From a virus, in UHGV virus genome UHGV-0140088: a stretch of DNA of 17,862 nucleotides; one strand, written 5' to 3'. Every line of letters begins with the position of its first letter. Positions within the stretch are counted from its first letter, which is position 1. This document shows positions 1 to 17,862 of this stretch, piece after piece. The translations under genes and the position numbers were made by a program. The notes beneath the pieces are model-generated. The model had not been told where the DNA came from. It did no database searches and was given only the letters and a program-made list of their open reading frames with translations.

Positions 1-851
1 AGTGGGAATATGAATTCAAAGGCAACCGTGCTGAATCTCAAGGTTCTTCCAAAGACAAAACCCGTCTTGCATTTGCAGGCCTGAAATTTGGTGATTACGG
101 CTCAATCGATTACGGCCGTAACTACGGTGTAGCATACGACATCGGTGCGTGGACTGACGTTCTGCCAGAATTCGGTGGTGATACCTGGACCCAAACAGAT
201 GTGTTCATGACTGGTCGCACTACTGGTGTTGCAACTTATCGTAACAACGACTTCTTTGGTCTGGTCGATGGCCTGAACTTTGCTGCTCAGTATCAGGGTA
301 AAAATGACCGCACTGACGTAACTGAAGCCAATGGTGATGGTTTCGGTTTCTCCACTACTTATGAGTATGAAGGATTCGGCGTGGGTGCAACCTATGCTAA
401 ATCAGATCGCACTGACGGTCAGGTCGCCTATGGTAAGAGCAAATTCAATGCCTCCGGCAAAAATGCGGAAGTATGGGCTGCAGGCCTGAAATATGATGCG
501 AACAATATCTATCTGGCTACCACATATTCTGAAACTCAGAATATGACCGTTTTTGGTAATAACCATATTGCAAACAAAGCACAAAACTTTGAAGCAGTAG
601 CACAATATCAGTTTGACTTCGGTCTGCGTCCATCTGTTGCTTACCTTCAGTCAAAAGGTAAAGACCTTGGTGTTCATGGTGACCGAGACTTAGTCAAGTA
701 TGTCGATGTCGGTGCTACTTACTACTTTAATAAAAACATGTCCACTTTTGTTGATTACAAAATCAACTTAATTGACGATAGTAAGTTTACCAAAACAGCT
801 GGTATTGATACCGACGACATCGTCGCTGTAGGTCTGGTTTATCAGTTCTAA
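1..851 (+). CDS. OmpC/NmpC-family general porin, 5'-truncated by the window edge; prophage-borne
   Basis: Open frame runs from position 3 to the stop at 849-851. Translation is beta-barrel porin-like with alternating aromatic/Gly-rich strands and the C-terminal ...VGLVYQF ending typical of enterobacterial porins. It lies directly beyond Q on the opposite strand, as nmpC does in DLP12. Confidence 0.85.
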
Positions 852-868
852 TCTGACTTACGAAAAAG

Positions 869-902
869 ATATGTTGCGGGAGGCTTTGCCTCCGCAACAT
901 AT
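869..902 (-). terminator. Long near-perfect hairpin with a T-tract on the minus-strand side; candidate tR'-like terminator for transcripts from the Q region
   Basis: Inverted repeat atatgttgcgggaggc / gcctccgcaacatat with one bulged G. On the minus strand the stem is followed by CTTTTTCG. Confidence 0.45.
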
Positions 903-989
903 AAGTGGAGCCCTCAAGCCACTTCCTTTAGAAGCACTACCTTGCTTCTTACTATATAAACCTTCTGTTATATATTACCCTTTATTTTG

Positions 990-1014
990 GGGGCGTTTCC
1001 ACGCCCCATTTTTA
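990..1014 (+). terminator. Rho-independent terminator downstream of the porin gene
   Basis: 7-bp GC-rich stem (ggggcgt/acgcccc) with 4-nt loop ttcc, followed by ATTTTT on the plus strand. Confidence 0.7.
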
Positions 1015-1039
1015 ATAACTTTTAGTAAACAATTGCATA

Positions 1040-1423
1040 TCAATTAGAATTATTAGCAACGATATCCATATCTAACCGGATATCTAATGCCATTAACATC
1101 CCTTCAATTATGCCCTCAGCCTTCTGTAACCTTTTCCCGATATAACCATCCGAGCAGCAATGCTTACTTGCCAGTGACATGAATGTCATACCACATACAT
1201 AATAATCTACTAATAAATCGTGTAAATCGCTGTTGTTCTTTTTCAGACGGGCCATGCACCCGCAAATGATCATCGCGTCATCGTCACAACATTGCGGGCG
1301 AGATTTTACTTTTGAAGGAATTAATCCCTTAAAACCGGCGGCAATGGACGACCAGGTCACATCTTCATGATTATTAGCCGCCCACGCACCCCAACGCTCA
1401 AGAACCATCTGAATATCACGCAT
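1040..1423 (-). CDS. Q: Late-gene antiterminator Q (QuuD/phage-82-type)
   Basis: 127-aa product starting [18 protein letters not shown] with a Cys-rich central region ([12 protein letters not shown]...HCC), which I recall as the DLP12 QuuD-type Q sequence. ATG at 1423 has GGAG 7 nt upstream; the track start at 1438 is a TTG extension. Confidence 0.8.
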
Positions 1424-1645
1424 CAACTTACTCCACAAAAATCAGACCAGAACGCCAATTACAAGCAAAAATCAACAAAACAGTATTAGTTGATTGTTAT
1501 CTCTGACTTCATACTCCTGTTCCTGTCAGGGTTTTGGCGTAATTCTTCAGTATTCGGTAATCGGTCAAAACAGAACCGAGGAAACGATATAAGCGCAGAC
1601 GCCCCCAGCGGTGGCGAAGAAGTTCTGCCATATTAAACTCAAACA

Positions 1646-2008
1646 TCATTCATTCCCCATTTCGGTGATGGTCAGTTCCAGCCTCCCACCTTTGGTAACA
1701 GGCATCTTCACAACGCGGTAATCAACGACCTGAGCATCATCCAGCCAGAAACCTGCTTTAGTGAGTGCGTCAAAAGCGGCTTTTTGCAGATTATCCAGGT
1801 CACGGCGACGGCGATCCGGCATGTGGCACTCAATGCGGATTTTCACAGGCATAGCCAGGCCGATATCCAGCATTGCGTTTTTAATGATTCGGGCGACGTT
1901 ATCGCGGTATGCCTGCCCCTCTGCGCTGACGTGCGTGCGCCCGCGATTATGGCGGTAATAGCGATTATTGCTCGGAGGCCAGGGTAATGTGATGCTGTAG
2001 GTATTCAC
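1646..2008 (-). CDS. rusA: RusA Holliday-junction resolvase
   Basis: 120-aa product [23 protein letters not shown]... matches RusA as recalled. GTG start with a GAGGGGG RBS; the start overlaps the upstream remnant frame's stop (GTGA). Confidence 0.9.
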
Positions 2009-2133
2009 GCCTTAATAACCCCCTCTTTCAGCCACATAACCTGTGTTCTCGCCATACCTTCCAGCGCGCATTCTTTTGCATATGCAGCATCGACTTGCTT
2101 GGCATGCCCTTTACCGGCAATCTTCTGTATGCG
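2005..2133 (-). pseudogene. Truncated remnant of a ybcO-like (DUF1364) nin-region gene
   Basis: A second minus-strand frame encodes ...[32 protein letters not shown], ending in a GTGA overlap with rusA. This resembles only the C-terminal ~30 aa of DLP12 YbcO as I recall it. An in-frame TAG lies ~40 codons upstream and no intact N-terminal part is present. Confidence 0.3.
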
Positions 2134-2214
2134 CTAAACCTAGATAGAATCCACTCTGTGCACATTGAAGCCCGCTCTATGCTTTCTTTCAGGTATTGAA
2201 GGGATTGAGATGGG

Positions 2215-2556
2215 CTAAGCATTATTGGCCTCCTGCATCAGGAGAAAGACAATCATGGCGGCGCGGAGAGGTCTGGTATCAAATATTGGGCTTACGCCTT
2301 TTGCATCCACACACCATTCAGTTAACTGGTCTAAGATAGAAATCCTGTATTTCTCAATAATCGGCCATGAAGCGCTCGGATCATTGCAGTAGTCAGGCAA
2401 ATGATTTAATGGCTCAAAAGTTGTATCAGCATTTCCGTAATACCATTTGTTGGTGTTATTCCCTGATGTTTCCGGTTTACTTGCCCAAAGGCCTTTAAAA
2501 ATTATGTCTCCTACCATTCTGTTAATTTCAAAATCACTTAACTGTGAATAATCCAT
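2215..2556 (-). CDS. Hypothetical nin-region protein
   Basis: 113 aa from the ATG at 2556 ([20 protein letters not shown]...), with GAGGAAA upstream. Position is between ninB and rusA. The track start at 2598 is a possible N-terminal extension. Confidence 0.5.
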
Positions 2557-2731
2557 TGTCATTTCCTCGCACGATATCTTAGCCACCGGATATCCCACAG
2601 GTGGGCTGTGTAATTGAAGGTTTTTACGTCAGATTCTTTTGGGATTAGCTTGCGTTTATTTCTGGAGCGTTTCGTTGGAAGGTATTTGCAGTTTTCGCAG
2701 ATTATGTCGGTGAAACTTCGTCGCTGTCGTC

Positions 2732-3142
2732 TCATTCGTACCTCATGTCGGTAAATCTGACACCCTGACCAATAGCCCAGGCTGTTGTGTACTCGATCAG
2801 ACTTGCCATACGCTTCACGCTCATCTGCGCGCTGCTTTCGCGAATGTTGACGTATTCGCCTTCAAGGCCGGGTAAAACATCAGCTTCCTGCTTTGTTGCC
2901 ACTGCATGACCGCTGATCAACAAAACCTTCCATTGTTCCGGTTTTAACCATTTGCCGCACCATTGAACCTGACGAGCGATATCCGCCAGCATCACGTGAA
3001 ATTTTGCGTTCTGGTCAAGGTTGCGCTTGTAGTCAGTAATGCGGATGGTGACTGGCTTGTCTTTATCGAGTGGTGTTGCGAGGATGGCATTTATTGCGGC
3101 TTGCTGTTGTTGCTTAGTTCGGAGGAAGATTGTTTGCTTCAT
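2732..3142 (-). CDS. ninB: NinB/Orf-family recombination mediator
   Basis: 136-aa product with NinB-like layout (…[37 protein letters not shown]…), similar to lambda NinB as recalled, in the expected position downstream of the replication genes. Confidence 0.7.
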
Positions 3143-3476
3143 CGAAATTCTTCTCTTTAATTCCAGCGGCTCTGATAGCTTTCATTACTGCAATTACCGT
3201 TTTGTCACGCCCATCCTCATAACCCATCGCATAAGCACCTTCTTCACCATCTTTCCAAAAGTCGTCATTCGATTCTGGCCAGTCGATATCCAGTTCAATA
3301 GCTGCTCGCGATGCCTGCCACGTTTGCCAGTGGCCTTGAACATCGTCCATCACGTATTGACCACCAATATCACCACTGCCAATTTCATGGTGATTTTCAG
3401 GGTAACGGATAAGGTCTGATGATTCGCCTCCACGTCGCAACCAACTTTCTTCAAACTGCTTTCTTGATTCGTCCAT
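3114..3476 (-). CDS. Hypothetical acidic phage protein
   Basis: 120-aa ORF overlapping the ninB start by 29 bp; Trp/Asp/Glu-rich; no recognisable motif. Confidence 0.45.
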   Translation of the reverse strand: MDESRKQFEESWLRRGGESSDLIRYPENHHEIGSGDIGGQYVMDDVQGHWQTWQASRAAIELDIDWPESNDDFWKDGEEGAYAMGYEDGRDKTVIAVMKAIRAAGIKEKNFDEANNLPPN

Positions 3477-3493
3477 CGATACTTACCCTCAGT

Positions 3494-3700
3494 TCAACTC
3501 ACAAAACGCCACGCCACTTTTGCTACGACAACAGGCATAACACCGATAATCACCCACAGGAAAATGCTACCGAAAAGCACACCCACCGGGTCTTTACCTT
3601 CGCCTACCAACCGGACAAAACTGCTGGCAACAACAATGAACGTCGCCACCATCCACATGGCACCGAGAATCCTCAATGCAGAGAAAATCAACTCAACCAC
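3494..3700 (-). CDS. Small hydrophobic (two-TM) membrane protein
   Basis: 68-aa ORF with two long hydrophobic stretches (ILGAMWMVATFIVVASSFV and VLFGSIFLWVIIGVMPVVVA). Confidence 0.4.
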   Translation of the reverse strand: MVELIFSALRILGAMWMVATFIVVASSFVRLVGEGKDPVGVLFGSIFLWVIIGVMPVVVAKVAWRFVS

Positions 3701-3775
3701 GATTTACCCTCCCCCAAATAAAAAGGCCTGCGATTACCAGCAGGCCTGTTATTAGCTCAGTGATGTAGATGGTCA

Positions 3776-5212
3776 TCAGAATCCTCCTTTCTTCTTGGAC
3801 TGCGGTTCCTCGCGTTCACGTCGGCGCATTTCAGCAGACTGTTGGTCTGTGTCATAAATAGCGCCATTTGCCTGAATGCAATACACCGTGCCGGTATTGC
3901 CATGACGATTGAGACGAAGGATTAGTTCGGTTTCACCAGGTGGAACACTGTCATCAAAAGCGCCTTCACGATGGATCCCAACCCAATAATCGCAATCCTG
4001 TTCAATCTGCCCTGTATCTCGTGAGTCACTTGGTAATGGGCGTTTATTGGTTCGGCTTTCCAGTGCGCGGTTAAGCTGCGTCAGAAGCACAACAACGCAA
4101 TCAAGCTCTTTGGCAAGGTTCTTCAGTCCTTTGGTGATCATGCCGTAAGCAAGGTCGTTGCGATCGGCCTTCTCAGCGGTCATTAGTGTCAGGTAATCGA
4201 CCAGAATCATGCCAACACATCCTTTTTCTCGCTTGATTCGACGGCTTTCGCTGACGATTTGAGCCAGAGATAATCCCGGCGTGTCGTCGATGTAAAGCAT
4301 GTCGATTTCACTCAAGCGATTAGCTGTTTCGATCGCCCTGTTGAAGTCACCATCGTAATCACCCTGATAGCCGTCATCAGCGTCATTTGTCGCCGGAAGG
4401 TAAAAAATATTCGGGTTAACACCAGACTTCTGCCCTACCAGTTTTTCCAGTATCTGATCACCTGGCATTTCAAGGCTGAACATCAAAGCGGGCTTTTTCT
4501 CATGCACTGCGCAATTGATTGCCATCTGGCTGTATAGCGTCGTTTTCCCCATCTTAGGGCGAGCGCCAATGACAAACAGAGAGCCTTTCACCAGGCCTTT
4601 CGGTGACAGCATCCTGTCCAGCGATGGGATCCCTGTGCTCATTCCTCGTTGTTCGCCTGACGGATCAAATCGCTTCTCAAGGTCGCTAACCCAGTCTTCC
4701 ATGACCTCACCAAATGAGCGAAGGCCGCGACGCGATCCGGTTTTTGCATGGTCTGTCAGTTGCGTGAAAATCGCCTGAATAGCTTCGTACTTCTGCGTTG
4801 CAGTCATTCCGTTGCGGGAATAGAGCAATTCCGTCGCTTCAGTCATGCGGTTGATGGCGTAGCGTTCCATTGCGGTTTCACGAACCTGCATTGCATAGGC
4901 AACGATGTTTGCTGCGCTTGGCGTGTTCTTTGCGATCTCAGCGATATAAGCAAAACCGCCAACAGACGCCGTTAACGATTTACGCTCCAGTTCATCGAAA
5001 AGCGTCAGGCCATCTACTGGCTTTTGCTCCCGGTGCATTCTGGTTATCTCTTCGAAAAGGATTTTGTGTGGTCGGCTGTAAAATGAATCAGGCTTCAGCA
5101 TCGCCAGAACTTTCTGGACGCGCTCACTGCTGTCATCATCCAGAAGCAATCCACCAATCACCGCCTGCTCTGCCTCGATGCTATGGGGCGGCGCATAAAA
5201 ATTATCGGTCAT
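3776..5212 (-). CDS. Replicative DNA helicase, DnaB family (P22 gene 12-like)
   Basis: 478 aa from the ATG at 5212 (GAGGGTG RBS; 7 bp after the O stop). Walker A GARPKMGKT, Walker B-like ILVDYLTLM, and an N-terminal DnaB-like domain (IEAEQAVIGGLLLD). Confidence 0.9.
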   Translation of the reverse strand: MTDNFYAPPHSIEAEQAVIGGLLLDDDSSERVQKVLAMLKPDSFYSRPHKILFEEITRMHREQKPVDGLTLFDELERKSLTASVGGFAYIAEIAKNTPSAANIVAYAMQVRETAMERYAINRMTEATELLYSRNGMTATQKYEAIQAIFTQLTDHAKTGSRRGLRSFGEVMEDWVSDLEKRFDPSGEQRGMSTGIPSLDRMLSPKGLVKGSLFVIGARPKMGKTTLYSQMAINCAVHEKKPALMFSLEMPGDQILEKLVGQKSGVNPNIFYLPATNDADDGYQGDYDGDFNRAIETANRLSEIDMLYIDDTPGLSLAQIVSESRRIKREKGCVGMILVDYLTLMTAEKADRNDLAYGMITKGLKNLAKELDCVVVLLTQLNRALESRTNKRPLPSDSRDTGQIEQDCDYWVGIHREGAFDDSVPPGETELILRLNRHGNTGTVYCIQANGAIYDTDQQSAEMRRREREEPQSKKKGGF

Positions 5213-6092
5213 CGTGTTCACCCTCACGAACTTTCAGGTAGGTATTGTCGTTAAGCAGGAAATCAAATCCCTTTTTGTGCCAGACGGTTCCGCGTTGATG
5301 GTTTGGGCGTTCTTCGAACATCCATCGGCAATTTTCGCCTACGTAGCTCAAATAATTTCTCCAGTCCTGCATCGTGAACCCATGCCCGTCAAGCTGGCGG
5401 GTTATCACTCCGGCTTTGCGCCAGAACGTTCGGATCTGGTTTTTACGCTTGTCATTCAGTGCGCGGATTCTTGGCGCTTCAGGAAGGATTTCGTGGTAAG
5501 CATCGACAACATCCTGACAGCTAACGGAAGGTTTTTTCTTGTCAGACTTTTTGTCTGCTGTGGCACTCTCTAATACGTCAGTATTAGAGATATTATTTAT
5601 ATTATTGTTTATGGACAACCGTTGGACAACCGTTGGACAATCTCCGCTGAGAGCCGCGCCATTACTGGTGTTTGCGTTGGACAACCGTTGGACAACCGTT
5701 GGACAATTTTTTGCCTGAAAATCGTCATATTTAACGATTGTAAACAGGCTAAATTTCTTCCCCATCGAGCAAATATTAAGCATCCCTTTCGACTCAAAAG
5801 TCCGTAATAAGCTCCGAACTTTGTTGTCGGGGATGAATGTTTCTCTGACCAGCGACGGGCGTCCAGTTATCATCTGACCGCGATCAACAGTTATCGGACC
5901 GATATCCGTATTGACGACAGTAGATTCGTGATTAGCCTTGAGGATTAAGTGAAGCCAAAGATGTACTGCCTGAGAGTCCTTATAGAGTCTGCTGTCCATA
6001 AACTGGCGGTGTATAGAGACATACCCCATACTGGATGCCTCCTGATGTTGTACAGGGTTATGCCTGTAATCAGCTAACTTAACGACGCCCAT
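5202..6092 (-). CDS. Replication initiator, lambda O / P22 gene 18-like, containing the origin iterons
   Basis: The ORF contains tandem iterons encoding the repeated peptide CPTVVQRLS, with a winged-helix-like N-terminal region. Position is between cII and the helicase. Alternative ATG at 6029 with AGGAGG upstream. Confidence 0.7.
   Translation of the reverse strand: MGVVKLADYRHNPVQHQEASSMGYVSIHRQFMDSRLYKDSQAVHLWLHLILKANHESTVVNTDIGPITVDRGQMITGRPSLVRETFIPDNKVRSLLRTFESKGMLNICSMGKKFSLFTIVKYDDFQAKNCPTVVQRLSNANTSNGAALSGDCPTVVQRLSINNNINNISNTDVLESATADKKSDKKKPSVSCQDVVDAYHEILPEAPRIRALNDKRKNQIRTFWRKAGVITRQLDGHGFTMQDWRNYLSYVGENCRWMFEERPNHQRGTVWHKKGFDFLLNDNTYLKVREGEHDDR
5612..5706. repeat. Phage replication origin iterons: two clusters of the 11-bp unit GGACAACCGTT, flanked by an AT-rich tract (5585-5610)
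   Basis: tggacaaccgttggacaaccgttggacaa at 5612-5640 and ttggacaaccgttggacaaccgttggacaa at 5687-5706; the adjacent atattatttatattattgtttat tract is AT-rich. All lie inside the O-like gene, as in lambda ori. Confidence 0.75.
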
Positions 6093-6240
6093 GTTTCACT
6101 CCTGCTTTGGCTAGTCTGTAAACACCAACAAGGCGCTCTGCGAACGCCCTGTTATTTGCTGCGGCTACCACTAATCCCTCAGGTGAATCAGGGTGTCGAA
6201 TCTCTTCTTTTTCCTGGTATTTCTTACGACGTTTTGTCAT
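6079..6240 (-). CDS. Possible small basic ORF (53 aa) between cII and O
   Basis: ATG at 6240, product MTKRRKKYQEKEEIRHPDSPEGLVVAAANNRAFAERLVGVYRLAKAGVKHGRR; the stop overlaps the O start region. Below the track length cutoff; coding status uncertain. Confidence 0.25.
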   Translation of the reverse strand: MTKRRKKYQEKEEIRHPDSPEGLVVAAANNRAFAERLVGVYRLAKAGVKHGRR

Positions 6241-6274
6241 AATGACTCCTGTGGATTGATCCAGTCTTTCTACA

Positions 6275-6553
6275 TCAGGCCTCGAAGAATTCGCCGTTCT
6301 TCGGGGCTTTTTCTTTTGTCAGCATTCTGGCTACTTTCTTAGCCAGTTCCGCCAACTCCTCGTCTTCAACACCCCATTCAAGAACAGCCAGAAGCATTCC
6401 CATTTTTGGGATAAAGCTGTCTTTCCATCGCGAAATTTGCGATTCATTAATCCCTAACGCATCAGCAACCTTTCGCTGACCACGTACAGCAATTCGATTC
6501 AGGATGTTGCTTGTAATTGCATTCGCTTTCTTGCGAGTACTTGTAAGTTCCAT
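6275..6553 (-). CDS. cII: CII-type lysogeny activator (P22 C1-like)
   Basis: 92 aa from the ATG at 6553 (MELTSTRKKANAITSNILNRIA...). Contains the HTH and the ...SQISRWK...MLLAVLEWGV... block shared with lambda CII. The track ORF extending to 6640 runs across nutR and is rejected. Confidence 0.8.
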   Translation of the reverse strand: MELTSTRKKANAITSNILNRIAVRGQRKVADALGINESQISRWKDSFIPKMGMLLAVLEWGVEDEELAELAKKVARMLTKEKAPKNGEFFEA

Positions 6554-6610
6554 ATGTAAGTATTTCCTTAACAAATAAGAAGTTATGCGCATCAACTTAT
6601 GCGCGTTGTA

Positions 6611-6654
6611 TTCCCGCATTTCGGCGGGAATGAGGACCATGACTGTTAAAGAGC
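6611..6654 (-). promoter_or_regulatory. nutR: boxA (GCTCTTTAACA) plus boxB hairpin (TCCCGCCGAAATGCGGGA)
   Basis: Minus-strand sequence between the cro stop and cII carries a boxA consensus-like element followed ~13 nt later by a 6-bp stem-loop identical to the one at nutL. Confidence 0.6.
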
Positions 6655-6661
6655 AATTTGC

Positions 6662-6847
6662 TTATGCCGCTTTGCGGTAAGCGCTTTCTTGATACTTCAG
6701 GGCGCCAGCTGTAACGACTTCCAGTCGATAGGCGTCTTTCTCTGGGATGACTTCCTTCCACTGAGAGACTGCTGCGTCGCTAATGCCTAACGCTTTAGCT
6801 ACAGCACGCTGGGTTCCGAAGTGGTCGATAACATCTTTCTTGTACAT
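6662..6847 (-). CDS. cro: Cro repressor (P22 Cro-like)
   Basis: 61-aa product MYKKDVIDHFGTQRAVAKALGISDAAVSQWKEV... with an HTH, divergent from the repressor gene across the operator region. Confidence 0.85.
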   Translation of the reverse strand: MYKKDVIDHFGTQRAVAKALGISDAAVSQWKEVIPEKDAYRLEVVTAGALKYQESAYRKAA

Positions 6848-6861
6848 AGACTCGCTCCGAA

Positions 6862-6927
6862 ATTAAAGAACACTTAAATTATCCACTAAAGGAATCTTAA
6901 GTCAAGTTTATTTAAGATGTCTTAACT
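6862..6927. promoter_or_regulatory. OR operator region with three 18-bp near-palindromic operators and divergent PR/PRM
   Basis: Operators ATTAAAGAACACTTAAAT (6862-6879), ACTAAAGGAATCTTAAGT (6885-6902) and ATTTAAGATGTCTTAACT (6910-6927). On the minus strand, TTGACT (6900-6905), a 17-bp spacer and ATAATT (6877-6882) form a PR-like promoter towards cro. Confidence 0.7.
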
Positions 6928-7578
6928 ATGAAAACTCAATTGATGGGAGAGCGCATTCGCGCTCGGAGAAAAGAACTCAAGATCAGGCAGGCCGCACTTG
7001 GAAAGATGGTCGGCGTGTCTAATGTTGCCATATCTCAGTGGGAACGCTCTGAGACAGAGCCAAATGGAGAGAATCTTCTCGCCCTGGCTAATGCGTTGAA
7101 GTGTTCCCCTGACTATCTGATGAAAGGAGAGGAAAGTCTTTCAAACATTGCCTATCACAGTAGGCATGATCCAAGAGGGTCATACCCTCTGATTAGCTGG
7201 GTGAGCGCAGGATGCTGGATGGAAGCTGTAGAACCATATCATAAGCGTGCAATAGATAACTGGTACGATACAACCGTAGACTGTTCAGACGATTCGTTTT
7301 GGTTGGACGTGAAGGGAGACTCAATGACGGCTCCGGCCGGTCTCAGTATCCCTGAAGGAATGATAATACTCGTCGATCCTGAAGTAGAGCCGCGTAACGG
7401 GAAACTGGTAGTTGCAAAGCTCGAAGGAGAAAACGAGGCAACTTTCAAGAAGTTAGTTATTGATGCAGGCAGGAAGTTTCTAAAACCACTTAACCCACAA
7501 TATCCGATGATCGAGATCAACGGGAACTGCAAAATCATCGGCGTAGTTGTCGATGCAAAACTAGCAAACCTTCCATAA
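6928..7578 (+). CDS. c2: Prophage repressor, CI/C2 type (HTH plus S24 LexA-like autopeptidase)
   Basis: 216-aa product with an N-terminal HTH (LKIRQAALGKMVGVSNVAISQWE) and C-terminal S24 motifs (GDSM, Ala-Gly cleavage site, Lys). Closely resembles P22 C2 as recalled. Confidence 0.9.
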   Translation: MKTQLMGERIRARRKELKIRQAALGKMVGVSNVAISQWERSETEPNGENLLALANALKCSPDYLMKGEESLSNIAYHSRHDPRGSYPLISWVSAGCWMEAVEPYHKRAIDNWYDTTVDCSDDSFWLDVKGDSMTAPAGLSIPEGMIILVDPEVEPRNGKLVVAKLEGENEATFKKLVIDAGRKFLKPLNPQYPMIEINGNCKIIGVVVDAKLANLP

Positions 7579-7579
7579 G

Positions 7580-7602
7580 GGGGCATTCGCCCCTTTTTTT
7601 TA
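7580..7602 (+). terminator. Rho-independent terminator after the repressor gene
   Basis: GGGGC/GCCCC 5-bp stem with loop ATTC, followed by 9 consecutive T. Confidence 0.8.
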
Positions 7603-7639
7603 TTTCCTTTAAAAATCAAAGCCAAACTTAAGTTACGAA

Positions 7640-7698
7640 AGAAAATTTAAGTTTTCTTCAAAAATACTCTTGACCATTAATTAAAGAGATCTTAAATT
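7640..7698 (+). promoter_or_regulatory. OL/PL region: PL-like promoter overlapped by an 18-bp operator
   Basis: TTGACC (7670-7675), 17-bp spacer, TAAATT (7693-7698). Operator ATTAAAGAGATCTTAAAT (7680-7697) is a near-perfect palindrome matching the OR operators. An additional 16-bp palindrome GAAAATTTAAGTTTTC lies at 7640-7655. Confidence 0.6.
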
Positions 7699-7744
7699 TA
7701 AGCCATCAGCAGGACGCTGGTAGCCAAACGGAACAGATTGGCAG

Positions 7745-7785
7745 GCTCTTTAACATTGATGGGATTGTCCCGCCGAAATGCGGGA
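7745..7785 (+). promoter_or_regulatory. nutL: boxA (GCTCTTTAACA) plus boxB hairpin
   Basis: boxA at 7745-7755 and stem-loop TCCCGCCGAAATGCGGGA at 7768-7785, the same sequence as at nutR, upstream of the N-like gene. Confidence 0.6.
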
Positions 7786-7892
7786 ACCAAAGAGTAGTTG
7801 GCTTTGGGGTGACGTGAAGTGCAGCTGCACGACGGCAACCGGAAGATAAGCACCCGGCGCGTCACCGCCAAAGTCAATCATCGGAGGTCAAC

Positions 7893-8192
7893 ATGACAGT
7901 AGTCATTACATATCTGGCTGACGATAACGCCAGAAATCGCCGCAGAGCACGCAGACAGGCTCAACGTGAACAGGCAATGCAAGAGCAGCGACTGGCGCGA
8001 AAAATTGCGCTAAAGCTCTCTGGTTGCGTCAGAGCAGATAAAGCAGCATCGCTCGGAAGCCTTCGCTGCAAGAAGGCAGAAGAAGTCGAGCGTAAACAGA
8101 ACCGTATTTACTACCGCAAGCCACGCAGTGAAATGGGTGTGACTTGTGTTGGTCGCCAGAAAATGAAATTAGGCAGCAAACCACTTATTTGA
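7893..8192 (+). CDS. N: N-like transcription antiterminator
   Basis: 99-aa basic protein with an arginine-rich motif near the N-terminus (NARNRRRARRQAQREQ). First gene of the PL operon, downstream of nutL. Confidence 0.6.
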   Translation: MTVVITYLADDNARNRRRARRQAQREQAMQEQRLARKIALKLSGCVRADKAASLGSLRCKKAEEVERKQNRIYYRKPRSEMGVTCVGRQKMKLGSKPLI

Positions 8193-8200
8193 GGTGATAT

Positions 8201-8464
8201 ATGGACAAGAAAATTAAATCATTGAAGCCAGGAATTGTTATCAGAGACATAAGCGGTTATTACGATACAGATACATATGATATTTTATATGTGCATGCAG
8301 ATGGAAAATGTCAGTATTCGAACGACATTTTTAATAATAAAGGTGATGCCGAAATTGCTGCCACCACAGTTAATAAAGAGTTAGTAGCTAATGAGTCGTG
8401 GGATTATTTTATGCCATCATCCACTTCTATGAACTGGAAAGTGGTTTTGTACATTCCATCATAA
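8201..8464 (+). CDS. Hypothetical protein, AT-rich accessory gene 1 (87 aa)
   Basis: ATG at 8201 preceded by GAGGTG. Codon usage is visibly AT-rich compared with neighbouring core genes. No recognisable motif. Confidence 0.55.
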   Translation: MDKKIKSLKPGIVIRDISGYYDTDTYDILYVHADGKCQYSNDIFNNKGDAEIAATTVNKELVANESWDYFMPSSTSMNWKVVLYIPS

Positions 8465-8502
8465 TTGTAGCTGCCGTTCAAAAATGAAAGTAAATCTAAC
8501 AT

Positions 8503-8528
8503 CACAGGCCGCATAGTCGGCCTTCTTT
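8503..8528 (+). terminator. Possible intrinsic terminator between accessory genes 1 and 2
   Basis: AGGCCG/CGGCCT 6-bp stem with 6-nt loop, followed by TCTTTTGG. Confidence 0.35.
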
Positions 8529-8577
8529 TGGTATAAACAACAGAATAAACACTGCACTGAATTATTTGAGGTGAGAT

Positions 8578-9048
8578 ATGACAAAATCATGGAGCGTACC
8601 TTTTCCTGAATCAGAAACTGAACATGATGGAATGCCTGTTTTCTGGAGATTCCAAGCGACAGTTGAAGAAGATGGGATCAAAATATTCGCACTTCAATAT
8701 ATAGCTTTTCATCAGACAGAGCATTATGCATGGTTGGTTCCTGCGCATTGGATTGTTAATTTTAAACCAGCACCAAATCAGTGGTTACAGGAATGGAAAC
8801 AAAGGAGAAATAGATATGCAATTAAGAAAGTAGCAAAAAATGCAGAAAGATCTTTTGCATTCCCAACGAAGAAACTTGCCATTGAAAGTTTATTGCGCCG
8901 GAAGAAATACCATTTGATGCGAATCAAACAAGATTTAGCTGTTGTATCAACTCTTGTTGATGGGATGAAGAATATTGATACATCAACACCAGATATTGAA
9001 TATAACTTTGGACACAACCAAGAAACAGAAAATTGGGTGTTTTATTAG
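8578..9048 (+). CDS. Hypothetical protein, AT-rich accessory gene 2 (156 aa)
   Basis: ATG at 8578 preceded by the same ttatttgaggtga(t/g)atATG initiation context as gene 1. Trp-rich N-terminal half and a strongly basic segment (KQRRNRYAIKKVAKNAERSF...RRKKYHLMRIKQ). Confidence 0.55.
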   Translation: MTKSWSVPFPESETEHDGMPVFWRFQATVEEDGIKIFALQYIAFHQTEHYAWLVPAHWIVNFKPAPNQWLQEWKQRRNRYAIKKVAKNAERSFAFPTKKLAIESLLRRKKYHLMRIKQDLAVVSTLVDGMKNIDTSTPDIEYNFGHNQETENWVFY

Positions 9049-9152
9049 TACGAATAAGCACTGTGTATTCATTCCAACGAGTGAATACACGGAGCAATGT
9101 CGCTCGTAACTAAACAGGAGCCGACTTGTTCTGATTATTGGAAATCTTCTTT

Positions 9153-9176
9153 GCCCTCCAGTGTGAGGGCTTTTTT
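9153..9176 (+). terminator. Rho-independent terminator closing the accessory insert
   Basis: GCCCTC/GAGGGC stem with loop CAGTGT, followed by TTTTTT. Confidence 0.7.
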
Positions 9177-9242
9177 ATATGCATACCAATAACGCTTCAT
9201 TCGAGGCGTTTTCGTTATGCAATCAAACAGAAGGAGCATCCT

Positions 9243-9413
9243 ATGCAACAGTTCGCTATTGCAGGGGCGGCATCGGTTCGCCCTTTCAACCCGATTTTAT
9301 CGGTACAGCATTCACGAAAAAATATTTTAACCGGAGCAGACTTTAAACAACCAAGAATGAAAAGTTTGCTCGAAAAGCTTTGGGATATTTTGAAACAACA
9401 AGGCCGTCCATGA
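9243..9413 (+). CDS. cIII: CIII-like protein (FtsH inhibitor family)
   Basis: 56-aa product MQQFAIAGAASV...LLEKLWDILKQQGRP resembles lambda CIII (MQYAIAGW...LIDILNQPGVP) as recalled. AAGGAG RBS 6 nt upstream. The track's longer ORF from 9138 overlaps the terminator and is rejected. Confidence 0.6.
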   Translation: MQQFAIAGAASVRPFNPILSVQHSRKNILTGADFKQPRMKSLLEKLWDILKQQGRP

Positions 9414-9517
9414 GTTTTACAGATAACTGGTCAGACGAAGAATTCATTCGTCAGATGAACAAAATGCTCAATCAGCACAAAGAACAGGAGAAAGATGATG
9501 ATTCTGACTCTGAATGA
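9410..9517 (+). CDS. Possible small acidic ORF (35 aa), translationally coupled to cIII
   Basis: ATGA overlap with the cIII stop; product MSFTDNWSDEEFIRQMNKMLNQHKEQEKDDDSDSE. Kil-like position. Below the track cutoff; uncertain. Confidence 0.25.
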   Translation: MSFTDNWSDEEFIRQMNKMLNQHKEQEKDDDSDSE

Positions 9518-9806
9518 TAAGCGTGAAATATCGCAAATAATCGCAAGTTTTACTGATGAAGATTACGAACGAATCAACAGTGAAGTTGATCGTCTCTGCA
9601 AACGTTGCGACCCAATAAGCGAAATGCTTCGCTCATATAAACCAGATGAACACACTAAGGACGCTATCGACTGGCTGGAAGATGATGACTGTAACTATCA
9701 GGAAAAAGCCGCTGAATGGTTCTGGGATGCAATAACCGAAAGAGTTAAGGCTGAATATGCCTTCGCAATATTCAAACGCAGACACATTTTTGGAGAAGTT
9801 GCATGA
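9495..9806 (+). CDS. Hypothetical protein (103 aa) upstream of, and coupled to, recT
   Basis: The stop overlaps the RecT ATG (GCATGA). Acidic, with a CxxC pair (CKRCD). Position is analogous to gam/abc in lambda/P22. Confidence 0.45.
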   Translation: MMILTLNDKREISQIIASFTDEDYERINSEVDRLCKRCDPISEMLRSYKPDEHTKDAIDWLEDDDCNYQEKAAEWFWDAITERVKAEYAFAIFKRRHIFGEVA

Positions 9807-10705
9807 GCAATATCGTTGAATTCGTTAAACAGCAGGAGCAGTTATTCTGCGGAGCATTGACTGAACAGACGGTGACATGGGCTAAGGAAAGCCAGTTTGC
9901 AATTCAGTATTTCCAGAAAAACGATTACCTGGCTAAAACAGCACTGGCAAATCCAACCAGCGCACAGAACGCCATCATCAATGTTGCGGCGATCGGCATC
10001 ACCTTAAACCCGGCCAGCAAACTGGCTTATCTGGTTCCTCGCGACGGCATGGTGTGCCTTGATATCAGTTACATGGGATTACTTCATCTTGCGCAATCGA
10101 CAGGATCAATTAAGTGGGGGCAATGCAAACTGGTGTACTCAAACGACACCTATGAATCAAATGGCCTTGATTCAGCACCAACCCACAAATACAACGCATT
10201 TGGTGAGCGAGGCTCTATTGTTGGAGGTTATTGCACGGTTAAAACAGCAGATGGTGACTACCTGACTGAAGAAATGAGTCTGGCAGAAATTAAAGCTGTG
10301 GAAGCAACGAGCAAGGCAAAGAATGGACCGTGGAAAACATTCTGGGAAGAGATGGCGCGTAAAACAATAGTTAAACGCGCCAGCAAATACTGGCCTAAAG
10401 CCCAGCGACTGGATAATGCCATTCACCTTCTTAACGAAGATGAAGGTATGCATCAGGAACCAGTTATGCCGCACAAATCAGAGGAAGATATCCGCGAAGA
10501 TGAACGGAAACGCCAGCAGGAAATAATGGATAAAGCACAACTTCTTTGCGATGAAATGGCTCAGGCAGAAAACATGGATGATTTGAAGCGATATTTTGCA
10601 GAAGCATATCGCCTGACATCTGGAATGAAATTGCAGCAGAACGTACAAGCCATTTACGCAGAATGCAAAGCGAAACTGGAGGTTGCCAGTGAGCAAACTG
10701 TATGA
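9803..10705 (+). CDS. recT: RecT-family single-strand annealing recombinase
   Basis: 300-aa product with the RecT signature block NGPWKTFWEEMARKTIVKRASKYWP (compare Rac RecT NGPWVTHWEEMAKKTAIRRLFKYLP as recalled). Confidence 0.85.
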   Translation: MSNIVEFVKQQEQLFCGALTEQTVTWAKESQFAIQYFQKNDYLAKTALANPTSAQNAIINVAAIGITLNPASKLAYLVPRDGMVCLDISYMGLLHLAQSTGSIKWGQCKLVYSNDTYESNGLDSAPTHKYNAFGERGSIVGGYCTVKTADGDYLTEEMSLAEIKAVEATSKAKNGPWKTFWEEMARKTIVKRASKYWPKAQRLDNAIHLLNEDEGMHQEPVMPHKSEEDIREDERKRQQEIMDKAQLLCDEMAQAENMDDLKRYFAEAYRLTSGMKLQQNVQAIYAECKAKLEVASEQTV

Positions 10706-11171
10706 AATTGCCAATGAATACGCAAAATTGATGGATTCAGATTTAGAACCAGAGATGATTGCTGACACAATAGAAGGCATGGAAGGAGAATTTACCGATA
10801 AAATAGAGCAACTTCTTTCCGTCATTAAAAATGAATCTGGTTATGCTGAACGCCTCAAGGAAGAGGCAAAGTCGCTGAATGAGCGAGCCGCAGTAATTCA
10901 AAATAAGATTGACAGCATCAAATCATATATAGCGTCATCGCTTGAAATGGTTGGCAAGAAAAAGATTAGAGCAGGTATTCACCAGGTAACAATCCGCAAA
11001 CCGTCAGAAACTGTAGAAATCATCGACTCAAGCGCCCTTCCTCCTGAATACGTTGAGTTCGAAACGACAATTAAAGCCGACAAGTTGGCAATCAAGCACC
11101 AACTAAAAGCAGGAATAAATATCCCCGGCGCTCAACTCAAGGTTGGGAAACCTTCACTTCTTATCAAATAA
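10689..11171 (+). CDS. Gp157-like protein (Siphovirus Gp157 family), the usual RecT partner
   Basis: GTG start 6 nt after GGAGG; ~160 aa, coiled-coil-rich; immediately downstream of recT, the usual Gp157 arrangement. Assignment is by recall of the family, not a computed match. Confidence 0.5.
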   Translation: MSKLYEIANEYAKLMDSDLEPEMIADTIEGMEGEFTDKIEQLLSVIKNESGYAERLKEEAKSLNERAAVIQNKIDSIKSYIASSLEMVGKKKIRAGIHQVTIRKPSETVEIIDSSALPPEYVEFETTIKADKLAIKHQLKAGINIPGAQLKVGKPSLLIK

Positions 11172-11182
11172 CGGTATCGACT

Positions 11183-11497
11183 ATGAAAAAGACTCCATGG
11201 GAGAAATGGGAAGTCGATTTCTTGCGCGAAGTAGCGGCGACAATGCCAGTTCAAGTTATCGCTGAAAAACTGGAAAGGACTGAAAAAGCAGTAATGGCAA
11301 AAGCAACAAGGATTGGCGCTGACATTGTTAGCCGACTTCGTGGAAGACGCTGGACAAGAGCCGAAGTATCACTTTTCGGTAAGTTCTCCGCAGAAGAAAT
11401 AGCAATTGCAACCTGCCGCTCAATTTATTCAGTAAGAGCTATGCGATACAAGCTAAAAAAACTCGATGAAGAAAGAGCAGGCATACGAATAAATTAA
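11183..11497 (+). CDS. Hypothetical protein with two Myb/SANT-like Trp-containing repeats; putative DNA-binding
   Basis: 104 aa; repeats PWEKWEVDFLRE...IAEKLERTEKAV and RRWTRAEVSLFGKFSAEEIAIATCRS. Confidence 0.4.
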   Translation: MKKTPWEKWEVDFLREVAATMPVQVIAEKLERTEKAVMAKATRIGADIVSRLRGRRWTRAEVSLFGKFSAEEIAIATCRSIYSVRAMRYKLKKLDEERAGIRIN

Positions 11498-11513
11498 CAT
11501 GGAGTAATTAACA

Positions 11514-11795
11514 ATGAAGCTAAACATCGACCTCGGAAAATACGTTATTACCGGAACCAAACACGACCTGATTCTTAGTGAAAGAGGAATTATCAAAGAA
11601 GGCGAGAATGCAGGGAAAGAAACACTAAGTCGTATCGGTTATTACAGCAAGTTTGAGCATCTGGTTAAAGAGTTATGCAACCGTGAAATCCTGTTATCTC
11701 AGGCGCAGACGCTACAGGATATTCAGCAGCATATCGAAACTTTAGGTATGTCACTTAGCATGGCTATTGACCAGTTAGTGGAGAGTAAATCATGA
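11514..11795 (+). CDS. Hypothetical protein (93 aa)
   Basis: ATG with an upstream GGAG; AT-rich codon usage; no recognisable motif. Confidence 0.45.
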
Positions 11796-11952
11796 GAGGA
11801 CTTGCATACAATCCCGGCATTCTTCCGGCAGAAATGATTATTCGCCAACGAGTAAAGCCAATGCCATCGAGAGAGGAATTGCTTAAGAGAAATTCTTTTC
11901 CTTCAGTAAATCAAAACAAATATCTGAATGCGATGTGGCGGAGTGGGAAGAA

Positions 11953-12528
11953 ATGAAACAAATGTCACTAATTGAGATGGATGGATTTCTGAAAGGTAAA
12001 TGCATCCCACGAGATTTAAAGGTTAACGAAACAAACGCTGAATATCTGGTGCGTAAGTTCGGTGAGCTTGAATCAAAACTGGAAACGGCGTTGCGGGAGT
12101 GTCGTTCTGCTGGAATCACGATTGATAACCTTGAGGCCAAGTGCGCGGCGCTGGCAGCGGAGAGTGCGGGGCTAAAGGCGATATGTGATGACCGTCGCAG
12201 GTTCATCATGAATGGGGTGCAGATGGGTTATATCAAGGTGCCAGCAGCGGAAACAGATCCAGACCTTGAGACAATTCGCATTGCTATATCACCACAAAAG
12301 CCCATTCCAGCCACTGATGCTTTCCTGTCTGAAGTGCGGGCGCAGGGGGTGGATGCTGCTATAGAAGCTGCAAAAAATCTGGTGGTCCAAGAATATGAGT
12401 ATAAGGATTTCAAAGCGGCGCAGAGTGATTGCTGTATGCACCCTGGTTCAGACCTGGTAGGGAAGGTTGAAATGACTGAGTGGTTAGTTGACTTTGCTGC
12501 CCAGCTTCGCAAAGGAGGCAACCAGTGA
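11953..12528 (+). CDS. Hypothetical coiled-coil protein (about 192 aa)
   Basis: In-frame ATG at 11953 (the track begins at GTG 11935). Ala/Glu-rich coiled-coil region. The stop overlaps the next gene's GTG. Confidence 0.45.
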
Positions 12529-13136
12529 GCGAAATTAATTACCAGGCACTACGTGAGGCGGCAGAACGTGCAACTCCAGCAATGGAACGCCTGTTAATGT
12601 TGCCAGTTGATGATGATCTGATAAGCGAACAGGAACTTAAAGATAGCGGTGTTGATATTGATGCCCTCAACGCCTTCAAATTTCTGGCCGGACCAGAAAC
12701 CGTGCTGGCGCTACTGGATGAGAGCAACGCATTAGAGGAAACGCGTATCAACGATGTTTGTCGTATTGCAGAACTAACAAAACAACTGGAGTTGGCAAAA
12801 TCAAAACTCAACGAGCAGCGTGAGTATTACGAGGGCGTTATCTCGGATGGAAGTAAGCGCATTGCAGAACTGGAAGCACGGGAAATAAAACCAGCCAAAG
12901 GTGAAGTTCTTGTCGTTGTTTCTGGTTTTACTGGTTGCGGAAAAAGCGCCATTGCCGGGGAAATAGAAATCGCGATGAAGGCTATTGGTGTACCGGTTAA
13001 GTGGACTAATGGCGATGCAGAAAAGCGCATGACAGGAGCTGACTGGCTGACAGCGATTGAGATGTACAAACCAACAGTGCGCATCGTGGAAGTTAATGTG
13101 CCACGCGCCGCTGGCATTCGCATCAAAGGAGAGTGA
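12525..13136 (+). CDS. Ead/Ea22-like protein with a C-terminal P-loop-like segment
   Basis: N-terminus [20 protein letters not shown] matches the conserved Ea22-family start (QALREAAEKAT) as recalled. The C-terminal part contains VLVVVSGFTGCGKS (GxxGxGKS). Confidence 0.55.
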   Translation: MSEINYQALREAAERATPAMERLLMLPVDDDLISEQELKDSGVDIDALNAFKFLAGPETVLALLDESNALEETRINDVCRIAELTKQLELAKSKLNEQREYYEGVISDGSKRIAELEAREIKPAKGEVLVVVSGFTGCGKSAIAGEIEIAMKAIGVPVKWTNGDAEKRMTGADWLTAIEMYKPTVRIVEVNVPRAAGIRIKGE

Positions 13137-13137
13137 G

Positions 13138-13893
13138 ATGATTCACTATCACGGTGGTCCTATTACTCCGGATACGTGCGCAATGAGAGCATGGAAAGGG
13201 CGACATGCGTTTATCAGTTTTGCGCATTCAGGCCAGATCAATCTCGCTGCTGAATACTGTCAGTCGTTCGCGCTGGACAACGGTGCATTCACCGCCTGGA
13301 AAGCAGCTGGCAAAAACAAAATCGACTGGAGCGATTACTACGAGTTTGTCGCTCGCTGGAAGAATCACCCAGGATTCGATTTTGCCATTATCCCTGATGT
13401 TATTGATGGCGGAGAGGAAGAAAATGATGCGCTTCTGAATGAGTGGCCTCACGGAAAACTAGTTGGCGTTCCAGTGTGGCACATGAATGAAAGTGACGAG
13501 CGATTTATTCATTTGTGCAATGAGTTTCCGCGAGTGGCTATCGGTAGTTGTGGCGACTATGACGTAAAGCGCCCAACTCTTGCGGTAGCCAGAATGAAAG
13601 ACCTGATTCGTCACATTGTTGATGAGCATGGTCAGCCGGTTACGAAACTACATGGATTGCGCATGTTAAATCCGCTGATATTCACAAAATTACCCTTAGC
13701 CAGCGCAGATAGTACGAACGTCGCTCGAAACATCGGTATTGATAAAGCCTGGTCTGGGGCTTATGCACCTGCAAGTAAAGAGACACGCGCAGCATTAATG
13801 GTAGAACGGATTGAGGCACACAATAGCCCTGGTTCTCTTGCGTATTGTGAACAACGCGACCGCTTTGAAATGCAATTGCAACTAGCAGTTTAA
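13138..13893 (+). CDS. Conserved prophage protein, possibly tRNA-guanine transglycosylase-like (DpdA-like)
   Basis: 251 aa from the ATG at 13138 (AAGGAGAG RBS). Short motifs resemble TGT-family blocks: FALDNGAF (TGT DSGGFQ), RVAIGSCGDY (Gly-rich strand), KLHGLRM (LHxFG-like) and ADSTNVARNIG (TGT DCVMPTRNARNG). Tentative. Confidence 0.4.
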   Translation: MIHYHGGPITPDTCAMRAWKGRHAFISFAHSGQINLAAEYCQSFALDNGAFTAWKAAGKNKIDWSDYYEFVARWKNHPGFDFAIIPDVIDGGEEENDALLNEWPHGKLVGVPVWHMNESDERFIHLCNEFPRVAIGSCGDYDVKRPTLAVARMKDLIRHIVDEHGQPVTKLHGLRMLNPLIFTKLPLASADSTNVARNIGIDKAWSGAYAPASKETRAALMVERIEAHNSPGSLAYCEQRDRFEMQLQLAV

Positions 13894-13903
13894 GGATTAA
13901 CAA

Positions 13904-14782
13904 ATGACCACTATAACCAAAGAGCGGCTACTGACAATCAAGCAGTGGCGCGAAATATACGGACCTGGCAGCAACGTTGTACTGCCAGCAGAAGAAGCGG
14001 AAGAACTGGCACGAATTGCTCTGGCATCGCTGGAAGCAGAGCCTGTTCTGTATCAGTCCTGCACTCGCCCCACCTGGAATAGCGGTGTTCCGTGGACGGA
14101 ATGGAAAGAACGTAGTCGTGAGTGCTACGAAGACGATTTGCGTTTTACAGACACGCCTGACCATGCCGGTTGGATATACAAATGTCGAAAACTATACACC
14201 ACTCCGCCAGCGCCGATAGCGTTAGAGGCCATTGAAAACGCAATTGAATACATTCGTAGTATCGCTTTTCACATCGATGAAGACGATTACCACGGCAAAC
14301 ATATTGCGTATTTCATGCGACAAGCATTGGCCTGGCTGGAAGGGCATTCATGCAGCGACGACAGACTGGGTAAAGCCGACAATCAACCAGTACGCGGCAA
14401 CCAGGCTGCCGAATCCAATCGCGGTAATGAGTGGACCGGCAATCCTGATATTGATAACGCAATCATCATGCTCGATCGCATAGATACGCTGGAAAGTTGC
14501 GATGATGACCGTATTGAGGCTGTTAAGGCTGTTTTGCGTAGACTGGCTGGCAACTATCCGGTAATTCCGGATAGTTGGATAAGCTGTAGTGAGCGAATGC
14601 CGGATACCAAAACAGCCGTTCTTGTTGCCGTGGAGTTTGACAGGAAAGGTGACTGGCGAATGAAATGGGCGACTTACATCCCGGGGCATCCTGACGCTAA
14701 TGATGGGTGGGTAATACCTGGTGCGTCGTGGATACCATCACACTGGATGCCTCTACCTGAACCGCCGCAGGAGGCGAAATGA
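13904..14782 (+). CDS. DUF551-type C-terminal domain protein
   Basis: 292 aa; the C-terminus WISCSERMPDTKTAVLVAV...GWVIPGASWIPSHWMPLPEPP matches the DUF551 pattern common in enterobacterial prophage accessory regions (recalled). Confidence 0.55.
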   Translation: MTTITKERLLTIKQWREIYGPGSNVVLPAEEAEELARIALASLEAEPVLYQSCTRPTWNSGVPWTEWKERSRECYEDDLRFTDTPDHAGWIYKCRKLYTTPPAPIALEAIENAIEYIRSIAFHIDEDDYHGKHIAYFMRQALAWLEGHSCSDDRLGKADNQPVRGNQAAESNRGNEWTGNPDIDNAIIMLDRIDTLESCDDDRIEAVKAVLRRLAGNYPVIPDSWISCSERMPDTKTAVLVAVEFDRKGDWRMKWATYIPGHPDANDGWVIPGASWIPSHWMPLPEPPQEAK

Positions 14783-15039
14783 TGGATGTAAAAGAGAAGG
14801 TTTTGCAGGTGATGCGTTCCCGGGCTGCCCTGCAAGATAAAGCTCTCGGCGGGGAATATCCATTCAGGATGGCAACCTGGAATCTGCGGTTGGCAATGGA
14901 GAAGGAATTTCCTGATGAAGAATGGCGTTCGGCAGATTTGCGCAAAATTCTTATGGAGCTGGCTAAAGACGGAACAGTATCCAAAGATACCCATGCCAGC
15001 CGGATTGGTCAGGCGGTATGGAGACTGGAGGTGAGGTAA
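14779..15039 (+). CDS. Hypothetical protein (86 aa)
   Basis: ATGA overlap with the upstream stop; no recognisable motif. Confidence 0.45.
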   Translation: MMDVKEKVLQVMRSRAALQDKALGGEYPFRMATWNLRLAMEKEFPDEEWRSADLRKILMELAKDGTVSKDTHASRIGQAVWRLEVR

Positions 15040-15323
15040 TGGTTAACCTGCAACTTGCCGTTAAAGGTGAATACTTCGATGCCATGATTCGCGGGGAGAA
15101 AACGGAAGAGTATCGCCTGTGTAATGACTACTGGAATAAGCGCCTCGTTAACCGTAAGTATGACCGCCTGATTATCACAAAGGGATATCCGAAGCGCGAA
15201 GACTTCAGTCGCAGAATTGACGTCCCGTATAACGGATATGAAGTGAAGACAATCACACATCCGCACTTTGGCGATAAACCGGTAAAGGTATACGCGATAA
15301 AGGTGAATATCGACACTGAATAA
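15039..15323 (+). CDS. ASCH (PUA-like) domain protein
   Basis: 94 aa from the ATG at 15039 (GGAGGTGAGG RBS). Product MVNLQLAVKGEYFDAMIRGEKTEEYRL... fits the ASCH pattern (ikpeyfdaI-sGkKt-E-R). Confidence 0.5.
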   Translation: MVNLQLAVKGEYFDAMIRGEKTEEYRLCNDYWNKRLVNRKYDRLIITKGYPKREDFSRRIDVPYNGYEVKTITHPHFGDKPVKVYAIKVNIDTE

Positions 15324-15327
15324 CAAT

Positions 15328-15382
15328 CCTCGCACTCGCGGGGATTTCTTTTATCTGAACTCGCTACGGCGAGTTTTGTTTT
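15328..15382 (+). terminator. Tandem intrinsic terminator-like hairpins after the ASCH gene
   Basis: Hairpin 1: CCTCGC/GCGGGG with loop ACTC, then ATTTCTTTT. Hairpin 2 (15358-15382): AACTCGC/GCGAGTT with loop TACG, then TTGTTTT. Confidence 0.55.
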
Positions 15383-15395
15383 ATGGAGACAAGAA

Positions 15396-15740
15396 ATGTC
15401 AGATTTGGCTATGAAGGTTTTGAAATGGCAATCGACTGGCGATGTTGGCATCAGTAGCGCAACTCTTGCCTCAATCGCATGTGGACTGAAAAAGAATATC
15501 TATGGTCATCACTTCGGTGCTCCACATGACGCAGCCGATTTCCGACGATGCGTTGCGCTTGTCGAGCAGATTCCAGAAATCAGGGATTCATTCGACAAGG
15601 TTGCAAAGCGCGTTCCGGCATTCAAAGGAATCCTCAACGAATGGGATTCCCTCGTTGCTCTGTTGAAGTCTGAAATGAAGATACACGGAAACAAAGCACC
15701 AGAGACTTACAGGAGAATCAGCGAGTTACGAAAGGACTAA
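15396..15740 (+). CDS. Hypothetical protein (114 aa)
   Basis: ATG ORF between the terminators and xis; no recognisable motif. Confidence 0.45.
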   Translation: MSDLAMKVLKWQSTGDVGISSATLASIACGLKKNIYGHHFGAPHDAADFRRCVALVEQIPEIRDSFDKVAKRVPAFKGILNEWDSLVALLKSEMKIHGNKAPETYRRISELRKD

Positions 15741-15829
15741 CCACAGTCTCACACTCGATGAGGACTGTTCATTTTTCAAGATATCCAGACCTACCGCAAT
15801 AATACCAACTCAATAAATGGAGATTCCAG

Positions 15830-16177
15830 GTGGAAGAAGAAATCTTCACTCGTGAAGAGGCAGCGTCGTATCTGAAGGTAGACAAAGGCACTATCACGCA
15901 GTGGATACGAAGTGGACGACTTCAGGCCGCAAAGATAAATCCAGATAAACCTAAAAGCCCATATCGCATTTGCAAGTCAGACTGCATTGCGGCGCTTAAG
16001 TCTGTGAGACACAATAGCGCGGTGAATGCGGTTGATGTGCAGGAGGTTAAAGCATGTCAATCAAACTACGCGGTGGCACGTGGCACTGCGATTTCGTCGC
16101 GCCAGATGGATCAAGAGTTAGACGCTCTCTTGAAACATCGGACAAGAGGCAAGCGCAAGAACTTCACGATCGTCTGA
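15830..16177 (+). CDS. xis: Excisionase (HTH, Xis/AlpA-like)
   Basis: GTG start 7 nt after GGAG. HTH segment REEAASYLKVDKGTITQWIRSGRL. The 3' end overlaps the integrase start, as usual for xis-int pairs. Confidence 0.65.
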   Translation: MEEEIFTREEAASYLKVDKGTITQWIRSGRLQAAKINPDKPKSPYRICKSDCIAALKSVRHNSAVNAVDVQEVKACQSNYAVARGTAISSRQMDQELDALLKHRTRGKRKNFTIV

Positions 16178-17214
16178 AAGCAGAAGCGTGGAGAGTAAAA
16201 AATCTCGGAGAATCACCGAAAAAGCTATTCAAGGAAGCCTGCATACGGTGGCTGCGTGAGAAATCGGATAAGAAGTCCATTGATGATGACAAGAGCATTA
16301 TATCGTTCTGGATGTTGCACTTCAGAGAAACCATTCTCTCTGACATAACAACAGAAAAAATAATGGAGGCGGTAGACGGGATGGAAAACCGCCGCCATCG
16401 CCTGAACTGGGAAATGAGCCGGGACAGGTGTTTGCGGCTTGGCAAGCCAGTGCCGGAGTATAAACCAAAGCTGGCAAGCAAAGGAACGAAGACGCGGCAT
16501 CTGGCAATACTTCGCGCTATTCTCAATATGGCTGTTGAATGGGGATGGATTGACAGGGCACCCAAAATATCAACACCACGCGTTAAGAATGGACGAATCA
16601 GATGGCTTACAGAGGAGGAATCGAAGCGCCTGTTTGCAGAAATTGCTCCTCATTTCTTCCCTGTGGTCATGTTTGCAATCACGACAGGCCTTCGCCGTTC
16701 CAACGTTACAGACCTTGAGTGGTCACAGGTCGATCTGGATAAGAAAATGGCATGGATGCACCCTGATGAAACAAAAGCTGGCAATGCGATCGGAGTTCCT
16801 CTTAACGAAACTGCATGCCAGATATTAAGAAAACAGCAGGGTCTCCATAAGAGATGGGTATTTGTCCACACCAAACCTGCCTACCGAAGCGACGGAACAA
16901 AAACAGCAGCGGTAAGGAAGATGAGAACCGACAGCAACAAGGCATGGAAGGGAGCGTTAAAGCGGGCAGGCATTAGCAACTTCCGCTTCCATGACCTGAG
17001 GCATACTTGGGCAAGCTGGCTGGTTCAGTCCGGTGTCTCTCTTCTCGCACTTAAAGAGATGGGAGGATGGGAAACTCTCGAAATGGTTCAAAGATATGCC
17101 CACCTTTCAGCCGGGCATCTCACCGAGCACGCGAGCAAAATCGATGCGATTATAAGTCGCAATGGCACAAATACGGCACAAGAGGAGAACGTAGTTTACT
17201 TAAATGCGAGGTAA
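16054..17214 (+). CDS. int: Tyrosine site-specific integrase (P22-type)
   Basis: 386 aa; C-terminal catalytic region with R...HDLRHTWASWLVQSGVSLLALKEMGGWETLEMVQRYAHL (R-H-R-Y family). Lies adjacent to the tRNA attachment site. Confidence 0.9.
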   Translation: MSIKLRGGTWHCDFVAPDGSRVRRSLETSDKRQAQELHDRLKAEAWRVKNLGESPKKLFKEACIRWLREKSDKKSIDDDKSIISFWMLHFRETILSDITTEKIMEAVDGMENRRHRLNWEMSRDRCLRLGKPVPEYKPKLASKGTKTRHLAILRAILNMAVEWGWIDRAPKISTPRVKNGRIRWLTEEESKRLFAEIAPHFFPVVMFAITTGLRRSNVTDLEWSQVDLDKKMAWMHPDETKAGNAIGVPLNETACQILRKQQGLHKRWVFVHTKPAYRSDGTKTAAVRKMRTDSNKAWKGALKRAGISNFRFHDLRHTWASWLVQSGVSLLALKEMGGWETLEMVQRYAHLSAGHLTEHASKIDAIISRNGTNTAQEENVVYLNAR

Positions 17215-17228
17215 CTTATTGATTTAAC

Positions 17229-17304
17229 TGGTGCCGATAATAGGAGTCGAACCTACGACCTTCGCATTACGAATGCGCTGCTCTACCAACTGAGCTATAT
17301 CGGC
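17229..17304 (-). tRNA. thrW: tRNA-Thr (anticodon CGU)
   Basis: Minus-strand 76-nt sequence GCCGATATAGCTCAGTTGGTAGAGCAGCGCATTCGTAATGCGAAGGTCGTAGGTTCGACTCCTATTATCGGCACCA: 7-bp acceptor stem, D-arm GCTC/GAGC, anticodon CGT at positions 34-36, T-loop TTCGACT, CCA end. Confidence 0.9.
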
Positions 17305-17418
17305 CCTGAAAGGACATGTTCACGAACGTGAATCACGGTGGACAAGGTTAAAACTAACCGGGCGATGCGTCAATGGCCTTGTGAATCAAATGGCTACTTT
17401 TGCATCACCCGGTTTTAT

Positions 17419-17862
17419 TTACGCACGAATGGTGTAATCACCAATGCCGATCCACTTGTAAGTGGTCAGAGCTTCCAGCCCCATTGGGCCGCGCGCGTGG
17501 AGTTTTTGTGTGCTTACCGCAACTTCCGCCCCCAGACCAAACTGGCCGCCGTCGGTAAAACGCGTAGAGGCGTTAACGTAAACAGCGGAGGAATCCACTT
17601 CGTTAACAAAACGCTGGGCGTTGCGCATATCGCGGGTCAGGATCGCATCGGAGTGTTGCGTGCCGTGTTCACGAATATGGGCAATGGCGTCATCCAGATC
17701 GCTAACGATTTTGACGTTCAAATCTAATGACAGAAACTCATCGTCATACTCTTCGGCTTTAACAGCCACCACCTTCGCGGGGCCTGCCTGCAACTGCGCC
17801 AGCGCGGCTGCATCAGCGTGTAACGTCACGCCGCTTTCCGCCATTTGTTTGCTTAATGCGGG
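17419..17862 (-). CDS. proA: Gamma-glutamyl phosphate reductase, 3' portion (gene continues beyond the window)
   Basis: Translation ends ...[20 protein letters not shown], the ProA C-terminus as recalled. The proA-thrW adjacency fits a chromosomal prophage attachment locus. Confidence 0.9.

Follow-up and report, generated by a model that had tools for sequence, protein, structure and literature searches.

The first 1039 positions of the window, which is the whole 17,862-nucleotide stretch of the virus genome UHGV-0140088 analysed here, very probably (probability about 0.85) represent the 3' half of a lysogenic-conversion moron that is already known. The unit is composed of an Lc/NmpC-type porin gene followed by an IpeX 3'UTR of about 167 nt, and appears to be inserted between the antiterminator gene Q and the late cassette belonging to Q. 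This reading was adopted because of the position of the cassette, the linkage of the spacer to the porin and the presence of the hairpins in phage P7 without Q. The porin-beside-Q arrangement has been familiar since the work on PA-2 lc and DLP12 nmpC, and the IpeX RNA since 2006; the observation as originally posed is ordinary.

Table 1. Coordinates of the features at the left end of the window
Feature	Position	Strand	Remarks
Lc/NmpC-type (OmpC-family) porin, 3' part	1..851	+	282 codons plus stop, truncated by the window edge
Porin 3'UTR / IpeX homologue	852..1018	+	four hairpins, AU-rich single-stranded stretch, terminator
SL1 read on the minus strand, with CUUUUUCG	862..902	-	-21.9 kcal/mol, z -6.7
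SL1 (the originally proposed tR' hairpin)	869..902	+	first hairpin of the 3'UTR RNA
SL2, invariant apical loop CCCUCA (911-916)	903..924	+	top two pairs mismatched in the window allele
SL3 (AGAAGCA/UGCUUCU)	930..949	+	hairpin
Candidate seed	959..987	+	invariant, weakly structured; predicted complementarity to host porin translation start regions
Rho-independent terminator of porin/IpeX transcript	990..1013	+	preceded by U-rich stretch 981-988
Q/porin-cargo junction	1040..1063	-	VT2-Sakai Q homology ends at alignment column 400, position 1063
Q antiterminator, QuuD/Q933W type, 127 aa	1040..1423	-	PF06530, E 7e-54

The porin cargo and its genomic setting

The porin frame was found open at 3-851 on the plus strand, with TAA at 849-851 and zero internal stops; the window edge is its sole truncation and leaves the N-terminal 78 codons outside. 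The profile search matched it to Pfam Porin_1 with E 4e-125 over profile positions 51-337 of 337. The protein is 88% identical in amino acids to Lc of phage PA-2, from which it departs by indels and clustered substitutions in only a few short stretches. The general-porin profile match and this close identity place it among the Lc/NmpC phage porins. The copy of E. coli Nissle 1917 is annotated as an intact protein of 360 aa and that of phage ev017 is likewise annotated intact. The prophage-borne OmpC/NmpC-type porin opposite Q (minus strand, 1423-1040) that had been predicted is real, and its interpretation as lysogenic-conversion cargo convergent with Q is supported and long known. A first scan of IMG/VR with the porin as query returned nothing but 100%-identical copies. 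A porin match labelled 'Salmonella phage' was dismissed, its context being that of chromosomal ompN.

Over positions 1-1500 the window matches, at 100% identity, prophages carried by E. coli Nissle 1917, ATCC 25922 and DSM 30083, as well as the phage genomes deposited as ev017 and ev207. The left flank lies outside the window, and the positions of the porin start, pR' and the holin gene were inferred from these identical sequences. Their gene order is Q (-), porin (+) and holin/endolysin/spanin (-), the lysis genes being read in Nissle and ev017, so that the porin of this lambdoid prophage is flanked by Q and the lysis genes and is read from the other strand. DLP12 quuD-nmpC-essD and PA-2 lc have the matching order. 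Like the window locus, PA-2 lc-ipeX and nmpC-ipeX of the cryptic K-12 prophage DLP12 (qsr') combine Q, a convergent porin, an S21-type holin, an endolysin and a spanin, with the same terminator and the same distance of 188-189 bp between the porin and Q stop codons. The differences from PA-2 and DLP12 are a C-to-G change which shifts the bulge of SL1, the lack of the top two pairs of SL2, and, from about 2500 rightwards, a prophage backbone of different mosaic make-up with thrW as its integration site. K-12 has IS5, whereas the window locus is without IS5 in the part seen.

The spacer between porin and Q occurs in 36 phage records, each of which also has the porin, while the Q family is found in 420 records. 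It was detected in 2510 of 5426 complete E. coli genomes (~46%), and it remains with the porin where Q is deleted. Judged by these occurrences, the spacer travels with the porin and not with Q. The unit has the marks of a phage moron, namely its own promoter and terminator, absence from the same position in relatives and conserved phage flanks; the PA-2 record annotates a promoter region with CRP sites for the porin. The complete cargo would span about 1.65 kb, from the porin promoter through the gene and IpeX to the terminator, and would be read from the other strand in the space between a QuuD/Q933W-type Q and the late cassette.

The spacer as an IpeX RNA locus

The spacer is 93.6% identical over 200 nt to the region downstream of PA-2 lc and to the K-12 DLP12 ipeX locus, and its plus strand folds with a z score of -6.2. 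Its position is that of IpeX, on the porin strand between the stop codon (849-851) and the terminator (990-1013), with a length of about 167 nt. The covariance model gave the window 189 bits, the window being one of the nine sequences from which the model was built, and it matched the 3'UTR of P7 nmpC with E about 1e-16. By homology and position, 852-1018 is the IpeX RNA locus on the plus strand, which the original prediction had overlooked. Nothing at or near threshold was obtained from Rfam, the weak chance matches being those of sau-19 to the hairpin (E 0.39) and of Trp_leader to the terminator upstream of essD (E 0.68); ipeX is unannotated in the K-12 RefSeq record. According to the literature on K-12 and PA-2, IpeX is processed from the porin mRNA, its expression lowers OmpC and OmpF, it is Hfq-independent, and its effect on ompC is not explained by sequence complementarity alone. 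Because SL2 is without its top two pairs in the window allele, IpeX activity is only assumed for that allele.

The terminator consists of a 7-bp stem at 990-1007 (GGGGCGT/ACGCCCC, 6 G-C pairs) with a loop of 4 and the tail ATTTTT, at -13.8 kcal/mol. It has the features of an intrinsic terminator on the plus strand, and its stem and tail are invariant among ten aligned variants, the loop alone varying. Scan and fold confirmed at 990-1013 the porin terminator which had been predicted at 990-1014. SL1 has perfect arms of 11 nt, extendable to 15 bp with one bulge, and a stability of about -22 kcal/mol; the z score of its fold is -6.7 on the minus strand and -4.3 on the plus strand. Changes in SL1 among the lambdoid variants are confined to the loop and the bulge.

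The nmpC locus of the P1-like phage P7 (also phi456 and JL22) provided a diverged comparison, with a porin 79% identical in amino acids. Its 3'UTR resembles that of the window in SL1-SL2-SL3, the AU-rich stretch, the terminator, the CCCUCA loop and the segment complementary to ompF and ompC, and it has a terminator hairpin with a T7 tract at the terminator position. Unlike the window, it has an unrelated genomic context with ssb as neighbour and no Q gene, and a 19-nt insertion before the terminator. P7 keeps SL1-SL3, and 10 of 39 pairs show compensatory changes on both sides (5 in SL1, 2 in SL2 and 3 in SL3). The shuffle control gave 2.2 +/- 1.3 such changes, with 10 reached in 0 of 500 shuffles, and slid partners gave 0-2. 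Essentially a single deep split, lambdoid against P1-like, underlies this covariation, and the alignment was itself fitted to the model. The covariation alone does not distinguish the two strands; the G.U test leans weakly to the plus strand, with 6 pair positions against 3. Among the lambdoid variants only, 0 compensatory pairs were found because the sequences are too similar.

Two readings of the spacer other than IpeX were considered. It may merely be a stabilising 3'UTR with a terminator, the trans function of IpeX having been lost or never present in the window allele. The mismatches at the top of SL2 and the shifted bulge of SL1 are in line with this, but spacer identity to the other alleles, among them that of the characterised K-12/PA-2 locus, amounts to 91.5-95%, while the adjacent porin coding part is only 78-83% identical in 5 of 7 comparisons. 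The proposed seed is invariant over 958-990 and the ompC/ompF complementarity is kept, which makes this reading improbable. Coding of a small protein, by the 58-aa ORF at 871-1047 (+) or by the minus-strand 'ORF1' of the PA-2 record, has a negligible likelihood. Such ORFs exist mechanically, but they were rejected because single-base indels among close variants (alignment columns 140 and 191) break the frame; the variation tracks RNA helices and not codons.

Position of the late promoter

Q of the window is 81% identical to Q of the Stx phages 933W and VT2-Sakai (for VT2-Sakai over residues 1-120) and is a distant relative of the Q21 structures 6p18 and 6jnx. The last 24 codons of the Stx-phage Q are replaced by 7 in the window, and homology to the 3' end of the Q933W type is lacking in these 7 codons and in all sequence left of them. 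According to this alignment, the porin cargo has its right edge at 1040-1063. In the late cassette of the QuuD/Q933W-type Q family, the palindrome TTTACGwwCGTAAA covers the -35 and is followed by a TATnnT -10, the initial transcribed element TAAGAGTGGT and a terminator. In GTDB genomes of several genera, TTTACGwwCGTAAA was found downstream of Q in 27 of 30 loci. Its distance from the Q stop is -12 to +140 nt in 24 of these 27; in the remaining 3 a reverse-strand cargo intervenes, either the porin with IS5 or other genes. Where relatives lack the porin, pR' follows Q directly, and in C. braakii other reverse-strand genes fill the slot between Q and pR'.

The start of pR' beside Q has been mapped by dRNA-seq in the Stx phages of the Sakai strain (PMC7547250). 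The annotated Sakai pR', qut and terminator align with positions 4403-4319 of the Nissle locus L002, upstream of essD. This segment lies about 140 nt upstream of essD, contains the terminator AAACCCGCCGTCGAGCGGGTTTTT and is identical in ev017. A late unit occurring once per phage upstream of the lysis genes was therefore found, but outside the window; by homology and comparative position, the pR' cassette sits between the porin start and the holin gene. The TTTACG -35, the TATnnT -10, TAAGAGTGGTTAC and the terminator of the Q933W-type Stx phages (pR', pause site and tR'; StxS RNA) are conserved in the relatives of the window prophage. The cassette overlaps the end of Q in the Stx phages, whereas in the window prophage the reverse-strand porin cargo separates the two. 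Unlike in the Stx phages, the first terminator hairpin stands alone before the holin gene in the relatives. With the cassette beyond the porin, Q-modified transcription would therefore start downstream of the porin gene and never cross it. During lytic growth Q would act in trans at the distant pR', and late transcription would head away from the porin gene.

The original prediction had placed a possible minus-strand PR' in 903-1039, with 869-902 as tR' of a short leader and Q-dependent antisense read-through across the porin, which would take it to the lysis genes. It corresponds to the pR' - 6S RNA - tR' arrangement of lambda, a short terminated leader downstream of Q. The lambda unit goes with another family of Q, and nothing of this kind is present at 852-1039. 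Q proteins usually act at a promoter just past their own gene, and the two minus-strand -10-like hexamers that were named do exist: TAATAT (977-972), with a 4/6 match at -35, and TATAGT (956-951), with a 3/6 match. They are at chance level (2 such sites observed against 1.8 expected; at least 2 in 53% of shuffles in the relaxed scan), their -35 partners are poor, and one of these lies inside the terminator hairpin. The sigma-70 scan of 852-1039 gave zero promoter-like sites on both strands, and the alignment gave no homology of the Sakai late cassette to this segment. The motifs TTTACGwwCGTAAA, TATnnT and TAAGAGTGGT are absent from it and have chance-level matches only (<=3 mismatches) elsewhere in the window. 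The proposed promoter is refuted by the absence of a promoter-like site and the presence of the family cassette elsewhere, and the antisense read-through by the cassette homologue beyond the porin start. The role of 869-902 as tR' falls as well, the hairpin being part of a porin 3'UTR and kept in P7, which lacks Q. As a whole, the late-leader model is highly improbable.

The large hairpin with a minus-strand T-tract is real, CUUUUUCG following the stable stem on that strand, and SL1 could serve in addition as a minus-strand intrinsic terminator which ends an early, pR-derived transcript after the convergent Q gene. An extra rrnB terminator placed in the K-12 spacer had no effect, from which the authors infer that native terminators block transcription from the quuD side (PMC11677980). 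The T-tract is however just 5 T here and shorter still, at 4 or 3 T, in half of the 10 lambdoid variants; it is weak beside SL1 of P7 though the hairpin is kept, and the terminator scan made no call at minus-strand 902-862. The E. coli 3'-end mapping supplements (PMC7815308) hold no ipeX, quuD, nmpC or essD entries. Such a dual use of SL1 is unlikely on balance. If true, the porin gene would be shielded from convergent transcription whenever N-type antitermination is absent, and the 3' tail of the Q mRNA would be antisense to IpeX.

Complementarity to ompC and ompF and its implications

The predicted pairing of the IpeX homologue with the host porin mRNAs was assessed by contiguous-run statistics and opening-energy corrections, since whole-RNA duplexfold gives inflated long duplexes. 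Positions 959-973 are predicted to pair with ompC -21..-7 and 979-987 with ompC -31..-23 (Shine-Dalgarno region), and 967-982 with ompF -14..+1 (Shine-Dalgarno and start codon region). The ompC pairing comprises 15 contiguous bp (1 G.U) plus 9 bp, with a hybrid energy of -24.8 kcal/mol, or -15.3 after opening costs. Among 5000 shuffles, 7 reached a run of at least 15; judged from 445 kb of real sequence, the expectation for each target is 0.0027. The stretch of about 958-990 is invariant across the 10 variants, and 5326 of the 5371 genomes with a match have the ompC site region at 99% identity or more. The diverged P7 homologue retains the complementarity to both ompC and ompF, with 17 contiguous pairs to ompF. 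No comparable match to the seed was found in the start region of the phage porin itself.

These matches suggest, tentatively and at somewhat below even odds, that IpeX may act as an ordinary antisense sRNA, 959-987 pairing with the ompC Shine-Dalgarno region and 967-982 with the Shine-Dalgarno and start region of ompF. The 2006 study of IpeX reportedly found no complementarity. The sRNAs MicC (ompC) and MicF (ompF) target the Shine-Dalgarno/start region and have a U-rich stretch before the terminator, and IpeX has such a stretch too and would presumably have the same kind of target; unlike these chromosomal RNAs, it is phage-borne and derived from a 3'UTR. In a lysogen, the porin promoter would drive the porin mRNA and the 3'UTR would be released as IpeX, which would reduce host OmpC and OmpF, the phage porin taking their place.

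For annotation, the late promoter of the QuuD/Q933W Q family can sit about 1.7-2.9 kb from Q. The rule that pR' lies just after Q is unsafe because reverse-strand cargo can displace it, and TTTACGwwCGTAAA followed by TAAGAGTGGT is a practical marker for a displaced late promoter. The slot between Q and pR' is a recurrent cargo site. If functional, the ompC/ompF complementarity would offer a simple, testable mechanism for exchanging the host porins for the phage porin, an exchange that is relevant to the use of phage receptors and to the porin-dependent entry of antibiotics.

Organisation of the porin-Q interval

The 188-bp spacer between the porin gene and the gene of the Q antiterminator was found to be 93.6% identical to the sequence 3' of PA-2 lc and K-12 nmpC, and by this homology was identified as the ipeX locus. 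Its product, the IpeX sRNA, is described in PMC12197685, PMC5069750 and PMC8065619 as lowering OmpC and OmpF. The spacer is linked to the porin rather than to Q. It occurred in 36 phage records, with the porin present in 36/36 (the Q family occurs in 420 records), and it remains beside the porin in a remnant devoid of Q. Across seven other lambdoid alleles it was 91.5-95% identical to the window, and the neighbouring 3' part of the porin gene was just 78-83% identical in five of the same seven comparisons. It was present in 2510 of 5426 complete E. coli genomes, and about 167 nt separate the porin stop from the end of the T-run in the window. The remnant (E. coli Z1323HEC0462, locus L038, 1924-3200) is degraded and DLP12-like and adjoins ybcM, ybcL and emrE; the minus-strand T-tract beside the hairpin SL1 has decayed there to TTT.

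The features of the locus are summarized in the table. An OmpC/NmpC-type porin gene opposite Q and a plus-strand porin terminator at ~990-1014 were both found as predicted originally. The porin frame aligned to positions 51-337 of the 337-position general porin profile (E 4e-125) and was 88% identical to PA-2 Lc, the gaps and clustered substitutions being confined to a few short segments. YlcG and RusA are encoded upstream of Q, and window 2005-2094 (-), just upstream of rusA, is annotated in the Nissle record as an incomplete DUF1364 gene fragment.

Features of the porin-Q locus and of the related late cassette (window coordinates unless stated otherwise)
Feature	Position	Strand	Details
Porin gene, 3' part	3-851	+	uninterrupted 282-codon frame, TAA at 849-851; truncated solely by the window edge
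Inverted repeat (hairpin)	869-902	both	15 bp, one bulge, ~-22 kcal/mol, much more stable than shuffled sequence on both strands
SL1	869-902	+	plus-strand RNA fold
SL2	903-924	+	apical loop CCCUCA
SL3	930-949	+	plus-strand RNA fold; a weak AU helix lies between it and the terminator
Terminator-like site	stem 990-1007	+	ATTTTT directly after the stem
Q antiterminator	1423-1040	-	127 aa, PF06530, E 7e-54
Nissle late cassette	L002 (Nissle 1917 prophage) 4403-4319	-	TTTACG, 16 nt, TATGCT, GTTAAGAGTGGTTAC, terminator AAACCCGCCGTCGAGCGGGTTTTT

Window 1-1500 was 100% identical to a prophage found in, among many others, E. coli Nissle 1917, ATCC 25922 and DSM 30083, as well as to two phage genomes on deposit, ev017 and ev207. 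The left flank, beyond position 1, was deduced from these identical sequences, in which the gene order is Q(-), 188 bp, porin(+), ~590 bp and holin/endolysin/spanin(-). The same arrangement is found in the cryptic prophage DLP12 of K-12 (quuD, nmpC, essD, rrrD and rzpD, nmpC being IS5-interrupted in K-12) and in phage PA-2, which is arranged as the Nissle-type prophage and whose lc record matches too. The locus is a member of the already known PA-2 lc/DLP12 nmpC-ipeX family with a QuuD/Q933W-type Q.

The remainder of the window covers the early half of a lambdoid prophage of mosaic make-up, inserted at tRNA-Thr beside proA. The tRNA-Thr (CGU) at 17229-17304 (-) adjoins the integrase gene and proA, which places the prophage at the thrW attachment site with the window ending in host DNA. 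A mosaic junction was observed at ~2100-2520, with identity to the Nissle-type prophage on its left and a match to a different prophage (replication module with a DnaB-like helicase) on its right, as in E. coli strain E1. None of the complete E. coli genomes in the collection searched carried at least 80% of the window in a single piece.

Position of the late promoter

The late promoter pR' had been suggested to lie on the minus strand within 903-1039. The -10-like hexamers TAATAT and TATAGT do exist there, with poor -35 partners and at the frequency of shuffled sequence (2 observed, 1.8 expected), and a standard promoter scan returned no site within 852-1039 on either strand. The late cassette of the family is also absent from this interval; its motifs gave 0 matches in 852-1039 and chance-level matches, with 2-3 mismatches, in the rest of the window.

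Q was 81-84% identical over residues 1-120 to Q of the Stx phages 933W and VT2-Sakai, and is a distant relative of Q21, for which structures are solved. The VT2-Sakai record annotates pR' (-35 TTTACG, -10 TATCAT) with its start within the last Q codons, a putative qut site and a terminator. In the Stx phages of the Sakai strain, dRNA-seq located the primary pR' start adjoining Q, with the leader terminator tR' 258 nt downstream (PMC7547250), which agrees with the annotated promoter and second annotated terminator of that record. The homology between the window and VT2-Sakai ends at window 1063, 7 codons short of the Q stop, and this alignment revealed no resemblance to the Sakai late cassette anywhere in 852-1039. 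The cassette aligns with the Nissle segment just upstream of the holin gene, a segment that is identical in phage ev017.

Thirty loci encoding the QuuD/Q933W family were fetched from one-genome-per-species bacterial genomes, and the palindrome TTTACG(TA/AT)CGTAAA was found downstream of Q in 27. In 24 of these 27 (Escherichia, Shigella, Trabulsiella, Citrobacter, Pantoea, Xenorhabdus, Providencia and Morganella) its distance from the Q stop ranges from -12 to +140 nt, most values being 4-29 nt. The three exceptions have opposite-strand cargo between Q and the palindrome, namely porin and IS5 in two loci (2856 nt) and, in Citrobacter braakii (2338 nt), three unrelated genes on the reverse strand. 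As the cassette aligns ahead of holin, is near Q in 24/27 loci and is absent from 852-1039, the late promoter of the phage is placed by homology beyond the porin gene as seen from Q. Transcription modified by Q would start there and head away from the porin, which contradicts the proposed Q-dependent antisense read-through.

The palindrome is invariant over the -35 in the late promoter regions of L002 (4403-4319, -), VT2-Sakai (L004, 1504-1586) and the Q-family loci L011-L035 (~3880-4010), with TAAGAGTG(G/A)T just past the -10. Both are kept from Escherichia through Xenorhabdus and Providencia and are candidates for a Q-binding element and a sigma-dependent pause element. The first hairpin and T-run of VT2-Sakai (L004 1564-1586, ~26-48 nt past the pR' start) resembles a strong terminator, whereas Term-seq in the StxS paper placed tR' at 258 nt (PMC7547250); the later terminator position compared was L004 1767-1795. 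Only the first of these hairpins is present ahead of the holin gene in porin phages.

Structure and predicted pairing of the 3'UTR RNA

The plus-strand spacer RNA folds with a z of -6.2. Among lambdoid variants nearly all substitutions in helix regions fell in loops or bulges or yielded G.U pairs, and compensatory changes were none. In phage P7 and other P1-like phages an nmpC homologue (79% aa) lies beside ssb, with no Q. The P7 3'UTR is diverged in sequence and has the same fold layout (z -7.3), and was matched by a covariance model built from the lambdoid variants (E ~1e-16). In the covariance-model alignment 10 of 39 pairs were changed on both sides between lambdoid and P7 sequences, a count from one deep evolutionary split with the alignment fitted to the model; shuffles gave 2.2 +/- 1.3 (0/500 reaching 10) and slid partners 0-2. 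The P1-like homologue supports the RNA structure, a point of some value. In these plasmid prophages (L045 667-1975 for P7, L127 and L128) the nmpC homologue and IpeX-like 3'UTR are convergent with ssb, and the P7 SL1 interior is also complementary to the lambdoid porin 5'UTR (18 pairs, 4 G.U).

The original prediction took the hairpin 869-902 as a possible tR'. Since P7, without Q, conserves it with the plus-strand T-run after the terminator and has no more than a weak minus-side T-tract at SL1, the hairpin is a conserved porin 3'UTR element and not a late-leader terminator; to the extent that sequence comparison can decide, the PR'/tR' reading of 869-1039 is refuted. An added role as minus-strand terminator for a transcript coming through Q appears rather unlikely. 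Such a transcript would meet a strong stem and then five U (CUUUUUCG directly follows the hairpin on this strand), and PMC11677980 states that a strong terminator added to the K-12 spacer had no effect, the authors inferring native terminators that block quuD-side transcription; however, half of the lambdoid variants have a T-run of just 4 or 3 T, and E. coli 3'-end mapping data (PMC7815308) list no ipeX, quuD, nmpC or essD ends.

The segment 958-990 was invariant in 10/10 aligned lambdoid variants, and about half of it is unpaired in the ensemble. Complementarity to K-12 ompC mRNA was seen for window 959-973 (AACCUUCUGUUAUAU), which matches positions -21 to -7 (AUAUAACAGAGGGUU) in 15 contiguous pairs (one G.U) that span the Shine-Dalgarno sequence, and 979-987 pairs with -31 to -23. 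The hybrid energy was -24.8 kcal/mol, or -15.3 after the opening cost of both RNAs. Runs of at least 15 arose in 7 of 5000 shuffles, and 445 kb of unrelated real sequence gave an expectation of 0.0027 per 66-nt target. With ompF (-14 to +1), window 967-982 forms 10+5 pairs; in P7 the homologous segment has an uninterrupted run of 17 pairs with ompF (4 G.U) and 11 Watson-Crick pairs across the ompC start codon. No comparable match was obtained with the start region of the phage porin itself. Among 5371 matching E. coli genomes, 5326 have the 90-nt ompC start region with the site at an identity of 99% or more. The 2006 IpeX abstract reportedly found no complementarity. The predicted ompC/ompF pairing is a testable lead of some value, not a discovery.

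Cargo insertion and its proposed consequences

Comparison of the loci indicates that the Q-pR' interval received, on the opposite strand, a moron of porin, IpeX and terminator, which replaced the last 24 Q codons by 7. The three unrelated genes in C. braakii suggest that the Q-pR' slot is a recurrent cargo insertion site; that slot (L017 3890-6228) holds reverse-strand genes of 345, 106 and 132 aa and no porin. In the window the last Q codons by the cargo junction at 1063 contain GATATCC/GGATATC as an inverted repeat and ATATCTAA x2 as a direct repeat (1061-1087). The displaced pR', as an annotation caveat, and the recurrent cargo slot are points of some value.

On induction, Q from the early transcript would work in trans on the pR' ahead of the holin gene, as homology and DLP12 work cited in PMC7918800 suggest. 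The terminator at 990-1013 would shield Q from porin transcription. In the lysogen, as the literature describes, the porin promoter would be active and the 3'UTR would yield IpeX; this RNA would lower OmpC and OmpF, plausibly through base pairing with the start regions of their mRNAs. OmpC is a phage receptor, with a known link to PA-2. The phage porin would then replace OmpC/OmpF, and OmpC-dependent phages would be left without their receptor.

Follow-up and report, generated by a model that had tools for sequence, protein, structure and literature searches.

The locus and its setting

The window, a stretch of 17,862 nucleotides of virus genome UHGV-0140088, carries a dpdA-like gene on its plus strand at positions 13138-13893, alone in a lambda-like E. 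coli prophage integrated at thrW. The gene is predicted to encode a stand-alone phage DpdA-family guanine transglycosylase. Translated directly, the interval gives a stop-free frame of 251 amino acids followed by a stop codon, and the opposite strand is riddled with stops. The reading frame is preceded by a strong ribosome-binding site, with the Shine-Dalgarno sequence AAGGAG at 13126-13131 (+), six bases 5' of the ATG at 13138, and the intact protein that an earlier sequence-only reading had placed here is thus borne out. Since the TGA of the upstream gene occupies 13134-13136, leaving a single base before the ATG, translation of the two genes is probably coupled. Homologues, with lengths of 247-256 residues, also begin with MIHYHGGP; together with the placement of AAGGAG, this shared start rules out a longer TTG-initiated frame at 13057 as the gene. 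Against the Salmonella copies, dN/dS is about 0.015 (0.014-0.017), with synonymous sites saturated, and the gene is functional and under strong purifying selection. At least 7853 proteins in a set of 5.8 billion belong to the family, and it comprises 812 clusters at 50% identity. A family of this size, under selection of this strength, argues that the reading frame is real and beyond chance.

PHROG and Pfam matches outline an early-left (PL-type) operon at 7893-15323 (+) in which the gene is carried. The operon includes genes for an N-like antiterminator (7893-8192), RecT (9803-10705) and a Mu Gam-like protein (10683-11171), all on the plus strand, and Ead/Ea22-like genes (11935-13136, +) lie upstream of the dpdA-like gene. 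Downstream are a DUF551/EaA-like gene (13904-14782, +) and then small open reading frames, and two terminator-like hairpins (15325-15376) follow the operon. On the plus strand no terminator-like site was found between 9210 and 15325, nor was a promoter-like site found directly 5' of the dpdA-like gene. The prophage end (15830-17304) contains an excisionase gene (15830-16177, +), an integrase gene (16054-17214, +) and a tRNA-Thr(CGT) gene on the minus strand (17229-17304), which is named thrW from its position beside proA. The 3' end of host proA lies at 17419-17844 on the minus strand.

Family assignment and fold

The protein had been assigned to the tRNA-guanine transglycosylase (TGT) family, as a DpdA-like member, on the strength of short motifs alone, and two profile comparisons now back that call. 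It matches PHROG 887, 'queuine tRNA-ribosyltransferase', with E 5.9e-103. In hhalign, a profile of its family aligns over about 170 columns with a profile built from seven phage DpdA1 proteins validated by experiment, including those of 9g, Iggy, Dp-1 and Rosebush, with an HH probability of 99.4% (E 1.3e-21 and 5.2e-21); the DpdA profile search that had been proposed as a check therefore returns significant homology. Single DpdA1 sequences are recovered as well, with probabilities of 98.1% for 9g, 98.6% for Iggy, 97.8% for Dp-1 and 93.3% for Rosebush. At the sequence level, tblastn gives amino acid identities of 93.6% to gp23 of Salmonella phage BTP1, 93.2% to the SPN3UB protein, 68% to that of SfI and 36% to that of HK106, and the DpdAs of Pantoea phage MED16 (38%, E 3e-34), Salmonella phage 7-11 (35.9%, E 3e-24) and Iggy (25%) are also found.

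The AF2 model (pLDDT 89.4, pTM 0.87) is a barrel of eight beta/alpha units, the TIM-barrel that the earlier reading had proposed to look for, and in the profile alignment its conserved Asp residues correspond to those of 9g DpdA. This (beta/alpha)8 barrel has the TGT-superfamily fold and is most like TGT-type structures: in BFVD, all 26 named matches at E<=1e-3 are phage 'queuine tRNA-ribosyltransferases'. A Foldseek search of the PDB was unspecific, with pyruvate kinase and tryptophan synthase alpha on top and TGT at rank 43. For the MED16 DpdA, a 99.2% HHpred probability to 2ASH has been reported.

Searches with phmmer and hmmsearch, using the single sequence or two family profile HMMs, gave no match in Pfam, NCBIfam, PADLOC or PDB sequences, and the proposed Pfam test thus came out negative for the TGT family PF01702. 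These negatives weigh little and do not count against membership, since Iggy DpdA, the seven-member DpdA1 profile and the DpdAs of 7-11 and MED16 likewise fail the Pfam, PADLOC and PDB searches they were put through. Comparison by hhalign with E. coli Tgt was also not significant, either with the single sequence or with an alignment of 113 Tgt proteins, which are 83-97% identical, of E. coli type and low in diversity. The DpdA1 control fails against the same alignment too, its top local alignment pairing FLDSGAF of 9g with TDSGGF of Tgt.

Even though they share a homologous TIM-barrel core, the window protein and the DpdA1 enzymes of 9g, Escherichia phage CAjan, Pseudomonas phage Iggy, Streptococcus phage Dp-1 and Mycobacterium phage Rosebush differ in size and setting. 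DpdA1 proteins are longer (278-385 residues): about 22 additional residues at the N-terminus and about 95 at the C-terminus have no counterpart in the window protein. Their genes lie inside folE/queD/queE/queC clusters beside replication genes, which the window gene does not. The bacterial DpdA of S. Montevideo (PDB 7UI4) has 413 residues, a zinc site and a large beta8/alpha8 insertion, the latter two both missing from the window protein; in published models this insertion of bacterial DpdA and TGT runs along the bound nucleic acid (PMC10164549). Bacterial DpdA is encoded in a dpdA-K island, whereas the window gene sits among ordinary lambdoid early genes. No significant sequence or profile match links the protein to bacterial Tgt or archaeal ArcTGT (PF01702), and it lacks their zinc site and tRNA-binding C-terminal parts; E. 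coli Tgt, with 375 residues, exceeds it by about 120. Cap10 of type IV CBASS (PDB 9NTN), in which the zinc site is also missing, resembles it in fold only, at 10% identity; Cap10 is a defence-system component whose gene accompanies those of Cap9 and CdnD and whose partner in binding is a deazaguanylated CD-NTase, and none of these occurs in the window.

Motifs and predicted active site

All four motifs on which the first assignment was built are found in the 251-residue protein, and they hold conserved residues: D47, G136/G139, H172 and D191. FALDNGAF (13267-13290, +) covers residues 44-51 at the end of beta-strand 3, RVAIGSCGDY residues 132-141, KLHGLRM (13645-13665, +) residues 170-176 in beta-strand 7 and ADSTNVARNIG (13705-13737, +) residues 190-200 in beta-strand 8. 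The E. coli TGT string that the earlier reading compared with the last of these, DCVMPTRNARNG, is a literal match inside E. coli Tgt. A further short element, P86-D87-V88, is encoded at 13393-13401 (+).

In the profile alignment, residues D47, D87, H115, H172 and D191 correspond to D72, D114, H141, H196 and D215 in 9g DpdA numbering, so that the same Asp/Asp/His/His/Asp set is present in the window protein and in DpdA1. Each of the five is at least 93% conserved in 88 diverse relatives; over sets of 88-118 relatives, conservation is 95-100% for D47 and 93-100% for D191, and for D87 it is 97-99%. The glycines G136 and G139 of GSCG are conserved at 93-100%, but G139 only at 75% in the diverse set. 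From these correspondences D191 is predicted to be the nucleophile, D47 the general acid/base and D87 a base-recognition residue. The catalytic roles of two Asp residues have been shown by mutagenesis in bacterial DpdA (PMC10164549), and His196 of 9g DpdA is absent from DpdA2 (Hutinet 2019, PMC6884629). There is no CxCxxC motif in the protein and no conserved Cys cluster across its family, and the DpdA1 sequences aligned are likewise without a visible CxCxxC zinc motif. The window protein is a TIM-barrel core alone, from which the zinc subdomain is missing.

A stand-alone enzyme and its probable role

The gene is a true 'DpdA-only' singleton. As first read, the window has no preQ0 synthesis genes: the PHROG labels of 31 of its open reading frames show none, tblastn with FolE, QueD, QueE and QueC of phage Iggy finds nothing in it at E<=0.01, and none of these four genes occurs in 80 related viral loci (1.08 Mb). 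The single hint of a hidden preQ0 gene is a PTPS/QueD-like open reading frame beside the homologue (37% identity) of Caulobacter phage DMCA; at 22.5 bits it barely passes the cutoff of 22.4. No dpdB or dpdC lies nearby, no Dpd, Cap10 or CBASS model of PADLOC matches the protein or its neighbours, and among 82 loci no neighbour gene is shared by more than 25. A Walker-A-like GFTGCGKS module at the end of the upstream Ead/Ea22-like protein, together with the probable translational coupling, suggested a DpdB-like helper; the idea was rejected, as the module lies beside dpdA in none of the other 81 loci.

Linkage to folE/queD/queE/queC is the mark of phage groups 1 and 2, which encode the pathway, and not of group 3, so its absence assigns the gene to the 'DpdA only' phages (group 3, Hutinet et al. 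2019, Nat Commun 10:5442; cluster DpdA/TGT_1 of the MED16 paper) and leaves family membership unaffected. This group of gamma-proteobacterial phages, whose proteins belong to the same family, includes Salmonella phages BTP1, SPN3UB, SEN1 and 7-11, SfI, HK106 and Pantoea phage MED16; its members also lack phage preQ0 genes and have lengths of about 234-261 residues. The orthologues of BTP1 (SIU02687), SPN3UB (YP_007011024), SfI (YP_009147480) and HK106 (YP_007151699) are listed with no further pathway gene (Supplementary Data 1, PMC6884629), and the earlier suggestion of a stand-alone enzyme drawing on host precursors fits this listing. The family assignment is therefore not new, near-identical Salmonella phage orthologues having been catalogued in 2019. 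BTP1 and SPN3UB carry the same gene as the window, and in BTP1 it has the same position, between Ead/Ea22-like and EaA-like genes in the early-left region. The window copy differs from those of the listed phages in residing in a thrW prophage of E. coli, and the assayed members, 7-11 and MED16, have proteins just 36-38% identical to it.

The most probable explanation, with a probability of roughly 0.6, is that the window gene encodes a minimal, zinc-less phage DNA guanine transglycosylase of the DpdA family, belonging to the 'DpdA-only' subgroup of gamma-proteobacterial temperate phages. Homology, fold, conservation of catalytic residues, purifying selection, the lack of partner genes and the operon setting are shown by the analysis, whereas what the enzyme acts on, what it makes, how much it modifies and how the phage benefits are inferred, as follows. 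Judged from gene order, the gene would be transcribed after induction or infection, together with the other early-left operon genes of a lambdoid or P22-like thrW prophage and under N antitermination. By homology with TGT and bacterial DpdA, D191 would attack C1' of deoxyguanosine in duplex DNA and displace guanine, with D47 as general acid, so that enzyme and DNA are joined covalently in an intermediate. A 7-deazaguanine in free form, positioned by D87 and the conserved residues around it, would then attack through N9 to give modified DNA. Since neither the prophage nor its relatives carry folE, queD, queE or queC, the base, preQ0 or its precursor ADG, would have to be supplied by the queuosine pathway of the host, present in E. 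coli. The result on phage DNA, to judge from tested relatives, would be a low-level and probably sequence-specific dADG or dPreQ0 mark rather than bulk replacement of G.

Published levels of modification bear on how much the enzyme might do. The DpdA of 9g, a DpdA1 enzyme, works without a partner in E. coli, producing dPreQ0 from the host pool at 790 per 10^6 nt (PMC6884629), and DpdA2 of nt-1 alone gives 926-1607 per 10^6 nt, with none in a delta-queD host (PMC10516641). DpdA1 phages replace 1.7-32% of G, far above the singleton group, in which 'DpdA only' phages carry trace dADG, not dPreQ0 (0.02% of G in 7-11 and 0.13% in MED16). MED16 DNA is cut by the guanine-site restriction enzymes tested and resists only Dam-methylation-sensitive enzymes. 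With such traces in the tested relatives, bulk anti-restriction protection by the dpdA-like gene appears doubtful, and, given also the cutting of MED16 DNA, protection against restriction is the weakest part of the earlier interpretation.

A tentative idea, of low probability, is that the zinc-less 251-residue 'DpdA only' enzymes of temperate enterobacterial phages are not bulk anti-restriction modifiers but rare, site-specific dADG or dPreQ0 markers, for example mimicking a Dpd-type 'self' mark or serving as a phage epigenetic signal, or else act off DNA in counter-defence like Cap10; a rare mark or a non-DNA target would explain how modified G can be as low as 0.02-0.13% in the tested relatives with the protein nonetheless under extreme purifying selection. 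Nearly as probable, though still unlikely, is an enzyme that acts on DNA without useful modification in E. coli, by reason of fast conversion of preQ0 to preQ1 or of guanine-for-guanine exchange only, the gene being kept for another host or condition. The trace levels in 7-11 and MED16 are consistent with this, as are the unmodified DNA of mycobacterial phage Orion, which has a singleton DpdA, and the dependence of bacterial DpdA on the ATPase DpdB (PMC10164549), for which no counterpart was found here. However, the host of Orion is without a preQ0 pathway, which explains that negative, the 9g and nt-1 enzymes each work alone in wild-type E. coli on the host pool, and the very strong purifying selection across phage copies from Escherichia, Salmonella, Serratia, Yersinia and Vibrio speaks for an activity that is selected. 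Somewhat less probable again is a TGT-fold protein repurposed altogether off DNA, either binding or transferring a 7-deazaguanine that is attached to a protein or small molecule, in the manner of Cap10, or sequestering host preQ0 or related bases for counter-defence or regulation: the homology (probability 99.4%) is to DNA-acting DpdA1 and not to Cap10, the PADLOC Cap10 and CBASS models find nothing, no CD-NTase, Cap9/QueC-like gene or conserved partner lies nearby, and two relatives have dADG in their DNA.

Modification of tRNA by a queuine/preQ1 tRNA-ribosyltransferase, at position 34 or elsewhere, to tune lytic translation is very unlikely, even though RefSeq phage records and PHROG 887 name the product so and the fold is that of the TGT superfamily. 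The label is inherited from the superfamily, with no test behind the name; Pfam TGT does not match, the zinc subdomain and the C-terminal elements with which TGT holds tRNA are missing, DNA is the target of all the closest relatives that have been characterised by experiment, and the host already has its own Tgt. Least probable is a generic TIM-barrel protein with TGT-like motifs by chance, to which the Foldseek ranking and the negative Pfam, NCBIfam and PDB HMM searches would point; the tblastn relatives, the DpdA1 profile match and the BFVD matches effectively refute it.

If phage DNA is indeed marked by a DpdA-family transglycosylase through host queuosine precursors, tRNA-modification metabolism would be linked to DNA modification in common temperate phages, with possible effects on restriction, nanopore base-calling and prophage transfer. 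For the 'DpdA only' question, the value of a copy in an E. coli lambdoid prophage is that it is genetically tractable and inducible, in a host for which que mutants exist. The gene is present in 204 of 5426 complete E. coli genomes (about 4%), in all 204 annotated by the NCBI pipeline as 'hypothetical protein'. A copy with 98.4% amino acid identity is found in an Stx1a-converting phage, and the BTP1 orthologue is that of epidemic Salmonella ST313.

Assignment to the DpdA family

The gene at 13138-13893 (+) is open throughout its 251 codons, as the sequence-only reading had described it, and the strand opposite is full of stops. A Shine-Dalgarno sequence of good match, AAGGAG at 13126-13131, precedes the ATG at 13138, which is separated by one base from the TGA of the upstream Ead/Ea22-like gene (12525-13136, +). 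The longer TTG-initiated frame from 13057 is ruled out as the gene, because the homologues share the start MIHYHGGP and are 247-256 aa long. All four motifs on which a TGT-family, DpdA-like enzyme had been proposed are found in the protein, FALDNGAF at residues 44-51, RVAIGSCGDY at 132-141, KLHGLRM at 170-176 and ADSTNVARNIG at 190-200, and the TGT string set against the last of these, DCVMPTRNARNG, is the true E. coli Tgt sequence.

That family call, made from motifs, is supported by an unambiguous match to PHROG 887, ‘queuine tRNA-ribosyltransferase’ (E 5.9e-103), and by comparison with DpdA1 proteins. The family profile (88 diverse relatives) was aligned by hhalign with a profile of seven DpdA1 proteins, those of 9g, Iggy, R7M, RHEph04, a Synechococcus phage, Dp-1 and Rosebush, all from phages with preQ0 pathway genes of their own. 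The two match over about 170 columns with a probability of 99.4% (E 1.3e-21 in one run and 5.2e-21 in a second). In this alignment D47, D87, H115, E118, H172 and D191 correspond to D72, D114, H141, E144, H196 and D215 of 9g DpdA, and conservation at these six positions is 93-100% across the family. Hutinet et al. tell DpdA from DpdA2 by the histidine at 9g position 196 (PMC6884629).

A tblastn search of 50,697 phage genomes finds relatives in Stx1a-converting phage Stx1a_EH2115 (98.4% amino acid identity, E 3e-168, in an unannotated record), Salmonella phages BTP1 (gp23; 93.6%, 2e-162) and SPN3UB (93.2%, 7e-161), SfI (68%, 3e-113) and HK106 (36%, 9e-32). The DpdAs of Pantoea phage MED16 (38%, 3e-34), Salmonella phage 7-11 (35.9%, 3e-24) and Pseudomonas phage Iggy (25%, 2e-4) are also matched, and Iggy DpdA is 67.6% identical to that of phage 9g. 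Chance resemblance to TGT motifs is excluded by the tblastn and DpdA1 profile matches together with matches in the structure database BFVD.

The protein has no match in Pfam, NCBIfam or PADLOC, nor in the PDB when searched with the single sequence and two family profiles. The Pfam TGT search proposed earlier as a check is therefore negative, as it is for the validated and related DpdAs put through it. These negatives are no evidence against membership, because the controls fail too: none of Iggy DpdA, the DpdA1 profile and the DpdAs of MED16 and 7-11 gave a match in those of the Pfam, PADLOC and PDB searches to which it was submitted. The DpdA1 profile does not match a Tgt alignment either.

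The finding correctly re-identifies a gene family that was already known and catalogued. Supplementary Data 1 of Hutinet et al. 2019 (PMC6884629) lists BTP1 (SIU02687), SPN3UB, SfI, HK106, SEN1 and 7-11 as carrying DpdA without other pathway genes, and that study singles out a gamma-proteobacterial cluster of such singleton DpdAs, which is also described in the MED16 paper. The BTP1 orthologue is a named product in RefSeq. A literature search found no assay of a BTP1-type or E. coli-prophage-type DpdA.

Predicted fold and expected modification

The AlphaFold2 model, built on a 118-sequence alignment, is confident (pLDDT 89.4, pTM 0.87). Its strands and helices alternate in eight units, and the predicted fold is a TIM barrel, with D47, D87 and D191 at or just past the C-terminal ends of strands 3, 4 and 8, respectively. 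Active sites of TIM barrels are located at the C-terminal strand ends. The prediction thus returns the barrel with conserved Asp residues that had been put forward as a structural check. The protein has no CxCxxC motif or conserved cysteine cluster; the structural zinc site that TGT and bacterial DpdA possess is thus absent, and so is the large β8/α8 insertion of bacterial DpdA. The zinc site is likewise missing in Cap10, and the DpdA1 sequences likewise have no CxCxxC motif.

Bacterial DpdA loses guanine exchange with the substitutions D95A and D256A (PMC10164549). Going by homology to this enzyme and TGT, D191 would displace guanine from deoxyguanosine in DNA, with D47 as the putative general acid, to give a covalent enzyme-DNA intermediate, which a free 7-deazaguanine bound near D87 would attack through N9. 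This base would have to be supplied by the host, and preQ0 is made by E. coli. With no other phage gene expressed in E. coli, 9g DpdA inserts preQ0 from the host pool into DNA at 790 dPreQ0 per 10^6 nt (PMC6884629), and nt-1 DpdA2, also alone and using the host pool, reaches 926-1607 per 10^6 nt, with none in a ΔqueD host (PMC10516641). Within the ‘DpdA only’ group, dADG has been measured in 7-11 (0.02% of G) and MED16 (0.13%) only, and the guanine-site restriction enzymes tested on MED16 DNA do cleave it. Because these levels are very low and the DNA is cut, a sparse mark, rather than bulk replacement of G, would be expected from the window dpdA.

Selection and alternative readings

Compared with the Salmonella copies (loci L001, L021 and L025), the window gene (13138-13890) is about 93-94% identical in protein and about 81% in DNA, with a dN of about 0.04, a saturated dS (>2) and a dN/dS of 0.014-0.017. 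It is under very strong purifying selection. The protein has word matches in at least 7853 clusters at 90% identity, 812 clusters at 50% identity reach E ≤ 1e-3, and relatives are encoded at no fewer than 576 places in IMG/VR. Of 5426 complete E. coli genomes, 204 carry the gene, labelled ‘hypothetical protein’ in every case. With FolE, QueD, QueE and QueC of Iggy as tblastn queries, no preQ0 synthesis gene is found in the window, as had been noted from its sequence, or in 80 related viral loci (1.08 Mb in total). When ORFs within 2.5 kb are clustered, no neighbour is common to more than 25 of the 82 loci; since no partner module is kept beside it, dpdA is self-contained.

The strength of this selection argues against an enzyme that acts on DNA yet stays effectively silent in E. 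coli, a possible reading to which phage Orion and the low modification levels in other phages lend support. A tRNA-ribosyltransferase is what the database label says, but that label is inherited rather than experimental, and the tRNA-binding parts are missing from the window protein.

Neighbouring genes and prophage context

Residues 121-203 of the Ead/Ea22-like protein encoded at 12525-13136 form a C-terminal module, about 80 aa long, that contains a Walker-A-like GFTGCGKS. As a substitute for the ATPase DpdB it was rejected: it lies beside dpdA in none of the 81 other loci and is probably not a dedicated partner. In Mycobacterium phage Rosebush, a ParB-like gene (locus L093, 1-487) directly precedes DpdA, recalling the ParB-like ATPase DpdB required by bacterial DpdA; no ParB-like gene adjoins the window's dpdA. 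Among distant homologues (37-47% identity), that of Pseudomonas phage Epa33 is directly followed by a 696-aa C-5 cytosine methylase (L007, 4740-6830), that of MED16 has a Dam methylase about 1.2 kb upstream, at a distance of six genes (L002, 1-283), and that of Caulobacter phage DMCA is directly preceded by a borderline PTPS/QueD-like ORF (L006, 5705-6001; 22.5 bits, with the cutoff at 22.4). Two genes 3′ of dpdA, past the EaA-like gene and an 86-aa ORF, a small ORF (15018-15323, +) has a sub-threshold Pfam ASCH match (14.7 bits against 21.2). An ‘ASCH domain’ gene also lies directly 3′ of eaA in BTP1 (L001, 7725-8009), and an ASCH-annotated gene two genes past the Epa33 homologue (L007, 7267-7938). 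ASCH domains have a PUA-like fold, and some folds of this class recognise modified bases.

The window is an E. coli prophage of mosaic make-up and lambdoid or P22-like type; the top genome match is 99.7% identical across 74% of the window. PHROG and Pfam annotation places a Q-like antiterminator (1040-1438), RusA (1646-2008), NinB (2732-3142), a DnaB-like helicase (3776-5227), an O-like initiator (5202-6092), CII (6275-6640) and a Cro-like regulator (6662-6847) on the minus strand. On the plus strand are a CI-type repressor (6928-7578), an N-like antiterminator (7893-8192), RecT (9803-10705), a Mu Gam-like protein (10683-11171), two Ead/Ea22-like genes (11935-13136), dpdA, a DUF551/EaA-like gene (13904-14782), small ORFs (14779-15740), excisionase (15830-16177) and integrase (16054-17214). 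On this map, dpdA falls within the non-essential ‘ea’ segment of the early-left operon, for which its constraint is unusually tight. No promoter-like site was found directly 5′ of dpdA and no terminator-like site on its strand from 9210 to 15325, and expression through N antitermination after induction or infection is the simplest reading. Two tandem terminator-like hairpins at 15325-15376 (+), after the ASCH-like ORF, are the first on this strand since 9210 and may end the long early-left transcript ahead of the xis/int region.

The integrase stop is 15 bases away from a tRNA-Thr(CGT) at 17229-17304 (-), named thrW from its position beside the host proA 3′ end (17419-17844, -, identified by translation). 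This places the integration site of the prophage at thrW, adjoining proA, which is the classical P22-type attachment site. At the other end, a porin-like ORF (201-851, +) adjoining the Q antiterminator resembles nmpC/lc-type porin genes found in lambdoid prophages; it is N-terminally truncated or disrupted, because it covers only positions 145-360 of the 360-position PHROG 410 profile. The recombination module (9803-11171, +) consists of RecT and the Mu Gam-like end-protection protein, not lambda Exo/Bet/Gam, and its two ORFs overlap by 23 bases.

Follow-up and report, generated by a model that had tools for sequence, protein, structure and literature searches.

What does a small gene for a protein of ASCH type do directly before two consecutive terminator-like hairpins, near the xis–int end of a phage genome? 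We addressed this question in a 17,862-nucleotide stretch of the virus genome UHGV-0140088, called here the window. An initial annotation, made from the sequence, had read the gene as an accessory function expressed in the lysogen and insulated by the hairpins from the neighbouring xis and int genes. Our analysis points to another account, which as a whole we consider probable: the gene is an ASCH cassette of the pL operon of a lambdoid prophage, and the hairpins are the conserved tandem terminator, of the tL4 type, of the same operon. The arrangement of the ASCH gene and the terminator pair is an ordinary one, already covered by public annotation or by published work.

A conserved gene overlapping its upstream neighbour

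The ASCH-fold gene occupies positions 15039–15323 of the + strand, with its stop codon at 15321–15323, and encodes a minimal protein of the GKER type (94 amino acids, 11.3 kDa, pI 9.2). It is a real gene, because the product matches phrog_625 of the PHROG collection end to end (E 1e-48), because it has many relatives (535 in 90%-identity clusters; 787 clusters at 50% identity), and because variable sites in 78 related loci are enriched at the third codon position (25, 12 and 49 at positions 1, 2 and 3 of the ASCH frame). The reading frame is under purifying selection. Two overlapping open reading frames of the minus strand, 15009–15335 and 15128–15451, were considered and are unlikely to be genes, as the codon-position pattern fits the + frame.

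As read from the sequence, the ATG at 15039 shares the pentanucleotide TAATG with the stop codon of an upstream 86-amino-acid gene (14779–15039, + strand), and a Shine–Dalgarno-like GGAGGTGAGG precedes it at 15025–15034 of the same strand. The overlap implies that ASCH would be translated by coupling to the 86-amino-acid gene. The latter belongs to phrog_2814, to which PHROG assigns no function, and its profile matches are limited to a faint GYF_2. It stands at the same offset of –260 from the ASCH gene in 40 of 80 related loci, and the two may thus form a two-gene cassette. Among ten longer relatives of the ASCH protein searched against Pfam, the sole partner domain was Ead/Ea22, in the relative P0122. 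In P0122 and in another of the longer relatives, P0121, the ASCH part (86–87% identity) lies at the C-terminus; these two may be read-through gene calls from upstream genes.

Predicted ASCH fold and signature

The AlphaFold2 model of the 94-residue protein, built with an alignment of 45 relatives, has a mean pLDDT of 85. A Foldseek search of the PDB with this model returned ASCH proteins as all of its top 21 matches, and its structural neighbours among viral proteins bear the names DUF3850, ASCH or ‘activating signal cointegrator'. The modelled fold is a PUA-like β-barrel in which a single helix lies between the first and second strands. The protein carries the ASCH signature GxKxxExR as G19-E-K21-T-E-E24-Y-R26, between helix 10–18 and strand 23–27, that is, at the α1–β2 junction, where in ASCH proteins this signature lines a cavity (PMC6803910). 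Among relatives that are 42–57% identical to the window protein, K21 never varies, and conservation is at least 90% at each of G19, E24 and R26. The same barrel, with α1 between β1 and β2 and with GxKxxExR at the α1–β2 junction, is found in the GKER subgroup of ASCH proteins (TthASCH, 2DP9; human EOLA1; the ASCH domain of TRIP4). In size the phage protein is near the minimal ASCH protein of E. faecalis (3iuw, 83 amino acids). It differs from E. coli YqfB, an N4-acetylcytidine amidohydrolase (PDB 9KYF), in that the latter has Thr24 (GKTR type) in place of the phage Glu24.

Profile scores do not reach the thresholds of the known families. The Pfam ASCH profile PF04266 gave 14.9 bits against a gathering cut-off of 21.2 (E 0.044) and covered residues 6–46 alone, and neither PF04266 nor DUF3850 (PF12961) matched above its gathering threshold. 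Among 71 diverse relatives, five reached E<0.01 with the ASCH profile and two with that of DUF3850. A search of NCBIfam with the 94-residue protein gave no match. Profiles of the family, when compared with PDB chains, did not reach ASCH chains significantly: 3iuw came up with E 0.47 in an alignment confined to the motif region, alongside chance matches to a xylosidase, eS1 and L15. An hhalign comparison of the family alignments with YqfB was likewise not significant and aligned residues 11–26 alone. RefSeq proteins 90–93% identical to the window protein are already named ‘ASCH domain-containing protein'. Judged by modelled fold and by motif, the product is a stand-alone ASCH/PUA-like protein, as the initial annotation had it, and by their sequences the ASCH proteins of phrog_625 are a divergent subfamily outside the Pfam threshold.

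Position in an N-antiterminated pL operon

The window spans one half, from the immunity region to the integrase, of a lambdoid prophage inserted at thrW. Its minus strand carries cro, cII, an O-like initiator, a DnaB-like helicase, NinB, RusA and Q. Its + strand carries cI, the gene for an N-like antiterminator, cIII, RecT, a Mu-Gam-like protein, two Ead/Ea22-like proteins, a TGT-like gene (phrog_887), DUF551, the 86-amino-acid gene, the ASCH gene, the terminators, a 114-amino-acid gene, xis and the integrase. Beyond Q, on the strand opposite to Q and the replication genes, lies a 216-amino-acid open reading frame of phrog_410 (201–851, + strand).

The gene for the N-like antitermination protein (phrog_271, E 5e-37) is at 7893–8192 of the + strand. 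Upstream of it, a consensus scan found a pL-like promoter, TTGACC-17-TAAATT, at 7670–7698 (+ strand), and this is followed by a nutL site consisting of boxA GCTCTTTAACA (7745–7755, + strand) and the boxB hairpin CCCGCCGAAATGCGGG (7769–7784, + strand). Identical copies of boxA and boxB form nutR just downstream of cro (6613–6654, minus strand). The prophage thus combines an N gene with boxA and boxB downstream of both early promoters, the anatomy of an N/nut antitermination operon. The boxB loop, CGAAAT between arms of 5–6 bp, presumably differs from those of both lambda and P22.

On the + strand, the ASCH gene stands ~7.3 kb into the pL operon, and cI, the pL-like promoter, nutL and N all lie upstream of it. 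Each gene from 9495 to 15323 overlaps its neighbour or lies at most 16 nucleotides from it. No + strand promoter-like site was found between 10791 and 15396 by the consensus scan, which a weak or non-σ70 promoter could escape. Given this packing downstream of pL, nutL and N and the lack of a nearby promoter-like site, the ASCH gene belongs to the delayed-early genes of the N-antiterminated pL operon and lies in the exo–xis region, as it is called in work on lambda. It would there be one interchangeable cassette of the accessory (ea) region of the leftward early operon and, from the anatomy of the operon, would be transcribed from pL upon induction or infection, solely by polymerase that has crossed nutL and been modified by N.

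These observations bear on whether ASCH and the accessory genes before it are instead a moron-like unit, expressed in the lysogen, insulated from xis and int, and serving defence or a modified-base function. The terminators do separate the accessory genes from the xis/int-proximal genes, and a TGT-like gene stands upstream, as such a unit might have it. Against it speak the chain of overlapping and closely coupled genes downstream of pL, nutL and N, and the empty stretch of the promoter scan; by the scan and the gene coupling, the ASCH gene has no promoter of its own directly upstream. As is established for lambda, CI represses pL in the lysogen. Expression of ASCH from the lysogen, which the initial annotation proposed, is thus unsupported, because the gene lies deep in the pL operon, is apparently coupled in translation to the gene before it and has no promoter-like site nearby.

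At the terminator-distal end of the operon, xis (15830–16177, + strand) overlaps the gene for a tyrosine integrase (16054–17214, + strand), and directly after the integrase lies tRNA-Thr(CGT), thrW (17229–17304, minus strand). Since the same integrase/tRNA junction adjoins proA in E. coli genomes, we assign the attachment site to thrW. We take this to resemble the P22-type attachment site; here the prophage has lambda-type N/nut control. Further terminator-like hairpins on the + strand, the strand of pL, were observed after cI (7577–7596), after the gene following N (8506–8523) and, as two hairpins, before cIII (9153–9170 and 9191–9210). Their positions presumably resemble those of lambda tImm, tL1 and tL2.

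Two consecutive predicted intrinsic terminators follow the ASCH gene

The first hairpin (15325–15356, + strand) has a stem of nine pairs at 15325–15346 with an ACTC loop (tail TCTTTTAT / TCTTTTATCT), and the second (15357–15386, + strand) a stem of eight pairs at 15357–15376 with a TACG loop (tail TGTTTTAT / TGTTTTATGG). Their folding energies are –13.1 kcal/mol (z = –4.9) and –11.9 kcal/mol (z = –4.7), respectively, and none of 200 shuffled sequences folded as well as either. Both have a GC-rich stem-loop with an immediate U-tract downstream of a stop codon, the form of an intrinsic terminator. The ASCH gene is indeed the last gene before two such hairpins, as initially annotated; the annotated limits (15328–15352 and 15358–15382) denote the same objects but are off by a few bases.

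In the consensus scan, the number of terminator-like sites in the whole region was not above chance (7 found versus 4.1±2.0 expected), and the two tandem hairpins were the best-scoring ones. They fill the 72-nucleotide gap after the ASCH stop codon, the sole intergenic gap of at least 70 nucleotides for the genes from 9495 to 15323. The gene after the hairpins (ATG at 15396) has GGAG as its ribosome-binding site, into which the tail of the second hairpin merges. This gene encodes 114 amino acids (15396–15740, + strand; phrog_1229) and is a homologue of HK022_32, annotated as ‘N15 early protein homolog'. A search of Rfam with positions 14900–15900 returned solely a chance, sub-threshold match to Leu_leader, over the hairpins. 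In a covariation test, the hairpins showed a single compensatory pair, a result that 125 of 500 shuffles also reached; this comparison is uninformative because the sequences are 97% identical.

The same terminator pair in lambda, HK022 and related loci

The tandem pair, about 75 nucleotides long, is 90–100% conserved in 316 phage records. In HK022 (X51962/AF069308), the homologous 94-amino-acid gene HK022_34 occupies the same position in the operon and is followed by the same two hairpins, the DNA being about 93% identical, and the HK022 record X51962, of 1989, annotates the first hairpin as ‘tL4 terminator'. No paper in the literature collection searched connects HK022 with tL4. In the P22-like phage MG40, the order is the ASCH gene (so annotated), an annotated terminator, Eac, Xis and Int. 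The lambda copy (29283–29361) is 93.7% identical and lies directly after ea8.5, the last ea gene, upstream of orf55, xis and int in an N-antiterminated pL operon. Bloch et al. 2014 (PMC4195576) predicted the lambda homologues of the first and the second hairpin to be terminators, t3 and t4, respectively. By homology and by their shared location, after the last ea gene and ahead of the xis–int-proximal genes, the hairpins of the window are a lambdoid pL-operon terminator.

The genes around the pair vary. In lambda the gene before it is ea8.5, whose product shows no similarity to the window's ASCH protein. We considered Ea8.5 (93 amino acids, in the same slot) as a possible ASCH homologue and rejected it, since the two did not align at all; Ea8.5 has a homeodomain/zinc-finger fold (PDB 2M7A, cited in PMC8614690). 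On the other side of the pair, HK022 differs from the window by an extra 59-amino-acid gene, HK022_33, and a third terminator, which separate the tandem pair from the homologue of the 114-amino-acid gene (4344–4535 of locus L002). Lambda has orf55 and a third terminator (t5) between the pair and the next gene (about 2580–2780 of locus L084). As the window is without the small gene and the third terminator of HK022 and lambda, the tandem pair marks an insertion/deletion junction. HK022 also integrates at a different site from the prophage of the window, and it uses put RNA and Nun instead of N/nut.

Among close loci of IMG/VR, the pair directly follows the ASCH homologue in about 30 of 80, and in the others the next gene is a different one. 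Both hairpins were present in 41 of the 161 loci examined, which include TGT-bearing loci without ASCH, and at least three different genes were found 3′ of the pair in related loci. The idea that the terminators insulate the ASCH gene in particular does not hold, because the same pair follows the unrelated ea8.5 and other genes; its occurrence after unrelated genes in lambda and in ASCH-less loci also speaks against the moron-like unit considered above. The flanks of the pair are unrelated in different phages, which shows it to be a conserved stretch of sequence where phages swap unrelated gene cassettes. The tandem pair is best read as a conserved terminator of the pL operon that serves at the same time as a mosaic junction.

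One locus, L082 (IMG/VR 643692022_000007), has a variant tandem terminator just 3′ of its ASCH gene. The first stem is rebuilt there (AACCTCG...CGAGGTT) with its pairing kept, including a compensatory swap of T-A to A-T, and the second hairpin is unchanged.

The hairpins could instead serve mainly as stabilisers of the 3′ end, as RNA-processing sites or as recombination linkers, and be inefficient terminators. Their 97% conservation beside unrelated flanking genes, which suggests a mosaic junction, and the missing covariation signal are consistent with such roles. However, the stems are canonical and GC-rich, T-tracts follow them immediately on the transcribed strand, independent annotators called terminators in HK022, MG40 and lambda, and the rebuilt stem of L082 has kept its pairing. 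In addition, these roles and termination are not mutually exclusive. We therefore find it unlikely that termination is not the main function of the pair. As terminators, the tandem hairpins would halt polymerase that has not been antiterminated before it reaches the xis–int end of the operon, and would thus reduce stray synthesis of Xis and Int. N-modified polymerase would be expected to read through them, by analogy with lambda and from the known biology of N.

Terminators within a lambdoid pL operon are thus normal, conserved and overridden by N, and are no mark of a unit expressed in the lysogen. In addition, the comparison documents the lambda t3/t4 pair (tL4 in HK022) as a portable boundary element beside unrelated gene cassettes.

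The TGT-like gene and defence systems

The TGT-like gene (13057–13893, + strand) matches phrog_887, ‘queuine tRNA-ribosyltransferase', with E 2e-103, and lies 1.1 kb upstream of the ASCH gene. Its product had no match in Pfam or NCBIfam, and the gene has 234 matching stretches in viral contigs. The TTG start at 13057 makes the gene overlap the Ea22-like gene by 80 nucleotides; because relatives align only from residue 12–28 onward, the true start is probably downstream of this codon.

The initial annotation saw in this neighbour a possible modified-base theme. Such a theme would be expected to show in a consistent linkage of the two genes, as in a DpdA/TGT-linked DNA-modification module, and no such linkage was found: the TGT-like gene is present in one of 80 loci anchored on ASCH, and the ASCH gene in nine of 71 loci that were anchored on TGT and reached far enough downstream. 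The two genes are distributed independently of each other. No genes of deazaguanine synthesis were identified among the annotated open reading frames of the window. The defence context that had been suggested fared no better, as PADLOC models gave no match at E≤0.01 for the ASCH protein or six of its neighbours. Both the rare co-occurrence and the PADLOC result weigh against a moron-like, lysogen-expressed unit, which, taken with the operon structure and the distribution of the terminators, we regard as very unlikely.

Possible activities of the ASCH protein

If the gene is a pL-operon cassette, its product would act early. At the level of fold and motif, it is a minimal, basic, single-domain ASCH β-barrel in which the GxKxxExR pocket is intact. 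The most likely activity of this pocket would be the binding of RNA or of a cytidine-type nucleotide, and the 94-residue protein is most likely a delayed-early RNA- or nucleotide-binding protein. No paper in the literature collection searched characterises the phage ASCH family to which it belongs.

It is also possible that the protein is an enzyme. According to a preprint, 19 ASCH proteins, none of them from a phage, remove N4-acetylcytidine (ac4C) from tRNA, and the Lys and Glu of the ‘GKER' octapeptide are the essential dyad of the reaction (bioRxiv 10.64898/2026.02.27.708502). Given that report on GKER-type proteins and the conservation of K21 and E24, the phage protein is possibly an N4-acylcytidine amidohydrolase, which may use the K21/E24 dyad to hydrolyse N4-acylcytidine, for example ac4C in tRNA. 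That it actively erases N4-acetylcytidine or a related N4-acyl mark from host RNA early after induction is a more specific proposal, and one that we hold to be rather improbable. For such an eraser, ac4C34 of the E. coli elongator tRNA-Met would presumably be the obvious target. It would then retune host translation or disarm a tRNA-directed defence, and would be the first viral RNA deacetylase of its kind. The family is widespread and keeps the Lys/Glu dyad while falling below the Pfam threshold, so that phrog_625 offers a cheap candidate for a viral N4-acylcytidine hydrolase.

Alternatively, the protein may be an anti-defence or host-takeover factor that acts by binding proteins or nucleic acids, with a non-enzymatic ASCH pocket, on the model of Ral, Gam and Abc2. 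These are encoded in the same operon region of other lambdoid phages, and the ASCH gene shares with them a place in the early-left accessory region, near the Gam-like and RecT genes, and has a cassette-like, mosaic distribution. However, K21, E24 and R26 are near-invariant among relatives of 42–57% identity, which suits a pocket for ligand binding or catalysis better than the surface of a fast-evolving inhibitor. We judge this alternative, too, to be unlikely, and prefer a nucleotide- or RNA-binding pocket. A further point in favour of anti-defence comes from the structural neighbours: the BFVD entry A0A8S5UN54, a viral protein of 168 amino acids, shares the fold of the ASCH protein (26% identity, TM 0.71) and bears the name ‘Restriction alleviation protein'. 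This name, however, was assigned automatically, and a fused domain may be its source; the entry is a weak lead to an anti-restriction role.
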